A stretch of 64,000 bases of DNA from an uncultured Nanoarchaeota archaeon. GTDB lineage: Archaea > Nanobdellota > Nanobdellia > Pacearchaeales > GW2011-AR1. The notes beneath the pieces are model-generated. The model worked only from the letters and a program-made list of their open reading frames with translations. It had not been told where the DNA came from and searched no databases. Below, piece by piece: positions 1 to 64,000 of the stretch (positions are counted from its first letter, which is position 1; each line of letters opens with the position of its first letter). Where the stretch lies: positions 132,944 to 196,943 of the forward strand of contig CAVUQF010000003.1 in assembly GCA_963743615.1 (NCBI GenBank). The letters are read 5' to 3'. A program made the position numbers and the translations under genes.

Positions 1-347
1 ATTGGTTGTTTATATGCAATTATTGCTAAGGTTTCACGCTCAGCTTTTGAAAATTCCGAGCTTCCTGTTGCCAGCCTATTTACAGTATCTGAGAATTCTT
101 TTCTTATGTCCATTTTCCAAGAACCTTCTCTCTCTACTATTTCAATTGCAGAATCTTCCTTATTGTACCTTTCTTTTAGTTTTTCTATTATTTCTCTTAT
201 TATTATGGGATTTAGATCTGAAAATGAGATTAGCTCCTGCATTGATAGAAATCTTCCAGAGATAAAGAATATTGCTTCAACTTTTTTCACATATTCCTTT
301 TCTCGTGCCTCGTCTATTTCATCGGCGGTTTTGCTTGTAATATTCAT
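1..347 (-). CDS. scpB: SMC-Scp complex subunit ScpB (partial, runs off window start)
   Basis: Manual translation from ATG at 347: MNITSKTADEIDEAREKEYVKKVEAIFFISGRFLS...EFSKAERETLAIIAYKQPI; the ETLAIIAYKQP motif is typical of ScpB. Not in the ORF track. Confidence 0.88.
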   Translation of the reverse strand, partial: MNITSKTADEIDEAREKEYVKKVEAIFFISGRFLSMQELISFSDLNPIIIREIIEKLKERYNKEDSAIEIVEREGSWKMDIRKEFSDTVNRLATGSSEFSKAERETLAIIAYKQP

Positions 348-386
348 CCTTAGGAAAAGACAATTTCCATTTTAAAGGTTTTAGTT

Positions 387-1475
387 TCATATCTTGTATC
401 TTAAAATTGCGCCAACTCCCCCAAGATTAAAGAATTGTTGCCCTTCAACTGTATCCATTGAAATTGTTATTACTTCTGCGCCTGTATTCTCGGCCATTTC
501 TTTTAGTTCTTTTTGGATTTCTTTATCTGTTTTTACCGAGACATAAACCTTTTGAACCGCCCCATACTCAAGTGCCTTTTTTGTGTCCGGATATCCTATT
601 GTTGATTTTCCATGGGAGGATTCCTTCAAGGCAGCAAAATAATCTTTTACAGCATCCTTTTCCTTGGTGATTTCTTGTTGTGCAAGCAAATCCCCAGATT
701 TTTCCACTAATTCATTTAGTCCAGATTCGGATGTATCTCCGATATCTATTCTTCCTATTACTTTCTTCTTTAGCTGATCTGTCATATATTCCCCTTCAAG
801 GAATTCATCTTTTGTTGGCACGGGTCCCCCGACAATTATTCCTTTGAGTTTTGGCATATCAAAGAAAATCTTTTTCATTTCTTCTGCTACTCTTTTATAG
901 AACTCTTTTGTCAGACCTTCTGTTATTCTATGAAATCTTAATGCACTTTGACCTCCTGCACGGATTTGGCTTGGAACACCTGAAGTCATTTTTTGGAGAA
1001 CCTGAATTAGTTTTCCCTCTAAAAGGCCTATTGTTGCCTCTTTTCTATCCATAACTAGCAAACCAAAAACTTCTTCAACCTCAAGCATTTGTTTGAGAGG
1101 GTCAAGAACAAAGTCCTTATCACACCTATACAATCGAGTATTAAGAGGATGAGGAGGTTCTATTACCCAGAATCGCAAATCTTGTTCCCCCTCTACATCA
1201 GAAACATTACCACAGAATAAAGCCAGTCCATTTTCAGGGGCTCTTTTTTGATTCTTTAGTTCTCTTACTATTTTCTCAAGTGCATCAATAACATTTTTTC
1301 TTGTTGTTGTTGATTTAATATTTTTTGCAGTAGCTTTTTCTGCTTCAATCTGCTTTTGAGTTGTGTTTGAATCATATCCTGCGGGGATATATACTGTAAT
1401 AAATTCGGTATGTTTTCCTTTATATCTTTCAAGTTCTTCAACCAGCTCTGCTACTTCTGCTTTTGTTGCTGCCAT
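387..1475 (-). CDS. prf1: Peptide chain release factor aRF1
   Basis: NIKS and GGQ motifs (RAGGQS), eRF1 three-domain layout; start moved to ATG 1475 (MAATKAEV). Confidence 0.95.
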   Translation of the reverse strand: MAATKAEVAELVEELERYKGKHTEFITVYIPAGYDSNTTQKQIEAEKATAKNIKSTTTRKNVIDALEKIVRELKNQKRAPENGLALFCGNVSDVEGEQDLRFWVIEPPHPLNTRLYRCDKDFVLDPLKQMLEVEEVFGLLVMDRKEATIGLLEGKLIQVLQKMTSGVPSQIRAGGQSALRFHRITEGLTKEFYKRVAEEMKKIFFDMPKLKGIIVGGPVPTKDEFLEGEYMTDQLKKKVIGRIDIGDTSESGLNELVEKSGDLLAQQEITKEKDAVKDYFAALKESSHGKSTIGYPDTKKALEYGAVQKVYVSVKTDKEIQKELKEMAENTGAEVITISMDTVEGQQFFNLGGVGAILRYKI

Positions 1476-1513
1476 GTAAAAAAGATATAAAAGAGATTTA
1501 TAAACGTGAGTTA

Positions 1514-3874
1514 TCAAATAAATTCAACTTTGAATTTTCCTTCCTTTATCTCTCTAGAATTTGTGACTCCTTTTATATCTTCAATCAGGTCTTTCACAGC
1601 TTTTAACTTTGTGGATTCTATTGTTAATCTTATCTCAGAATTCATGGGCTTATTTGACTTTGTTTTTTCCTGTCTTACATTGGAAATTAGATCCAAGATT
1701 AAGTCAAGCTTCTCTTCGTCATCTTTCTTCTGTTTGATGTTTAGCTCTTCCGGCCATTTTGAGATGTGTATGCTTTTTTCTTTTTCATTGCTTCTGAAAT
1801 GCTCTTGGTATATTTCTTCGGTTATAAAGGGGGTAATTGGAGAGAACATTTTTAGGATTGATAGCAATATAGTATATAGCGTAAAGTAAGCAGATTCTTT
1901 TTCCTTATCATCCCCGTTGTATATTCTTTTTTTAATGATTTCTAGATAATTATCGCAGAAAACCTTCCAAAAAAAATGATCCAGATCTGATTTAACCCGG
2001 TGGTATTCGTAGTTGTCAAAATTTTCTATGGAATCTTTTATTAGTTTGTTTAATGTTGATAAAAATATTCTATCTGTTTCAAATAGTTTTACTGATTTAG
2101 GCCTATAATTTTTTAAGTTCATAAATACAAAATTGGATGCATTTAGCAGCTTTGTAATAAATTTTTTCCCAGTTGTTACATCCTTTTCATTGTAATCAAA
2201 GTCTTCTCCTAATTTTGAAGATGATGCCCAATATCTTAGTGCGTCTGCTCCATATTGCTCAAGAATTATTTGTGGAGAAACAGTATTCCCTTTTGACTTT
2301 GACATTTTCTCTCCCTTTAAGGTTACGAAGCCGGAGATAGCAACATCTTTCCAGGGGTTTTTTCCAAAATGCAATTGGGATTTTATAACGGTGTTAAACA
2401 ACCAGAAAGTTATGATATCATGTGCTTGAGGTCTGAGGCTCATTGGAAATAATTTCTTTTTGGCATTCTCATCTTTTATTGAACTTATTGCGAGTTCTGG
2501 GCTCATTGATGAAGTAAACCAGGTGTTCAAGATATCCTTTTCGGGGGTAATGTCTGATGATTTACACTTTGGGCAATGTTTTGGAGATTCTGCTAGAGGA
2601 TCCACTGGAAGTTGCTTTTCATCTGCAAGTATTACCTCTCCACATTTGTTGCAATACCATACTGGGAAGGGAACTCCGAAATATCTCTGATTTGAGATCA
2701 ACCAGTCCCATTGTAGTCCCTTGACCCAATTATCATATCTATGTTTCATAAACTCTGGGTGCCAGTTCAATTCTTCCCCCCATTTTAGCATATCTCCTTT
2801 CAAGTCAAGATACTTTACAAACCACTGTCTACTTTTTATTATTTCTATTTCTGTTCCACATCTTTCATGGACATTTACTATATGCTTTATTGGTTTTTGC
2901 GAAATCAGAAGAGCAGATTTTTTTAGGTCTTCAATGATTTTTTTCCTCATCTCTTTGATTGGCAAATCTTTATACTTCCCTGCAATATCTGTCATATTCC
3001 CCTTCTCATTTATTGCAGTTTTTATTGGAAGATTGTATGCTTTTTGCCATTCCATATCCGTTTGATCTCCAAAGGTGCAGCACATGACAATTCCTGTTCC
3101 TTTGCTTGGGTCTGCTCTTTTGTCTTCCATTATGGGAACTTCGAAATTAAAAAGAGGAACTTTCGCATTTTTCCCTTTGTATTTTTTATATCTTTTATCT
3201 TCAGGATTATAGAAAACCGCTACACATGCAGGAAGTAATTCAGGACGAGTTGTAGATATTATCAAATCGTTTTTATCAACTTTGAAAACAATATCATTAA
3301 AATAGGAATCTATCTCTTTATCTTTTATTTCAACTTGCGCGACTCCGGTCTGACATTCTGGGCACCACATTGCAGGAGCGTCTTTCCTGTAGACCCTTTT
3401 CTTTTTGTACAAATCTATAAAAGACCATTGCGAGATTTTTCTTGATTCTTCGCTTATGGTGGAGTATAACAGACTCCAATCACAACTTATACCTAAATTT
3501 TTCCAATCTTGTATAAATTTGGGCTGTTCGTTTTTTAGAAATTCTAGACATAATTTTATGAAATCTGTTCTTTTCATGTCTTTTGATCTCACCTTTTTCT
3601 CCTTTTCAACTAACCTTTCTGTTGGAAGACCGTTATCATCTGTTCCAAATGGAAGAAAGACTTCGTATCCTTTCATTCTCTTGTATCTTGCAACAAGATC
3701 AAGCTGAGAATAAGAAAATGCGTGACCGATATGCATCTTTCCAGATACTGTAGGGGGAGGGGTATCTATTGAATAGATTTCTTTTTTAGTCTCTGGGTTA
3801 AATTTGTAAATTTTCTCCTCTTCCCAAAACTTTCTCCATTTTTCTTCAATTCTTTTAAAATCCAAATCAACCAT
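1514..3874 (-). CDS. valS: Valine--tRNA ligase, archaeal type
   Basis: PPPTVSGKMHIGH and KMSKS class I motifs, DWLISNQRYFG, 786 aa. Confidence 0.95.
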   Translation of the reverse strand: MVDLDFKRIEEKWRKFWEEEKIYKFNPETKKEIYSIDTPPPTVSGKMHIGHAFSYSQLDLVARYKRMKGYEVFLPFGTDDNGLPTERLVEKEKKVRSKDMKRTDFIKLCLEFLKNEQPKFIQDWKNLGISCDWSLLYSTISEESRKISQWSFIDLYKKKRVYRKDAPAMWCPECQTGVAQVEIKDKEIDSYFNDIVFKVDKNDLIISTTRPELLPACVAVFYNPEDKRYKKYKGKNAKVPLFNFEVPIMEDKRADPSKGTGIVMCCTFGDQTDMEWQKAYNLPIKTAINEKGNMTDIAGKYKDLPIKEMRKKIIEDLKKSALLISQKPIKHIVNVHERCGTEIEIIKSRQWFVKYLDLKGDMLKWGEELNWHPEFMKHRYDNWVKGLQWDWLISNQRYFGVPFPVWYCNKCGEVILADEKQLPVDPLAESPKHCPKCKSSDITPEKDILNTWFTSSMSPELAISSIKDENAKKKLFPMSLRPQAHDIITFWLFNTVIKSQLHFGKNPWKDVAISGFVTLKGEKMSKSKGNTVSPQIILEQYGADALRYWASSSKLGEDFDYNEKDVTTGKKFITKLLNASNFVFMNLKNYRPKSVKLFETDRIFLSTLNKLIKDSIENFDNYEYHRVKSDLDHFFWKVFCDNYLEIIKKRIYNGDDKEKESAYFTLYTILLSILKMFSPITPFITEEIYQEHFRSNEKEKSIHISKWPEELNIKQKKDDEEKLDLILDLISNVRQEKTKSNKPMNSEIRLTIESTKLKAVKDLIEDIKGVTNSREIKEGKFKVEFI

Positions 3875-3965
3875 TGCTTAACAAGATAAAAGTTATTTAA
3901 AGGTTTTTCTGAGGTTATTTATACTCTCCCATAGATATTTAAAATATAATTATACTATTTTAGCT

Positions 3966-4124
3966 ATGGCAGATGACAGTATAAACCTTCCATCTGGATA
4001 TGGTGGACTTGTAAGGTTCAAGGAGGAGTATTCCAGTCTGATTAATCTTAAGCCGATTCATGTTGTTTTTTTCTTGATACTACTTGTTGCCTTTAGAGTT
4101 GTTTTGGGATTTGTGGTCAAGTAA
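3966..4124 (+). CDS. secG: Preprotein translocase subunit Sec61beta/SecG
   Basis: Manual translation: MADDSINLPSGYGGLVRFKEEYSSLINLKPIHVVFFLILLVAFRVVLGFVVK (52 aa); PSGxGGLVRF..E motif plus one TM helix. Below the ORF-track cutoff. Confidence 0.85.
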   Translation: MADDSINLPSGYGGLVRFKEEYSSLINLKPIHVVFFLILLVAFRVVLGFVVK

Positions 4125-4173
4125 ATTTTCTGATAATCAAAAGATTTTTTAACTCCCTGCATGATAAAAAACT

Positions 4174-4500
4174 ATGTTCCCAAATATTGATCCCAAGAAA
4201 ATGCAAGCAGTCATGAAACAGATGGGAGTTTCTCAGGAGGAAGTTGAAGCTCTAAGGGTTGTGATTGAAAAGGATGATGGTAAGATAATTATCAATAACC
4301 CCTCCGTTACAAAGATTAAAATGCAGGGACAAGAAAGTTTTCAGATTATTGGAGATGTTGAAGAAGTTGAGGGAAGTGGATTCTCAGATGAAGATATCAG
4401 TACAGTTATGGAAAAGACGGGATGTAGCAGAAAAGAAGCTGAGGATGCCCTCGAGGAAACCAATGATTTGGCAGATGCAATTCTAAAACTATCTGGATAA
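4174..4500 (+). CDS. nac: Nascent polypeptide-associated complex protein
   Basis: DPKKMQAVMKQMG NAC domain and C-terminal UBA-like DISTVMEKTGCSRKEAEDALEETNDLADAIL. Confidence 0.92.
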   Translation: MFPNIDPKKMQAVMKQMGVSQEEVEALRVVIEKDDGKIIINNPSVTKIKMQGQESFQIIGDVEEVEGSGFSDEDISTVMEKTGCSRKEAEDALEETNDLADAILKLSG

Positions 4501-4582
4501 AATCCTATTTTTTTATTATTATATAATAGTGTATAATAGGAAAAATATAAAAATACCATTTGCTTGATAAAATATAGTTCTA

Positions 4583-4670
4583 TTTGGCAAAATCCAAATG
4601 TTTCGCACTTCTGAGAGAAGAAGGACCTCAACTGGTTCGGAACTCTGAAGAGAGAAAGGAACCAGGGTTC
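4583..4670 (+). other. Candidate structured element (stacked hairpins), possible ncRNA or leader
   Basis: Pairings seen: tttgg/ccaaa, cttct/agaag, ggacc/ggttc, ctggttc/gaaccag, ctct/agag; GC-richer than flanks; no known family recognised. Confidence 0.3.
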
Positions 4671-4689
4671 AAAGCCTCTACAAAAACGA

Positions 4690-5130
4690 ATGGAAGAGAT
4701 AATTGAGGAAAAGATTAGGGCAGATCATCTACTTTATGTTAGTCTTAAGTACACAAAGACATGCGATGTAATTGTTAATTTGCTTTTAAGATGGAGAAGG
4801 ATGATTGAAACTAGCATTGAAGAAATTTTAAAGCATGCTAAATCTAAAAAAAAGATTTCTATAATTTCTGCAAGTCCACTGGGGAAAACGGAAGAGGTGA
4901 AGAAGCTTTTCAAAAAGGATAAGGATTTTCTTGAAGTTATAGACTTCTATGAAATGCTTAGAAAGCTTGAAGATTTGAGAAAGGACAGGATTGGTGAATT
5001 CAGAAAAAATGTGACTTTGAGGATTAGCTACCGCGGAGAGGATGTTGACATAAATCTGGAAAAGTTGAAGATTTATGCAAGTATGCTGGAAAGGTTTATA
5101 AGTACAACTAAACAATTTTTATCTAAGTAG
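4690..5130 (+). CDS. Conserved hypothetical protein
   Basis: 146-aa ORF with RADHLLYVSLKYTKT motif; orientation and spacing fit a real gene. Confidence 0.7.
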   Translation: MEEIIEEKIRADHLLYVSLKYTKTCDVIVNLLLRWRRMIETSIEEILKHAKSKKKISIISASPLGKTEEVKKLFKKDKDFLEVIDFYEMLRKLEDLRKDRIGEFRKNVTLRISYRGEDVDINLEKLKIYASMLERFISTTKQFLSK

Positions 5131-5177
5131 AGATAACTTCTTTACATAAATACTGTTAATCCTCTTTAGAGGCAAAA

Positions 5178-5954
5178 ATGAAAAGACTCATCGTCATAAC
5201 TTCCGGTAAAGGTGGTGTTGGAAAAACTACAAGTGCTATAAATCTTGGTGCTGCGATTAATCATTTTGGGAAAGATGTTCTTATCATTGACGCAAATCTT
5301 TCAACGCCCAATGTTGGGATTTATCTTAATTCTCCTGAGGTTCCAATAAATCTTAATCATGTTCTTCTAAAAAAGGCAGAGCCTTATGAAGCAGTTTATG
5401 AGCATGAGTCTGGAATGAAAATTATGCCTTCCTCCCTTTCCATTAGAGAGTTGGGGAAGATAAAACCAGAAAGATTAAAAGATTTCAAAGAAGATTTCAA
5501 AAGGATTTCTGATTACATAATTGTTGATAGTTCTGCAGGATTGGGTCATGAGGCTGTTTCAGTTATAGGCATGGCTGATGAACTGATTATTGTTACAAAC
5601 CCTGAAATTGCGGCAATTACGGATGCATTAAAGGCGGTGAAGCTTGCGGAGCAGATGAAGATCCCTGTGATGGGAGCAATTGTTACTAGAGTTAGAAAGG
5701 ATAAAATAGAAATGAGACCAGATACTGTTAAAGAAATGCTTGAGATACCTATACTCGGGATGATTCCTGAAGACATGTCAATAAAGGAGTCGTTGAATTT
5801 GAAAGATGCTGTTGTTCACACACATCCTGGGAGCAAACCTGCACGGGCTTACAAAGAAATTGCAGCAAGAATTTTGAATATAGATTATGACTCCAGAAAA
5901 GATAAAGAAAATATTTTCAAAAGATTATTTAAGAAGAAAAAGAAGATGCTTTAA
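5178..5954 (+). CDS. minD: MinD/ParA family cell division ATPase
   Basis: Deviant Walker A SGKGGVGKTT, DANL, IIVDSSAGLG, VTNPE. Confidence 0.88.
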   Translation: MKRLIVITSGKGGVGKTTSAINLGAAINHFGKDVLIIDANLSTPNVGIYLNSPEVPINLNHVLLKKAEPYEAVYEHESGMKIMPSSLSIRELGKIKPERLKDFKEDFKRISDYIIVDSSAGLGHEAVSVIGMADELIIVTNPEIAAITDALKAVKLAEQMKIPVMGAIVTRVRKDKIEMRPDTVKEMLEIPILGMIPEDMSIKESLNLKDAVVHTHPGSKPARAYKEIAARILNIDYDSRKDKENIFKRLFKKKKKML

Positions 5955-5967
5955 ATTTAAAGATTAA

Positions 5968-6282
5968 TTAGTGACTATTTGTTAGAGCTGATGTCTTTGC
6001 AATTTTTTCAGATACTTTCTTTTCAACACCTTTAATTCCTTCTGATGAGCCGAGCAGACTTATTTCAGAGTTAGAATAAGGAAGGGAATATTCATAATAC
6101 TCAACAATAACCTTGTCTCCAGGCAGATAATAGAGAGTATATGATGCTGTTCCTTCTTCATCAAGACTGAAAGGAGGAAAATCTTCCTCTGCTAATTTCT
6201 CAGCGCTCATTTGTTTCATTAATCCTTCAAAATCTAAACTGCTAAAAGTACTAGTCTTACCTTTGAAAACTGTTTTTTTCAT
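5968..6282 (-). CDS. Hypothetical protein
   Basis: 104-aa ORF filling the gap; no motif recognised. Confidence 0.55.
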   Translation of the reverse strand: MKKTVFKGKTSTFSSLDFEGLMKQMSAEKLAEEDFPPFSLDEEGTASYTLYYLPGDKVIVEYYEYSLPYSNSEISLLGSSEGIKGVEKKVSEKIAKTSALTNSH

Positions 6283-6334
6283 AAGAAATCAACCAAAAAG
6301 AAGTTTATATTGATTTAGCACCTAAATGAGATAT

Positions 6335-6679
6335 TTATCTTATTTTGCTGCCAATTTCAATATCTTTTTCTGGCGAAAGAAGAACCACACTCTTTTCATC
6401 TTTTGTTACCGCGGCAAGAATCATTCCCTGACTTTCAATACCTTTCAGTTTTCTTGGAGCAAGGTTCACAAATAAGATTATTTTTTTATTTTTTAGATCT
6501 TCTTTCTTGTAATAAGGGTTTATCCCCGCACAAACCGTCCTTTTTCCAATCTCTTTTCCAAGATCAATTTCCAGTTTGTAAAGCTTATCTGCACCTTCTA
6601 TATCTTCTATTTTTTTTATCTGCCCAACCCTTAAATCAAGTTTTGCCCAGTCCTCAAAGTTAATAATTCCTTCAGTCAT
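6335..6679 (-). CDS. Stand-alone tRNA-binding OB-fold (MetRS C-terminal domain/Trbp111-like)
   Basis: FEDWAKLDLRVGQI...ADKLYKL...NLAPRKLKGIESQGMILAA; overlaps the metG stop. Confidence 0.9.
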   Translation of the reverse strand: MTEGIINFEDWAKLDLRVGQIKKIEDIEGADKLYKLEIDLGKEIGKRTVCAGINPYYKKEDLKNKKIILFVNLAPRKLKGIESQGMILAAVTKDEKSVVLLSPEKDIEIGSKIR

Positions 6680-8120
6680 TTTCTATCTTGTTAAATAATA
6701 TTTCTCCTTTTTTAATTTTTCCTACTTTGAGAGGTTCCATGATTTCTTTTAGACTTCCATTCTTTATCTTAAAATTAAACTGTTGTGCAATCTTTTCAGA
6801 AGTTGAAGGAATAAATGGCCATAACAGAATTGCAATGGCTTTTATAGAATCTGCAACTTCGTAAAGGACCTTTGTATCTTTTGTTTCCCATGGTTTTTCA
6901 TTTTGTATATATTCATTGCATTTGTCAATAAACTCGAAAATTAAATTTAGTGCTTTGTCAAATTCAAGAGTTTCCATTTTCTTTTTTATTTCACTTATTT
7001 TTAACTCCTTGATTAATTTATTTTCCGTTTTTTTTATCTCATATTTTTCAGCCAGACCTGCAATTCTACGAACAAGATTACCCAGTTTGTCTGCCAACTC
7101 ATTATTATGCCTTATAATAAGGTCTTTTTCAGAGAAGTCTCCATCTTCTCCAAAAACAGTATTTCTAAATAAGAAATATCTTGCAGAGTCAACGCCCGCA
7201 ATTGAAATTAGCTGATCTACGTTAATTACTTTTCCTGCCGATTTTGAAATTTTTTCCTTGTTAAAAGTCCACCAGCCATGTGCAAAAACTTTTCTTGGCA
7301 GTTCAATTCCTGCAGACATTAACATTGCAGGCCAATAAACGGTATGAAACCAGATTATGTCTTTTCCTATTAAGTGAATGTCGGCAGGCCAAAATTTCTC
7401 TCTTCCTTTTATTCTTGTTGCAGAATAATAATTAAGCAAAGCATCAAACCAGACATAAGCTATATGTTTATTATCAAAAGGTAATTTGATTCCCCAATCG
7501 AAAGATGTTCTAGAGATGCTTAGATCTTTTAATCCCTCTTTTATTCTGTTTATTACTTCTTTCCCCCTATAAGATGGGGAGATAAATTCAGGATTCCTTT
7601 TGTATAGATCTAGTAGCTTTTTTTGATATTTTGAAAGCCTAAAAAAATAGCTCTTTTCTTTTAATAGTTCCACCGGTTTTTTGTGAATAGGGCAGCATCC
7701 GTTTACTAAGTCTTTTTCGGTATAATAGGCTTCACATGCAGTGCAATAATATCCTTCGTATTCTCCAAGATAGATATCCCCCCTATCATATACTTTTTGT
7801 AATACTTCTTTTACAACTTTTTCATGTTCTTTGTCTGTTGTTCTGATAAAATAATCATAATCCAAATTTAATTTTTTCCAGGCGTCTTTGAATTTTGGAA
7901 TTAGTTCATCAACGAAATCTTTTGGCGTCTGGTCTTTTTTCTCTGCAGCTTCTTGAATCTTTTTTCCATGTTCATCTGTTCCTGTAAGGAAGAAGACATC
8001 ATTCCCAAGAAGCTTATTCCATCTAGCTAAAATATCTGCAGCTATGGTAGTATAAGCATGACCAATGTGGGGTATATCATTTGGATAATAGATCGGTGTA
8101 GTTACATAAAATTTTTTCAT
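6672..8120 (-). CDS. metG: Methionine--tRNA ligase (short, single Zn-knuckle type)
   Basis: YVTTPIYYPNDIPHIGH, KISKS, CxxC..CPIH knuckle, YVWFDALLNY. Confidence 0.95.
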   Translation of the reverse strand: MKKFYVTTPIYYPNDIPHIGHAYTTIAADILARWNKLLGNDVFFLTGTDEHGKKIQEAAEKKDQTPKDFVDELIPKFKDAWKKLNLDYDYFIRTTDKEHEKVVKEVLQKVYDRGDIYLGEYEGYYCTACEAYYTEKDLVNGCCPIHKKPVELLKEKSYFFRLSKYQKKLLDLYKRNPEFISPSYRGKEVINRIKEGLKDLSISRTSFDWGIKLPFDNKHIAYVWFDALLNYYSATRIKGREKFWPADIHLIGKDIIWFHTVYWPAMLMSAGIELPRKVFAHGWWTFNKEKISKSAGKVINVDQLISIAGVDSARYFLFRNTVFGEDGDFSEKDLIIRHNNELADKLGNLVRRIAGLAEKYEIKKTENKLIKELKISEIKKKMETLEFDKALNLIFEFIDKCNEYIQNEKPWETKDTKVLYEVADSIKAIAILLWPFIPSTSEKIAQQFNFKIKNGSLKEIMEPLKVGKIKKGEILFNKIEND

Positions 8121-8211
8121 CTATAATTTTAGAGGAGCATGTATAAAAATTTAACTAACTTGGAAAGACATTTCCCGAAATATTTTTATAGTTCCTTGAA
8201 TTCTTCTAAAA

Positions 8212-8562
8212 ATGGATTTGAGTATAACTCTTATCGGGGTTATTGTAGTAATTGCTATTATTTGGATTTTTATTGAAATGAAAAGAAAAGGGGTATCCTT
8301 TAAGCATAGATTTGTTGCTATTCTAATAGTAGTTTTGTTGTTGTTTACTTATTTTAGTTTTACTTTTGTTTTGAAGGGTCAGAGTCTGAATTTATCTTCT
8401 TGGGATAGTATAAAAAGTGCGGGTACACTTTACTATTCTTGGTTAGTTTCTGTATTTGGAAATTTTAAAACTTTAACAACAAATGCAATTAGTATGAATT
8501 GGGGTGCGAGCAATTCTACTCTTTCTAATATTTCAGTTATTAATGTCTCAAATTTAAGTTGA
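8212..8562 (+). CDS. Hypothetical membrane protein
   Basis: Two hydrophobic segments, 116 aa. Confidence 0.7.
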   Translation: MDLSITLIGVIVVIAIIWIFIEMKRKGVSFKHRFVAILIVVLLLFTYFSFTFVLKGQSLNLSSWDSIKSAGTLYYSWLVSVFGNFKTLTTNAISMNWGASNSTLSNISVINVSNLS

Positions 8563-8666
8563 TACAAAAATTTCCGACTATTATATTTTTTTATTTTTGT
8601 CGTAAAATTAATTTTATGCAGAAATTGGTCGTAAGATTTAAATACTACTAGATTATATATATTGTA

Positions 8667-8999
8667 ATGGCTAGGAAAAGAGGTAGAAAGGTTTCTTCGA
8701 GGAGGACTACGGTCTCTCGTTCAAGACGTGCAGGAAGGAATTCGAGGCGTGCATCAGTTTCGTCTGGTAAGCCTAGTAATTTAAGAATAGTAGTGAATAA
8801 TCTGATAATATTTATTGCGCTTTTCTTGGTTTCTCTTGTTCTTTATCAGTTGTTTTTGGGAGGAATTATCTCTGATCCTTCTGGAGTTTTCTCAAATTTA
8901 TTTGGAATATTTATGATTGCGTTTGGATTTATTAGTGTTGCTTTCTTCATTACGTTCCTTGTTTTCTTGTTTATTACCTTGTTTAAGAAGAAGAGATAG
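8667..8999 (+). CDS. Membrane protein with Arg/Ser-rich basic N-terminus
   Basis: MARKRGRKVSSRRTT... followed by two TM helices; TATA-like tttaaata about 25-30 nt upstream. Confidence 0.7.
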   Translation: MARKRGRKVSSRRTTVSRSRRAGRNSRRASVSSGKPSNLRIVVNNLIIFIALFLVSLVLYQLFLGGIISDPSGVFSNLFGIFMIAFGFISVAFFITFLVFLFITLFKKKR

Positions 9000-9053
9000 T
9001 TCTGATTCTTTCAAAAACTTTTTAATATGCTTTTTCCAACTAGTTTCTAGTTT

Positions 9054-9167
9054 GCCTCAGTAGCTCAGTTGGTAAGAGCGCAACATTGGTACGCGAGAAA
9101 AATACTTTACTCTTTTCGCCTAAACCCAAAGATGTTGAGGTCCTGAGTTCAATCCTCAGCTGAGGCT
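9054..9167 (+). tRNA. tRNA-Thr(GGT) with 40-nt intron at 37/38 (9092-9131)
   Basis: Acceptor GCCTCAG/CTGAGGC, U73, D-arm GCTC/GAGC, anticodon stem CAACA/TGTTG, T-arm CTGAG-TTCAATC-CTCAG; TTGG (32-35) pairs with intron CCAA as the BHB central helix. Confidence 0.93.
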
Positions 9168-9179
9168 AAAAATTTTAAA
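9157..9179 (+). repeat. 23-bp direct repeat copy 1 (tRNA-Thr 3' end plus aaaaattttaaa)
   Basis: cagctgaggctaaaaattttaaa is identical at 9157-9179 and 9730-9752. Confidence 0.95.
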
Positions 9180-9226
9180 TTTAATGTATCCGAAAAGTCT
9201 TTAATCTCTTAAAATTTTATATTTCT

Positions 9227-9670
9227 ATGAACATAAGGGATTTTATAGTAAAAGCAAAGAAGAGCACATATGCAAGTGGTAAAAAACCTAAATTATTAGA
9301 TGATGGATTTGAAGAATTTTTTTATAAAGAAGAAGATTATGAATATCGAGATAGATATTATGCTAAAGATCCAAGACCTTTTGGTGGAGAAGAAGTTGTT
9401 TGGAAAAAAGGGAAAGCAGTCTGGATTATGAATTATTATGGTTTTGTTTTAGACAATAAAATAGGAAGTGCTACTTTGTATGGCTTCTTAAGAAAAGCTA
9501 TGAGCCTTGTGTCAAAAGATAGCCCATTTAGGGGTGCTAATTTAGAGGAAGGCGATTTTGAATATAAAAATCAAAGCGAGGGTGATATAGCTCGATTTAA
9601 TGGAGTTGAAAGAATTTTCTTTAAAGGGAAAGAAGTTTACAGATTAGAATATCATGGTGGAGAATTGTAA
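9227..9670 (+). CDS. DUF5680-like hypothetical protein (cassette 1 cargo)
   Basis: FIVKAKKSTYAS...YRDRYY...FGGEEVVW....VWIMNYYG...FLRKAM....PFRG pattern recalled for DUF5680. Confidence 0.75.
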   Translation: MNIRDFIVKAKKSTYASGKKPKLLDDGFEEFFYKEEDYEYRDRYYAKDPRPFGGEEVVWKKGKAVWIMNYYGFVLDNKIGSATLYGFLRKAMSLVSKDSPFRGANLEEGDFEYKNQSEGDIARFNGVERIFFKGKEVYRLEYHGGEL

Positions 9671-9693
9671 TTTTTTTCTTAAAATAAATCTAC

Positions 9694-9752
9694 AATAAAG
9701 CCTCAAAAACTAAACTCTTGTTTTGTACACAGCTGAGGCTAAAAATTTTAAA
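9694..9752 (+). repeat. Cassette-terminal hairpin repeat copy A plus 23-bp repeat copy 2
   Basis: aataaagcctcaaaaactaaactcttgttttgtacacagctgaggct; inverted arms agcctca (9699-9705) / tgaggct (9734-9740). Confidence 0.92.
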
Positions 9753-9774
9753 GTAATAAAAGATTGATTACATT

Positions 9775-10329
9775 GTGGATCTAATACTATTAAGACATGT
9801 AGAATCTAAAAGTAATAAAGAAGATAAAGCAGATTCTCAAATGGATAGTGAATTAACTGAGAAAGGCAAAAAGGAAGCTAAAGAATTAATTTCCAAACTC
9901 AGAGGATTGTCAATAGATGTTGTTATTGTCAGTCCATTAAAAAGAACACTGGATACTATTAAACCTTTTTTAGAATCAGTAAAATCAAAACCAAAGGTTA
10001 TTACGAGTAAGCTGACAGTTGAAAGGGATTTGGGGAAATTTACCGGAAGTAAAATGGGAGATTTTCAGAAATACTGCGAAGAAAAAAATTTAGATAAAGT
10101 CTTTCAGAAACCTGAAGGAGGAGAGTCTATTTTTGATATGTATAAAAGGGCCAAAAAGTTATTTTCTTATCTTAAGAAAAGTTATAAGAAAAAGAATATC
10201 TTACTTTGTGGACATAAGAATTTTCTTTTATGTCTTGAAATTGCAATAACTAATAAAAAAATTGAAGATTATTACTCTTATCAGCCACTAGAGACAGGAG
10301 AATTTAGAGAACTAAAACTAAATGTATAA
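9775..10329 (+). CDS. Histidine phosphatase (phosphoglycerate mutase family; cassette 2 cargo)
   Basis: LLRHVES (RHG variant), SPLKRTLDT, PEGGES, CGH; GTG start. Confidence 0.85.
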   Translation: MDLILLRHVESKSNKEDKADSQMDSELTEKGKKEAKELISKLRGLSIDVVIVSPLKRTLDTIKPFLESVKSKPKVITSKLTVERDLGKFTGSKMGDFQKYCEEKNLDKVFQKPEGGESIFDMYKRAKKLFSYLKKSYKKKNILLCGHKNFLLCLEIAITNKKIEDYYSYQPLETGEFRELKLNV

Positions 10330-10375
10330 TAAAAGCCTCAAAAAATAAACTATTGTTTTTTACACTGCTGAGGCT
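10328..10375 (+). repeat. Cassette-terminal hairpin repeat copy B
   Basis: aataaaagcctcaaaaaataaactattgttttttacactgctgaggct; 4 substitutions versus copy A from gcctca to gaggct. Confidence 0.92.
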
Positions 10376-10386
10376 TATTAATTAAT

Positions 10387-10394
10387 TTTATAAA
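10387..10394 (+). promoter_or_regulatory. TATA box (tttataaa) at -29..-22 of ATG 10416
   Basis: Same octamer at the same offset precedes ATG 15813 and ATG 17536. Confidence 0.65.
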
Positions 10395-10415
10395 GTTATA
10401 TAATAGACTAATAAA

Positions 10416-10907
10416 ATGCCAAAAGAAACCAAGCTTGGTTTAGATGAATTGAAGAAAAGGTATAAAGAATTGCAGAACAAATATCATCTTCCAGATTTTG
10501 ATTCTTTAAATCATGATTTTTATGCCGAGAAAATCTCTGAGATTGAGACAGATGTTTTGACAAGAGAGATTAGAAGGTTTATGGCAGATAGGATTTATAA
10601 TTATTTAAGATTTATAGAGACAATACTTAATCCTGTTAATGTTCCGATGTTCATCTTTTCGATTATAAAATCATTAGACTCCTCTGATAAAAAAAAGCTT
10701 TCTGATCTTTATGCAAGATTATCAGAAATAAATATAGAACTGATAAAGTTGGATATAGACTCCAATGAAAAAAAGGATGCAGAATTTATTAACCAGGTCT
10801 ATGAGTCCTGGCAGTCAATAAAAAAAGATCTATCTTCTGTTGTTAATAGGTTTAAGGATAATAAAGAAGTAAAGGAAGATAAGAATAGTACCAGATACTT
10901 TGGATAA
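10416..10907 (+). CDS. Conserved hypothetical protein
   Basis: 163-aa helical ORF (KYHLPDFDSLNHDF...YLRFIETILNP). Confidence 0.7.
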   Translation: MPKETKLGLDELKKRYKELQNKYHLPDFDSLNHDFYAEKISEIETDVLTREIRRFMADRIYNYLRFIETILNPVNVPMFIFSIIKSLDSSDKKKLSDLYARLSEINIELIKLDIDSNEKKDAEFINQVYESWQSIKKDLSSVVNRFKDNKEVKEDKNSTRYFG

Positions 10908-10915
10908 TCCTGAGA

Positions 10916-11605
10916 TTACTCTTTGATTATTGTTCCGATAAACTTTTTTCCGTTCAGCAGTCTGTCAAATTGTTCTAAGTTTTTTCCCAGTATGTATGTA
11001 ATTATTTTATTTTGCATTATTATTTTTGAGGCAGTCTGGTCAATTACAAAATGTTGCCCTGGCTTGAATTCTTTCTCTGTTGCCATTTTGTATAATCCTC
11101 TCCATGAAATTTCTGGGATAAATTTGGCATCTTTGTATTCGGATGGGTTCTTGTCATGTAATCCGGAAACATTTGTAAGATTTATAAAATCAGTTTTGAA
11201 GTGTTGTGCAATTTCTGCCGCAGTTGAGTCAGATGTTTCATGTGGTTTATATTCAAGAGATCCACAAAAGACAATGTCTTGTTTTTTTATTCTTTTTTCA
11301 AGATCTTTCATTGTGTGGGGAATTCCGGTGTCTAAACTGAAATTAAAAATGTAACTCATAAACCTAGCATTCATCCTTGTTGCAGATATGCCTGCAAAAT
11401 CCTGAAATTTTTCATTTAACTTCAATCTCAATAAAGCAGAGATATATTTTCTTGCAGTGGTTCCTCCACCACATATAATTATGAATTTATACTTTGATTT
11501 GTTCTTGTAAATTACTCTTTTGAATTCTTTTAAGAATTTTATATCCATTTTTTCAGGAACAATCAAGCTCCCGCCAAGACTTACTACTTTTACCTCTCTT
11601 TTCAT
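10916..11605 (-). CDS. pyrH: UMP kinase, archaeal type
   Basis: VSLGGSLI, GGGTTARKYI, GISATRMNA, TSDSTAA, NLTNVSGLHDKNP, VID..A. Confidence 0.92.
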   Translation of the reverse strand: MKREVKVVSLGGSLIVPEKMDIKFLKEFKRVIYKNKSKYKFIIICGGGTTARKYISALLRLKLNEKFQDFAGISATRMNARFMSYIFNFSLDTGIPHTMKDLEKRIKKQDIVFCGSLEYKPHETSDSTAAEIAQHFKTDFINLTNVSGLHDKNPSEYKDAKFIPEISWRGLYKMATEKEFKPGQHFVIDQTASKIIMQNKIITYILGKNLEQFDRLLNGKKFIGTIIKE

Positions 11606-11635
11606 GTTATAAAAATAAGAATGAAGTTTTTATAT

Positions 11636-11917
11636 TTATTTGACAGTGAATAATTTGTTGTCATGTACATTAAAAATTCCCAGCCTGACTCCGGAATCAA
11701 TCCACCCGTGTGCATAATTCAGTGCTGCAAAAGAGTTTACAATGTCTCCCTTTTCTTTAAAGTATTTTGCATCAGATAAATAATTTGAAGCCATTTCTAT
11801 TATTTCTTTTGCCTGTTTACTTTTTCCCTTTACTACATTCTTTTCTATCTCTTCTAAGGCTTTTGTCGTTAGGATAAGATACCTTTCAAATTTCTCTTTT
11901 GTTATCCTATCTTTCAT
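11636..11917 (-). CDS. DUF357 domain protein
   Basis: MASNYLSDAKYF...GDIVNSFAALNYAHGWIDSGVRLG. Confidence 0.88.
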   Translation of the reverse strand: MKDRITKEKFERYLILTTKALEEIEKNVVKGKSKQAKEIIEMASNYLSDAKYFKEKGDIVNSFAALNYAHGWIDSGVRLGIFNVHDNKLFTVK

Positions 11918-11959
11918 AGTAGAGAAATATTTAAATAGGTTATAAATTTATTTGGGGAT

Positions 11960-12273
11960 ATGAAGGAAGGGGCTGTTGAGAACAATTCGAAGAGGGTGAC
12001 AAAAGTCTTAGTTGCCGTAATAGTAGTTTTGGCTTTGCTTGTTATTTATTCTTTTGTGGTTAAACCTGCGGTCAGTGGCTATATAGTAAGTGACAGAATA
12101 AGTTAGTGAGTGCACAGAATACCGGGGCTACTTCTTTGATGGGTTCAATTATTTCGGAGCTTAACCAGACGGGGGGATATGTTCAGATTCCAATAGGGAA
12201 TCAGACATTAGTTTTGATGACTCCCCAATATTGCCAAAGTGCTATGGCAAACAATGGTGCTAGTAAAGCTTAA
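11960..12273 (+). pseudogene. Small membrane-anchored protein interrupted by a 1-nt frameshift near 12089-12103
   Basis: Frame from ATG 11960 (MKEGAVENNSKRVTKVLVAVIVVLALLVIYSFVVKPAVSGYIVSD) stops at TAG 12104; another frame continues NKLVSAQNTGATSLMGSIISELNQTGGYVQIPIGNQTLVL...KA to TAA 12273. Confidence 0.7.
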
Positions 12274-12278
12274 TATTT

Positions 12279-12986
12279 CTACATTGGTCTACGGTTAGAT
12301 GATGTTGTGTTGTTTGGCTGCATTTTTGTTATTGTGAATTTTGATGGAACGATTTCTGATATTATTGCTGAGAAAACTAAATTTCCTACAACTACTCTGT
12401 ACACTCCAAAATCCACCGGTATTTTTGACGCTCTTGAAAATCTGTTTATAACGTCTTCAATCTCATTATTCATAAGAGTTATTCCTGTCGGTCTTCTTCC
12501 CATATCTCCTGAAACCATTATTGGCTTGTTTGGGCCATCGCATTCTACCTCTCTTATATGTGGATCATTAATTATGGGATTTAATTTATCCAAGTCAATT
12601 TCTTTGCTGCTTGGAACGGGTTTTAAATATTGCAGTTCCGGAGGAAGTCTTGGTTCTGGAATTCTAAGAATAGGGTATCCTAATCTTTTATCTTCCGAAA
12701 TTTCTCTCCTGTTTGTTTTGATACGAACATCTGGTTCTATAATAGAAAGTTCTCCACCATTCTTTTTCGGAGCTTCTGAAAGTATGGATCTTATTAAGGG
12801 AGCCTCTTTTTTTGCTTCCTGATTTTTGATTTCTACTTTTGGCAATTCTGCAACAAGTTGATTTCTCTCTTCTAATATCTTCTTCAGTTGAAACAGCCCT
12901 CCAGAATTGTTTGCTAGCTCTCGAAGGAAGAGAAGAAGAAAGATTTGTTTTTTGTCTAAAAAGTCTTCTGGTTTAGCTTTTTGCAT
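12279..12986 (-). CDS. Hypothetical protein with a C-terminal region resembling the N-terminal domain of type II/IV secretion (VirB11/FlaI-like) ATPases, no Walker motifs
   Basis: KLNPIINDPHIREVECDGPNKPIMV...IEDVINRFS resembles the 'pll.Dp.ieeI..ng....v.v' segment; Pro-rich linker before it. Confidence 0.55.
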   Translation of the reverse strand: MQKAKPEDFLDKKQIFLLLFLRELANNSGGLFQLKKILEERNQLVAELPKVEIKNQEAKKEAPLIRSILSEAPKKNGGELSIIEPDVRIKTNRREISEDKRLGYPILRIPEPRLPPELQYLKPVPSSKEIDLDKLNPIINDPHIREVECDGPNKPIMVSGDMGRRPTGITLMNNEIEDVINRFSRASKIPVDFGVYRVVVGNLVFSAIISEIVPSKFTITKMQPNNTTSSNRRPM

Positions 12987-13419
12987 TTTGATAATTTGAA
13001 GAGATTGATTTTTGATACTTGTTTGCTACTTCAGGATTCGTCATTTGGGCTGACTGTTCAGGAGAAGGCTGCTGCGGCTGATCCTCCCTTGAGTTTTGAG
13101 AATTTGAGTCATGAAGCAGAGTTATTCCTCTTGCAATTATCTTGTTCTGGTCAAGAAGCTGGTTAAGTTTGTCTGTAACATCCTTGTCTGTTCCTCCTCC
13201 CATAATTTTTATATCTTTTTCCATAAATGCTTTTGCAGACTCTTCAAAGATTCCGAGTAATTTTGAAATTTGTTCCGTAAGATTATCAAGTCGTTCTGAT
13301 AAATTTACCATAACCTCTTGAAGGGACACAAAGTTTTCGATTAGGATTTTTTGGACATTCTCGGTTTTTTCGGGAGCGACTTTTGATTCTACAACTTTCC
13401 TCATCTCTTTTTTTGCCAT
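12973..13419 (-). CDS. Hypothetical coiled-coil protein
   Basis: LIENFVSLQEVMVNLSERLDNLTEQISKLLGIFEESAK; overlaps the downstream ORF. Confidence 0.7.
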   Translation of the reverse strand: MAKKEMRKVVESKVAPEKTENVQKILIENFVSLQEVMVNLSERLDNLTEQISKLLGIFEESAKAFMEKDIKIMGGGTDKDVTDKLNQLLDQNKIIARGITLLHDSNSQNSREDQPQQPSPEQSAQMTNPEVANKYQKSISSNYQNAKS

Positions 13420-13474
13420 TTACATTAGAATATTGAGTTATTTATAAACATAGCGAAGACACATATACTTTTTA

Positions 13475-15736
13475 TTATTTTTTTGATTCAAGTTCTTTTA
13501 TGTATTCTGCGATATCTGCTGCGGCATCCGCATTTAAGCTTATACTGTCAATTCCTTTTTCAACCAAGAACTTTACCATTTCTCTTTTGCTTCCTGCTTG
13601 ACCGCAAATACTTGTCAGTACTCCCTCTTTTTTACAAATCCTTATTACATATTCTAATTGACGTAGGACTGAGGGATCCATTTCATTATAAAATTCTTGA
13701 ACTTCTTCGTTACCTCTATCAATTGCAAGGGTGTATTGTGTCAAATCGTTCGAACCGAAGGAAATAAAGTGTATCTTCTCTTCGCACAAGTCCTTTATTA
13801 TCTGGACTGCCGCAGGAGTTTCTACCATCACTCCTAGTTCCGCCTTCTTAAAATTAATTTCTTCAAGCATTTTTTTGATTCCCTTGACGTCATTGACAGA
13901 GATTATTTGTGGAGATAAAACTCCTATCTTTTTACCTTTTTCAGCAACTCTCTTCAATGCTTTCAATTCAGCTTTTAGTATCTCTGGATGCTTTAGTCCA
14001 AATCTTATTCCATGCATTCCCAGCATAGGATTCACTTCTCTTTTTGGGGCGCCTTTTAAGTCTCCAAACTCGTCGCTCCTTATATCTGAAGTTCTTACCC
14101 AGATGTGATCAAAATATTCTGCGATTTTGGAAATTCCCTTATAGACAATATCCTCATACTCCTTTATCTCTCCATGTTCTAGGAAATAATTTGGATGTTT
14201 TCCTGATTCTGCAATTATTCCTTCTATTCTTGTGAGTCCGATTGAATTTAGGCCTGTTTTTGATGCCCTTTCTGCAAAGCTTGGCAGATCCACAATAAGC
14301 TTTAATTCCGTCTTTGTTTTTGCTTCAACTTTTTTTATTTCCTTTTGTTGGCTTTCTGCAACTTTACCTTTGTAAATTTTTCCGTTTGCTCCATCGACGG
14401 TCACCGTTTCTCCATCTTTCAGTTTTGTAGTTGCGCTTCCTGTGCCCACAACTGCAGGTATTCCCATTTCACGGGACACAATTGCAGCATGACTTGTCAT
14501 CCCCCCTTCATCTGTTATAATTCCCGCAGACTTCTGCATCGTCATAACCATATCTGGATTTGTCATTTTTGTAACAAGTATATCCCCGACTTTCACTTTA
14601 TCAAGCTCTTTTAGATTTTTTACTATTCTTACATTTCCCACTGCAATTCCTGGAGATGCTGCCATTCCACTTAAAATTATTTCTCCCTTAAGATTTGCTC
14701 CTGTTTTTTCGAGTCTTGAGTTTAGTGTTGTTATTGCTCTGGTTTGGACTAAGAAAATTCCTTCTCCCTCAATTGCAAATTCAATATCTTGTGGATGGTT
14801 ATAATGCCTTTCAAGTTTCATTCCAAACTCTGCAAGTTTTTGGATTTCAAAATTGCTTAATACTTTTGATTTAGATTTTTTATCAGGCAAGGCAACTGTT
14901 TCTTCCCTCTTTTTGTCTCCTCTTATTATTGCAATTTTTTTATCTGCGATATACTCGCTGACAATTTTGAAATCTTTTCTTGATATAGCATATTTGTCTG
15001 GAGTTATTGTCCCGGAGACTATTCCCTCTCCCAGCCCAAATACAGCCTCAATTATTATGTTATTATCTTTAAAGGCAGGATTCTCGGAGAACATAACTCC
15101 GGATTTATCTGAATTAATCATTCTTTGGACCACCGCTGCAAGCTTTGGCCCTTTTTCATACCCTTTTTTGTGTCTGTAATATGTTGCTCTTGCTGTATAT
15201 AGGGAGGCAAAGCATTTTTTTACGTTTTCAAGAAGCTCTTCATTTCCTCTAACATTTATGAAAGAATCCTGCTGTCCCGCGAAACTTGCATCCGCCAAAT
15301 CTTCTGTTGTTGCACTTGAACGAACTGCGACATAAATAGGGGATTTCTTATCAAGAACCTTTAATGCCCCTTTTTCCAAATCTTTTTCTTCAGCATTGAG
15401 ATTTTCATAAGATTCTAAAACTTCTTCCTTTAAATCGTTGGGAATCTTTGTATTAACAATAATCTCTCTAATCTGTTTTGTCCTTTCTTCAAGTTGATCT
15501 GTGTTTTCATAATTAATTCCAGAAAGCAACTTCTTTATTTTATCGTCAACTTTTGATTCTTCTATAAAATGCCGGTAGGCTAGTGTTGTGATAACAAATC
15601 CCGGCGGAACTGGGACTCCAAGATTATAGATTTCCCCTAGGTTTGCTCCCTTTCCTCCGACAATGGGAACCAGATTCTTGTTTATCTCTGAGAACCACCT
15701 AATATAGCCTTTTTCTTCACTCTCATTTTTCTTCAT
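13475..15736 (-). CDS. ppsA: Phosphoenolpyruvate synthase (pyruvate, water dikinase)
   Basis: VGGKGANLGE, AVRSSATTEDL..ASFAGQQ, GGMTSHAAIVSRE phospho-His, EVNPMLG, GVMVETPAA, SFGSNDLTQYTL, SICGQA. Confidence 0.95.
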   Translation of the reverse strand: MKKNESEEKGYIRWFSEINKNLVPIVGGKGANLGEIYNLGVPVPPGFVITTLAYRHFIEESKVDDKIKKLLSGINYENTDQLEERTKQIREIIVNTKIPNDLKEEVLESYENLNAEEKDLEKGALKVLDKKSPIYVAVRSSATTEDLADASFAGQQDSFINVRGNEELLENVKKCFASLYTARATYYRHKKGYEKGPKLAAVVQRMINSDKSGVMFSENPAFKDNNIIIEAVFGLGEGIVSGTITPDKYAISRKDFKIVSEYIADKKIAIIRGDKKREETVALPDKKSKSKVLSNFEIQKLAEFGMKLERHYNHPQDIEFAIEGEGIFLVQTRAITTLNSRLEKTGANLKGEIILSGMAASPGIAVGNVRIVKNLKELDKVKVGDILVTKMTNPDMVMTMQKSAGIITDEGGMTSHAAIVSREMGIPAVVGTGSATTKLKDGETVTVDGANGKIYKGKVAESQQKEIKKVEAKTKTELKLIVDLPSFAERASKTGLNSIGLTRIEGIIAESGKHPNYFLEHGEIKEYEDIVYKGISKIAEYFDHIWVRTSDIRSDEFGDLKGAPKREVNPMLGMHGIRFGLKHPEILKAELKALKRVAEKGKKIGVLSPQIISVNDVKGIKKMLEEINFKKAELGVMVETPAAVQIIKDLCEEKIHFISFGSNDLTQYTLAIDRGNEEVQEFYNEMDPSVLRQLEYVIRICKKEGVLTSICGQAGSKREMVKFLVEKGIDSISLNADAAADIAEYIKELESKK

Positions 15737-15783
15737 ATCCTAGCAAGAAAATTAATCTTAATAAATTTTTTGTAGTAATAATA

Positions 15784-15791
15784 TTTATAAA
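15784..15791 (+). promoter_or_regulatory. TATA box (tttataaa) at -29..-22 of ATG 15813
   Basis: Consistent position and sequence. Confidence 0.65.
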
Positions 15792-15812
15792 GATTCTAAT
15801 ATTGGTCTTGCA

Positions 15813-17472
15813 ATGAAGAAGAGGGATAGAAGTAAAAGTAACATTTTTTATTATTTAGCCTTGGGTGTGACTTTGGTTATGCTGTTTTTATTTTTTAAAA
15901 CATTTTTCACAGGGTATGTTGTATCTAGCCCAACTGCCAATGGGAATACCTCTCTCAATAACTATGTTTTACTGACAAGTCCTAATGTGACTTTGTTACA
16001 ATTGGTTGAGGTTTACAACAGTAGTACGAACTCATCAACATATAGGACAACGGGGTATTTCAATGATTATGTTGAGTATAATAACGTTATGAGTGGGACA
16101 ACATATAAAACAAACATTCCGACTAGTCCGGGAAGCACGTCCATGGTGATTAATGGGATTTTGTATAACCTATCTTATGGTGGAAGTGTAGGATCATCAA
16201 ATTCTTGGGCACAAATAAATAAGTTAAATGGAACTGGTAATTTAACGCTCGCATCTTTAAGTTCCAACCTTAGTACGGGTAATTATCTTCTATTGACAAA
16301 TCCTAATCCTCTGGAATATAATGCAATTTTGTTACAATTGGTTGAGGTTTACAACAGTAGTACGAACTTATCAACATATAGGACAACGGGGTATTTCAAT
16401 GATTATGTTGAGTATAATAACGTTATGAGTGGGACAACATATAAAACAAACATTCCGACTAGTCCGGGAAGCACGTCCATGGTGATTAATGGGATTTTGT
16501 ATAACCTATCTTATGGTGGAAGTGTAGGATCATCAAATTCTTGGGCACAAATAATCTCCTCAGCTAATCCTTCTTGTGCTCCTAAAACCTGTTTACAGTT
16601 AAATGATACTTGTGGCAGTGTAAGTAATGGTTGCAATGGAACATTATCCTGTGGGACTTGTAATGGAACTCAAGTTTGTTCTTCTGGTAAGTGTTATGGT
16701 ACTGGTGCTTTACCTTGTGCTCCTAAAACCTGTTTACAGTTAAATGATACTTGTGGCAGTGTAAGTAATGGTTGTGGAGGAACGCTGTCTTGTGGATCTT
16801 GTTCTAGTGGATCAGTTTGTACTTCTAATAAATGTGTATGTGCTCCTAAAACCTGTTTACAGTTAAATGATACTTGTGGCAGTGTAAGTAATGGTTGCAA
16901 TGGAACATTATCCTGTGGGACTTGTAATGGAACTCAAGTTTGTTCTTCTGGTAAGTGTTATGGTACTGGTGCTTTACCTTGTGCTCCTAAAACCTGTTTA
17001 CAGTTAAATGATACTTGTGGCAGTGTAAGTAATGGTTGCAATGGAACATTATCCTGTGGGACTTGTAATGGAATCAAGTTTGTTCTTCTGGTAAGTGTTA
17101 TGGTACTGGTGCTTTACCTTGTGCTCCTAAAACCTGTTTACAGTTAAATGATACTTGTGGCAGTGTAAGTAATGGTTGCAATGGAACATTATCCTGTGGA
17201 ACTTGTAATGGAATCAAGTTTGTTCTTCTGGTAAGTGTTATGGTACTGGTGCTTTACCTTGTGCTCCTAAAACCTGTTTACAGTTAAATGATACTTGTGG
17301 CAGTGTAAGTAATGGTTGTGGAGGAACGCTGTCTTGTGGATCTTGTTCTAGTGGGAAACTTTGCTCTGCAGGAAAATGTATCTGTGAGCCAACAGGATAT
17401 CTTGCTTGGTTTAGTGGTGGAGCAGCTACCTGTTGCAGTAAGCAGACTACTTGGTATGGGACTTGTAAGTAA
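15813..17472 (+). CDS. Surface protein: N-terminal anchor/signal, duplicated ~75-aa module, six Cys-rich repeats; frameshifted at about 17073 and 17213
   Basis: ORF 15813-17147 plus downstream Cys repeats ending ...CCSKQTTWYGTCK at TAA 17470-17472; repeat CAPKTCLQLNDTCGSVSNGCNGTLSCGTC. Confidence 0.8.
15992..16554 (+). repeat. ~227-bp intragenic direct repeat (15992-16218 and 16328-16554)
   Basis: Copies 336 bp apart, one mismatch seen (aactcatca/aacttatca). Confidence 0.92.
16575..17400 (+). repeat. Tandem Cys-rich repeat array, units starting at 16575, 16716, 16839, 16980, 17120, 17260
   Basis: Unit lengths 141, 123, 141, 140, 140 nt, each starting tgtgctcctaaaacc. Confidence 0.93.
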
Positions 17473-17506
17473 GGTTAGTACTTTTGTGGACTTCGAGACC
17501 CTAAGA

Positions 17507-17514
17507 TTTATAAA
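17507..17514 (+). promoter_or_regulatory. TATA box (tttataaa) at -29..-22 of lemA ATG
   Basis: aagaTTTATAAA with a purine-rich BRE-like flank. Confidence 0.65.
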
Positions 17515-17535
17515 TTAAATTTCTTTAATTTATCT

Positions 17536-18087
17536 ATGTCTATAGGAATTATTATCTTAGTAGTTGTGGTGGTTATTGCTCTGATATTCTTTTATTATTT
17601 TAACAGGTTGGCTGTTTTGTCTAATAGAATAGATAATTCTCTCTCTCAGATTGATGTTCAATTGAAGAGAAGAGTGGACTTGATTCCTAATTTAATTGAG
17701 ACCGTTAAGGGTTATGCGAAGCATGAGAAGTCGATTATGACTGAAGTTACCAAGGCTAGAGAAGAATTGGTTTCTGCGAAAGATATTGTTGGGAAAGTGA
17801 AAGCAAATGGAGTTTTGCAAAATAGTCTTGGGAGATTATTTGCAATCGCGGAAAATTATCCTACTCTTAAAGCTAATGAGAATTTCCTAGAGTTGCAGAG
17901 GGAGCTGTCAACTACAGAAGATAGAATTGCATATGCAAGGCAGTTTTATAACGATAGCATCTTGTCTTATAACAATATCTGCAAGACTTTCCCTGGAAAT
18001 TTCTTCGCAAATATCTATGGAAGAAAAGAGAAAGAGTACTTACAAATAACTGATGCAGAAAAGGAACCAGTTAAGGTTAAGTTTTAG
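17536..18087 (+). CDS. lemA: LemA family protein
   Basis: N-terminal TM; IDVQLKRRVDLIPNLIETVKGYAKHE, AENYPTLKANENFLELQ, RQFYND. Confidence 0.93.
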   Translation: MSIGIIILVVVVVIALIFFYYFNRLAVLSNRIDNSLSQIDVQLKRRVDLIPNLIETVKGYAKHEKSIMTEVTKAREELVSAKDIVGKVKANGVLQNSLGRLFAIAENYPTLKANENFLELQRELSTTEDRIAYARQFYNDSILSYNNICKTFPGNFFANIYGRKEKEYLQITDAEKEPVKVKF

Positions 18088-18140
18088 GATTTATTCTTAA
18101 ACAAAATTCTTTTAAATCAACTTATTGTTAAAGTATTAGT

Positions 18141-18292
18141 GCCCCCGTAGTTTAGAGGCCAAGAATGCGGCCCTCTCAACAGTGATTTTGCCTTGTCGAA
18201 AGGTTGAAATCTAGCATCTCAATGCAACTGCTTTGAGCTCATTTAGAGCTTGGAGAACGGCCGTGACCCGAGTTCAAATCTCGGCAGGGGCA
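18141..18292 (+). tRNA. tRNA-Glu(CTC) with 79-nt intron at 37/38 (18179-18257)
   Basis: GCCCCCG/CAGGGGC acceptor (one C-A mismatch), anticodon stem CGGCC/GGCCG, loop CT-CTC-A|C, T-arm CCGAG-TTCAAAT-CTCGG; CTCT pairs with intron GGAG (BHB helix). Confidence 0.9.
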
Positions 18293-18336
18293 TCTTTAAT
18301 TAGTTTTTTATACCCCTTTCATCTAACTTTTGTAAT

Positions 18337-18409
18337 AGCCTCGTAGTACAGTGGTCAAGTATACAAGCCTCTGGAGCTTGTGACCCAGGTTCGAATCCTG
18401 GCGAGGCTA
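18337..18409 (+). tRNA. tRNA-Gln(CTG)
   Basis: AGCCTCG/CGAGGCT acceptor, CAAGC-CT-CTG-GA-GCTTG anticodon arm, CCAGG-TTCGAAT-CCTGG T-arm. Confidence 0.95.
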
Positions 18410-18423
18410 TTTTATAGAAAGAG

Positions 18424-19794
18424 ATGGTGGAGCAAAAGGATAGTCCTAGAATAAAGCAGTTGAAGTATAAATCTAGAATAAATAGCATTAAGGCCGGAAT
18501 TTTTTCATCTGCGAAGAGTTCTTTTGGAGATTATTTTGTATCTCCGTTTGCAATAGCTATTAATGCAAGCAATTCTCTGATAGTATTGTTTACTGCAGTC
18601 TCTGGTATTCTTGGTCCTTTAAGCCAGATATTCGGATCTAGGCTTATTGAAAAGTCTTCAAGGAAGAAAATAGTTCTTAATTCAGTTTTTGCAGAATTTT
18701 TATCCTGGATTCCGATTCTTGCGGTTGCAATTTTATATTGGAGCGGAATTATAACTAGTATTCTTCCAGTACTTCTGCTGCTTTTCTTTTCATTTTATGT
18801 TATAGCTTCAAACGTGGGAAACCCTGCATGGTTTTCCTGGACGGGAGATATAATAAATGAAAGATATAGGGGGAGATGGCTCTCAAAAAGAAATCTTCTT
18901 CTAGGCATTGTCTCTGTAGTACTTGCTCTTGCTGCATCGATTTTGCTTGATTATTTCAAAAGAATGAATCTGGTTATGCTTGGATTTGCAATACTATTTG
19001 GACTTGCAATTTTGTGCAGGATTATTTCTTGGGAATTCTACAAGAAACAATATGAGCCGAAACTGGAGCTTGAAGATGGATATTATTTTTCTTTTTTCAA
19101 TTTTTTGGCAAAAGCACGAAAGACTAATTTCGGTAGATTTACTTTTTTCAATGCATTATTTAATCTTTCCATTGCAATAGCTTCTCCTTTGTTTGTTATT
19201 TATATGCTGAGAGACTTAAATTTTAATTATTTCACTTACATAATAATCATCCTTGCGGGAACAGTATTTTCCCTAGTTGTTATGGAATTCTGGGGAAAGA
19301 TTTCAGATAAGTACGGAAATTATATTGTGTTATATATCACTGCAATTATTACTCCTATAACCACAATATTATGGGTTTTTTCTCCCTCGCCAGTTTACCT
19401 TGTCTTTGTCCCCGTTTTAATAAGTGGGGTTGTATCGGCAGGGTTTAATATAGCTTCAAATGACTTTATTTATGATAATGTCCGAGCTGAAAAGAGAGGA
19501 CTAGCCGTTTCTTATTTCAATATGTTAAATGGAATAGGAATATTCATCGGTGCAGGTATTGGAGCATTTTTAATTCAATTTTTGAATATACAGTTAGTAA
19601 AGCCAATATTTGCAATATTCTTGCTGAGTGGTATTACTGGAATAATCTTTGTGTTGCTGTTCCTGCCTAAGATTGAAGAGGTTCAAAGAGTGAAGAAAAA
19701 AGGTATAGGAAATACCATATTCAAGCAGTTCAGGCCAGCAATTTTAGGCGAATTTCATGAGATTAAGTCTCTCAAGAGATATTTTAAGAAATAA
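18424..19794 (+). CDS. MFS transporter
   Basis: About 12 hydrophobic helices, WGKISDKYG loop motif. Confidence 0.85.
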   Translation: MVEQKDSPRIKQLKYKSRINSIKAGIFSSAKSSFGDYFVSPFAIAINASNSLIVLFTAVSGILGPLSQIFGSRLIEKSSRKKIVLNSVFAEFLSWIPILAVAILYWSGIITSILPVLLLLFFSFYVIASNVGNPAWFSWTGDIINERYRGRWLSKRNLLLGIVSVVLALAASILLDYFKRMNLVMLGFAILFGLAILCRIISWEFYKKQYEPKLELEDGYYFSFFNFLAKARKTNFGRFTFFNALFNLSIAIASPLFVIYMLRDLNFNYFTYIIIILAGTVFSLVVMEFWGKISDKYGNYIVLYITAIITPITTILWVFSPSPVYLVFVPVLISGVVSAGFNIASNDFIYDNVRAEKRGLAVSYFNMLNGIGIFIGAGIGAFLIQFLNIQLVKPIFAIFLLSGITGIIFVLLFLPKIEEVQRVKKKGIGNTIFKQFRPAILGEFHEIKSLKRYFKK

Positions 19795-19829
19795 ATAAAG
19801 TTTTTAAATCCGGTCTTGTTTTTCATAAT

Positions 19830-20507
19830 ATGTTTAAGAAAAAGGTCTGTAGGAGATGTGGTAATACTTCAAGGGATAAATACAGCTTCTGCCCTTACTG
19901 CGGAAATGCTCTTGACAAAAAAGAGGAGAATTTTGGAATGCTCGGACGGAATGATTTTGAGTCCTCTCTTAATAATTTTGGGTCTCCTTTGGGGTTCAAT
20001 ATGATTTTTAACTCTCTTTTTAGAAATTTAGAAAAACAGCTAAGGGATATCGAGAAGCAAGGTCAGGAGAGTCGTGCTCCTGAAAATAAAAGACCCGAAG
20101 AGAGGGGCAACATCAACATTAGTATCTCTTCTTTTGGTGGAAACTCTCCTGTTATTAAAATGAATCCTCTTCCTACTAATAAGTCAAATAACAGCAAGAG
20201 AAAAGATGTGAAAAATAAGTTTGTTAATGCCTTGCCGGCGGATAAATTAAAAAAATTCTCTTCTCTTCCACGAGAGCAGCCTGAAACTAATATTAGAAGG
20301 CTTTCAAATAAGATTATCTATGAAATTTCACTTCCGGGGGTAAAATCCATAAAAGATATATCTTTATTGAACTTGGAAAAAAGTAGAGAGTTGAAAGCTG
20401 TTTCAGAAAATAAATCTTATCTGAAGACTATTCCTAATTTTCCTATAATAAACTATAAACTTTCAAAGGGCAAACTTATTCTCGAACTTGATGCTCGTGA
20501 AAATTAA
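19830..20507 (+). CDS. Zinc-ribbon plus C-terminal HSP20-like domain protein
   Basis: CRRCG...CPYCG; PETNIRRLSNKIIYEISLPGVKS...GKLILEL alpha-crystallin-like tail. Confidence 0.7.
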   Translation: MFKKKVCRRCGNTSRDKYSFCPYCGNALDKKEENFGMLGRNDFESSLNNFGSPLGFNMIFNSLFRNLEKQLRDIEKQGQESRAPENKRPEERGNINISISSFGGNSPVIKMNPLPTNKSNNSKRKDVKNKFVNALPADKLKKFSSLPREQPETNIRRLSNKIIYEISLPGVKSIKDISLLNLEKSRELKAVSENKSYLKTIPNFPIINYKLSKGKLILELDAREN

Positions 20508-21580
20508 AGGTTGAAACTAATCTTCATCTTTCTCAAATCTTCCCTTAAGGCTCTTGATTTTTCTTCGCCTAATACGTCGTAGAAGAATTGTTCATCAGCA
20601 TTCATAACCTTTTTCCAACTTTCGGCCTTTTTTACGACAAGGTCGACTTCAGATTCTGATAGAGATGTTTTCATCAAGATGTGCCATCCCAATATTGAAC
20701 CATTTTCATTTGGATTTGCATAACCTAAGACTTGGCATATCACATCCTCATCCAAGATTTCTTCGTAACTCAAAGCATTTATGATAAGCTTAGTCTGATC
20801 TATATCTAATTTTGCATAGTCTTTTATTATCAGATCTGTTTCTTTTTCAATTCCAGACAATATCTCTTTAAGTCTTATCCTTAGAAGTGTTCCTTCTTTT
20901 CCCAGTTCTATTGAGTATCTCCTCAGGTCTGCTGCAATTTTTTGAATCAATTTTCCCTTTTGAATGACCTGTATTGCAGGATTTAAATTAAAATAATTTT
21001 TCAAATCTAGCTTAATCAATTTTTCAGAATAATTATCAAATAAATCTCTTTGTTTTTCAAGGAGCTGAAGATGCTCGTTTGCTTTTCTCAACAGTTCGTC
21101 AGTAAGAATAAGATGGTACCTTATATCCTTGTAATAAATGGTGATCTCGTTTTTTCTTTCTGAAATTGCAATTGCGAGAGTTTCCGCCTGCTTTGCAGTT
21201 CTCTCCGCCGCTTTATGTCTGGTTCCTGTTTCATTCGTTTTTATTTTGCTGTCAGGTGTGAGAAGGACATTTGCATAGTTTATTTTTTTTGCATCTTTGC
21301 TTAATACAATTGCTCCATCCATTTTCGTAAGTTCAATTAATTTCTGAGGCGTGAAATTTGTATTTATTCTGAATCCTCCATCATACAATCCCGCAGTATT
21401 TTCATTGTCAAGAATAATTAAGGCTCCTTTGCCAACTCTTAATGCTCCGTCAATTGCTGATCTCAAATTTGTTCCCGGGACAATTAATTTTAATATTGAT
21501 AAGAATTCTTCTTCCGTTGCACCTTTATTTTCATTTTTTTCCGTGATCTTTCTCTGTATCTCTTTTATTCTTGCTTCCAT
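20504..21580 (-). CDS. disA: DNA integrity scanning diadenylate cyclase DisA
   Basis: PGTNLRSAID...GALI, ELTKMDGAIVLS (DGA), ETGTRHKAAERTAKQ, AISER. Confidence 0.9.
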   Translation of the reverse strand: MEARIKEIQRKITEKNENKGATEEEFLSILKLIVPGTNLRSAIDGALRVGKGALIILDNENTAGLYDGGFRINTNFTPQKLIELTKMDGAIVLSKDAKKINYANVLLTPDSKIKTNETGTRHKAAERTAKQAETLAIAISERKNEITIYYKDIRYHLILTDELLRKANEHLQLLEKQRDLFDNYSEKLIKLDLKNYFNLNPAIQVIQKGKLIQKIAADLRRYSIELGKEGTLLRIRLKEILSGIEKETDLIIKDYAKLDIDQTKLIINALSYEEILDEDVICQVLGYANPNENGSILGWHILMKTSLSESEVDLVVKKAESWKKVMNADEQFFYDVLGEEKSRALREDLRKMKISFNL

Positions 21581-21645
21581 AATTCCCCTACGATTTATTT
21601 TATTTATATACTATTGTCTCTCTTCCAGAATTAATACATAAAAAA

Positions 21646-21720
21646 TGAGCCTGCAAGGATTTGAACCTTGGACCCCTGCCTTATCAGAGCAGTGCTCTAG
21701 CCAGGCTGAGCTACAGGCTC
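21646..21720 (-). tRNA. tRNA-Ile(GAT)
   Basis: Reverse complement GAGCCTG...CTGCT-CT-GAT-AA-GGCAG...CAAGG-TTCAAAT-CCTTG-CAGGCTC-A. Confidence 0.95.
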
Positions 21721-21858
21721 ACAAAGAGAACCAAAGTTCTCTGCCTTTCTTTTGAAAGGTCTTATCTGTGAAAATTTTAGATAATATTATTTATAAAGCT
21801 TTATTGAACCGGATTAATAATAAATTAATCTTAATCCTGCCTCGAAATACCTATATTT

Positions 21859-22845
21859 TTATACTAATCCTATTTTTAGCATTTCTTCCCAGGATTTTAT
21901 GCCAAGTGCAACCAGAGCTTCTTTGAATGTAATAATTGTTCTTGGATACTTTGCAAAATCATCTATTGAGATTCTAGGACATGCCAGTACAATAAATGCA
22001 TCTATATAGTAAAAATTGAGTATTTTATCTGGAGAAAGTTCATTCATTGTAATAATTATTGCATTCTTTCCTTGTTCTTTTATTTTTTCTACTAGATAAT
22101 CTGGAGATCCAAATTTCTGACCCGGCTTTATTTCTATAATAATCCCAATATTTTTTGCCTCCTTGAATTTTTCTATTGAAATTATTCTTTGCTTTAGGAT
22201 TTTATTTCTTAATCCAGATAATTCTCTTACATCGTTGTTGTAAACATCAAGTAATACTACTGGCTTATCCACTGATAAGACTGCTCCCATCGCATGAAAT
22301 TGGTTTCCCAAAATTACAAAACAGTCTACTTCAGGTTCAATTGCTTTTAATCCTGCATATTGGCATCCCACTATATGCCCTTCATATGCAACATGTCCTA
22401 ATTTCTTTGAAAGGATAAATTCCTTTCCATTGCGTTTATAGAATTCTTCTATCTTTTCAACATCATGATGGTGCTGGACCGAATACGAGAATCCTATTTT
22501 TTTGTATTTTTTTAGCTTGTCCAATGATTTATTCAACAATGGTTTAAGGTCCAATTCATCTTTTATTTCAATGTATAAAATTGGAAAATCAATTTTCATG
22601 AATTCTGCATGACCAAAATGGACAATCAAGTCAGCTCCTACTGCTTGAGCTTCCTGTATTGCAGGCGAACACGCCCCCCAGCAAGTTTCTCCGGAGAAAA
22701 TTACTTCGATTCCTAAATCTTCAAAAATTTTAGCAAACTCCATGGAATTCTGTTTTATTCCTTCTGCCAATTGGATCAAAACTCTTTTGGGTTTTATTTT
22801 TTTTAATTCTCTTACAAGTTTATCTTTTTCAAAATTTAGTGTCAT
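21859..22845 (-). CDS. dph2: Diphthamide biosynthesis enzyme Dph2
   Basis: VLIQLAEG, ETCWGAC, LIVHFGHA, GHIVGC, LACPRISIDD (three Fe-S Cys). Confidence 0.92.
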   Translation of the reverse strand: MTLNFEKDKLVRELKKIKPKRVLIQLAEGIKQNSMEFAKIFEDLGIEVIFSGETCWGACSPAIQEAQAVGADLIVHFGHAEFMKIDFPILYIEIKDELDLKPLLNKSLDKLKKYKKIGFSYSVQHHHDVEKIEEFYKRNGKEFILSKKLGHVAYEGHIVGCQYAGLKAIEPEVDCFVILGNQFHAMGAVLSVDKPVVLLDVYNNDVRELSGLRNKILKQRIISIEKFKEAKNIGIIIEIKPGQKFGSPDYLVEKIKEQGKNAIIITMNELSPDKILNFYYIDAFIVLACPRISIDDFAKYPRTIITFKEALVALGIKSWEEMLKIGLV

Positions 22846-23109
22846 TTAGCTTATTTTTATTTTTATATCGCCTTCTTTTATCTTGCACTGACATGCCAAT
22901 CTGTGGCTTTTGTCTCTTCCCAAACTTATCTCTGGCTCCGTTAGCTCAGAAAGATTCTCTTCTCCTTCCATTACATCTATCCTACATGTTCCACAAACTC
23001 CCTCCTGACATCCAAATGGAACTCCAATTTTCTCAGCAGCTTTTGTAATTAGTTTTCCCTCATCAACATTTTCACTTTTTCCTGTTTCAATATTTGTTAT
23101 TTTTGACAT
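22846..23109 (-). CDS. 2Fe-2S ferredoxin
   Basis: PFGCQEGVCGTC...RLACQC. Confidence 0.9.
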   Translation of the reverse strand: MSKITNIETGKSENVDEGKLITKAAEKIGVPFGCQEGVCGTCRIDVMEGEENLSELTEPEISLGRDKSHRLACQCKIKEGDIKIKIS

Positions 23110-23210
23110 TATTTCTTTTAATTAGTAGTCTATAAAAGTGTTTTGGTTTGTCAGTTTTAAAGCGTCATAAAATTTATAAACAATAGTTAATCAAACTCAT
23201 TATCATTGAG

Positions 23211-23828
23211 ATGTCACATAATTGGGCGAGAATTCCGAGTGAAAAAGAGCTTAAAGAGGTCGTTGGCTCCATAGAAATGAGGGGAGTAAATGTTATTCTA
23301 GTTGATACGAAAATAGAGGCACTTGAAAGAATTAAAAAAATGATTCCTAAGGGTTCCAGCATTGCTAATGGGGGTTCCACTACTCTTATGGAAATAGGTT
23401 TTATTGAATATTTAAAAGAGGGGATTCATGGATGGAAAAATCTTCACAAAGATGTATTGAACGAGAAAGACCCCTCGAAACAAACGGACTTGCGAAGGAA
23501 GATGGATACTGCTGATTACTTTTTAGGGAGTGTGAATGCGATTTCTAAGAATGGCGAATTGGTTGCATGTGATCAGAGTGGTTCTAGAGTTAGTGCTTAT
23601 CCTTTTGCAGCAAAAAATTTGCTTATAGTCTCAGGGTATCAGAAAATAACTGATAGTTTGGAAGAGGCAATGAAAAGAGTGAGAGAATATGTACTCCCCT
23701 TGGAGAATGAGAGAGCTAAGGAAGCTTATGGTTTTGAAAGCAAACTAGGAAAATGGGTTATAATTGAGAGGGAAGTGATTCCCAACAGAACAACTTTAAT
23801 CCTTGTAAAAGAGGCACTTGGGTTTTAG
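23211..23828 (+). CDS. LUD domain (lactate utilisation LutC-like) protein
   Basis: GGSTTL, ADYFLGSVNAISKNGELV..D.SGSRV, GYQKI...LEEAMKRVREY. Confidence 0.82.
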   Translation: MSHNWARIPSEKELKEVVGSIEMRGVNVILVDTKIEALERIKKMIPKGSSIANGGSTTLMEIGFIEYLKEGIHGWKNLHKDVLNEKDPSKQTDLRRKMDTADYFLGSVNAISKNGELVACDQSGSRVSAYPFAAKNLLIVSGYQKITDSLEEAMKRVREYVLPLENERAKEAYGFESKLGKWVIIEREVIPNRTTLILVKEALGF

Positions 23829-24772
23829 ATCTGTTTTTTCATAAGATATTCGTGTGCATAGTAAGCTGCGGTGCACCCATCGGCAATTCCGGTAATAAGC
23901 TGTTTGAATTCCTTGTCAGTAACATCTCCTGCTGCAAAAACTCCTTCAATATTTGTTTCTGCTGTTCTAGCGTCAATTACTATTTCCTCTCTTTTATTCA
24001 ATGTTACTCCTAGCTTTTTTGCAAGTTCTGAAAGGGGAATATGCCCTATGTCTATGAAGAGACCATCAACCTTTATTTCATTTTTCCCTTTGTAAGGGTT
24101 ATCAATAATTATACTTTTCACAGACTTATCTCCTTTGATTTCTTTGATGTTTGTTTTCTTTATATCTTCAATTTTTTTATCACTTTTCATTCTTTCAAGA
24201 TTTATTGGCTCGGCGCTGATCTCGTTTCTTGCGATTATATAGACTTTTTTTGCGTATTTTGATAGTATAAAAGAATCTTTTATTGCAGAATCGCTCCCCC
24301 CAACTACTGCGACTGTCTTATCTCTAAATAAAGGTCCATCACATAAAGCACAGTAATACACCCCCCGTCTTTCAAATTCTGTCGATCCTGGAACTTCCAA
24401 CTTTCTCCATCTTGTTCCTGTGGCAAATAAAATTGTTTTAGACTGATATTGCTTTTTATCAGTTTTTACGTAAAAGATATCTTTTTTCTTTTCTATACTG
24501 ACTGCTCTATCTTCCCTTATTGTAACTAGCCCATAACTTTTAGCTTGTTCTTCTATCTTCTTTGCAAGTTCAAATCCAGAAATTTTTGCAAATCCAGGAT
24601 AATTTTCAACTAAGTCTGTTGTTGTTATTACACCCCCCACGGGTAACTCTGAACCATGACTTGCCCCTAAAACGAGGGTTTTCAATCCCAATCTTGCGGC
24701 ATACATTGCGGCGGCTAGTCCTGTCCCTCCTGCACCCAAAACTAAAAAATCATATGATTCTGTGTTTTCCAC
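23825..24772 (-). CDS. trxB: Thioredoxin reductase
   Basis: GAGGTG, VENYPG, RGVYYCALCDG, VVGGSDSA, GVFAAGDVT; GTG start. Confidence 0.92.
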   Translation of the reverse strand: MENTESYDFLVLGAGGTGLAAAMYAARLGLKTLVLGASHGSELPVGGVITTTDLVENYPGFAKISGFELAKKIEEQAKSYGLVTIREDRAVSIEKKKDIFYVKTDKKQYQSKTILFATGTRWRKLEVPGSTEFERRGVYYCALCDGPLFRDKTVAVVGGSDSAIKDSFILSKYAKKVYIIARNEISAEPINLERMKSDKKIEDIKKTNIKEIKGDKSVKSIIIDNPYKGKNEIKVDGLFIDIGHIPLSELAKKLGVTLNKREEIVIDARTAETNIEGVFAAGDVTDKEFKQLITGIADGCTAAYYAHEYLMKKQI

Positions 24773-24803
24773 GTGTTCTTTACCTAACTATTTTATTTAA
24801 ATC

Positions 24804-25946
24804 TTACCTGTGTTGTTTTTCTTTTACGAATAGCAATAGAATTATTGATATTAAGGCTACTGCTGAAGTAAAGATAAACATTACACTGTAACTGATGTTC
24901 CATAAAAATCCTGCAATTAATCCCCCAACTATAGCCATTATTCCTGTAGCAAAATAATAAGATCCAAATGCAGTCCCCCTTGATTTTCCAGATAAGTCTG
25001 AGACAAACGCTCTTTGATTTGAGTCTGTTATTGCGTAAACCAGCCCATAGAGTGCAAATAAAATTCCTAAGTAGATAATATTAGAAGTGAAAATAAGCCC
25101 AATACTTATTAAGAAGAATAGAACATATCCTATTAGCAAAACCCTTTTTCTTCCTATTTTATCAGATAGATTTCCAAAAAATATGGGGAATACTGAATAG
25201 AAAATGTTGAATATTACGAATAATACTAAAGGCAGAATTATACTCCCTGTTATTTCCTTGGCTCTTAATTCAAGGAACATATAAAATCCAAAATTTCCAA
25301 AGATGAAAATTGATGCAACCAGGATAAAATATTTTAAATTCTTATTCAGAGATTTATTTTCTTTAATTAAACTTTTTTTTATTTTCTTGCTTTTGTAGTC
25401 TTTTACAAATGAGACTGTTATCAGTGAGACAACTGCTATAAGCGAGGCAATTAGTATAATAGATTTGAAGTTCAAATTTAATTTCCAGAATAAAAATAGT
25501 ACAAGAAGTGTCCCAATTACTGCTCCCGCACTGTCCATTGCCTGCTGTATCCCAAATTTTTTCCCACGATTTTTATTTGATTTCGCGATTATTGCATCTC
25601 TTGGGGAGTCTCTAAACTTTCCTACACGTGAAGAAGCATCAAATGCTGTGACCTGCTGCCATGAACCTGCAATTAGCAATAGGAATTTGAAAATATCTGA
25701 AATCAAATACCCAAGAAAAACAAGTGGCTTTCTTTTTCCAACTCTGTCTGAGAGCCATCCCCCAATCATATTGAAAAAGCTTGATATCCCGTCTCTTAAC
25801 CCACTTAATAATCCAATGGCTATGCCTGTTCCTCCAAGCCCTATTATATAAAATGGCAATATTGCACTAATTGCATTGCTGCCAACATCATTGAATAAAC
25901 TTGACGATCCTAGCAAAAGGCTGTTCCTTTTCCACCCTTTTTTCAT
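24804..25946 (-). CDS. MFS transporter
   Basis: GWLSDRVGKRK and LSDKIGRKR motifs, multiple TM helices. Confidence 0.9.
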   Translation of the reverse strand: MKKGWKRNSLLLGSSSLFNDVGSNAISAILPFYIIGLGGTGIAIGLLSGLRDGISSFFNMIGGWLSDRVGKRKPLVFLGYLISDIFKFLLLIAGSWQQVTAFDASSRVGKFRDSPRDAIIAKSNKNRGKKFGIQQAMDSAGAVIGTLLVLFLFWKLNLNFKSIILIASLIAVVSLITVSFVKDYKSKKIKKSLIKENKSLNKNLKYFILVASIFIFGNFGFYMFLELRAKEITGSIILPLVLFVIFNIFYSVFPIFFGNLSDKIGRKRVLLIGYVLFFLISIGLIFTSNIIYLGILFALYGLVYAITDSNQRAFVSDLSGKSRGTAFGSYYFATGIMAIVGGLIAGFLWNISYSVMFIFTSAVALISIILLLFVKEKQHR

Positions 25947-26050
25947 GCCTGGTTAAGAATAATTGGGGATAAAAAGGTTTTGAAGCAGTAAACAATGTAA
26001 CTCTTTTTGTGACCTATCTATTTAAAATATTTAATATTCTTTTGTTTAAG

Positions 26051-26434
26051 ATGGAAGAACAAAAGTCACAAAAACCAAATGTATATCATATAAGACTTAC
26101 GGACAATCTTGAGTATTCAGAAAATAATAACCATAATCATTCTGGAATCATGTTTGTGGGTAATCTACATGATATAAATAGTTTGATTGAGCAAAAATGG
26201 AGAATAAATCACTTTGCACGTACTGATCCGTTGGACAGATGTCCTTCTTCATTTCTTTATCATTATCTTTCGGAGTATAATACTTCTGCATTTGTTTATT
26301 TGGGAAGAATTTCCCCTTTTAGGGTACTGGAGATTGATATTTCAGGATTAACAAAAGGATCGCTGGAGAATACTTTAAAGAATCTTGGTCTTGAGTATGA
26401 TGAGGACAGATTAAGGATTGGCAATCCTTTCTAG
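26051..26434 (+). CDS. Hypothetical protein
   Basis: ORF track 26009-26434; first ATG at 26051; no motif recognised. Confidence 0.55.
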   Translation: MEEQKSQKPNVYHIRLTDNLEYSENNNHNHSGIMFVGNLHDINSLIEQKWRINHFARTDPLDRCPSSFLYHYLSEYNTSAFVYLGRISPFRVLEIDISGLTKGSLENTLKNLGLEYDEDRLRIGNPF

Positions 26435-26446
26435 AGTTTTTCCCTT

Positions 26447-26471
26447 CGCCCAGACCCAGAATTGAACTGGA
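26447..26471 (-). other. Orphan tRNA 3' fragment (T-arm, acceptor 3' strand, G73), possibly Asp-like; possible att remnant
   Basis: Reverse complement TCCAG-TTCAATT-CTGGG-TCTGGGC-G, 6 nt downstream of tRNA-Ser; not a copy of the Ser 3' end. Confidence 0.6.
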
Positions 26472-26477
26472 ATATTA

Positions 26478-26559
26478 CGCCAGTGCTAGGATTTGAACCT
26501 AGGAGCCCCGAAGGGCACGGTTTTCGAGACCGTTCCATTAACCGCTCTGGCACACTGGC
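26478..26559 (-). tRNA. tRNA-Ser(CGA)
   Basis: GCCAGTG/CACTGGC, ACGGT-CT-CGA-AA-ACCGT, long variable arm GCCC-TTCG-GGGC, CCTAG-GTTCAAAT-CCTAG, G73. Confidence 0.95.
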
Positions 26560-27241
26560 ATATTCTTTTTAATTTTTCTTGTTTCTTTGAATGATTAAAT
26601 CCAATTACTTTATAAAATTTTTTTACATTTTCTTTTCCATTAATAAACAATAAATAATTTATATTCCAATTGGGATTTTTTCTTTTGTAAGAATAAACCT
26701 TTGAAGTTATACCAAATTCATTTAATAGTTCTTTTATAGATTCTACTCCCCTTTTGCTGACAGTTTGGAAACTAATTCTGCTTTTGCTCGGATAGACATA
26801 CGCTTCACAATCAAAAATAGCCTTTATCCATTCTATTTTTTCTCCTTTTGATTGTAAAATTTTTGGAAATTCCCAGTACAATGATTCAAATTTGGAAATT
26901 GACATTAAATCCTCCCAGGCTGGTTTCGAGCTTACATGAACAATATAGTATTTCTTTAATTTTCTAAATGCTGGTTTTTTTAAGTATAGCTTATTAAAGT
27001 CGTCGAGAAAGAGTTTTAACATTTTTGAATCATCTGGATAAAACCGAATATCATGATGCTTTCCGTTCTGATAATTTTTCATTGAAGTTAAACTTCCATC
27101 TCCCATAAGAAATCCGATTAGTCTTGCTTTTTCTTTTTTTAATTTTAAATGTTTATCTTTTATATGTTCTTTTACTGGGTTATGATATTTTTCCCATCTG
27201 GATTTTAATCCTATTTTACTTAATTCAGAATAATCTTTCAT
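26486..27241 (-). CDS. Free-standing two-motif LAGLIDADG homing endonuclease-like protein; 3' end overlaps tRNA-Ser
   Basis: RLIGFLMGDGSL and EWIKAIFDCEAYV motifs; final IGFNHSKKQEKL segment; stop TAG lies inside the tRNA. Confidence 0.85.
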   Translation of the reverse strand: MKDYSELSKIGLKSRWEKYHNPVKEHIKDKHLKLKKEKARLIGFLMGDGSLTSMKNYQNGKHHDIRFYPDDSKMLKLFLDDFNKLYLKKPAFRKLKKYYIVHVSSKPAWEDLMSISKFESLYWEFPKILQSKGEKIEWIKAIFDCEAYVYPSKSRISFQTVSKRGVESIKELLNEFGITSKVYSYKRKNPNWNINYLLFINGKENVKKFYKVIGFNHSKKQEKLKRICQCARAVNGTVSKTVPFGAPRFKS

Positions 27242-27354
27242 TGTTCTATTAATATCATTTTACTTATAAATGTTTAGAGTGTAGCGCAGTGCCATCTTGT
27301 AGATCGGGTCCAAAAGTCAGAAACATTTTAAAACTATTCTATTCTTTTTAGTAA

Positions 27355-28203
27355 ATGAAAAAGAATATATCTGTGATGGTCTTTTTGGCCTTGTTTTTGT
27401 CATTATCTTTTGTAAGTTCTTGCACTTTAGCTCCTACCCTTATTAATCAGGATCCTTATCCTGCCGTTCCCGGGGATTATGTCCGTTTAGTTTTTCAGGT
27501 TACTGGGATGAGCGATACCAGTTGTGGAAATGCGACTTTTCAGCTTCTTCCGGATTATCCGATTTCATTTGATCCCGGAGTAAGTTCTTATTACACCGCA
27601 GCCGGGGGAGTTTATGCAACGAATTACAACTCTTATCTTACGATTCCTTACACTGTAAGAGTTGATCCCAATGCAATCAAAGGAAATGACACGGTTTATT
27701 TCCAATATACCATCTCTAATTCGAATCCTAATGCCATTATAGTGCCATTTAATCTTTCCGTCCAGGATGTGAGAAGCAATTTTAGTGTTTTTGTAGAAAA
27801 CTATGATTATGCAACGAAGGATTTGACTCTTAACATTTTGAATACTGCGCAGAATGATGCTAATTCTGTTACAGTTTCGATCCCCTCTGGTCAGCAGAAT
27901 ATAACTGTGCAAGGTCCGAGCACGTATATAATCGGGCTTCTCTCCTCTAATGATTATACTACCGCAGATTTTAACGTGTTGCCCAATAAAGGAAATTTGA
28001 ATATGGTAATTTCTTATAATGATATAACAGGTGTTAGAAGAAGCGTAGATGAGATGGTTTATTTTGATCCTGCTGCCTTTCCACAGCCAACTTCGACCTC
28101 TCCTTTTCTTTATTTTATTGTTGTATTGATTATTCTTGTAGTAATATATCTTTTTTACAGAAGACATAAGAAAAACAAGAAGAAAAGGCTGCTGAGAGAA
28201 TAA
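27355..28203 (+). CDS. COG1361-like S-layer domain protein with C-terminal TM
   Basis: Signal peptide, QDPYPAVPGDYV, YPISFDPG, SYNDITGVRRSV, TM plus basic tail. Confidence 0.75.
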   Translation: MKKNISVMVFLALFLSLSFVSSCTLAPTLINQDPYPAVPGDYVRLVFQVTGMSDTSCGNATFQLLPDYPISFDPGVSSYYTAAGGVYATNYNSYLTIPYTVRVDPNAIKGNDTVYFQYTISNSNPNAIIVPFNLSVQDVRSNFSVFVENYDYATKDLTLNILNTAQNDANSVTVSIPSGQQNITVQGPSTYIIGLLSSNDYTTADFNVLPNKGNLNMVISYNDITGVRRSVDEMVYFDPAAFPQPTSTSPFLYFIVVLIILVVIYLFYRRHKKNKKKRLLRE

Positions 28204-28208
28204 TAAAT

Positions 28209-29411
28209 CTATTCATATCTTAAAGCTTTCACGGGACTTATTCTAGAAGCGTTTACTGCAGGTACAACTCCTGAAATAGCTCCGGTCAGAGTTGCAAATA
28301 GTATGCATCCTACAAATAGCCAAATTGAATAACTTGGCTGTAGGAACCCTAACCCAACTTTTACTAGTATAAATTTTGCAATTTCTGTAAGGATATATCC
28401 AAGGATTACCCCCATTGTTCCAGCCACAAATCCTAGAGCGCTTGATTCAAATAAGAACAAATTGAGTATTTCAGAATTTCTTGCGCCAATTGATTTCAAA
28501 ACTCCAATTTCTTTTCTTCTCTCAATAACGGACGTTATCATAGTGTTTGATGTGTTTATTGCAGACACCAAGACTGAAATCAAAGCTATGAGTATGATAA
28601 ATCCGATCACAATGTTCAGCGCAGAACTAAAACTATTTATTAAGTCTTGGGCAGATTGAACAAAAAAGTCTTCTTGTCCTTTTTTCAAATTTCTTGATTC
28701 TAGTAAACTTTTGTCAATATTCTGTACAACCTTAGAGATATTTGTTGGATTGGCGCTAGCAATTATTTCACTGTATCCTGCTGTTGTTGGATAAAGCTCT
28801 TTAAAAAAATCTTCCGTGGCATAAATAATAGAATCATCTCCAGAATTTCCAAGTGAGTTGTAAAATCCTACAACTTTTACTCTTTGACCATTAATTTGTA
28901 TCTCTTCATTTACCTTAATTCCATTAGTAAATATACTGTTATCGATCGCAAAATCATATCCCAGAACTACATCCCCTTTTTCTCCCTTTTGCAATTCTCT
29001 TCCCTCATATATTGTTGCTCCCTCAACTTGAGTAAGAATCGGATTTGAAGGGTCATAGCCCACAATCGGAACATATTTTAGGCTGTTTTTATATTCGACT
29101 TGAGAAACTTGTTTATAGAGGCCAGTTGCTTCGTAAACTCCTGAGGCTCTTTCTACAGCAGTTAGGTCCTTATTTGTAAGAGCAAAGGAAGTGTCTATCC
29201 CACTGATGCTGCCTTTTGGTTCTATTATTATTTTATTTGCGGCCGTTCCGGTAACAAACCCGTTTATATAACCGTACAATCCGAGCCCAAAACTTATGAA
29301 AATGAAAATGGTGGCTATTCCAACTAATATTGATATTATTGTAAGTAGACTTCTTGATTTTCTTTTTCTTAAATTTTCAATGGAGTATTTGACAATTTCT
29401 TTACTTATCAT
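28209..29411 (-). CDS. ABC permease, MacB/FtsX family
   Basis: NLRKRKSRSLLT, SVIERRKEIGVLKSIGA, C-terminal SPVKALRYE. Confidence 0.92.
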   Translation of the reverse strand: MISKEIVKYSIENLRKRKSRSLLTIISILVGIATIFIFISFGLGLYGYINGFVTGTAANKIIIEPKGSISGIDTSFALTNKDLTAVERASGVYEATGLYKQVSQVEYKNSLKYVPIVGYDPSNPILTQVEGATIYEGRELQKGEKGDVVLGYDFAIDNSIFTNGIKVNEEIQINGQRVKVVGFYNSLGNSGDDSIIYATEDFFKELYPTTAGYSEIIASANPTNISKVVQNIDKSLLESRNLKKGQEDFFVQSAQDLINSFSSALNIVIGFIILIALISVLVSAINTSNTMITSVIERRKEIGVLKSIGARNSEILNLFLFESSALGFVAGTMGVILGYILTEIAKFILVKVGLGFLQPSYSIWLFVGCILFATLTGAISGVVPAVNASRISPVKALRYE

Positions 29412-30628
29412 CCTCTAATATCCTCCACAGGATTTTGTCTTGCAGCTCTCATTGCAGGTATTAGTCCGGCTATTGAACCAATTAAAAAGCTACCAAACAT
29501 TGCAAAGAAAATTAAAGAAAAGCTAATTTCTGGTTGCGCAGAAGACCCTATAAAACTATTAAGTGCAGCCGTTCCAATATATCCTGTTGCTGCTCCGATC
29601 AGAATTCCGATAATTCCCCCTACCAATCCAAGGAGACCTGCTTCAATAAAGAATTGATAAAAGATGTGCTCATTTCTTGCACCAATTGACTTCATGACTC
29701 CTATCTCTTTTTTTCTTTCCAGAATTGAAGTCATCATTGTGTTTGTTATTCCAATTGCCCCAACCATTATTGAGATTGATGCAATTATTATGATAAATAT
29801 CTGTATTCCGGAGAGTACTTGATTTATCGAATTTAGAGAAGCTTGAGGGGTTGTGACCTGAAAGTCCTCTTTTCCCACTTTGTCATTTCTTCTCTGCCTC
29901 ATAAGATTTTCAATTGCATTTTGAGTCTGGTTTATCAGATTCTCATTTGGAACTTTTACTTCTATTAAGTCTACTTGATTTCCATACCCCAGAAGGTTCT
30001 GCAGATCTTTTTCATTTACTAGAATTGCATCATCAACTATGAAACTTCCCTGATTAGCCAGAATACCCTGAACCATGAAATTCTGACCATTAATTTCTAC
30101 TTTATCTCCTATTTTTATATTTCTTCCAAATCCATTTTTTGTTCCATCCGCCAGATCACTTCCAATTACAATGACCCCTCTATTTTGCTGATAAATTAAT
30201 TTTCCCGAACTTGTTTTTACACCTGTGATTTCATACATATAATTATCTTCTTGCGAATTATCTGGAACAGTCGCCGCATAAGTAAATGTTTCTTTCTGAT
30301 TGTAAGTCATTTCCACTTCACGTATCTCTCGAGGTATCGATGCTTGAACTGAGCTTATTTTTCCTATTGCGGTTGCATCCTCTTGTGTTAAAGGTTTTAC
30401 AACGCCTGTACCTGGAGCACCGAGAGTGATGCCTCCTGCCTGAACTGTTATAACTTCTGTTGATCCTACATTAAATTCAGAATTTACTGCGACTTTCAAT
30501 CCATTACCCAGTGAAATTAACGATACTACCGCAGCAACTCCTATAAGTATCCCAAGAAGCGTAAGCCAACTTCTTATTCCTCTTCTTTTAAGATTCTTGA
30601 ATGCAAGAACAAAGTAATCCTTAATCAT
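29408..30628 (-). CDS. ABC permease, MacB/FtsX family
   Basis: NLKRRGIRSWLT, SILERKKEIGVMKSIGA, NPVEDIR. Confidence 0.92.
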   Translation of the reverse strand: MIKDYFVLAFKNLKRRGIRSWLTLLGILIGVAAVVSLISLGNGLKVAVNSEFNVGSTEVITVQAGGITLGAPGTGVVKPLTQEDATAIGKISSVQASIPREIREVEMTYNQKETFTYAATVPDNSQEDNYMYEITGVKTSSGKLIYQQNRGVIVIGSDLADGTKNGFGRNIKIGDKVEINGQNFMVQGILANQGSFIVDDAILVNEKDLQNLLGYGNQVDLIEVKVPNENLINQTQNAIENLMRQRRNDKVGKEDFQVTTPQASLNSINQVLSGIQIFIIIIASISIMVGAIGITNTMMTSILERKKEIGVMKSIGARNEHIFYQFFIEAGLLGLVGGIIGILIGAATGYIGTAALNSFIGSSAQPEISFSLIFFAMFGSFLIGSIAGLIPAMRAARQNPVEDIRG

Positions 30629-30639
30629 TTTTTATATTA

Positions 30640-31371
30640 TTATTCGGAAGGTAATCTTTTCAGGACTTTCCATGCCCCTTTTATCTTTTCAGTTACCTTT
30701 TCAATCTGCCCATCCTTCAACCAAAAAATTTTTTTTGAGTGTTTCATTGCAATATCTGGGCTGTGGGTTACAATTATTATTGTTTTTCCTTTATCATTAA
30801 GTTCGTTTAGAAATTTCATTACGATATCTCCAGTGTGCGTATCCAAATTTCCAGTTGGTTCGTCCGCAAGAATGACCTCTGGATCATTTGCCAGTGCACG
30901 AGCAATTGCTACTCTTTGCTGCTGCCCTCCTGATAGTTCCGATGGGTAATGATCCATTCTGTTCTCCAATTCCACCATTTTTAGGAGCTCAACGGCTTTC
31001 TTTTCTCTCTCAAACTCATCCTTATCCTGAAAGATCATTGGGAGAATTACATTCTCTTTCGCAGTAAGATTTGGAATTAGATTAAACTGCTGGAAGATAA
31101 ATCCAATTCTTCTTCCTCTTACTTGAGCTAGATCGGATTCACTTAGATGAGAGATATTATGTTTGTCAAGAAAAATCTTTCCACGTGTTGGAAAATCAAG
31201 ACTTCCAATCAAATTCATTCCCGTACTTTTTCCAGATCCGCTTGGACCCATGACTGAGATAAAATCTCCTTCTTTTATGTGAAGGTTAATATCTTTGAGA
31301 GCAATAACTTCGTTTTCTTCACCTTCATTGTAAATTTTCCATACATTATCAAGTCTTATTATTTCATCCAT
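30640..31371 (-). CDS. ABC ATP-binding protein, LolD/MacB type
   Basis: GPSGSGKST, LSGGQQQRVAIARAL, ILADEPTGNLD, VTH. Confidence 0.93.
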   Translation of the reverse strand: MDEIIRLDNVWKIYNEGEENEVIALKDINLHIKEGDFISVMGPSGSGKSTGMNLIGSLDFPTRGKIFLDKHNISHLSESDLAQVRGRRIGFIFQQFNLIPNLTAKENVILPMIFQDKDEFEREKKAVELLKMVELENRMDHYPSELSGGQQQRVAIARALANDPEVILADEPTGNLDTHTGDIVMKFLNELNDKGKTIIIVTHSPDIAMKHSKKIFWLKDGQIEKVTEKIKGAWKVLKRLPSE

Positions 31372-31416
31372 AAGTAAAATAATTTCATCTTCTTTAAAAA
31401 TTCTATTATTAAGAAA

Positions 31417-32706
31417 TTATTCATACCTTAATGCCTCGATAGGACTTAATTTTGAGGCTCTGTATGCTGGTATTGCTCCCGCTACCATTCCAATCAGCAT
31501 GGAAATCAAGAATGCACCGATAACTAACCAGGGATTTATGTAAGTGATAAGAGATGTTCTTCCTAGGGATATTCCTCCAAGCTGACCTATGAAAATGGAT
31601 AGGGAAACTCCTAAAATTGTTCCTCCTATTCCTCCGATTAGTCCGAGCATTCCCGCCTTAAATAAAAAGATCATAAGTATATCTCTATTTTTCGCCCCTA
31701 TAGACTTCATTATTCCAATCTCTTTCGTTTTTTCTAATACTGAAGTAAACATGGTATTTGTTATTCCAATTGCCCCAACAAGAAGAGATATTGCAGCGAT
31801 AGCTTCCAGAAATAACGAGAGCGTGCTTAGCGCTGAGGAGATTGTTTGTTGAAAACTAAGAGGAGAGCTTACAGAAAAATCAACATTGTTCTGTTGCAAT
31901 ATTCCTCTTTCTAACATTAACGTGCTAGTAATACTTGTGATTGTCTGATTTGTTGCACTTGTGTTTAAGATTTCTACTGAGATTGAACTAAAATCGTTTC
32001 CTCCCGTGTCACCTAAAACATATCTTGCGGAGGTTATGGGCATAAATACTTCAGAATCATCCTGACTTCCAGTCTGATTTAGTATTCCAACAACGGTGAA
32101 GATTGTTCCGTTTATAATAACATTTTGATTGACAGACATACCAGAAAATATTGAATTTGCAACATTATATCCTACCACAACGGAATTGGAATCACTTTGT
32201 GTGAGATATCTACCTTCAGATATGCTTACTCCGCTTATGAAATCGGGCCATAGTTGAGTGTTAACACCTTCAATGCCCAAGGTAGAATTTGATCCTAAAT
32301 AAGATACAGCTTTTCTTCCGGAGTATGTTCCCATTACATATTCAACATTTGGAACTGTTTCCAAGATATTTACATCATCGCTTGTCAGATTTTTTGAAGC
32401 TTGAGTTATTTGGTTACCTTTTGTTGTTCCTCCCGAAGAAGAAGGTTCGCCAATTGCTCCTCCTCCCGTCCTAAATGCAACTCCTGCCCCTACTGCTCTT
32501 TCTGAACCTCCTGGCGAGACGGTTATTATATTTGTTCCTAGACCATTTAGTTGACTTGTTAGGCTTCTCTCAGCCCCCTGACTTACAGAAATTATTGCTA
32601 CAACCGCAGCAATTCCTATTACAATTCCAATTATGGTCAACCAACTTCTTAATTTACTATGAATTAGAGTATTCCATGCAAGTTCGAGAGCTTTTCTAAG
32701 TCTCAT
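31417..32706 (-). CDS. ABC permease, MacB/FtsX family
   Basis: SKLRSWLT, SVLEKTKEIGIMKSIGA, SPIEALRYE. Confidence 0.92.
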   Translation of the reverse strand: MRLRKALELAWNTLIHSKLRSWLTIIGIVIGIAAVVAIISVSQGAERSLTSQLNGLGTNIITVSPGGSERAVGAGVAFRTGGGAIGEPSSSGGTTKGNQITQASKNLTSDDVNILETVPNVEYVMGTYSGRKAVSYLGSNSTLGIEGVNTQLWPDFISGVSISEGRYLTQSDSNSVVVGYNVANSIFSGMSVNQNVIINGTIFTVVGILNQTGSQDDSEVFMPITSARYVLGDTGGNDFSSISVEILNTSATNQTITSITSTLMLERGILQQNNVDFSVSSPLSFQQTISSALSTLSLFLEAIAAISLLVGAIGITNTMFTSVLEKTKEIGIMKSIGAKNRDILMIFLFKAGMLGLIGGIGGTILGVSLSIFIGQLGGISLGRTSLITYINPWLVIGAFLISMLIGMVAGAIPAYRASKLSPIEALRYE

Positions 32707-32710
32707 CTTA

Positions 32711-33769
32711 TTATTTCTTCTTGGTACGCTCTGACACTACCCAATCCGGTTCTTTAGAATCTTTCTTCTCCTTATCTTTTTCTTTTACTTTGAGACCGTC
32801 TATAATCTTTTTTGAGTGATCCAGATCTTTTTTTTGCTGCTTCTTTTTGTTAAACTTTACTAACAGACCTACCCCAATAATTATTATTACTGCTGAGACC
32901 ACGATCCAGAACCAGACATTGGTGAATATGCTGCCCTGCTTTTGTCTGTATGCGGCAAAGCCAGAACCGTTTCCATAGATCATTCCAGCAGATGCAGAAC
33001 CAAGTGTTGAATTTATTGATGAAACATAATTGAATGGAACGTTTTCGATTATACTTCTTCTTACTCCAATTGAATCAGTATAATCTAATTCGACTGCCAA
33101 AGTTTCGTTATTACTCCTTGTAACAGGGACTAGATCAAATGTTGCTATTGTATAATCTCCAGAGTTTAGATTTCCTACAATTTGCCCATTTGTTCCAACA
33201 GTTCTAAATCCTGCTTGGTCAGGTATTCTTACGATTAGTGAGTTAGCTGTGTTTTCCCCAGTATTTGCAATTCCAATTGAAGTAGCTGTTGAAGTTGAAT
33301 CTTGTATTACTAGATCAAAATTTGTTTGTGCATCTGCAGTTTGTATATAAAATGCCTGGGTTGCGAAAGTACTACTGCCATCAGGATTATATTCTAAATC
33401 TAACTCGTTGCTCCCTTGGACTGCGTTTTGATCTACTCTAACTTTGTAGTGTAATAGAACGGGAGTTGAACCCAGGTTAACGAAACTGTATGTTGCACTT
33501 TCATTTGGATCCAGCGAGAAAGGATATGTTGGTTCTAGTATAAATGTGGCATCTGGTGCAGATCCAGATCCGACATATTGGGCTTGAATCCATAAATCAA
33601 AATATTCTCCAGGATTTGCAGGATATGGCTGATAGTTTAATTCTGTAACTAAGATTCCGTGTTGTGCAGTTGAATAACTACTGTAATTAACTTGCATTGA
33701 GGGTTGTGCAGAAACCAGAGTTAGCAGAGCGAAAGAAACCAAAACTGAAATTAACAATATTTTTTTCAT
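32711..33769 (-). CDS. COG1361-like S-layer domain protein
   Basis: YQPYPANPGEYF, YPFSLDP, LDYTDSIGVRR, C-terminal TM; paralog of 27355-28203. Confidence 0.75.
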   Translation of the reverse strand: MKKILLISVLVSFALLTLVSAQPSMQVNYSSYSTAQHGILVTELNYQPYPANPGEYFDLWIQAQYVGSGSAPDATFILEPTYPFSLDPNESATYSFVNLGSTPVLLHYKVRVDQNAVQGSNELDLEYNPDGSSTFATQAFYIQTADAQTNFDLVIQDSTSTATSIGIANTGENTANSLIVRIPDQAGFRTVGTNGQIVGNLNSGDYTIATFDLVPVTRSNNETLAVELDYTDSIGVRRSIIENVPFNYVSSINSTLGSASAGMIYGNGSGFAAYRQKQGSIFTNVWFWIVVSAVIIIIGVGLLVKFNKKKQQKKDLDHSKKIIDGLKVKEKDKEKKDSKEPDWVVSERTKKK

Positions 33770-34485
33770 TTTTTTGTTGCTCTCCTATTTTTATTTGAAC
33801 TTTCTCCTATTATCCTGCCATCTTTTATATATATAACTCTTTCTGCATAACTAAGAAGATTTAGATCATGTGTTACAATGACTACTGTTTTTCCCTCTTT
33901 TTTATTCAAGTTTTCCAAGAATGTCATGACAAATTGTCCTATCGTACTATCCAAGTTTCCAGTTGGTTCGTCCGCAAGAATAATTTCAGGGTCATTTGCC
34001 AGTGCACGAGCAATTGCTACTCTTTGCTGTTGCCCTCCGGATAGTTCTGAAGGTTTATGGTGAAGTCTGTCTCCTAAACCTAATTTTGAGAGAATTTCAA
34101 TTGCTCTAGTTCGAGCTGCACCCTCCGGAGCATTGATAATCTCCATAGGGAGCATTACATTTTGCAAGGCAGTTAGATCTTGAATTAGATTAAATTGCTG
34201 AAAAACAAATCCAATAGTTTTTCCACGTAAAAAAGCCAATGAGGATTCACTCATCTTGGCAATATTTTTTTCATCCAAATAGATGGAACCCCATGATGGT
34301 CTGTCTAAAGCTCCAATCATATTTACCATTGTAGATTTTCCAGATCCGCTTGGTCCATTTATGGCAACAAATTCCCCCTTATTTATTGAAAGATTTATTT
34401 CTCTTAAGACAGTCAGTCCTCCGGCCTTCTTTCCCATTTCATATCTTTTCCACACGTCTTCTAATTTTATAACGGGTGAACTCAT
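33766..34485 (-). CDS. ABC ATP-binding protein, LolD/MacB type
   Basis: GPSGSGKST, LSGGQQQRVAIARAL, DEPTGNLD. Confidence 0.93.
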   Translation of the reverse strand: MSSPVIKLEDVWKRYEMGKKAGGLTVLREINLSINKGEFVAINGPSGSGKSTMVNMIGALDRPSWGSIYLDEKNIAKMSESSLAFLRGKTIGFVFQQFNLIQDLTALQNVMLPMEIINAPEGAARTRAIEILSKLGLGDRLHHKPSELSGGQQQRVAIARALANDPEIILADEPTGNLDSTIGQFVMTFLENLNKKEGKTVVIVTHDLNLLSYAERVIYIKDGRIIGESSNKNRRATKK

Positions 34486-34874
34486 TGTGCTCCTCCATTT
34501 CCAGGATAGTTCATCATTGGTCTAAATGACCCATTTGTTGGATACTGAGGAAATTGCAACTGACTGCACAGACTATTGTTTGGACTTATCTTAGTACAGT
34601 AATATCTGCAGTAAATCATATTCTGCTGACAATAAGTCTGCAGAATTTGGATGTTTGAATTATTACTAAAAAAATCTGAAGTCTGGCTCAATGTTTCGTT
34701 ATTAAGGGTAAAATTTCCTCTAATCTCATTAGGAGAATATCTTCCTGAAACATATCTATGATTCATACTACTATAGTATAGAAATGCTCCTACAAAAATT
34801 CCTGCTATCACTACTAATCCTACCACTACCCCAATGATAATCGCTTTCTTTGAAGTCTTCTTATCTTTAGGCAT
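34482..34874 (-). CDS. Membrane-anchored hypothetical protein with Cys cluster
   Basis: One N-terminal TM; YCQQNMIYCRYYC...LC. Confidence 0.65.
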   Translation of the reverse strand: MPKDKKTSKKAIIIGVVVGLVVIAGIFVGAFLYYSSMNHRYVSGRYSPNEIRGNFTLNNETLSQTSDFFSNNSNIQILQTYCQQNMIYCRYYCTKISPNNSLCSQLQFPQYPTNGSFRPMMNYPGNGGAQ

Positions 34875-34982
34875 GTATTAAGTTGATTTATTTTCTTTTT
34901 AAATAAAATGGATTTAGAATCCACTTGTTATAAATATTTAAATATTGGAAGGCTGTTGCACTGAAATATACATGAGATAAAA

Positions 34983-35666
34983 ATGATACTACCCCCACCA
35001 CCGCATATAACTCTCGGAATTGGAGCAGAAATAATTTACTCTTTTATAATAATAGTCTGCAGTCTTATGATCTACTTTGGAACCAAAGAGATTTATGATT
35101 TAAGTTCATACAAGGGGATAAAATATTTCAGGCAAGCGTTTCTGCTTTTTGCAATTGCATACTTGTTCAGGTTTTTTATTGAATTTGTAGTTGTATATTT
35201 CAATACTAATGGAATTTTTGAAGTCTACCCCATTTTGCTTGCATATCTTGCAGTCTTTATTTTCATGTATCTTAGTTCGATTTCCATCTTTTATCTTATT
35301 TACAGTGTTTCATGGAAAAAATGGAAAGCAAAATCAACTATCATTTATTTGTTCCACACTGTTGCGATAATAATTGCTCTGGCAAGCGTCATATTCAGGA
35401 ATGAAATATTTTATGCCGGATTGAATATTATTCTTCTCATTTACGCAGCCTTTGTAATCTACTTTGCTTCACGAAACCAGGATTACAAGTCAAAGAAAAA
35501 TAATTTCTATCTTGCATATATTCTCCTTTTGTTCTTTTGGGTGCTTAATGTTCTAAATATATTTATTCCAACTTTTTTTGATTCTTTAAAATTAGTTGTC
35601 TATCTTACCTCGCTTTGCATTTTTCTTGTTATTTTATATAAAGTTCTTAAGAAATCGGGGGACTAA
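34983..35666 (+). CDS. Multi-pass membrane protein
   Basis: About 7 TM helices; YKGIKYFRQAFLLFAIAY. Confidence 0.75.
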   Translation: MILPPPPHITLGIGAEIIYSFIIIVCSLMIYFGTKEIYDLSSYKGIKYFRQAFLLFAIAYLFRFFIEFVVVYFNTNGIFEVYPILLAYLAVFIFMYLSSISIFYLIYSVSWKKWKAKSTIIYLFHTVAIIIALASVIFRNEIFYAGLNIILLIYAAFVIYFASRNQDYKSKKNNFYLAYILLLFFWVLNVLNIFIPTFFDSLKLVVYLTSLCIFLVILYKVLKKSGD

Positions 35667-35927
35667 ATGGCCAAGAGGGAGAGGCTTGAAATTCTCAGGG
35701 ATACCTTGAGGATAATACAGGAAAACAGGAATCAGATAAAACCTACTATTCTGCTGAGAAAGTCCAAAATGTCATCGCTGAGGTTCAAGGAGTATTATAA
35801 TGAACTGATCTCTCGGGGCTTTTTGAGGGAAAATAGTGATAAGACTATTTCTCTTTCAGAAAAAGGTTTCAGATTTCTTGAGAGATATAAATCTATAATT
35901 GAATTTATTAATGAATTTGAACTCTGA
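35667..35927 (+). CDS. Winged helix-turn-helix transcriptional regulator
   Basis: [12 protein letters not shown]...[12 protein letters not shown]...[11 protein letters not shown]...LSEKGFRFL. Confidence 0.8.
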
Positions 35928-35965
35928 ATCGTAAGATTTTTAAAAACAATTTACTATTGTTAACT

Positions 35966-36574
35966 ATGGTTTATGCATTGCCTAAACTTGGTTATGAGTA
36001 TAATACTCTGGAGCCATATATTGACGGAGAAACGATGATGATTCATCATGATAAGCATCATGCGACATATGTTAAGAAATTAAATGATGCTCTTGTCGGG
36101 CATGAGGAATTGCAGGATAAACCTATTGAAGAGTTGATAAAAAATCTAAATTCTGTTTCTGAGGAGATAAGGACTGCTGTAAGAAATAATGGCGGGGGCC
36201 ATTTGAATCATAGTATGTTTTGGACGATTTTAAAGAAGAATGTAAAACCAAGCGGGGAAGTTTTGACGGCGATTATAAAAAATTTTGGCAGTTTCGATTT
36301 GTTCAAGGAGCAGTTTAAGAAGGCAGCCCTCGGACAATTTGGCAGCGGATGGGCATGGCTGATTTTTAATCCAGCGAATAAGAAATTGGAAATTATGAGC
36401 ACTCCAAATCAGGATAATCCTCTTACACTTGGGAAGATTCCCCTTTTATTGATTGATGTATGGGAGCATGCTTACTATCTCAAGTATCAAAACAAAAGAG
36501 ATGAGTACATAGATAATTTTTTCAACGTTATTAATTGGAAACAAGTAGAAAAAAACTTTTCAAGGGCAGTTTAG
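35966..36574 (+). CDS. sod: Fe/Mn superoxide dismutase
   Basis: [39 protein letters not shown]; ATG at 35966. Confidence 0.95.
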
Positions 36575-36632
36575 TTTTTCTGAGCGCAATCTTTAAAAGC
36601 TTCGGATTGTTATGTAGCTAAAAGAGGCAACG

Positions 36633-38834
36633 ATGAGACGTAGTTTTAATGACTTAGACATAGTTTTCCTATCAACTTATCCTCCAAGAGAGTGTGGGAT
36701 TGCTACATTTACGAAAGATTTAGTTGCTTCTATCAATCAGAGATTGCCTAAGAATATACGATCGGGTATTATTGCCCTTAATAGCAATGGAGTTAACATT
36801 TACAATTACCCCCCAGAAGTTATTCATGAGATAAGCGATACTGATTTGAATGGTTATATCGAGGCTGCCAAACAGATTAATGATTCTCCTCGAATTAAAT
36901 TAGTTAATATACAACATGAATTTGGATTGTTCAGAGGTTCGTGGGGAGATTATCTTCTTGCATTTTTGGAGATTGTAAACAAACCGGTTGTGATCACATT
37001 CCATTCTGTTCTTCCCAATCCAGATCCTCAATTAAGAAAAGTTGTGAAATCAATCTCGGAAAAAGTTCAGGAGATTGTCGTTATGACTAATAAGGCTGTT
37101 GAGATTCTTAGAAATGTTTATCATATTAATACTCCAATTAATTTGATCCCTCATGGGATTCCAAAAGTTTCCTTTGAGGATCAGATGGCCGAGAAGATAA
37201 AGTTGGGATATGAGGGAAAGATAATTCTGTCCTCTTTTGGTATGATAAGTGCGGGCAAGGGATACGAGTATGTTATTGAGGCTCTTCCTAATATTGTAAA
37301 AAAGTTCCCTAATTTAGTTTATTTGATTATCGGAGAGACTCATCCCATTGTTAGAAAAGAACAAGGCGAAAATTATCGAAATCTGTTGGTAAAAAAAATT
37401 AAGAAGCTGAAGCTCGAGGAGCATGTAAAATTTTACAACAAATATCTTACTTTGGATGAGATAATTCAGTATCTTAAAGCGACTGATGTTTACATTTCTT
37501 CTGGAATGAATCCAAATCAGATTACATCTGGAACTTTATCTTATGCAATGGGTTGTGGAAGGGCTGTTGTGTCGACGGCATTTTTGCACGCAAAAGATCT
37601 CGTAAACCAAGAGAGAGGAATTTTAGTTGGTTTTGGGAAGCCAAGAGCATTTGAAAGAGCTATTCTTAATCTTCTCGAGAATACAGATTTAAGAAAAGAA
37701 ATAGAAAAGAATTCTTATTATTACACCAGATCTATGACCTGGCCCAATGTTGCAATGCATTATTGTGATCTTTTTAATAATTACATAGACTTAAAGGAGA
37801 AGGAGTTTGAATCTCTTCCTGAAATTGATACTTCCCATTTGGTAAGGTTGACTGATAACTTTGGAGTTATACAGTTTGCGGTTCAGTCTAATCCAGATAT
37901 TAGTTCGGGTTATACGTTAGATGATAATGCCAGAGCAATTTTAGTTTGTACAAAGCATTATGAAAAGTTCAGAGAGTTCAAACAATTAGATTTGATTAGA
38001 ACGTACTTAAGTTATATCAAGTATGTTCAGAAAAGTGATGGGAAGCTTTATAATTTTGTTAACAAGGATAAAGAACTTACGAGTGAAAAGTGGAGTGAAG
38101 ATGCTCATGGTAGAGCAATCTGGGCTCTGGGTTATCTGATTTCTTCTCCAAATATTCCTGATGATTTTAAGAAGGAAGCTGAGAAAATAATAATAAAAGC
38201 TATAGACGCTTCTAATGAGATATCCTCTCCAAGGTCACTTTCGTTTATTATTGAAGGACTGTATTTCTATAACAGAATTGCGAATTCTTTTAAGATAAAG
38301 AGACAGATCGCAAAACTTGCAGATTATCTTGTTTCGCTTTATAAGTCCGCTTCTAATCCAGAATGGAGATGGTTTGAACCTTACATGACTTATGCAAATA
38401 GTAAGCTCCCTGAAGCATTGTTGTATGCTTACTTATCTACTGGAAGAAGAGAATATCTTGATTGTGGATTAGATTCCCTTAATTTTCTTTTGTCCAAAAC
38501 ATTTAGGGAGGAGGTTTTTGTTCCAGTTGGACAGAGAGGATGGTACCCTCAGGAGGGTAAGAAAGCAGATTATGACCAGCAACCAATAGAAGCTTCTTAT
38601 ATGATTCAGGCTCTTATTCTTGCGTATCAAATTGTTAGGGATGAGAAGTATAAGAAATATGCATTGCATGCTTTTCAGTGGTTTATTGGGAAAAATACCT
38701 TGAATCAAGTTATTTATGATTCTTCAACAGGAGGTTGTTATGACGGGCTTGGTGAAAATGCGATTAACCTCAATCAGGGAGCTGAGTCTACAATTTCTTA
38801 TTTGATGGCAAGACTTTACTTGATGGATTTGTGA
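36633..38834 (+). CDS. GT4 glycosyltransferase fused to a C-terminal glycosidase-like alpha/alpha domain
   Basis: STYPPRECGIATFT, IQHEFG, SGTLSYAMGCG; second domain GYTLDDNARA, EDAHGRAIWALG, YDQQPIEA, NQGAEST. Confidence 0.85.
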   Translation: MRRSFNDLDIVFLSTYPPRECGIATFTKDLVASINQRLPKNIRSGIIALNSNGVNIYNYPPEVIHEISDTDLNGYIEAAKQINDSPRIKLVNIQHEFGLFRGSWGDYLLAFLEIVNKPVVITFHSVLPNPDPQLRKVVKSISEKVQEIVVMTNKAVEILRNVYHINTPINLIPHGIPKVSFEDQMAEKIKLGYEGKIILSSFGMISAGKGYEYVIEALPNIVKKFPNLVYLIIGETHPIVRKEQGENYRNLLVKKIKKLKLEEHVKFYNKYLTLDEIIQYLKATDVYISSGMNPNQITSGTLSYAMGCGRAVVSTAFLHAKDLVNQERGILVGFGKPRAFERAILNLLENTDLRKEIEKNSYYYTRSMTWPNVAMHYCDLFNNYIDLKEKEFESLPEIDTSHLVRLTDNFGVIQFAVQSNPDISSGYTLDDNARAILVCTKHYEKFREFKQLDLIRTYLSYIKYVQKSDGKLYNFVNKDKELTSEKWSEDAHGRAIWALGYLISSPNIPDDFKKEAEKIIIKAIDASNEISSPRSLSFIIEGLYFYNRIANSFKIKRQIAKLADYLVSLYKSASNPEWRWFEPYMTYANSKLPEALLYAYLSTGRREYLDCGLDSLNFLLSKTFREEVFVPVGQRGWYPQEGKKADYDQQPIEASYMIQALILAYQIVRDEKYKKYALHAFQWFIGKNTLNQVIYDSSTGGCYDGLGENAINLNQGAESTISYLMARLYLMDL

Positions 38835-38841
38835 TTAGAAA

Positions 38842-39966
38842 ATGGAATTAACAAAAAAAGCTTACGATCAAGCTGTCTGGATTTTGGGCAAGTGTTCTAC
38901 GCCAAATGGGTTTTTTGCGGCTCATCCCGGATATGATATGGTATTTGGGAGGGATTCTATGATTATGTCTTTAGGTGCTTCACTTATCAAAGATAAGAAA
39001 TTAAAGGAAACAATAAAGAAATCAATTGTAACTCTCGCAGAAAATCAATCTAAAAAAGGTCAGATACCCAATGCTGTTGACAAGTTTGTAAATACGAGGA
39101 AACATCATGTAGATTACATGTCTCTTGATTCTTCTCTCTGGTTTTTGATAGCCAATTATAATTATAAATCAAAATACAAGGAAAGTTCTCTGTTTAACAA
39201 GTATAAGAAGAGTATGGATAGGATTCTCTATTGGTTGTATTGTTTGGATACTGGAGAAGATGGAATGCCTGAGCAGTTGCCTACCACTGATTGGCAGGAT
39301 GCGTTTCCTCATAGGTATGGGCATACTATTAATACCCAAGCACTATATTATCATGCTCTGAAACTTGTGGGTAAAGATAAGGAAGCTGGAAGGGTGAAGA
39401 AAGTTGTAAACAATAATGAAGATTTTAAATTGTGGAATGGGGAATTTTATCTCCCCTGGAGATGGAAAAATCATAATAAATATCAAGAAAAAGGGGAGTG
39501 GTTTGATTCTTTAGGGAATCTGCTGGCAATAATTTTTGATCTATCGGATAATGAGCAGTCTGAAAAGATTTTAAATTACATAAAAAAACAGAAAATTGCA
39601 GAACCTTATCCCATAAAAGCAATTTATCCGGCAATATTTCCAGGAAGCAAGGACTGGCAGGATTATTTCCTTGATTGCCAGGCGGGAATACCCTGGAATT
39701 ATCTGAACGGAGGAATATGGACTTTTATAGGGGGTTTTTATGTCCTAGCTCTTATCAAGATGAAGCAGTTTAAGGAGGCTGAGAGACAGCTTCAAAAACT
39801 TGCAGAGGCCAATATGCAAAATAACGGAAATTTTTCAGAATGGCTTCATGGATTAACAGGAAAGATAGGAAGAACAGAGGCAGGCATTGAAAGTTATCAA
39901 GGTTGGAATGCAGGAATGTATATAGTGGCTTACGAATCTTTGAAGAAGAAAAAAGTTTTGATTTAA
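38842..39966 (+). CDS. GH100-like (neutral/alkaline invertase-like) six-hairpin glycosidase
   Basis: VFGRDS, LDSSLWFL, YLNGGIWTF, FSEWLHG, QGWNAG parallel GH100/amylo-glucosidase motifs. Confidence 0.7.
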   Translation: MELTKKAYDQAVWILGKCSTPNGFFAAHPGYDMVFGRDSMIMSLGASLIKDKKLKETIKKSIVTLAENQSKKGQIPNAVDKFVNTRKHHVDYMSLDSSLWFLIANYNYKSKYKESSLFNKYKKSMDRILYWLYCLDTGEDGMPEQLPTTDWQDAFPHRYGHTINTQALYYHALKLVGKDKEAGRVKKVVNNNEDFKLWNGEFYLPWRWKNHNKYQEKGEWFDSLGNLLAIIFDLSDNEQSEKILNYIKKQKIAEPYPIKAIYPAIFPGSKDWQDYFLDCQAGIPWNYLNGGIWTFIGGFYVLALIKMKQFKEAERQLQKLAEANMQNNGNFSEWLHGLTGKIGRTEAGIESYQGWNAGMYIVAYESLKKKKVLI

Positions 39967-40031
39967 TTTTTGACTGGTTTTTGTTAAGATTTCTAAAAAG
40001 ATTTTTATACCTTGGAATATTGTCCCTCCTA

Positions 40032-41153
40032 ATGATTCCGATAAGAAAAGAGGATGTGTTAGTTGAGCCCAAGGATGTGAAGCCGACTTCAAAAGACTTT
40101 GAAGTTATTGGGACGTTTAATCCTGCTGCCGCAAGACTTCCTAACGGGGATATTGCTCTTTATGTAAGGGTCACTGAAAAGCTGATCAAGAATGAATCAG
40201 AGGAGTATTATTTTGCTCCTAGATTTGATGGAGAAAAATCCTTTTCTATGAAACTTGACAGGTTCAACAAGAAAGATGTTACGTCTAAATCAAATGTAGA
40301 TATTCAGTTCAAGGATTATACAAAGAGACTGTTCTTTATTTCACATCTTAGAAGAGTAATTCTTGATAAGACTGGCTTTAAGATAAAATCTATAGATCAC
40401 AAGCCAACATTTTCCGGGTTGATAAATGACGGGGAATTGGGGATTGAAGATCCGAGAATTGTAAAACTTGGAGATAGATATGCTATGACTTATGTTTCTT
40501 TGTCAAGACAGGAAAATCTCTCAAGTTCCTTGGCTTTATCTGATGATTGCATTAACTGGGAGAGAAAGGGGGCAATATTTTCTGAGCAGAATAAAGATGT
40601 TGTTCTATATCCGGAAATGGTCAGGGGGAATTATTTTGTTTTCAATAGACCTGAAGGGGGGTTTGAATTTACCCCTCCCCATATGTGGATGGCCTCTTCA
40701 AAAGATCTTGTTAACTGGGGTAAAAATAGACCCTTGGAATTGTCGAAGAAGGGTCATTGGGATTATGAGAGGATTGGTGCTGGAGCGCCCCCCGTAAGAA
40801 CAGATGACGGATGGCTTCTTCTTTATCACGGAGTAATTGAGAAAAGTTTTGATGCTCCTGCGGTTGGTTCGGGTTCAAGTGTTGTTAACACAACATCCAC
40901 TTATGAGGTTGGTGCGGCGTTATTTGACTTGAAAAATCCGAGAAAATTAATTGCAAAATCTAATGAGCCAATAATATCTCCCAAGAAAAAATATGAACAA
41001 AAGGGTTTTGTTAACAATGTAATATTCCCTACAGGGTTAGTTCAGGATCAAAACGATAAATATTTGCTACTCTTCTCTGGTGGAGCTGATACGGTTACCT
41101 CAGTCAAGAAGATTGCAATAAGAGACATACTCAATAGACTTGAAAAAGTTTAA
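40032..41153 (+). CDS. GH130 family glycoside phosphorylase/hydrolase
   Basis: FNPAAA, GIEDPRIV, NKDVVLYPE, RIGAGAPP, WLLLYHGV, NVIFPTG; start moved to ATG 40032. Confidence 0.88.
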   Translation: MIPIRKEDVLVEPKDVKPTSKDFEVIGTFNPAAARLPNGDIALYVRVTEKLIKNESEEYYFAPRFDGEKSFSMKLDRFNKKDVTSKSNVDIQFKDYTKRLFFISHLRRVILDKTGFKIKSIDHKPTFSGLINDGELGIEDPRIVKLGDRYAMTYVSLSRQENLSSSLALSDDCINWERKGAIFSEQNKDVVLYPEMVRGNYFVFNRPEGGFEFTPPHMWMASSKDLVNWGKNRPLELSKKGHWDYERIGAGAPPVRTDDGWLLLYHGVIEKSFDAPAVGSGSSVVNTTSTYEVGAALFDLKNPRKLIAKSNEPIISPKKKYEQKGFVNNVIFPTGLVQDQNDKYLLLFSGGADTVTSVKKIAIRDILNRLEKV

Positions 41154-42301
41154 TTCTCTTTGCTTAGTACATATTTGTTGATCAGATCTAGCATTCTCTG
41201 GGAAACTAATCTGTAATGGAAATTTTCCAAGGCATGTTTTGCCGCATTTTTTCCCATTTCTTCTCTTAGTTTTTTATCAGTCATTAATCTTATGGTATAA
41301 TCTGCAAGTTGATCCACGTTTGCCCAGTATGCAAATGTTTTCGGTTTATCAAAAATAATCTTATGATTTTCCTCAAATCCCATCCAATCATAAGCCCATT
41401 CACTGTCTAGTTTAATTTCTCTTTCAGGTTCTGCAAGGAATCCTGTTTTTCCGTGTATAATTGTATCTTTTGGACCCCCAACGTTTATTGAAACTACCGG
41501 TCTACCGCAAGCCATTGCTTCTAATTGAATCATCCCAAATCCTTCTATTCTTGATGGTGCTGCATAAATATCGCATGCCCTCATTAAGTCTGCCATAAAT
41601 TCAGAAGAGTAGTCTCCTTCCAGATAAATTATTCTGTGCTTTTCTAGCCCTAACTCGTTTATTAATTTGTTTTCTTCTTTTCCATGGTCCTCTGAAGAAA
41701 ATCCTTCATTGATTTTCAAAACATATTTCCAATTAGGAAATTTATCCTTTATTTTTGCAATTGCTTTTAGCATTTCCTGGGCGCCCTTGCTTGTTACGTC
41801 TCCTCCTGCAGTCAATATCATTATTTCATCCTCGCCTATTCCTAATATCTGCCTAAGTTTTTTTCTATTCTCGTCATCTTCTGATGTTGGATAAAAAATT
41901 TCAGGATCATAGCCAATGGGACAGACATGAATGTTGTCTCCTTTAACTCCATCTCTCATGTAAATTTCCTTGACCCAATTGCTATTAGCCACTATTAAAG
42001 GCAGGCTATTGAGAATGCTATGGTAATTTGCAACCCATCCGTCTGCATTAAACCAAGGCACTGCTTTTAATCCATGGTTCATCGGGCTGATTATGACCTC
42101 TGGCGTTTCTCCCCAGAAACCAACTCCGATAACTGCATCTGGATTGAATGTTTTGTAGGCGTATAATTTCTGCAGGTTATTATCCCTATTGCAGGGCATT
42201 ACATCAACTCCTAGTTCCCGCAGGCCTTTTACAAGGTAGTATCCCTGTATACTTAACCCGCTTGGATTAAGAGGATAAGGATATAATACTAATATTTTCA
42301 T
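41150..42301 (-). CDS. GT4 glycosyltransferase
   Basis: PSRIEGFGMIQLEAMACGRPVVSINVGGPKDTI. Confidence 0.9.
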   Translation of the reverse strand: MKILVLYPYPLNPSGLSIQGYYLVKGLRELGVDVMPCNRDNNLQKLYAYKTFNPDAVIGVGFWGETPEVIISPMNHGLKAVPWFNADGWVANYHSILNSLPLIVANSNWVKEIYMRDGVKGDNIHVCPIGYDPEIFYPTSEDDENRKKLRQILGIGEDEIMILTAGGDVTSKGAQEMLKAIAKIKDKFPNWKYVLKINEGFSSEDHGKEENKLINELGLEKHRIIYLEGDYSSEFMADLMRACDIYAAPSRIEGFGMIQLEAMACGRPVVSINVGGPKDTIIHGKTGFLAEPEREIKLDSEWAYDWMGFEENHKIIFDKPKTFAYWANVDQLADYTIRLMTDKKLREEMGKNAAKHALENFHYRLVSQRMLDLINKYVLSKEN

Positions 42302-42891
42302 CTTAACATGAAACTTTCAATTTTATTGCAGCTCATTAGTTCGAATCCTTTCTCATCTGGGTATCCATAGATATTTTTTACAATTCTTCTTTTTAGCCCC
42401 ATCTCTTTATTGTTAAGATTTAAGATTCTGTCAGATTTCTTTATCGGTTTTGGAACTCTTAAATCTGGATAAGGTAAGTTCTCTCCTTTTTCATAATTAA
42501 AGAAATAAACTTTGCTTGCATTTAATTGTTTTCTTTCTACCATTTTATCTACTGATTTATGTGTTTCAATGTGCCTTATGTGCCCATATTCTCCGTTTTC
42601 TCCATGGGTAAATATCACATCATAATTTCTTTTTGACAATGCTTTTTTTATAATCCCGATGATTTTGTCAATTTCAATTGGCCTTAGTTCCGCATCGTCT
42701 AGGTCGCAGATCAATCCAGTTGCATTGTACAAGTTGCACACTTTTTCGAATTTCGGCTTTCTATCAGGATCGCTTGCCCTGCACAAGGAAAGAATTGTCC
42801 ATTTCCAATTTTTATTCTTTAAAATTGTCCCCCCCATCCATATCGTTTCATCATCTGGATGTGCAACAATAACTAGCGCTTCTTTTTCCAT
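42298..42891 (-). CDS. PIG-L/LmbE family N-acetylglucosaminyl deacetylase
   Basis: VAHPDDET, FTHGENGEYGHIRH. Confidence 0.88.
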   Translation of the reverse strand: MEKEALVIVAHPDDETIWMGGTILKNKNWKWTILSLCRASDPDRKPKFEKVCNLYNATGLICDLDDAELRPIEIDKIIGIIKKALSKRNYDVIFTHGENGEYGHIRHIETHKSVDKMVERKQLNASKVYFFNYEKGENLPYPDLRVPKPIKKSDRILNLNNKEMGLKRRIVKNIYGYPDEKGFELMSCNKIESFMLR

Positions 42892-42925
42892 GGTAATCCT
42901 TTTGAAATTTCCTATTTAAGTTTTA

Positions 42926-43630
42926 TTATAATTTTCTAGAAGCGTCTTTATCTATAATAAAAGTGATATTTTTATGCGTTCTCAATATTGATGCGGGAAT
43001 TTCCTCGGTTATTGGACCTTTTAATGCCCTGTAAACAGCTTCGGATTTCTTTAGTCCAAGCGCAAGCAAGATTATTTTTCTTGATTTCATTATTGTTTTT
43101 ATTCCAACAGTGTAAGCTTCTCTTGGAACTTTTCTTATTTTGGGGAACAATCTCGAATTTACTTTTAACGTTGTCTCTGACAATTTAACCTCTCTAGTTT
43201 TACTATCAAAGGAGGATCCTGGTTCATTGAATGCTATGTGATCATTTACCCCTATTCCTAATATAGCTAAGTCTACCCCCCCGTGCCTGTCTATTTCTGC
43301 TTCATATTCTTCCCTATTTGATGATGGAAAATGAGTATTACATTTTTGTATGTTTACTCTATCAAAAAGGTACTTGTTCATATAATAATGATAGCTTTCC
43401 TTGTCATTAAATTTTAGTCCTGCATATTCGTCCAGATTGAAGGTGCTTATTTTTGAGAAATCTATCTCGCCCTTTCTGTATAACCTGACCAGTTCATTAT
43501 ACAATGGGATCATTGTCGATCCTGTTGCTAATTGCAAAACAGCTTCTGGCTTTTTCTTAATCAACTCTGAGATTATCTGCGCTGTTTTTTCAACTGCCTC
43601 TTTTTTTGATTTGGTTATAATTTGTTTCAT
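42926..43630 (-). CDS. nagB: Glucosamine-6-phosphate deaminase
   Basis: LATGST, TFNLDEYAGL, LGIGVNDHIAFNEPGS, PASIL. Confidence 0.9.
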   Translation of the reverse strand: MKQIITKSKKEAVEKTAQIISELIKKKPEAVLQLATGSTMIPLYNELVRLYRKGEIDFSKISTFNLDEYAGLKFNDKESYHYYMNKYLFDRVNIQKCNTHFPSSNREEYEAEIDRHGGVDLAILGIGVNDHIAFNEPGSSFDSKTREVKLSETTLKVNSRLFPKIRKVPREAYTVGIKTIMKSRKIILLALGLKKSEAVYRALKGPITEEIPASILRTHKNITFIIDKDASRKL

Positions 43631-43714
43631 TTTATACTCTTTTATTGTTAGGTAAAGTCTTTAAATATATAAAAATGTTATTTTTATAAAATAACAATTG
43701 TTAACTTATATAAT

Positions 43715-43975
43715 ATGGCAACAGATAAAAAATTTGTTACAAAAGGAATGCTTTTGATGGATATAATAACTAGATACCCTGAAGTTGCGCCGATTCTAAT
43801 GGGATATGGGCTTCATTGCATAGGATGCGCCTTTTCAGGGGCAGATACTTTAGAAATGGGAGCAAAACTTCATGGTATGGATGAAGAAACAATTGGCATG
43901 ATGGTTGATGATGTTAATGCGATAATAGATAAATTCTGCATCAAAAAAGAGTTGTCTAATAAAGGTAAAAAATAG
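43715..43975 (+). CDS. DUF1858 (hybrid-cluster/redox disulfide-associated) domain protein
   Basis: YPEVAPILMGYGLHCIGC....DTLE.GA.LHG. Confidence 0.85.
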   Translation: MATDKKFVTKGMLLMDIITRYPEVAPILMGYGLHCIGCAFSGADTLEMGAKLHGMDEETIGMMVDDVNAIIDKFCIKKELSNKGKK

Positions 43976-44344
43976 TTAATTTCTGAGGCAAACATCACAA
44001 TTTTTTGAGATTTTCTTGTCCCGCAATCTATGAAAATTACACATTACCTTTGATTTCCTTAATAAAACACATAAGTTGTAAATCTCTTTTGTTATATCTC
44101 CTTTTTTTTCTATAATCTCTTTTGCAGATTTCTTTATTTCGGACATAGCTTCCTTTGAAAATTTTATTTCATTGCCCCTTTTTGATTTGAGATACTGCGA
44201 GACTGCGGCTTCAGTAATTCCAAGATATTTTGCAACTTCTTTCTGTTTTATTTTATATTCCGCGATGAATACTTTTGCAAGCTCTTTTCTTAGAGCTGGT
44301 ATTAGATACCATACTTCAAGTTCTTGAGGCATTACTTTTTTCAT
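43976..44344 (-). CDS. HTH transcriptional regulator with C-terminal Cys/His cluster
   Basis: PQELEVWYLIPALR, QKEVAKYLGITEAAVSQYLKSKRG, LC...CNFH...CDVC. Confidence 0.85.
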   Translation of the reverse strand: MKKVMPQELEVWYLIPALRKELAKVFIAEYKIKQKEVAKYLGITEAAVSQYLKSKRGNEIKFSKEAMSEIKKSAKEIIEKKGDITKEIYNLCVLLRKSKVMCNFHRLRDKKISKNCDVCLRN

Positions 44345-44421
44345 TTTTACATCAGTCTATTTTGATATTTAAGGCTTTTCACGTACCGCAACACTTAAAA
44401 ATATTAACTATAGTTAATTTC

Positions 44422-45828
44422 ATGGACCAAAGCCAAAATTTTGAAATAAGCAGGGAAATACTTGATTATCACAATGAGGAGGATCTTAAGTTTAAAGCTT
44501 CTTCAGGACTTAGCGAAGAAATTGTTAGACAAATTTCAAAGGATAAAAATGAGCCGGAATGGATGCTTGAGAAGAGGCTTAGGGGTCTTGAAATCTTTAA
44601 CAAAAGATCTACTCCTGTTTGGGGCCCGAACATTTCGGACTTGAATCTAGATGAAATATACTTTTATATGAAGCCAAACGCTGAAAAGAATTCCAACAAC
44701 TGGGAGAATGTACCTTCGGATATAAAGAAAACTTTCGAAAGGCTAGGAATCCCAGAGGCGGAGAGAAAATCGCTTTCAGGAGTCGGCGCTCAGTATGAAT
44801 CTGAGGTCATCTATCACAATTTAAAGAAGAGCCTTGAAGAAAAAGGCGTTATCTTCCTAGACATGGATGAAGCTGTAAAGAAGTTTCCTGAGATGGTTAA
44901 AAAATACTTCATGACTGATTGCATTTCCCCCTCTTTGCATAAATTTGCCGCTCTCCATTCTGCAGTCTGGAGTGGGGGGACTTTTATTTATGTTCCAAAA
45001 GGAGTTAAGGTTGAAATGCCTCTTCAGGCGTATTTCAGAATGAACGCAAAGAAAGGGGGGCAATTTGAACATACTTTAATTATAGCTGATGGAAATTCGG
45101 AAGTCCATTATATTGAGGGATGTTCTGCGCCAAAATATAGCGAAAATTCTCTTCATGCAGGGTGCGTTGAAATTCATGTTTTAGAAGGAGCAAGGGTAAG
45201 ATACTCAAGTATCGAAAATTGGAGTAAAAACACGTATAATCTGAATACAAAAAGAGCCATTGTTCATAAGAATGCAACAATGGAGTGGGTTAATGGGAAT
45301 ATGGGGAGCAAGGTTACAATGTTATATCCCTGCAGCGTTCTTATTGGAGAAAATGCAAGAACAGATTATATGGGAATTGCATTCGGAGGTCAGGGGCAAA
45401 ATCAGGATACAGGATGCAAAGTTTATCATTTTGCTCCCAACACAAGATCCAATGTTATTAGCAAAAGCATAAGCAAAGATGGGGGAGTTACTTCTTACAG
45501 AGGATTAGTTAAGATAAAGAGCGGATGCATTAATTCCAAATCGAGCGTAAGATGCGATGGGCTTATGTTGGATAATATAAGCAAAGCAAAGACATTTCCG
45601 AGCATGGAAGTCGAAGAGAATAATGTTGAGGTTTCACATGAAGCAGTGGTTGGTAAAATCGGAGAGGATCAGTTATTTTATTTAATGTCTCGGGGGTTAA
45701 GTGAGGAAGAGGCGACAAAGATGATCATTGCAGGTTTTATAGAACCTATTGTAAAGGAACTTCCCTTAGAATATGCACTTGAATTAAATAAACTGATTAG
45801 TCTTGAAATAGAAAATTCTGTGTGTTAA
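44422..45828 (+). CDS. sufB: Fe-S cluster assembly protein SufB
   Basis: GVGAQYESEV, WSGGTFIYVP, GQFEHTLII, VHYIEGCSAP, SHEAVVGKI, YLMSRGL; start ATG 44422. Confidence 0.95.
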   Translation: MDQSQNFEISREILDYHNEEDLKFKASSGLSEEIVRQISKDKNEPEWMLEKRLRGLEIFNKRSTPVWGPNISDLNLDEIYFYMKPNAEKNSNNWENVPSDIKKTFERLGIPEAERKSLSGVGAQYESEVIYHNLKKSLEEKGVIFLDMDEAVKKFPEMVKKYFMTDCISPSLHKFAALHSAVWSGGTFIYVPKGVKVEMPLQAYFRMNAKKGGQFEHTLIIADGNSEVHYIEGCSAPKYSENSLHAGCVEIHVLEGARVRYSSIENWSKNTYNLNTKRAIVHKNATMEWVNGNMGSKVTMLYPCSVLIGENARTDYMGIAFGGQGQNQDTGCKVYHFAPNTRSNVISKSISKDGGVTSYRGLVKIKSGCINSKSSVRCDGLMLDNISKAKTFPSMEVEENNVEVSHEAVVGKIGEDQLFYLMSRGLSEEEATKMIIAGFIEPIVKELPLEYALELNKLISLEIENSVC

Positions 45829-45829
45829 A

Positions 45830-46186
45830 ATGAACGAATTGTATAAAGATAAAATACTCGAATTATACTCTAGAAAGAAGAATTTTGGCAGTCTTCCAGA
45901 TAAAACACATGAAGTTAGTCACACTAATTCTGCATGCAATGACGAAGTGGTCTTTGAAGTAAAAATAGAAAATGATATCGTCTCAGATGCCAAATTTCAC
46001 GGCAAACTTTGTTTTGTCAGCACAATTGCTGCTGAAGCTCTAGCAGAGAATATAGTGGGGATGACTATTGATGAGATAAAAAAATTAAGCAAAGAAGATG
46101 TTGACAGATTTCTTGGCACTAATATAATTTTAACAAGAGTTGGATGTGAACTTCTTCCTTTAGAAGCTCTCAAAAGATTAAAATGA
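45830..46186 (+). CDS. sufU: IscU/SufU-like Fe-S scaffold
   Basis: NSACNDEV, KLCFVS, RVGCELL (three Cys). Confidence 0.8.
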   Translation: MNELYKDKILELYSRKKNFGSLPDKTHEVSHTNSACNDEVVFEVKIENDIVSDAKFHGKLCFVSTIAAEALAENIVGMTIDEIKKLSKEDVDRFLGTNIILTRVGCELLPLEALKRLK

Positions 46187-46926
46187 CACTCGAAATAAAA
46201 GATTTGCATGTTGAGATTGATGATGATGGAAAAAGAAAAGAGATCCTTAAGGGTTTAAGTTTTAAGCTTGAAAAAGGAAAAGTTTATGCTCTTATGGGTC
46301 CCAATGGCAGCGGCAAAACAAGTCTTTCATATGCATTGATGGGACATCCAAAGTATAAGATAACTTCTGGTAAGATCTTGCTTGATGGAGATGACATAAC
46401 TAATCTTAGCCCTGATGAAAAAGCAAGGAAGGGAATGTTTTTATCTTTTCAATATCCGAGGGAGGTAGCGGGTTTAAGCCTGTCAAATTTCTTGAGAGCA
46501 GCTTATAATTCTGTTAATTCAAGCAAAAAATCAATCTTACATTTTTATGAATTATTGAAAGAAAAATCCAAGTTGCTTAAGATAGATGAAAAATTTCTTG
46601 AGAGGTATTTGAATCAGGGTTTTAGCGGGGGAGAAAAGAAAAAGTCGGAGATTTTGCAAATGTTGGTCCTTAACCCAAAAGTTGCCATTCTTGATGAGAC
46701 TGACTCTGGCCTGGATATAGATGCCTTGAGAATTGTTGCAGAGGGAATTAATAGCTTTGCTAACAAAGATAATTATATTTTAGTTATAACCCATTATAAA
46801 AGGATTCTTGATTATGTTAATCCCGATAGAGTTTTAGTTTTAGTTGATGGGAAAATAGTCAAAGAGGAAGGAAAAGAATTTGTTTCTCATCTTGAGGAAA
46901 AAGGATATGAACGGATTAATAATTAA
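46183..46926 (+). CDS. sufC: Fe-S cluster assembly ATPase SufC
   Basis: GPNGSGKT, FLSFQYP, FSGGEKKK, LDETDSGLDIDAL, ITHYKRIL. Confidence 0.95.
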   Translation: MTLEIKDLHVEIDDDGKRKEILKGLSFKLEKGKVYALMGPNGSGKTSLSYALMGHPKYKITSGKILLDGDDITNLSPDEKARKGMFLSFQYPREVAGLSLSNFLRAAYNSVNSSKKSILHFYELLKEKSKLLKIDEKFLERYLNQGFSGGEKKKSEILQMLVLNPKVAILDETDSGLDIDALRIVAEGINSFANKDNYILVITHYKRILDYVNPDRVLVLVDGKIVKEEGKEFVSHLEEKGYERINN

Positions 46927-47011
46927 TCTTTATATTCTACCTCGTTTTGAGGCTGTAGTTTTGTAAATAATAATATTTTTATAATGACTTTACTACTTAC
47001 TAATAAAAGAA

Positions 47012-48373
47012 ATGGCATTGAGTGTTTTTGGTTCAAAGAGGGGTATATCTTCGATTATTGCTACATTGATATTGGTTCTCTTAACTATTGTTTTGATAGG
47101 AATAATCTGGGCTGTTGTAAATAATCTAGTAACCACTTCATCGAAGCAGATTTCTTCTGGTGAGGCATGTTTAACCTCTCAGGTTCAGACTGTTTCTTTT
47201 TTATGTACTCAATCTGGAAGTGATTGCAATGTTACAATAAAAAGAACTTCAGGGGGAGATCCTATTGGAGGAATTAGACTAGTTTTTATTAATGATAATC
47301 AAGACTCAAATAGTAGTTATTCTTTGGGAGATATTCAAACACTCGCGACCAAGGTTATCCATGTTACAAATATCGGTGTTTCCAATATAACTCAGGTAGG
47401 CTCTGCAATTTATTTTTTGGATTCTTCTGGGACTATTTCTCCTTGCTCTGTTTTAAGTGAATCTGTGGGAATGGTAAACTCTCAGACAGGGCTTACGGGG
47501 AGTTCGGAAGGACAATCTGGAGGGTCTTCAGGAGGATCTTCAGGAGGATCTTCGAATGGAGGAAGTTCAGGATCGAATACTTATTCGTGCGTTCCTGAAG
47601 GTTCAGATATTGCATCGCTTTGTACAAATTATCAGTGCGGGTTTGTGAATAATGGAACTTGCGGGATTGTATCTTGCGGACAGTGTGGAGTTTCACAATA
47701 TTGTGATTCAAGTCATACTTGCCAAAATTCAGGGAGTACATGTACTCCTTCGGTTGATCCAACTTTTTCAATTCTTTGCGGGAGCTATCAGTGTGGGTAT
47801 GTAGGCAATGGTACTTGCGGAAGTGTAAGTTGCGGAACATGTGGCACAGGCCAGTATTGTGATTTAGGTACCAATATGTGTGATAATATTTCAACCTGTA
47901 TTTCGGCTCCTTCAGATTTTTGTTCATCCCATAATTATCAGTGCGGACAGTTTAACAATGGGACCTGTGGGAATATGATTTCTTGCGGCATTTTAGGAAC
48001 CTCCGATGGCTGCAGTATTCCTTCTTTTTGTAATTCGACTTATCAGTGCCAGTCTCCAGTGATATTAAACTCGGGAGCAGTAACTTCAGTATGGCCCTCT
48101 GGTGCTGTGAGATTTTTCCAAGGAAGTAATCTTCCTTTAGATCAGAGCGATGATGACAACTTAGGGGTTTTGACTAGTTATGTAAGATTCCCTGGCGAAA
48201 CCCATCAAACTGATTGCACTCTAATTTCTTTTGTGCAGTATCTATCCCAATCAGGCAATTCTTTTGTTTCTTTGAGCCTTCCTGTTGGGACCTCGTTGAA
48301 CATAATTGCAGGGGATAATTATGAAATTTGGAGCACTCAGAGTGGATGCTTGCATGCAGCTGGTTTGATTTGA
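47012..48373 (+). CDS. Type IV pilin-like protein with Ser/Gly linker and Cys-rich repeats
   Basis: Class III signal peptide KRG|ISSIIATLILVLLTIVLIGIIW; three ..YQCG..NNGTCG..SCG repeats. Confidence 0.8.
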   Translation: MALSVFGSKRGISSIIATLILVLLTIVLIGIIWAVVNNLVTTSSKQISSGEACLTSQVQTVSFLCTQSGSDCNVTIKRTSGGDPIGGIRLVFINDNQDSNSSYSLGDIQTLATKVIHVTNIGVSNITQVGSAIYFLDSSGTISPCSVLSESVGMVNSQTGLTGSSEGQSGGSSGGSSGGSSNGGSSGSNTYSCVPEGSDIASLCTNYQCGFVNNGTCGIVSCGQCGVSQYCDSSHTCQNSGSTCTPSVDPTFSILCGSYQCGYVGNGTCGSVSCGTCGTGQYCDLGTNMCDNISTCISAPSDFCSSHNYQCGQFNNGTCGNMISCGILGTSDGCSIPSFCNSTYQCQSPVILNSGAVTSVWPSGAVRFFQGSNLPLDQSDDDNLGVLTSYVRFPGETHQTDCTLISFVQYLSQSGNSFVSLSLPVGTSLNIIAGDNYEIWSTQSGCLHAAGLI

Positions 48374-48414
48374 CTTCTAATAAGATTTTTATACTCTTTT
48401 TAGCTTAATCAGCG

Positions 48415-51400
48415 ATGAATAAAAAGAGGTTTTTATTTGTAGTTCTACTGCTAGTTTTTGTCTTGTTTTCTAGCAGAGTTTTTGCGACAACTTATCAGTG
48501 CAATTCCTGTGGAACATGCACTAGCGATCTTTCAAGTGCTTCATCTGGGGATGTTGTCAAGTTGAACACCTCAATAACTTTGGCTTCTTATAATGCGGGA
48601 TGTGTAAATTTTTCAAAATCCAATGTGACTTTTGATTGTCAGAACTATTCCAACTATATCCAAGGTTATGCCTTTTGGGGCATTGGAGTTTACTTTGGCG
48701 GACAGAATAATACAGTTAAGAATTGTAACATATCCAATTTTAATAGTGGAATTTCTTTTGATTACGGAAATTTCGAGTCAGATAATGATACAATAGCCAA
48801 TGTAACTATAAGTAACGGCGATTTTGGAATTGAGCTTTTTGGTTCAAATAACGTCTTGACTAATATAACTACAAGTAATGCTAATAATTACGGAATTTAT
48901 CTAGGTTCAAATTCAGTCAACAATACTTTGTCAAACATAAATGCCACTTTAGGTAATTACGGAATTTATCTAGATTCAAATTCAGTCAACAATACTTTGT
49001 CAAATATAAATGCAAGTTTGGATAATGACGGAATTTATCTAGATTCAAATTCAGTCAACAATACTTTGTCAAATATAAATGCAAGTTTGGATAATGACGG
49101 AATTTATCTAGGTTATTCAATCAACAATACTTTGTCAAACATAAATGCAAGTTTGGATGCCTCCTACGGAATCTGGATCTATTCTGGTTCAGACAATAAC
49201 TTTACTAACATAATCACAGATTTGAGCGCTGATTACGGAATCTATATCTATTCTGATTTAAGTGACAGTATGTTTAGTAATGTGGACACAAGTTCGAAAA
49301 GTCTTTATGGTTATGGAAATGGTGTGGGAATTTATCTAGGTTCAAATTCAGTCAACAATACTTTGTCAAATATAAATGCAAGTTTGGATAATGACGGAAT
49401 TTATCTAGGTTCAAATTCAGTCAACAATACTTTGTCAAATATAAATGCAAGTTTGGATAATGACGGAATTTATCTAGGTTCAAATTCAGTCAACAATACT
49501 TTGTCAAATATAAATGCAAGTTTGGATAATGACGGAATTTATCTAGGTTCAAATTCAGTCAACAATACAAATTCAGTCAACAATACTTTGTCAAATATAA
49601 ATGCCACTTCAGATGGTTACGGAATTTCTCTTAGTAGTTCATATAATAATACTTTGTCAAACATAAATGCAAATTTGGCAGACGATGCTGGGATTTCTGT
49701 TCAAGATTCAAGTGGTAACATATTTTATGATATGAATTTGAGTGGCATTTATATGATTGGTGGTTCAAATAATAACACTTTTGATAATATAACCATAAAT
49801 TCTCCGGAAGATGGAGTTATTTTACAAAGTAGTTCAAATAATACTTTTGAGGATATTGCTCTGATTTCTGGAGGCGATGGATTTAATTTGCAAAGTAGCT
49901 CAATTAATAATACTTTTGATAATATAACCATAAATTCTTCCGGAAATGGAATTTACGCGGATAGGCTCTCTTCAAATAATAATTTAATGGCTGTAACAGT
50001 AGACTCAGCGTCTTACGGGATTGCCATTTCATCTATTGGTAATTCTATGATAAACTCTAACATAAGCGGAAGTAGCTTTCTTAATTTCGATGCTTCTCCA
50101 TCTCAATTTGTAAATCTATCAAATGATACGGTAGATTATTCTTACGAGATATATAATAACTCATTATCTTCCAACTATATTTTCGATCCAACAAATGAAC
50201 CAAATGCGGGTATGATTATCTGCGATGACTGCGATAACGTAACTTACGACAATATGAATTTAAGCCATAAAAATTATGCAGGGTTGTATCTCTCACACAT
50301 CAAATTCTTTTGTTAATAATATTACATCCACCTCAAATTATGATGGTGTCCTTCTGTCTGGTGCAAACAATGAACTTTTCAATGTAACCGCAAATAATGC
50401 TAGTAATTACGGAATTTATCTAGGTTATTCAGTCAACAATACTTTGTCAAACATAAATGCCACTTTAGGTAATTACGGAATTTATCTGATGCAGATTCAG
50501 GGGAGAATACTTTGTCAAACATAAATGCAAGTTTTGATGCCTACGGAATTTCTGATGCAAGTTCAGGGGGGGATACTTTATCAAACATAGTTGCAAATTA
50601 CGATTCTTATTCTGGGGTTTCAGTTGAAGGGCTTGATGACATTTTGACAAATATTACTGCCGATTATATGACATCAAATGGAGGGAGAAGAGCGACTTAT
50701 TCAGCAGTAGAGATAGGGGGATCAAGTAATATAATCTCAAATGTGGATGCATCTTATGCAGTGTCTGAAGGGGGGATTGAGATGGTGGGGGATGAGGATA
50801 GTCTGACAAATATTACTGCTGATTATGATTTTGGTTATGGAATTTCTATTTCTTCTTCACATGATAACGTATTTAGCAACATAGATGCAAGCTACACTTA
50901 TGATAGTGGCGGAGGTTCTTCCGCTGCTTATGGTATAGAAGAACTTTACAGCACGGGGGATACTTGGAATAGTATAAATTCGGTGGGGGATCAGGGGATT
51001 TTATTGACCTCCTCTTCGGGAGATTTGCTATCCGATCTAAGCTTAGGAAATTTTTCAGGATCTTCTTGCGGGATTAACTTAGATTCTTATTCTTCGAATA
51101 ATACTTTGACTAGTGTAGTTGCAAACAATTGTAGTGATTCAAATGCGATTACTCTATACGGTTTCAATAATACATTAATCAATGTAACTGCAGATTTAAG
51201 CTCTAATGATGGAATTTATGTTTCGAATAGGGATAATATTTTGTATGGAATAGTTACAAACTCAGATAATTATGGAATTTATCTTGACGCTGGTTCAAAC
51301 GATGATAATATGACCGATGTTACCTCCTATGGAAATGTATACGGGGTTTATTTTTTTGAGTCTTATGACAATTCATTAACTAGTTCTTATGTTATAAATA

Positions 51401-54400
51401 ATTCCGCTATTGGGTTGGTCTTCGCGGGATCATATTCTAACTATGTATATAACAATTTGTTTAATAATACGGATAATTATGAGAATGTAGGGGGTGATGT
51501 GGAAGCAAATTATTTTAATACTTCTTTAATTTTAGGAACCAATATTCTTGGAGGATCAAATATTGGAGGGAATTATTGGGGCAACTGGAGTGCTCCCGGA
51601 ACCGGATTTTCTGATACTTGTACAGATGTAAATTTTGATGGGATTTGTGATTCTGCTTACCTTTTGTCAGACGGAGTGAACTATGATTACTTGTCTTTGA
51701 GCCTTATTCAACCTCCTGGATCTTCAGGAGGGAGTAGTTCTGGAACCGGATCTTCTGATTCATCATCAATAGGTGAATGGTCGATGTTTGGAAGAAATCT
51801 GGATAATACGAGAAATTATCCTGGATTTGTTAATGTGACTAGTTTTGGACCACTATGGAATTATACTACCGGAGGTTCTATTACTTCTTCTCCAGCTATC
51901 TCCAATGGAGTAGTTTATGTCGGCAGCGATGACGGAAATCTTTATGCTGTTGATGCAGCAAACGGAAATCAGTTATGGAGTTCTGTTATAGGGACTGCCG
52001 TTGGCTCTCCAGCTATCTCCAATGGAGTAGTTTATGTTGGGAATGACGGGGGTTACATTCATGCTATCAATGCAACAGATGGAAGTGCAATTTGGTCTTA
52101 TTATACAGGTGTCAGAGTTGGAATAAGGGCTTCTATTCAACCAGTTGTTGATAACGGAATAGCCTATTTTAATGGGCTTGATGGTAGTATTCATGCCCTT
52201 GATGCAGCAAACGGAAGTCAGTTATGGAATTATAGCACTGGAGGTTCCACTATTACCTCTTCACCGGCGATCTCAAACGGGGTTGTCTATTTTGGAAGTC
52301 AGGTAGGTATTGTCTATGCTGTGAATACAGCAAACGGAGATCAATTATGGAATTATACTACAGGAGATGCTGTTGGATCTCTGGCAATTTCCAATGGAGT
52401 AGTTTATGTTGGTAGTAATAATGGAAATCTTTATGCTCTTGATGCAGCAAACGGAAATCAGTTATGGAGTTATCCTACGGGAGGTGCTGTTGGCTCTCCA
52501 GCTATCTCCAATGGGATAGTTTATGTTGGTAGTAATAATGGAAATCTTTATGCTCTTGATGCAGCAAACGGAAATCAGTTATGGAATTATACTACGGGAG
52601 GTGCTGTTGGCTCTCCAGCTATCTCCAATGGATTAGTTTGGGTTGGAAGTGGCGATGGGAATCTTTATGCTTTTAATACAACAGACGGAAATCAGTTATG
52701 GAATTATCCAATCCCTGCTGAAGGTTCCGTTGGCTCTCCAGCTATCTCCAATGGAGTAGTTTATGTTGGAAGTAATAGCGGAAATCTTTATGCATTTGCT
52801 TATATTGCTCCAGGCGTAGGTTCTTCTGATTCATCATCAATAGGTGAATGGTCGATGTTTGGAAGAAATCTGGATAATACGAGAAATTATCCTGGATTTG
52901 TTAATGTGACTAGTTTTGGACCACTATGGAATTATACTACAGGAGGTGCTGTTGGCTCTCCAGCTATCTCCAATGGAGTAGTTTATGTCGGCAGCGATGA
53001 CGGAAATCTTTATGCTCTTAATTCTACAAACGGAAGTCAGTTATGGAATTATACTACAGAAAGTCTTGTTGATTATTCGCCAGCGATCTCAAACGGAATT
53101 GTCTACTTCGGAAGTTATAATAATCCTGTCTATGCTATTAATTCTACGAACGGAAATCAGTTATGGAATTATACTACAGATAGTATTGTTGATTCTTCTC
53201 CAGCAGTTTACAAGGGAGTAGTTTATATTGGCAGTGCTGCAGGTAATCTTTATGCTCTTAACTCTACAAACGGATATAAGTTATGGAATTATCCAATCCC
53301 TGCTGAAGGTTCTGTTGGCTCTCCAGCTATCTCCAATGGAGTAGTTTATGTTGGAAGTAATAGCGGAAATCTTTATGCTATTAGTGCAATAAACGGAAAT
53401 CAATTATGGAATTATCAAAGCTCTACCGGAGGTTCTGTTGGCTCTCCAGCTATCTCCAATGGAGTAGTTTATGTCGGCAGCGATGACGGAAATCTTTATG
53501 CTATTAGTGCAATAAACGGAAATCAGTTATGGAATTATACTACCGGAGGTTCTGTTGGCTCTCCAGCTATCTCCAATGGAGTAGTTTATGTCGGCAGCGA
53601 TGACGGAAATCTTTATGCTTTTAATACAACAAACGGAAATCAGTTATGGAGTTATACTACGGGAGGTGCTGTTGGCTCTCCAGCTATCTCCAATGGAGTA
53701 GTTTATGTCGGCAGCGATGACGGAAATCTTTATGCTTTTAATACAACAAACGGAAATCAGTTATGGAGTTATACTACGGGAGGTGCTGTTGGCTCTCCGG
53801 CAATTTCCAATGGGATAGTTTATGTTGGAAGTGGCGATGCTAATCTTTATGCATTTTCTTCCAATGTGCCAACAATTACATTGAATGCTCCAGCAGATGA
53901 TTATACTTCTTCTGTATCAAGTGTCACTTTTAATGCCACTGTGGCTTCTATTAGGCAAATTGCAAATGTTTCCTTAATTCTAGACGGGGCGGTAAGTCAG
54001 ACAAATTTTAGCGGAATAGACAATGGAGATTATCTTTTTACATCAGATCTTGCAGATGGAAATTATCTTTGGGCTTATCAGGCATGTGATGTTTCTGACT
54101 CTTGTGCGACTTCACAAGTGCAGAGTTTAACTGTTTCAACTTCAGGAGGAAATAATGGAGGAACAGGAGGTAGCCCTTCAGGGAGTTCGGGAAGTGGAGG
54201 CGGTTCCGGAACTCCGTATGTAGTTGGGAATTCTAATATTTCCAGCACTCCTACAGAATATTCCTTCTATCCGAATATTCCTATAACTATACTGATAAAT
54301 GTAGCCGGGCTTGATTTGACAAAGCTAGTAATTGTGCCAAACAGGACAATCCAGAGTGTTTCAGTGTCTGCAGCTTTGGCTGCTAAAGTGTCCAAAGCAT

Positions 54401-54975
54401 CCTTAAATACTTCCCTGCTTGGTCAGGTATATCAGTCTTTCCAGATAAATACAGTAAATGTAACTGATTCGGATCTGACAAATGCCTCTTTTTATTTCAG
54501 AGTAAACGCAAGTTGGGTAACTGCAAATGATCTTGGTCCGGAAAATGCTGTGTTATTTAGAAACACCGGAACAAGATGGGTTCCAATTAATGCAACTTTT
54601 GTATCAAGTGATTCTAAATATTACTACTACACTGCATTGTCTCCCGGGCTTTCTGAGTATTCCATCTTTGTTGAAAATTCGGAATGCAACTTCGGAGATA
54701 TTAGATGCTTAGGCAATGATTTCCAGTTTTGCAGTCTGAAGGGATCTTGGATGGTTGTACAGGCATGCCAGTATGGATGCAAAGATTTCGCATGCATCCC
54801 AAATCCTAATTCAGCAGGAAACAAGATTGCTGATTTGGTTAATAACATAAAATCCAATACGGGAGAGTATTTGTTTTATCTTGTAATTTTAATTATCCTG
54901 GTAGGAATTTTGCTTTTGGTCTTCCTATTGTACAGATATATCTCTGGGAGATCTGGAGAAAGGAGAAGAAGATAG
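48415..54975 (+). CDS. Giant surface protein (NosD-like parallel beta-helix, two PQQ/BamB-like propellers, PGF-pre-PGF-like domain, C-terminal TM), split by two frameshifts near 50300 and 50490
   Basis: ORFs 48415-50316, 50276-50524 and 50512-54975 continue the same repeat pattern; first and third are in the same frame; SSPAISNGVVYVGSDDGNLYA repeats; FRVNASWV...ALSPGLSEYSI. Confidence 0.85.
48892..49610 (+). repeat. 69-bp (23-aa) beta-helix tandem repeats
   Basis: Units start ggaatttatctag at 48892, 48961, 49030, 49099, 49327, 49396, 49465, 49534; another at 50411. Confidence 0.92.
51751..52940 (+). repeat. 119-bp direct repeat (51751-51869 and 52822-52940) opening each propeller
   Basis: tcttctgattcatcatcaatagg...ggaattatactac, 1071 bp apart; followed by many near-identical ~114-120-bp blade repeats to about 53860. 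Confidence 0.9.
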
Positions 54976-55058
54976 ACAGGACTTCTCTCTTTTGCTAAAA
55001 AGTTAGCGTAAAATTATAATTTGGTTCTTTTCACTTGCGGGGATTCCTATCAATAAAC

Positions 55059-55820
55059 TCAATTGAATTTAATTTTCTTGAATGAATAAGCTCCTACTAA
55101 GATCATAATCAGAGCGAATATAGCTAGTACTGTGAAACTTAACAAAGGATTTATGTTAAACACTCCAGATAGTCCATATCTTACTCCCTGCACACCGTAT
55201 GTCAGTGGGTCTATGTATGTGATTATTTTCATCCAGGAGGGGAGACTGGTTAAGGGGAACAGAGCTCCGGATAGTGCAAAAATAGGCAGTACTACAAAGT
55301 TCATTACAAGCCCAAATCCGCTGAAGTCTTCCATTCTAGAAGCAATTGCAACTCCGAGGGCGGTGAACGCAATACCTACCAAGATCATAAAACAAAGTGC
55401 TATTAAGAACCCTCCTAAAGTAAGAGTAGTTAATGCAGTTATCCTTGATTCTACCAATAAACCTATCACCATTATTAGTATACCTTGTATACAGGCGGTA
55501 GTTGCTCCCCCTAGTGTTTGCCCCAACATTATCTGGAGCCTTGAGACGGGAGCTACGAGGGTTTCTTTAAGAAATCCAAACTGTTTATCCCAGATTATCT
55601 GAATTCCCGAGGTTACTGATGCGAATAAAACACTCATAACGACAATTCCCGGAATGAGGAATCCGACATAGCCTGTGCCTCCAATAGTTACTACAGAATT
55701 TAATCCGAAGGCTACTAGAAGAATAAGCAAAGGAGGTCCGAAGCTTCCAATGAGCCTGCTCTTCGAACGTACAAAACGTATCAGGCTTCTCATCCATAGC
55801 GTGGAAACTCCTTCTAGCAT
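55059..55820 (-). CDS. ABC-2 type permease
   Basis: FLIPGIVVM, DKQFGFLKETLVAPVSR, SGALFPL..LP.W...DPLTYGV. Confidence 0.92.
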   Translation of the reverse strand: MLEGVSTLWMRSLIRFVRSKSRLIGSFGPPLLILLVAFGLNSVVTIGGTGYVGFLIPGIVVMSVLFASVTSGIQIIWDKQFGFLKETLVAPVSRLQIMLGQTLGGATTACIQGILIMVIGLLVESRITALTTLTLGGFLIALCFMILVGIAFTALGVAIASRMEDFSGFGLVMNFVVLPIFALSGALFPLTSLPSWMKIITYIDPLTYGVQGVRYGLSGVFNINPLLSFTVLAIFALIMILVGAYSFKKIKFN

Positions 55821-55821
55821 C

Positions 55822-56817
55822 TTATCTCCTCCTGCTCCATGCGCTATGCCTCAAACGCATGTGCTCTCTTGGATCTGCCTCTTCCTCATGTATTGTCGTC
55901 CCGGTAAAATGCAGGAACACATCTTCCAAACTTGGCTCGTGCATTGAAATTGAGCTTATAGGAATTTTTTCTTTGTCAGAAACTTTTACTATCTCTGCGA
56001 CATGCTTTTCTGCATCATTTAAATTTATTGTAATTGAATCATCATGCTCTTGCATCTCTTTTATCCAGGAGAATTTTTTTAATTTGGGCCTTAACATCTT
56101 AACTTTTGGGGAATCTATTGTTATAACATCTCCACCAATGCTTTCTTTGAGAGATTTCGGATTTCCTGTCGCTATTATTTTTCCTTTATTGATTATTGCG
56201 AGGTTATCACATAACTTGTCTGCTTCATCCATATAGTGAGTGGTAAGGATTACAGTTACACCTTTCTCTTTGTTCAGTTTTTGGATATATTCCCAGATTA
56301 TGTTTCTGGTCTGCGGATCCAGCCCTAGTGTGGGTTCATCTAAAAACAAGACTTTGGGATTATGCATTAAACCACGTGCAATTTCAAGCCTTCTTCTCAT
56401 TCCTCCAGAAAAAGTTTTTATCAAGTCATTTCTCCTCTCTTCCAATCCAACCAGCTTTAACATTTGAGTTATCCTCTCTTCTCTTAATTTTTTTGGTATA
56501 TGATACAGTCTCCCATGGAAATTCATATTTTCGAATGCTGTAAGCTGATCATCAAGGCTTGGATCCTGGAATACGATTCCTATTGATTGCCTTACTTCGT
56601 TCTCATCTTTTGATATCTCAAAATTATCAATGAGGGCATTACCTGAAGTTGGCCTTAGTATTGTGGATAACATTGAAATTGTTGTACTTTTGCCTGCTCC
56701 GTTTGGGCCAAGCAATCCAAAGATTTCACCCTGTTCAATGTCAAAAGAAATTTTATTCACCGCGATGAGATCACCAAATTTTTTTGTGAGATTTTCTACT
56801 TTTACTACTTTAACCAT
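55822..56817 (-). CDS. ABC ATP-binding protein (DrrA-like)
   Basis: [45 protein letters not shown]. Confidence 0.93.
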
Positions 56818-56961
56818 TTTGCCTCTTGTATTTACTATTACATAAAGTTAATTTAAAAGTCTTGCGGACTTATTTTTTTAAGCCTATAATTATAATTGTG
56901 CTTACAAACAAAATAAATAGTAATATCATTGTTCCAATGATTACTCTGAATTTTTTGAGCC

Positions 56962-58266
56962 TCATTTTAAATCAAATATCTCTTCGTGTATTTTGTCCTT
57001 GCTGATTCTAAGGTCTCTCAGTTGTTTTACAATTTCTTCCTTGAATTTAATTGGACCGCAAACCAGAATTTCCGCATTGCTGAGTTCAACTGTTGTTCTT
57101 GCCATCTCTCCTATGTTGATGTGCCCTTTATTTTTCGAATTCCAGGTGATAAATTTAAGATTTTTCATTTTACCCATTCTCTCAAAGAGTTTTTTGTCAA
57201 CAATGTAATTTTCCCTAAATGTGTAGAAAAAAGTGACATCTATTTCAGGATTTTCTTCCAGATTTTCAACCATGCCCAGGAACGGAGTTATCCCTATACC
57301 TCCCGCAATCCAGACCTGTTTTTTACTATCAAAATTCTTGAAGTTGAATTTCCCGTAGGGTCCTTCCACGGTTACCTTGTCCCCTACTTTTAAATTAATA
57401 AGAGTATTTGTAAAATCACCAGACTCTTTCAATATGATCCTTATTATCTTATCATTACTTTTAGATGAAATTGAAAATGGGTGCGTTTCTCTTGAAACTT
57501 TTTGATTATTAAATTTTAAGAACACAAATTGGCCTGATTGATACTTTAGTTGTTTAGTTTCTGACTGGGGCTCTAAGTACAGGTTTATGATGTTTGTATT
57601 AATCCTAATTTCTTTAATTCTATAGGAATAATGCTTCAGGATTTTTCTTCTTATAATTAAGCTATAGCTAAATGCACTGATTCCGATTATTGCTATTATA
57701 GATGTAAAAATGTGATATCCTCCAAATCCTCCTTCTGGTACAAGAAATATGTGCAGAAGGGCAAGTATAAAGACTAAACCCATGAATTCGTGTGTATATT
57801 TCCAATAATTATATTTCATTCTGGTGAATAAAGTTATAAAAATTAGCGAGATGAATCCGATAATTGCTATCAATCCGAAATCCAGGAATAAGATGCTTCC
57901 AGGAATGAAAAAGCTTGCTGCCTGAATAATGCTTTTTGGGATAAAGCTTGCAGAAATAAGGATTGGGTGGGCAAGAATGAGCATAAAAGCAATTCCCCCA
58001 ACAATTCCATGAACGAGGTATACCTTGTCTAATCCTCCAAATATTTCTTCCAGAAACTTCAATCTAGTTGAAAGTACAAAATTGAGCGCAAAAAGGGTTA
58101 TTCCCCCTAAAGCGAATATTCTTCCTAGGGTGTACAAGGATAGCGAGAAATTTTTGAATCCCTGCATTCCAGATCCAAGCAGGAATAGGACTACTGGAAC
58201 AAGAGAGAGAAGTATAATGGAAGACCAACCAATAAATTCTTTAGATTTGGAATTTAATTTCATCAC
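56962..58266 (-). CDS. Ferric reductase-like transmembrane oxidoreductase (FAD/NAD-binding)
   Basis: TM His pairs (VHGIVG...AHP; THEF...LHI), HPFSISS, EGPYG, IAGGIGITPF, CGP. Confidence 0.9.
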   Translation of the reverse strand: MMKLNSKSKEFIGWSSIILLSLVPVVLFLLGSGMQGFKNFSLSLYTLGRIFALGGITLFALNFVLSTRLKFLEEIFGGLDKVYLVHGIVGGIAFMLILAHPILISASFIPKSIIQAASFFIPGSILFLDFGLIAIIGFISLIFITLFTRMKYNYWKYTHEFMGLVFILALLHIFLVPEGGFGGYHIFTSIIAIIGISAFSYSLIIRRKILKHYSYRIKEIRINTNIINLYLEPQSETKQLKYQSGQFVFLKFNNQKVSRETHPFSISSKSNDKIIRIILKESGDFTNTLINLKVGDKVTVEGPYGKFNFKNFDSKKQVWIAGGIGITPFLGMVENLEENPEIDVTFFYTFRENYIVDKKLFERMGKMKNLKFITWNSKNKGHINIGEMARTTVELSNAEILVCGPIKFKEEIVKQLRDLRISKDKIHEEIFDLK

Positions 58267-58305
58267 TTATTATCAAAAAAAGAATTTAAAAGTCTTGCGA
58301 ATTGA

Positions 58306-58671
58306 CTAGTGAACAATTATCTTTCCAGTCATTATTGGATTTATTGAACAGTGATAGCTGTATATCCCCGGATTTTTGAAGGTGTGAGAATAGCTACTTC
58401 CAGTGACCAACACGGGAGAGTTTAGTTCATTTCCCGCATCAGATGTTATTGTGTGTGGGGTTGGATCCATATTCGTCCAGGTTACTGTGCTGCCCGCCTT
58501 TATCATTATTTGGGAAGGAGAGAATGCAAAACTCTCTATTTGTATTTCATACCCCGATAAATTTGCCTTATTTCCTGAGGGAGACTGATATATATTCTTT
58601 ATTAACAAGAATGCTACTACAATAACAAGTGCAATAAAAATTACCAGGGGGATGATCAGGTTCTTTCTCAT
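58306..58671 (-). CDS. Membrane-anchored plastocyanin/cupredoxin-like protein
   Basis: FSPSQIMIKAGSTVTWTN.D.TPHTIT; YHCSINPIM. Confidence 0.85.
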   Translation of the reverse strand: MRKNLIIPLVIFIALVIVVAFLLIKNIYQSPSGNKANLSGYEIQIESFAFSPSQIMIKAGSTVTWTNMDPTPHTITSDAGNELNSPVLVTGSSYSHTFKNPGIYSYHCSINPIMTGKIIVH

Positions 58672-58732
58672 TTATTCTACAGATAGAGAAAGATTATTTA
58701 TAAATTTTTTTCAAATAAGAGTTTTTCAGGAT

Positions 58733-58909
58733 TCATTTGGTTACATTGCAAATGTTCTGCAAGTATCTTAAGTCATAAGTATTCCAAGAGGTTTTTGGGA
58801 ACCATCCTAAGGTGAAAGCAAGTACAAGGAAAATACTAGCAAGGCACACGATTAAAATAATAATCTCTAACATTATTAATATTTTTACGTTTACATCCAT
58901 CTTTTTCAT
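58733..58909 (-). CDS. Small single-TM hypothetical protein (58 aa)
   Basis: Manual translation MKKMDVNVKILIMLEIIILIVCLASIFLVLAFTLGWFPKTSWNTYDLRYLQNICNVTK; fills the gap. Confidence 0.55.
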   Translation of the reverse strand: MKKMDVNVKILIMLEIIILIVCLASIFLVLAFTLGWFPKTSWNTYDLRYLQNICNVTK

Positions 58910-59014
58910 TTATGCATTTATGTCAAATCTATTTTTATACTTTCTGATTCAGCTCGCTAAATCATCCAGTAATTTTAAAAGAAACAAATAAAAAAATAAA
59001 AAAATAAAAAAAGT

Positions 59015-59827
59015 TTAAGCTGCGTTTATTGCAGCCTGCATCTCAGTCGTTGAAGCCTGAACAGATTGTCCATTCACAAAGAACGAAGGTGTTCCCTGGA
59101 AGTTTGTTACCCCTGTTTGTACATCGCTCATTACCTGATTGACTTCTGCCGAATCAGTGTTATTGTTTAGGCAACTGTTGAATTTATTCATATCCAATCC
59201 GGAAATACTTTGTGCAATTATCGTTAAGTTTGCATTTGAGTATTTTCCATCGTCTTCACTCAAATCATTTGCAGTAAAGAGTGCATCATGCATCTGCCAG
59301 AACTTACCCTGATCTAGTGCACAAAATCCTGCTTCTGCTGCATTAACTGACTCTTGCCCCAAGAAACTCATTGATACATAAATAAATCTTATCTTCCCCT
59401 GTTGTGCCATCTGTTCTAACTGAGTTGCAACTCCAAAGTATGGTACTTGAGTTGAATACTGCTTTGACTGACTAGACAATCCTGCAGCCAAAGCACAGTA
59501 TGGGCATTGGAAGTCCGCCAGCTCAACTACAGTTGCTTTTGCGCTAGTTGGTCCAAGGGCAGGAAATAAGCTAGAATCCGAGAATATGTTCATATTTATT
59601 GTTGATGTTGATGATGTTGCACTCGCGCTGCCAGCATTTCCAGTGTTTGTAACATAGCCTGAAGGCTTCATGATTCCAAATCCTCCTGTAAATACACTTA
59701 CGACAAGCAGGGCCAAAAGTACAAAGACACCAACTCCCCACAAAGTACTTTTCTTTAGGGTTATTGTTTTGCCTTCATGTTTGAGCTCGTGTTCATGTTC
59801 GTGCTCCTTTGGTTTTTCTTCAGCCAT
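59015..59827 (-). CDS. DsbA-like thioredoxin-fold protein, membrane anchored
   Basis: ELADFQCPYC, AAEAGFCALDQGKFWQMHDALF, GTPSFFVNG; GGAGGT SD upstream. Confidence 0.9.
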   Translation of the reverse strand: MAEEKPKEHEHEHELKHEGKTITLKKSTLWGVGVFVLLALLVVSVFTGGFGIMKPSGYVTNTGNAGSASATSSTSTINMNIFSDSSLFPALGPTSAKATVVELADFQCPYCALAAGLSSQSKQYSTQVPYFGVATQLEQMAQQGKIRFIYVSMSFLGQESVNAAEAGFCALDQGKFWQMHDALFTANDLSEDDGKYSNANLTIIAQSISGLDMNKFNSCLNNNTDSAEVNQVMSDVQTGVTNFQGTPSFFVNGQSVQASTTEMQAAINAA

Positions 59828-59916
59828 TTTTTTTACCTCCTTTCAGCTCTTTCATTTTTTTAAGAGAGAATCACCCTATAAAAAGATTGTGGAGTCTTAA
59901 TCAAAAGCTCAAATTT

Positions 59917-61101
59917 TTATCTGCTTATTATTTCTAAGGCATCGCGATTCTTGAGCTTGTAATCTCTCCCAAGAGTTTTCTTTGTTCTGGCATCGATTGC
60001 TCTTATAAAATTCTTGCCAAAATCTGTGTGAAGGAAGTACGCAAAGTCAAGGGCTGTGCTTTCGGGGGGAAGCAGGAAGCAGTCAGGCAGAGTTCTTCCC
60101 TTGCTGTCCTTGAGTTTTGTTGCTCCCGCGGGGAAGATTGCGAGATATTTCAGCAGACCGAAAACCGCCTTGTTTAAAATTGCCTGCACACCCGTTCCGT
60201 TTTCATATTGTTCAAGAACATTTTTTCTTATTTTTTTTAATGCTTCTTTCTGTGATTCTGTGATTTCTTTTATTATCTTGAAATCTCTATCTCCAGGAAT
60301 ATATTCTATCAATCCAGATTTGGCTGCTTCCCTAAGTGCTAATTCAGAGTCTGCAGAACATGGAATGATAACGAGATTAGGGAATTTCTTTTTTAATTTG
60401 TCATAGTTTTCTTTACCTTTTTCAGTATCTATTTTGTTTGCTGCAACTATCATAGGCTTGCTTTCCTTTCTTAATGCGGATGTGAATTTTTTTACCTGAT
60501 CCTCGTTCCATTGGCTTGGTTTTTCCTTGAAATCTAATTTTCTTAAAACTGACTTTATCTGATCTTCGTTTACTTTCAGTCCGGAGAATTGCTTCGCGAC
60601 AGCTTGCGAGAAACTTACTTCCTCGATTTCCGATTTTCTTACAAAGCTTTTCCATACTTTCATGAAAATGTTATAATACCACTTGTCCAATTCATCATCA
60701 AGAAATTCTATGTCTTTTGAAATATCATAATTTTCCGTTTCTTTTCCTTCCTGATCTGTTGTTCCGGATGCATCTACAATGTGGATAAAGACATCTGCAT
60801 CTCTTAGATCGTCTAGGAATTGGTTTCCCAGTCCTTTTCCCTCGCTTGCTCCAGGAACAAGGCCTGCAACATCAAGGAGATCTATTGGAACAAAACGCTG
60901 GTGATTCATACAAAATCCGTGGGCAGGATTGCACTGGGTGTTGAATTCTTTGTCTATGCAGTCAATTCTTACATATCCCACTCCGTGGTTTGGTTTTATT
61001 GTTGTAAAAGGATATGATGCTATTTCGACTTCTGCGAGAGTTGCAGCCTTGAAAAAAGTAGATTTTCCGACACTAGGTTTTCCGATAAGTCCTATGAGCA
61101 T
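59917..61101 (-). CDS. ychF: Redox-regulated ATPase YchF (OBG family), archaeal
   Basis: GKPSVGKSTFF, YPFTTIKPN, DVAGLVPGA..GKGLGNQFLDDL, ANKID, TGS domain. Confidence 0.93.
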   Translation of the reverse strand: MLIGLIGKPSVGKSTFFKAATLAEVEIASYPFTTIKPNHGVGYVRIDCIDKEFNTQCNPAHGFCMNHQRFVPIDLLDVAGLVPGASEGKGLGNQFLDDLRDADVFIHIVDASGTTDQEGKETENYDISKDIEFLDDELDKWYYNIFMKVWKSFVRKSEIEEVSFSQAVAKQFSGLKVNEDQIKSVLRKLDFKEKPSQWNEDQVKKFTSALRKESKPMIVAANKIDTEKGKENYDKLKKKFPNLVIIPCSADSELALREAAKSGLIEYIPGDRDFKIIKEITESQKEALKKIRKNVLEQYENGTGVQAILNKAVFGLLKYLAIFPAGATKLKDSKGRTLPDCFLLPPESTALDFAYFLHTDFGKNFIRAIDARTKKTLGRDYKLKNRDALEIISR

Positions 61102-61175
61102 AAAGTAGGATTATGAAGATATTATTTAAACTATTTGCTGATAAATTTATAAGTTCAATACCTGTTATTTCCTTC

Positions 61176-61649
61176 ATGGATAGGGGCGAGAGAGTTCTTG
61201 AAATTGCAAACAAGATTGTTGACCAACTTAAGCCATTCTGCATTAAAATTGAGATTGTTGGGAGTATTAGGAGAAAGAAATCAAACCCAAGGGACATAGA
61301 TCTTGTTTTGATTGCAAAAAAGAAAGAGTACAAGCTTAAAATGAAAGAATTACTAAGCAAAGAGGGGAAATTCTTGCAGGGAGGAGACAAAGAAATGTTT
61401 TTCAGAGTGGAAGGAATAGATTTACAACTGTTTTTTACTGTTGTTGATGAGTGGGGTGCTGCTTTGCTGGCTTATTCTGGGAAAAAAGGTTCTAATATTG
61501 GGCTGAGGCTTGTTGCAATGAGAAGAGGACTGAAGCTGACTAATCATGGGCTTTTCAGGAGGTCCGATGGAAAAATGCTTGCAGGGAAAACTGAAAGAGA
61601 AATTTATGAAGCTTTGGGAAGATCTTACAAGGAACCTTGGAAAAGATGA
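61176..61649 (+). CDS. Minimal stand-alone PolX-family nucleotidyltransferase (palm and thumb only)
   Basis: IVGSIRRKK...DIDLV, WGAALLAYSG...NIGLR..A...GLKL..HGLF, TEREIYEALG; ATG 61176. Confidence 0.82.
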   Translation: MDRGERVLEIANKIVDQLKPFCIKIEIVGSIRRKKSNPRDIDLVLIAKKKEYKLKMKELLSKEGKFLQGGDKEMFFRVEGIDLQLFFTVVDEWGAALLAYSGKKGSNIGLRLVAMRRGLKLTNHGLFRRSDGKMLAGKTEREIYEALGRSYKEPWKR

Positions 61650-61858
61650 GAATTTATGTTAAGGTAAATCCTTCTTCAGCTAAACAAGAAATAATTCCTT
61701 TAGGAGCAGATAAGTATAAGGTATTTCTCAAATCTCCACCTGAAAATGGCAAGACAAATATTGAGCTGATTAAGCTATTACATAAATATTTTAAAAAGGA
61801 AGTCGCAATAAAATCTGGTTTTACATCCAGGAATAAAATTATAGAGATCAAACAATGA
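61646..61858 (+). CDS. DUF167 (YggU-like) protein
   Basis: VKVNPSS...SPPENGKTNIELIKLL...IKSGFTSRNK. Confidence 0.85.
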   Translation: MRIYVKVNPSSAKQEIIPLGADKYKVFLKSPPENGKTNIELIKLLHKYFKKEVAIKSGFTSRNKIIEIKQ

Positions 61859-62253
61859 GATATGAACCAGCCCCGGACTTGCAAGAGAAGGCAGAGGAGA
61901 TTTCAAGAAGCCTGTTTCCTCATATAAAATTAGAGAGGGTAAAATACTTCCGGAGTTTTGGGAGTTCTTCAAGAGGAACAATTGCTCGATGCCATGCACT
62001 TGGAAAGATTTTGCAAAAAACAATTGGAGTAGAGGCATATTATGCTCTGGAGTTTATTTCAGAGAGATTTGACAAGATGGATGAGGAGGAAAAATTGAAA
62101 GTTATAATACATGAGCTGATGCATATCCCAAAAACTTTTGGTGGAGGATTCAAGCACCATGATTTCGTGTGCGAAAGAAATGTCAACTTATACTATAGAG
62201 AATACAAAAAGAGGACTGCAGATGCAACAAAAAATAATTTTAGATTTTGGTAA
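61855..62253 (+). CDS. Putative metallopeptidase (HEXXH)
   Basis: TIARCH, VIIHELMHIP, HHD. Confidence 0.8.
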   Translation: MRYEPAPDLQEKAEEISRSLFPHIKLERVKYFRSFGSSSRGTIARCHALGKILQKTIGVEAYYALEFISERFDKMDEEEKLKVIIHELMHIPKTFGGGFKHHDFVCERNVNLYYREYKKRTADATKNNFRFW

Positions 62254-62569
62254 GAAAAAAATCTTGGTTGAAGCTCATAAAGTTGGATCTGTTGGAAAGA
62301 CCGTCGGCTTGATGTTTTCCCGAAGAGAAAAAGCCAAAATCTTATTATTCAAATTTGAAAAACCGACAAGACTTGCGATACATTCTTTTTTTGTTTTTTA
62401 TCCTTTTATTGCGGTTTGGGTTGACAGCGAGGGGAAAGTTATAGAGACCAAAAGAGTAAATCCGTTTATTCCATACATTATTCCTGAAAAAGACTTTATC
62501 TCCCTCGTGGAAATACCACTGAATAGAAAATACAAAAAAATTACCGACGACATAGAAAGATTTAAATAG
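62222..62569 (+). CDS. DUF192 family protein
   Basis: GLMFSRR...LLFKF......IHSFFVFYPFIAVWVD; ATG 62222. Confidence 0.8.
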   Translation: MQQKIILDFGKKKILVEAHKVGSVGKTVGLMFSRREKAKILLFKFEKPTRLAIHSFFVFYPFIAVWVDSEGKVIETKRVNPFIPYIIPEKDFISLVEIPLNRKYKKITDDIERFK

Positions 62570-62616
62570 AACTTGCTTCTTTTCTTTTAAGCATAAAAGC
62601 AAAAAGGAGGTGGAAA

Positions 62617-62760
62617 ATGGGGACAATTATTGTTAAGAATGTTATAAAGAGAAAGCCTGGATTCCTTTATTATGTTGATGGTAAGGGAAATGTTTGCGAA
62701 GCAAAGATGTCTAGAGGCGGAAAAAAGAAATCTACTAAGAAGAAAGCAAAGAAGAAGTAA
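62617..62760 (+). CDS. Small basic protein, possibly nucleoid-associated (CC1-like)
   Basis: MGTIIVKNVIKRKPGFLYYVDGKGNVCEAKMSRGGKKKSTKKKAKKK (47 aa); strong SD aggaggtg upstream; missed by the ORF track. Confidence 0.75.
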   Translation: MGTIIVKNVIKRKPGFLYYVDGKGNVCEAKMSRGGKKKSTKKKAKKK

Positions 62761-62831
62761 AAATAATATTCATTTTTTTAATTTTTTTTAATTTTTGATA
62801 AATTTTTAAACGTCAGTTGTTAGTTAGTTTT

Positions 62832-63828
<997 letters not shown>

Positions 63829-63875
63829 ATCCTCTTTTTCATAAATGTTATATACTTTGAATATATTTTGATTTT

Positions 63876-64000
63876 ATGAACAAAAAAGTTTTGATTGTTT
63901 CCTTATTTTTCTCTATTATTCTGTTTGTTTTGCTGATTTCTTTTACAGCTTATGAAATATCAACCACCTATAATGCCCATGCAACTTTCAGTGGTTATTG
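63876..64000 (+). CDS. Partial secreted/membrane protein (runs off window end)
   Basis: MNKKVLIVSLFFSIILFVLLISFTAYEIST..., signal-like start. Confidence 0.55.
   Translation, partial: MNKKVLIVSLFFSIILFVLLISFTAYEISTTYNAHATFSGY

Follow-up and report, generated by a model that had tools for sequence, protein, structure and literature searches.

Tandem single-gene inserts at the 3' end of tRNA-Thr(GGT) in Pacearchaeota

How do two unrelated genes, framed by the same short sequences, come to lie in tandem directly behind an archaeal tRNA gene? The question arises from a first-pass annotation of the window (the whole 64-kb stretch of DNA analysed here), which saw in them integron-like units of one gene each, inserted at the 3' end of tRNA-Thr(GGT). 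Here we describe the units, compare the site with its counterparts in related Pacearchaeota and weigh the ways in which such a structure could have arisen.

The tRNA gene and the two units behind it

The anchor of the array is a tRNA gene on the plus strand (9054..9167), which matches Rfam RF00005 over its full length at 55.8 bits, the anticodon loop being enlarged by a 42-nt insertion. Its exons (9054-9091 and 9132-9167) are separated by an intron at about 9092-9131, the canonical 37/38 position. ARAGORN missed this gene in the window; the anticodon loop TTGGTAA gives GGT and thus threonine, and the orthologous genes of relatives are called tRNA-Thr(ggt) by ARAGORN. The acceptor stem is GCCTCAG/CTGAGGC and the discriminator is T.

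Two units follow immediately on the plus strand, with the lengths and boundaries originally proposed: unit 1 spans 9168..9740 (573 bp) and unit 2 spans 9741..10375 (635 bp). Each begins with the 12-mer AAAAATTTTAAA, contains one ORF, in the same orientation in both, and ends with a 44-nt element. The 12-mer occurs at the two unit starts only, against 0.4 occurrences expected by chance in the 64-kb window. Unit 1 encodes a 147-aa DUF5680 protein (9227..9670, plus strand; Pfam PF18931, E 9.9e-28), and unit 2 a 184-aa histidine phosphatase of branch 1 with a GTG start (9775..10329, plus strand; PF00300, His_Phos_1, E 4.6e-30). Both genes are atypical in composition, with the lowest (0.189, DUF5680) and second lowest (0.200, histidine phosphatase) GC3 among 60 window ORFs. 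The 12-mer lies about 25 nt upstream of the histidine phosphatase gene, apparently where the archaeal TATA box of a leaderless mRNA would sit, and it probably doubles as the promoter of the cargo.

The boundaries of the units are marked by repeats of the tRNA end. The 23-mer CAGCTGAGGCTAAAAATTTTAAA is perfect at both 9157 and 9730, as first noted: the attL-like junction at 9157..9179 (plus strand), made up of the tRNA 3' end and the first 12 nt of unit 1, is found by repeat search to be 100% identical to 9730-9752. The core of the repeat is the final 9-11 nt of tRNA-Thr(GGT), and no tail repeats of this kind are found behind the four other tRNAs of the window.

The closing element, initially put at about 45 bp, is present as AAAGCCTCAAAAACTAAACTCTTGTTTTGTACACAGCTGAGGCT at 9697..9740 and as the attR-like AAAGCCTCAAAAAATAAACTATTGTTTTTTACACTGCTGAGGCT at 10332..10375, both on the plus strand. 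The first copy is recovered by repeat search and family profile; the second is 91% identical to it and is the best match to the family profile in the window. The element is built of AAAGCCT(N)AAAAA(N)TAAAC, a stretch of about 17 nt for which we propose a decayed T-arm-like origin, and finally CTGAGGCT. It combines GCCTCA, the 5' end of the tRNA, with GCTGAGGCT from the 3' end, and finishes as the tRNA itself does. The pattern GCCTCA-N15-45-TGAGGC is found at two places only in the 64 kb, both of them element copies (0.05 expected). An inverted repeat, AAAGCCT/AGGCTTT, lies inside the element, with no evident TSD; because the repeat shared with the tRNA reaches into the T arm, an att site fits the element better than MITE or IS-type ends.

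Past 10375 the sequence switches to tattaatt..., a change of flank already remarked upon in the first-pass annotation. This is the original flank of the tRNA gene (10376..10907, plus strand, by homology and synteny), consisting of a conserved promoter region (tattaattaattttataaag...) and a conserved Pacearchaeota gene of 163 aa. The promoter sequence is common to the relatives L021 and L128. The 163-aa gene has 143 homologues, lies directly 3' of tRNA-Thr in most relatives and is syntenic with it in 64 of 80 species-representative loci.

The tRNA-Thr gene with its two units recurs in independent assemblies from several sequencing runs and is therefore not an assembly artefact. One contig of the same population (L001) carries the DUF5680 unit twice in tandem, with one SNP between the copies and three units in total, so that the copy number of this unit is 1 or 2 within one population. 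This was the only variation seen when the contigs of the population were searched for an empty site, a single-unit variant or an excised circle; contigs that break off at the tRNA end carry no information here, because co-occurring relatives have the same tRNA 3' half. The closest homologue of the DUF5680 protein (79%) is encoded among housekeeping genes, between DUF424 and eIF-1A, and not at a tRNA gene, while other homologues are located close to transposases in variable regions and are not accompanied by the element.

Empty sites and other inserts in related Pacearchaeota

If the units are insertions, relatives should preserve the uninterrupted site, and this is what we observe. The tRNA shares its strand with the 163-aa gene in 52 related loci, and in 36 of these a gap of at most 72 bp separates the two. 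The closest relative found (L128, 82% neighbour-protein identity) lacks both cargo genes and has about 190 nt of non-coding DNA instead. The pair of genes is thus no invariant feature of the lineage, and neither is it the only cargo of the element.

In several lineages that are scattered phylogenetically, the element closes inserts behind tRNA-Thr that carry unrelated cargo, which bears out the earlier suggestion of a family. L044/L104 have a membrane-anchored protein of 168 aa and L101 a membrane protein of 80 aa; the cargo of L102 is a 229-aa ORF on the opposite strand, that of L094 a kinase-like gene and that of L042 DUF5678 with small ORFs. All seven complete element-bounded inserts measure 0.33-1.1 kb, and none of the seven contains an integrase or a replication gene. 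Direct repeats of the tRNA tail amount to 23 and 9 nt in the window, 19 in L101, 17 in L102, 13 in L044 and 10 in L094. Conservation across lineages is confined to the distal end, with no conserved tRNA-proximal arm; since the pattern used to retrieve five members of the family required AAAGCCT and CTGAGGCT, the conservation of these two segments is partly by construction.

Wherever their context is visible, the copies in relatives lie behind tRNA-Thr. In L101 the tRNA is inverted with respect to its neighbours, yet the insert is still 3' of the tRNA, which links it to the tRNA and not to the neighbouring gene. Inverted tRNA-Thr genes occur in relatives as well. In a tree of neighbour proteins the element-bearing loci are scattered, and their nearest neighbours are empty sites. 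Movement between hosts is supported by L044, the element of which has a tRNA-like part (AATCCCCAGCTGAGGCT) that differs from the resident T arm (AAGTCTCAG) and equals the tRNA allele of L038 and L101. Other inserts at tRNA-Thr (L021/L025, L022, L023) have no repeats; the site therefore gains DNA in other ways too, or the repeats decay. At one further locus (L039) an rve-type gene adjoins a tRNA-tail remnant.

The empty sites, the direct repeats of the tRNA tail, the variation in copy number and the atypical composition of the cargo support the reading of the units as insertions, and the element belongs to one family with varied cargo in scattered lineages. Together the inserts look like a small integrase-less family of gene cassettes at the tRNA-Thr of Pacearchaeota.

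Possible origins of the stack

What could be the mechanism for the addition of such units? We lean towards the view that the two form a tandem stack, built at the 3' end of tRNA-Thr(GGT) by site-specific recombination with an enzyme supplied in trans. Each addition would be a conservative exchange between the 3' acceptor segment of the tRNA (...CAGCTGAGGCT) and the matching segment that ends the 44-nt element of the incoming unit, presumably in the form of a circular intermediate. Integration would restore the tRNA, and the element with its tRNA-tail repeat would come to lie at the distal end of the insert. The next unit to recombine with the restored gene would then displace the first one outward, in which case the histidine phosphatase unit would have arrived first and the DUF5680 unit second.

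The action of the recombinase in trans is suggested by the units themselves, which encode none. The original description of the units as lacking an integrase holds: Pfam detects none among 37 window ORFs scanned, five mid-sized ORFs being without any match. The co-occurring recombinase anticipated there is found neither among these ORFs nor beside any element copy in the relatives, and the ORFs bounded by the element encode DUF5680, His_Phos_1, APH-like and DUF5678 proteins and unknowns. Nor are integrases found at loci where the insert is larger or the tRNA is not in view (L090, L080, L035, L053 and others). Viral contigs searched with two pattern versions of the element and with the tRNA 3' end return chance matches in coding sequences or nothing.

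A 4.9-kb contig (L105) carries the element with no tRNA in view; upstream of the element, small ORFs take up at least 1.7 kb. We considered this contig as a small plasmid with an attP site and rejected this reading: the 253 bp that are repeated in it belong to a paralogous gene fragment (96% identity) and not to a circular overlap, and the family of its 668-aa protein is found on long chromosomal contigs, amid housekeeping genes. The protein itself has no Pfam, PHROG or PDB match.

A bolder version of the trans-acting scheme, which we put forward tentatively, is an undescribed cassette system of Pacearchaeota, the recombinase of which would capture, stack, duplicate and exchange one-gene units at tRNA-Thr(GGT) through a 44-nt site that mimics both strands of the acceptor stem. 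The tRNA would then take the role that attI has in integrons. Activity of this system might also be behind the in-place inversions and replacements of tRNA-Thr in related lineages.

Rather doubtful in our estimation, but a serious alternative, is that each unit is what remains of an integrase-carrying plasmid or provirus that decayed at tRNA-Thr, keeping one useful gene and its attR in the manner of a CIME, with no movement of single genes. Integrase-mediated integration followed by decay classically leaves repeats of the tRNA tail and elements accreted in tandem (PMC5704250; tycheposon islands), conservation of the attR-side element alone agrees with it, and deletion would be in keeping with the compact, streamlined genomes of DPANN archaea. 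Larger blocks do exist at the same tRNA elsewhere (1.7 kb in L021/L025, 3.8 kb in L090), and the small ORFs upstream of the element in L105 also speak for decay. Decay, however, would have had to leave inserts of at most 1.1 kb in seven of seven complete cases with no integrase fragment or pseudogene in any of them. It would also have had to produce two window units that are packed very tightly and have the same 12-mer start and 44-nt end around unrelated cargo. Viral and metagenome scans, moreover, contain no full-length parent element or autonomous relative.

It is improbable that the elements are merely internally deleted copies of tRNA-Thr (5' acceptor, filler and 3' end) created by duplication at the locus, the genes having come separately and the repeats only promoting unequal crossing-over. 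Such an origin would account for the presence of both tRNA ends in the element, for a 23-nt mini-version in L060 (AGCCTCAATTCTCAGCTGAGGCT) that resembles a tRNA with its middle deleted, and for a gene-free 129-bp tandem duplication of the tRNA end in L043; plain unequal crossing-over between the 23-bp repeats could also explain the duplication in L001. What it does not predict is that the non-tRNA part, AAAAA(N)TAAAC, and the 17-nt spacing are common to lineages with about 50% identical neighbour proteins, the close relatives of which are empty. The element must then travel with the inserts instead of being made locally each time, and the match of the L044 element to a foreign tRNA allele and the atypical GC3 of the cargo point the same way.

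Least probable of all is a signal at the RNA level, in which the cargo mRNA would end in a minihelix resembling a tRNA acceptor and/or in a terminator, for RNase P/tRNase Z processing or termination of a tRNA-mRNA co-transcript. The window copies can form an outer stem of 7-8 bp that has the sequence of the tRNA acceptor stem (z -2.0 and -3.6), and they contain a T-run, the archaeal termination signal. Members outside the window, however, have a stem of 5-6 bp or none and no T-run, the L102 cargo is on the opposite strand, no Rfam family matches the element, and no other window gene in the 64 kb is followed by a copy, as would be expected of a generic terminator. An origin at the DNA level is also indicated by the empty sites and by the foreign tRNA alleles. 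The T-run in the window's elements probably acts as a terminator for the cargo all the same.

Relation to known systems and significance

Recombination into the 3' part of tRNA genes with duplication of a tRNA segment is familiar from the archaeal integrases of the SSV, pNOB8 and pTN3 types, each encoded by the virus or plasmid that integrates. The pTN3-type integrase is also reported to invert DNA between tRNA-related sequences, a behaviour reminiscent of the inverted tRNA-Thr genes of relatives. No integrase is seen in the Pacearchaeota units.

Tandem stacking at a tRNA gene is documented for integrative elements and for the CIMEs of Streptococcus, in which newcomers insert at the att site that holds the gene end (Pavlovic 2004, Bellanger 2011, in PMC5704250). 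Like CIMEs, the units described here keep attL-like and attR-like repeats without genes for integration or transfer. They differ in host (DPANN) and in size, being single genes of about 0.3-1.1 kb and not kilobases of decayed ICE; the att-side element is 44 nt long with both tRNA ends, and no parent element or integrase accompanies it.

Flexible genes also collect beside a few tRNA genes, including tRNA-Thr(GGT), in the tycheposon islands of Prochlorococcus, where partial tRNA copies lie between elements, elements can be in tandem or duplicated and the host has a streamlined genome (10.1101/2020.12.28.424599). The Pacearchaeota locus is alike in all these respects. Tycheposons, in contrast, span several kb or more and encode a recombinase of the tyrosine or large serine type, in many cases together with replication genes (10.1101/2020.12.28.424599), whereas no such hallmark modules are found in the single-gene inserts or in the 37 scanned window ORFs.

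Cassettes of integrons and CALINs, including archaeal integrons, consist of one ORF and a short, imperfectly palindromic 3' site (PMC9668308). The integron-like label of the first-pass annotation survives as an analogy of layout, one ORF with a 3' site, and not as a statement about the site. Arrays of single-ORF units are present in the window (two) and in L001 (three), with unrelated cargo in one orientation, the L102 cargo being on the opposite strand, and the apparent crossover is at the far edge of the site, as in integron cassettes. The units also resemble CALINs in having no nearby integrase, and since CALINs lack intI too, its absence alone is not decisive against the integron class. 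The element is nevertheless unlike attC. The cores RYYYAAC/GTTRRRY, reported missing at the outset, are absent from both copies and from the seven relatives read, where the ends are AAAGCCT.. and ..GAGGCT, and the length is 44 nt against about 55-140 nt. Nor is the hairpin conserved beyond an outer stem of 5-8 bp across the family: an inner stem is found in window copy 2 only and is absent in L044, L101, L102, L103 and L105. The anchor, finally, is a tRNA 3' end, where integrons have an attI beside intI.

The genomes of DPANN archaea are very small and few mobile elements are recognised in them, so that the ways in which these organisms gain and exchange accessory genes are poorly understood. 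Even if the units are remnants, the locus marks a recombination hot spot that is useful for strain typing, and its att sequence could serve as a probe for the recombinases and integrating elements of Pacearchaeota. Repeated uptake of one-gene units with a common 44-nt end at a site anchored on a tRNA would, if true, offer these archaea a simple path for gene flux and provide a second independent case of integron-like cassette logic, based on a tRNA gene.

Two single-gene units behind tRNA-Thr

Two inserts of one gene each lie behind the tRNA-Thr(GGT) gene of the window (9054-9167, plus strand): unit 1 (9168-9740; 573 bp), which follows the tRNA directly and holds one ORF for a DUF5680 protein, and unit 2 (9741-10375; 635 bp), which follows unit 1 directly and holds one ORF for a branch-1 histidine phosphatase. 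Both start with AAAAATTTTAAA, absent from the rest of the window, and both are closed by a 44-nt element whose two copies share 91% identity. The element opens with AAAGCCTCA, containing the first six bases of the tRNA, and ends in GCTGAGGCT, the 3' acceptor strand plus discriminator. The junction of tRNA and unit 1 and that of unit 1 and unit 2 share a 23-mer, CAGCTGAGGCTAAAAATTTTAAA, without mismatch, and GCCTCA-N15-45-TGAGGC occurs at only two places in the window, both of them the elements (0.05 expected). The first-pass annotation, which had read this as an integron-like array of single-gene cassettes, described it correctly in every detail: coordinates, ORFs, shared starts, element and 23-mer.

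The two-unit structure recurs in several assemblies made independently from different sequencing runs, and neither an empty site nor a variant without one unit was seen in the same population. Variation in unit number appears in one assembly of this population (L001; ENA ERZ25039473 contig_30472), where two copies of the 573-bp DUF5680 unit, differing by one SNP, stand in exact tandem. Compared with window 6672-8212, this contig has NAD_binding_5 and chlorite-dismutase-like genes replacing MetRS upstream of the 116-aa gene, either through strain-level rearrangement or through chimeric assembly.

The GC3 values of the two cargo genes (0.189 and 0.200) are the two lowest among 60 window ORFs (mean 0.297, sd 0.044), a sign of foreignness. 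In another genome the closest homologue of the DUF5680 protein (79%) is encoded between DUF424 and eIF-1A, without the element, and further homologues sit in variable regions. The cargo thus belongs to the ordinary accessory material of DPANN archaea rather than to a gene family tied to the element.

The tRNA gene itself matches the full Rfam model (55.8 bits), with 42 nt inserted into its anticodon loop; the loop reads TTGGTAA, giving anticodon GGT for Thr, and the intron of about 40 nt occupies the canonical 37/38 position. ARAGORN missed the gene at 9054-9167 and called its orthologues in relatives tRNA-Thr(ggt), while a whole-window Rfam run with default filters also missed it, so that it was found only when the region was searched alone. 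Immediately upstream of tRNA-Gln, at 18141-18292, stands a second intron-bearing tRNA that ARAGORN missed (Rfam 41 bits). Within the window allele of tRNA-Thr, CCTCAGCTGAGG (9154-9165) runs across the 3' strands of T-stem and acceptor and is a perfect palindrome of 12 bp with CAGCTG at its centre; since its position coincides exactly with the shared core of the repeats, it is a plausible candidate for a recombinase core site.

The insertion site in related genomes

The gene downstream of the units (10416-10907; 163 aa, without a Pfam family) belongs to a family conserved in Pacearchaeota and related DPANN archaea (143 homologues), from which 40 homologues were aligned and 80 species-representative loci fetched. 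In 64 of these loci tRNA-Thr(GGT) lies immediately upstream of the gene, 52 times on the same strand. The gap is at most 72 bp in 36 of the 52, which is the empty, ancestral arrangement, and the other 16 hold 94-1715 bp of extra DNA. The flank after unit 2 (tattaattaattttataaagtt...), which the nearest relatives share, is the promoter region of the 163-aa gene and is conserved. In the closest relative found (L128; 82% identity of the 163-aa neighbour protein) the same tRNA, intron included, precedes about 190 nt of non-coding sequence, and there is no cassette; L021, the next in order (77%), holds two unrelated genes there, without repeats. Given these two neighbours and the shared flank, the window units are lineage-specific insertions into a site variable across the group, in agreement with the insertion at tRNA-Thr first proposed. 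Several other inserts at this site in relatives likewise lack repeats. The non-coding stretch of L128 (300-490) contains three copies of a cactggcgat(t/a) motif.

Other rearrangements affect the same tRNA. In 12 of the 80 loci it sits at the same position on the opposite strand (L021-L100 set; examples of inversion are L054, L070, L076, L088, L099 and L129), and also in L101, a metagenome locus. Because the inverted cases are scattered in a rough neighbour-protein tree, repeated in-place inversion is suggested; the acceptor stem is a perfect 7-bp inverted repeat. Three loci (L066:4814-4933, L083:4850-4959, L094:3762-3860) have a tRNA-Thr(GGT) of different sequence type and, a few bases downstream of it, a 3' fragment (15-45 nt) of the usual type, as though another tRNA had taken the place of the resident one, whose tail remained. 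Elsewhere, a gene-free 129-bp tandem duplication comprises the last 21 nt of the tRNA and about 70 nt downstream (L043:4709-4940), and two tRNA-Thr genes (L080:2720-2860, L090:1060-1190) appear to be interrupted in the D- and T-arm regions by several introns outside the canonical positions; a ...gggatgacc... motif is shared.

A closing element with variable cargo

Synteny among the 80 loci, free of any pattern, revealed a further element in L044 (54% neighbour identity), where a single gene for a 168-aa membrane-anchored protein between tRNA and 163-aa gene is closed by AAAGCCTAAAAAATAAACCAATCACAAATCCCCAGCTGAGGCT. A pattern from the three copies (AAAGCCT N0-1 AAAAANTAAAC N15-19 CTGAGGCT) matched five places in JGI metagenomes. 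One of these, L104, repeats what is seen in L044. L101 carries tRNA-Thr, an 80-aa membrane protein gene and the element (333-bp insert, 19-nt direct repeat of the tRNA end), and L102 carries tRNA-Thr, a 229-aa ORF on the opposite strand and the element (930-bp insert, 17-nt repeat). L103 is a short contig on which any tRNA would be out of view. In L105 small ORFs surround the element, and within 1.7 kb there is no tRNA; the interpretation of L105 as a small plasmid was rejected, as the large ORF is of a chromosomal family and a fragment of a paralogous gene makes up the terminal repeat. Searching with a profile built from the copies added diverged members: L042 (DUF5678 and two small ORFs, about 0.9 kb), L079 (contig cut), L094 (kinase-like gene, 1.1 kb, 10-nt repeat) and L060. 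The anticipated association of one element with variable cargo is thus borne out by the unrelated genes of L044, L101, L102, L042 and L094.

Between lineages only the distal insert end is conserved, and the tRNA-proximal ends differ. The conserved part not derived from tRNA, AAAAA(N)TAAAC, stands a fixed 17 nt from CTGAGGCT, and this spacer resembles a T-loop plus T-stem that has decayed. The mini-remnant of L060 (3704-3726, minus strand; 23 nt, AGCCTCAATTCTCAGCTGAGGCT), located where tRNA-Thr would be, joins the tRNA 5' acceptor to the T-arm end and 3' acceptor, a possible model for the origin of the 44-nt element. Element-bearing loci are scattered in the rough neighbour-protein tree, their nearest neighbours being mostly empty sites. 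In L101 the insert remains behind the 3' end of the inverted tRNA; the link is therefore to the tRNA and not to the neighbouring gene. The tRNA-like stretch of the L044 element (AATCCCCAGCTGAGGCT) mismatches the T arm of the resident tRNA and is identical to the allele of other lineages, as would be expected if the element came from another host.

Origin of the units and relation to known systems

How might such units have accumulated behind a tRNA gene? With a shared core at each junction, an intact tRNA and an outermost copy abutting the original flank, the anatomy is that of site-specific integration into the tRNA 3' end and of another such event at the site thus rebuilt; this tandem accretion supports the stacking initially proposed. 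A circularised window unit would carry a 56-nt site composed of the 44-nt element and AAAAATTTTAAA. This fits two observations: the first two junctions are identical over 23 bp without a mismatch, and at the third the sequence turns into host flank once GAGGCT has ended. The DUF5680 unit would be the last arrival, and the enzyme would act in trans. AAAAATTTTAAA, which precedes the GTG start of the phosphatase gene by about 25 nt, may double as a TATA-type promoter, and the T-run in the window's elements may serve as a terminator.

The co-occurring recombinase envisaged in the first-pass annotation did not appear: in Pfam scans, 37 window ORFs yielded genes for housekeeping, transport and sugar metabolism, with neither an integrase nor a transposase among them, the cargo ORFs of relatives include no recombinase, and the viral contigs scanned contain neither the element nor this tRNA end. 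A 326-aa rve-type gene (DDE integrase core; Pfam 25 bits, under the family cut-off) occurs at L039:3918-4960, about 50 nt from a tRNA-tail remnant (CAGCTGAGGCT) just upstream of the 163-aa gene, with no tRNA-Thr visible in 5 kb upstream.

On the main rival reading, larger elements with an integrase of their own were cut down by deletion to the present units, in the manner of CIMEs. Such remnants are common in bacteria (PMC5704250). All seven complete inserts are uniformly small and hold no recombinase fragment, which argues mildly against this reading. A purely local origin, through tRNA pseudogene copies and unequal crossing-over, leaves unaccounted for both the shared non-tRNA motif in distant lineages and the fact that L044 carries a foreign tRNA allele. 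The folding of the two window copies weakly favours a role of the element at the RNA level, as a tRNA-like minihelix or terminator; this finds no support in the family, where stem and T-run are unconserved, or in the opposite-strand cargo of L102.

The closest known processes to the proposed serial integration are the tandem accretion of CIMEs, integrase-less att-bounded units, at tRNA genes (PMC5704250), and the tycheposon islands of Prochlorococcus, which use tRNA-Thr(GGT) among other sites and leave partial tRNAs between elements (10.1101/2020.12.28.424599); both differ from the window units in size and in having identifiable recombinase-bearing parents. Integron cassettes and CALINs exist in archaea, including Nanoarchaeota (PMC9668308), and resemble the units in layout. 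The element lacks the defining attC cores, as was noted at the outset, and also the attC fold, and the anchor is a tRNA rather than attI; for these reasons the units are not filed as an integron. No description of such units was found in the literature searched, which is weak evidence of absence. That they represent a true tRNA-anchored cassette system we consider rather doubtful; we file them as tRNA-targeted integrative elements of DPANN archaea, miniature, one-gene and integrase-less, with a shared 44-nt end.

Follow-up and report, generated by a model that had tools for sequence, protein, structure and literature searches.

A tRNA-Thr acceptor-mimicking 42-nt repeat as a candidate att-like boundary site of small gene units in a DPANN-like archaeon

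Small gene units that accumulate at a fixed chromosomal position are best known from integrons. An integron attC site carries the R'' (RYYYAAC) and R' (GTTRRRY) cores with the crossover between the G and the TT of the latter, is ~55-140 nt long, and combines paired R and L boxes with a variable centre. An integron array lies beside attI and an IntI tyrosine recombinase, and a CALIN has at least 2 bona fide attC sites. Archaeal integrons and CALINs are known, some of them in Nanoarchaeota (Ghaly et al., 2022, PMC9668308). In a second type of system, elements integrate into tRNA genes. The documented archaeal tRNA-integrated elements are roughly 9-23 kb long (PMC9897764), and their att sites include the short acceptor-end sites of the SNJ2 type and sites which extend beyond the tRNA gene (PMC8371274). 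A third, RNA-based parallel is provided by the t-elements of plant mitochondria and haloarchaea, which are processed by tRNA enzymes (PMC1920247).

We analysed a 64,000-nucleotide stretch of an archaeal contig (the window, 64 kb). Its GC content is ~35% and its homologues are labelled Pacearchaeota, Woesearchaeota or Nanoarchaeota, as for a DPANN-like archaeon. The locus under study consists of a tRNA-Thr gene, a DUF5680 gene, copy A of a 42-nt element, a histidine phosphatase (HisPhos) gene, copy B of the element and a 163-aa ORF, in this order and all on the plus strand (Table 1). The element has the form AGCCTCA...TGAGGCT, with the outer arms separated by 28 nt. The first-pass annotation of this DNA had reported two 42-nt repeats with four differences at the coordinates of Table 1, and the report was exact on re-check; the mismatches are at element positions 12, 19, 27 and 33. 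The pattern AGCCTCA-N28-TGAGGCT occurs twice in the window against none expected from 100 shuffles, and copies A and B are also the only occurrences of AGCCTCA-N(15-45)-TGAGGCT. No further copy was found in the 64-kb window by a pattern search allowing 3 mismatches or by nhmmer --max, and these searches recovered, besides A and B, just the 3' end of tRNA-Thr.

Table 1. Coordinates of the features of the tRNA-Thr locus in the window
Feature	Position	Strand	Description or evidence
tRNA-Thr(GGU) gene, array anchor	9054-9167	+	Rfam tRNA 55.8 bits, E 6e-11; ARAGORN -i tRNA-Thr(ggt) i(39,40)
Intron of tRNA-Thr(GGU)	about 9092-9131		~40 nt, canonical position
Core copy 1, attL-like junction	9157-9179	+	last 11 nt of tRNA-Thr (CAGCTGAGGCT) + 12 nt flank (AAAAATTTTAAA)
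DUF5680 unit, 573 bp	9180-9752	+	one permutation of its boundaries; four-way alignment
DUF5680 gene, 147 aa, unit 1 cargo	9227-9670	+	Pfam PF18931 E 1e-27
Element copy A, 42 nt	9699-9740	+	AGCCTCAAAAACTAAACTCTTGTTTTGTACACAGCTGAGGCT
Core copy 2, attR-like	9730-9752	+	3' end of copy A + flank; last 12 nt = phosphatase promoter
Histidine phosphatase gene (His_Phos_1), 184 aa, unit 2 cargo	9775-10329	+	Pfam PF00300 E 5e-30
Element copy B, 42 nt	10334-10375	+	AGCCTCAAAAAATAAACTATTGTTTTTTACACTGCTGAGGCT
TATA-like box of the 163-aa ORF	10386-10393	+	TTTTATAA; standard -29/-28 position
163-aa ORF after copy B, no assigned function	10416-10907	+	

The tRNA-Thr(GGU) gene was detected by Rfam in E-value mode and by ARAGORN with introns allowed, and it was absent from the default ARAGORN output and from Rfam in gathering mode. 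Its acceptor stem is GCCUCAG/CUGAGGC (GCCTCAG/CTGAGGC in DNA) with U73 (T) as the discriminator. The 5' arm of the element copies the acceptor 5' strand of this tRNA. Its 3' arm copies the tRNA 3' end, from the final CAG of the T stem through the 3' strand of the acceptor to U73. Because the two arms copy both acceptor strands, the element resembles an acceptor-stem hairpin. The earlier assignment of the outer stem to acceptor pairs 1-6 plus U73 is correct against this tRNA gene. Pair 7 of the acceptor stem is absent from the element, and the U73 equivalent in the element pairs with A(-1). As a direct repeat, the similarity extends to a 23-nt core (CAGCTGAGGCTAAAAATTTTAAA), which is identical at the tRNA end and at the end of copy A. 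Copy A carries the perfect core, and the core of copy B has diverged. The other tRNAs of the window (Glu, Gln, Ile, Ser) showed no duplicated 3' ends. Another intron-containing tRNA of the genome is tRNA-Glu.

Two observations around the tRNA gene were set aside. Logan contigs break at 9167/9138, which might point to a branching of the assembly graph where tRNA-Thr ends, and the breaks were discounted as evidence because another tRNA-Thr isoacceptor with that 30-mer would explain them equally well. In the window, the interior of the element also bears a weak AAAAA..ACTCTT resemblance to the intron of tRNA-Thr. In L008, the relative described below, the intron is wholly different while the element is the same, and the resemblance was therefore judged to be chance.

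The layout of the locus is identical in other contigs of the same species (L002-L007, L083 and L086). In L001/L082, the 573-bp segment comprising the DUF5680 gene and copy A is tandemly duplicated, and the two units differ by one substitution. At the internal junction of L001, copy A is followed by the sequence upstream of DUF5680 which is normally 3' of the tRNA. As read from this contig, the junction is the one that would be expected of a circularised unit. The duplication is seen in a single contig of long-read style, itself chimeric at a point further upstream (window position 8051), and is therefore an isolated, somewhat fragile observation. L008 is a different, syntenic relative, with MetRS, ParA and HisPhos 81%, 84% and 88% identical to those of the window. 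It has no DUF5680 unit, and its tRNA-Thr (L008 3859-3966) is directly followed by AAAAATTTTAAAGTAATAA and HisPhos. A single element is located after HisPhos at L008 4568-4609, the position orthologous to copy B, and the 158-aa ORF that follows it is unrelated to the 163-aa ORF of the window. In a four-way alignment, the junctions of tRNA with HisPhos, tRNA with DUF5680, copy A with HisPhos, and copy A with DUF5680 have the 23-nt core in common and differ on both sides of it. The empty site, the filled site and the tandem duplication thereby have all their junctions within the 23-nt core, and the four junction types are those that conservative recombination would produce as attB, attL, attR and attP configurations. 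The direction of the change, insertion in the lineage of the window as opposed to deletion in L008, we infer from the arrangement, since the absence of the tRNA-proximal DUF5680 unit in L008 and the perfect core fit an insertion at the tRNA end.

The locus resembles tRNA-gene att sites in several ways. A direct repeat identical to a tRNA 3' end bounds DNA that is missing in a relative, the tRNA is intact at the left junction, and the core reaches slightly past the tRNA as in archaeal attB sites (PMC8371274). Two of the three features that define a tRNA-gene att duplication, the 3'-end repeat and the empty site in L008, are found here, whereas the third, an integrase-bearing insert, is not. DUF5680 is the sole gene of the 573-bp segment, which contains no integrase. 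The units are ~0.6 kb long with a single gene, unlike the tRNA-gene integrative elements, and the repeat goes beyond the tRNA 3' part in having the complementary 5' strand of the acceptor and a 28-nt interior that is conserved. The stacking of units that each end in the same site and the housekeeping-like cargo are further differences from tRNA-gene att sites. The arms are 28 nt apart, which is not the usual geometry of tyrosine-recombinase core sites.

Additional copies of the element were sought in public data. A metagenome scan with AGCCTCAAAAN{20,26}GCTGAGGCT returned 56 stretches, all of them chance matches except one (L061, identical to L080), which was extended via its proteins to L078 and L079. 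The second organism identified in this way has three elements in the order el0, ORF85 with a MazE-type antitoxin and a ParE-like toxin, el1, a DinB/MDMPI_N-like gene, el2 and a small ORF. The scan of GTDB representative genomes gave one chance match in Prevotella and nothing genuine, and two element scans of IMG/VR viral contigs gave chance matches only. The element is thus known from three lineages in six distinct copies (A, B, L008, L078 el1, L078 el2 and L079 el0), and the lineage is rare in public data. The copies are 42-43 nt long. Their alignment has 33 invariant columns, all but one of which lie inside the element and the preceding AA, and the 28-nt interior is strongly conserved in sequence. 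Copy B shares 88% identity with its L008 counterpart, the intergenic DNA around them cannot be aligned, and the blastn alignment ends at the last base of the element. Between organisms, the elements are as similar as they are within one genome. By these comparisons, the element bounds unrelated genes in at least two organisms and is kept while its flanks diverge. The description of the element as a cassette-end repeat is supported.

In more distant relatives, homologues of the cargo genes occur without the element, in ordinary neighbourhoods of conserved housekeeping genes. HisPhos homologues with 60-67% identity are located between a NUDIX/NFACT-R gene and YhbY-S19e-L31e in L009, L072 and L073; L072 and L073 have CysRS upstream and a minus-strand tRNA after HisPhos. 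In L010, HisPhos follows the 23S rRNA. The closest DUF5680 homologue (79% identity) is part of an eIF2beta-DUF424-DUF5680-eIF1A-NUDIX operon, and a homologue of the DinB-like gene with 77% identity is likewise not accompanied by the element. An HMM of the six copies found no element at the HisPhos, DUF5680 and DinB-like loci of the distant relatives. The eIF2beta-DUF424-eIF1A and CysRS-NUDIX-YhbY-S19e neighbourhoods are not present in the 64-kb window.

Each unit carries its own promoter. In 50 window genes with an upstream spacer of at least 35 nt, the distance of TATA-like hexamers from the start codon has a sharp maximum at -29 to -27, which indicates leaderless transcription. The elements are 5-11 nt upstream of the BRE/TATA of the next gene. 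The 12-nt core flank (AAAAATTTTAAA) is the BRE/TATA-like promoter of HisPhos; after copy A, as after the L008 tRNA, it sets TTTTAA at -29 of the HisPhos GTG start. The promoter of the gene that follows the insertion point is accordingly part of the 23-nt core. The box after L078 el1 has the same distance to the DinB-like gene, as counted on the sequence. Since promoter boxes stand at the standard distance after the elements, each unit consists of a promoter, a leaderless gene and an element. The units across the loci are 0.57-0.9 kb long, with intact genes and canonical promoters.

The secondary structure of the element was less consistent than its sequence. Copies A and B both form the 7-bp outer stem of the first-pass fold, with moderate z-scores of -2.2 and -2.8 as RNA and -2.2 and -3.3 as DNA. 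The minimum-energy inner register of copy B differs from that of A. A 3x7 internal loop separates the outer stem from an inner helix of 4 A-T-rich pairs, and no continuous 12-bp helix results. Over the six copies, the outer helix is 95% paired and nearly invariant in sequence. L078 el2 has an uncompensated C.A mismatch at outer-stem pair 6, and L079 el0 ends in GAGGTA, by which pair 1 is lost and pair 2 becomes G.U, again uncompensated. Of the six strings folded as DNA, L008, L078 el2 and L079 el0 do no better than shuffles (z of -0.6, +0.6 and -0.4, the L008 and L078 strings being offset by one base). Pair 12-27 is C-G in A and A-T in B (C9710-G9725 and A10345-T10360) and had been proposed as a compensatory pair. 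It is the sole two-sided change and forms in two of the six copies, the remaining four being unpaired there; its score was equalled in 74 of 500 column shuffles. RNAalifold on the six copies keeps 6 outer and 4 inner pairs with 0 compensatory changes. The covariation check on more copies that had been suggested earlier, run here on six, thus gave no significant covariation and uncovered uncompensated stem breaks. The claimed structural covariation of the element does not hold up, and an attractive but unsupported claim is corrected. The related proposal that structure, and not just sequence, is conserved fails as well, as the stems are broken in two of six copies without covariation and the interior sequence is conserved. 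Conservation of the 28-nt interior is the reverse of what a structure-only model predicts, so sequence is what is conserved.

The presence, absence and duplication of units at the core, the unrelated cargo, and the element that is kept while its flanks diverged lead us to read the 42-nt repeat as an att-like DNA boundary site of small gene units stacked 3' of tRNA-Thr(GGU). We hold this reading with moderate confidence, at about even chances. The 23-nt identity with the tRNA end and the conserved, element-free neighbourhoods of the cargo homologues also speak for it. A unit would comprise a promoter, a leaderless gene (or a few) and the site, and units would be stacked immediately 3' of the tRNA. 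Whole units would be inserted, deleted or duplicated when an element recombines with the tRNA 3' end or with another element, the crossover falling within the core CAGCTGAGGCT(AAAAATTTTAAA) that the sites have in common. A site-specific recombinase encoded elsewhere would catalyse these events, and the hairpin potential may matter, as single-stranded DNA or as a cruciform. A 23-nt direct repeat could recombine without a dedicated enzyme. Such short-homology recombination could explain the duplication and the deletion, but it accounts less well for how the units arose and for the conservation of the element interior. Specific recognition is favoured by this conserved interior and by the 5' arm that complements the 3' arm. 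Caution is advisable, as the copies are few and no recombinase was found nearby. No integrase, transposase or Cas1 was found among the ~60 ORFs of the window with Pfam and PHROG, and precomputed Pfam annotations of neighbours gave no recombinase families within 10 kb in the related contigs. Several other models were rejected. Transposition with target-site duplication leaves the complementary 5' arm unexplained, and the insert has no terminal inverted repeats. As for a MITE or another small non-autonomous transposon, 7-bp inverted ends are present, but there is no flanking duplication, and the only two copies in 64 kb are at one locus. Bulge-helix-bulge, C/D-box, terminator and split-tRNA readings do not fit the sequence.

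The elements may instead be inert scars, decaying attR-type tRNA fragments left by past tRNA-targeting integrations whose integrase and other genes were deleted, with later changes due to homologous recombination between the scars. A partial duplication of a tRNA 3' end is the standard footprint of archaeal integration (PMC9897764; PMC8371274), documented att sites can be as short as the acceptor end or reach past the tRNA (PMC8371274), no recombinase is nearby, and two copies are degenerate. The units of 0.57-0.9 kb, however, have intact genes and canonical promoters and are not gene debris. The 31-nt non-tRNA part, including the complementary 5' arm, is moreover conserved across units and organisms whose flanks are unalignable, and the cargo genes, which have native homologues in conserved housekeeping contexts of related archaea, do not look virus- or plasmid-like. 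We consider inert scars unlikely.

The resemblance to a tRNA acceptor also raises the possibility of an RNA signal of the t-element type, in which the acceptor mimic is cut by RNase P or tRNase Z or extended with CCA, and sets or stabilises mRNA 3' ends or separates the units. In favour of this, pairs 1-6 of the neighbouring tRNA-Thr acceptor and U73 recur in the element, which is always on the coding strand, 4-64 nt downstream of a stop codon. RNase P RNA is encoded in relatives, and t-elements, which set a tRNA-derived or tRNA-resembling acceptor-stem-like helix in a 3' untranslated position in plant mitochondria and Haloferax, offer a precedent for processing by tRNA enzymes. RNase P, tRNase Z and the CCA-adding enzyme recognise a 12-bp coaxial acceptor/T-arm helix. 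The element, unlike t-elements, has no T-arm mimic from which such a helix could form, its U73 equivalent is paired with A(-1), and its loop sequence is conserved where it should be free. It further differs from t-elements in the lack of covariation, with two of six copies broken in the stem without compensation, and in the insertion, deletion and duplication junctions that lie at the element on the DNA level. Rfam gave no match on copies A and B in gathering mode or even at E<=10. This RNA role appears quite improbable. We give equally little weight to a transcriptional boundary or regulatory DNA, for example a terminator, an insulator or an operator upstream of the BRE/TATA that was spread with the promoter by local duplication. 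The TATA box of the following gene lies right beside each element at the standard -29/-28, the inverted arms could bind a dimeric factor, and the interior has a T-rich run, TTGTTTT(TT). The length of the run varies from T3 to T6 among copies, however, so the run is not conserved. The HisPhos promoter of L008 sits behind a tRNA with no element, no other intergenic region in 64 kb has an element, and the identity with the tRNA end and the presence/absence pattern are left unexplained. Each of the rival readings covers part of the anatomy of the locus, and not the junction and conservation patterns together.

The att-like reading invites comparison with integron cassettes. The units form arrays with mostly single ORFs, each followed by an imperfect inverted-repeat site, and their content varies among relatives (window, L001 and L008). 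One array (L078/L079) carries toxin-antitoxin cargo, the newest unit is apparently beside the fixed primary site, and the sites resemble one another within the family more closely than the cargo genes do. As in CALINs, the cluster has no linked integrase. The sites themselves are unlike attC. They have no R''/R' (RYYYAAC/GTTRRRY) cores, their outer arms are AGCCTCA/TGAGGCT with no GTTRRRY at the 3' boundary, and no L''/L' boxes or extrahelical-base pattern is shown. They are 42-43 nt long, as against at least ~55 nt, and their central part is conserved and not variable. The primary site is a tRNA 3' end in place of an attI beside intI, IntI was not found, and each unit has its own promoter, unlike integron cassettes. 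The earlier proposal of a folded single-stranded site like attC therefore survives in part: the empty, filled and duplicated junctions in the core support a DNA recombination site, whereas the attC features and the single-stranded folding find no support. A bolder version, which we regard as possible but doubtful, is an integron-like gene-capture platform of DPANN archaea. In this platform, the tRNA-Thr(GGU) 3' end would be the equivalent of attI, a 42-54-nt mimic of both acceptor strands the equivalent of attC, and an unlinked recombinase, possibly recognising the folded hairpin, would move promoter-bearing single-gene cassettes. Among such cassettes would be toxin-antitoxin modules as well as housekeeping-type genes that had been relocated.

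Little is known about the ways in which DPANN archaea, with their tiny genomes, acquire and rearrange genes. If the att-like reading is true, the locus would represent a minimal form of single-gene mobility, with the 3' end of a tRNA gene as the dock and an acceptor-mimicking site on each gene. It would be intermediate between the tRNA-targeted integration of large elements and the capture of cassettes by integrons, and it would provide a concrete sequence model with which metagenomes could be searched for such arrays and the recombinase be identified. Even if the elements are att scars that still recombine, the locus documents strain-level variation in the copy number and the presence or absence of single genes at a tRNA gene.

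The tRNA-Thr(GGU) gene, whose acceptor stem is copied in the 42-nt repeat element, was detectable only in the E-value mode of Rfam or with intron-aware ARAGORN, and it was absent from the output of default ARAGORN and of Rfam at the gathering threshold. Its intron is wholly unlike that of the tRNA-Thr gene in the syntenic relative L008. In short-read contigs from Logan, obtained from several samples, one contig (L084) ends at window 9167 and two same-species contigs (L005 and L006) start at window 9138, leaving a 30-nt overlap at the break that is exactly the tRNA-Thr 3' end. These breaks are consistent with an assembly-graph branch at this site, which might stem either from different units following the tRNA gene or from another tRNA-Thr isoacceptor with the same 30-mer. 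The acceptor stem of another tRNA, tRNA-Gln(CUG) (AGCCUCG/CGAGGCU), matches the element arms except for one pair; a duplicated 3' end of this gene was looked for and not found. Elsewhere in the window, the tRNA-Ser(CGA) gene is overlapped by the 3' end of a LAGLIDADG_3 ORF, which may be a tRNA-gene-associated mobile endonuclease.

tRNA genes and other features of the window
Feature	Position	Strand	Remark
tRNA-Thr(GGU)	9054-9167	+	~40-nt intron; E-value mode or intron-aware ARAGORN
444-aa ORF	15813-17147	+	336-nt and 140-nt tandem repeats at 15983-17346
tRNA-Glu(CUC)	18140-18294	+	79-nt intron; directly 5' of tRNA-Gln(CUG)
tRNA-Gln(CUG)	18336-18410	+	directly 3' of tRNA-Glu(CUC)
tRNA-Ser(CGA)	26477-26560	-	overlapped by 3' end of LAGLIDADG_3 ORF
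LAGLIDADG_3 (homing-endonuclease-like) ORF, 251 aa	26486-27241	-	co-oriented with tRNA-Ser(CGA)
Repeat-protein cluster (very large proteins)	47012-54975	+	

The same-species contig with the DUF5680 unit in tandem (L001/L082; ENA ERZ25039473 contig_30472) changes content upstream of the window-8051 equivalent. The switch point lies inside the MetRS gene, which is present there in all other contigs, and heme-biosynthesis and chlorite-dismutase genes of higher GC lie beyond it. This switch is probably an assembly chimera, and the tandem duplication on this contig therefore deserves less trust. In the second organism, one contig has the ParE-like toxin ORF (L078 622-813 versus L080 569-823) at its full length of 84 aa, and in the other the call covers 63 aa; the shorter ORF could be a frameshifted or inactivated variant.

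The 444-aa ORF had no Pfam match, and the length of its repeat region varies among L001, the same-species contig L002, and the window. In the large-protein cluster, one protein contains 69-nt repeats (48.8-50.6 kb), and a 1435-aa ORF contains ~117-nt repeats of the type NGVVYVGS.DGNLYALDA.NG..LW, with the appearance of beta-propeller (PQQ-like) units. At the start of the cluster, the first ORF shows a weak archaeal pilin N-terminus.

A BRE/TATA of the aagaT/TTTTAAA type recurs in the window. Among 50 window genes with an upstream spacer of at least 35 nt, TATA-like hexamers cluster at −29 to −27 of the start codons (36 hits across those three positions), which implies that the mRNAs of the window are predominantly leaderless.
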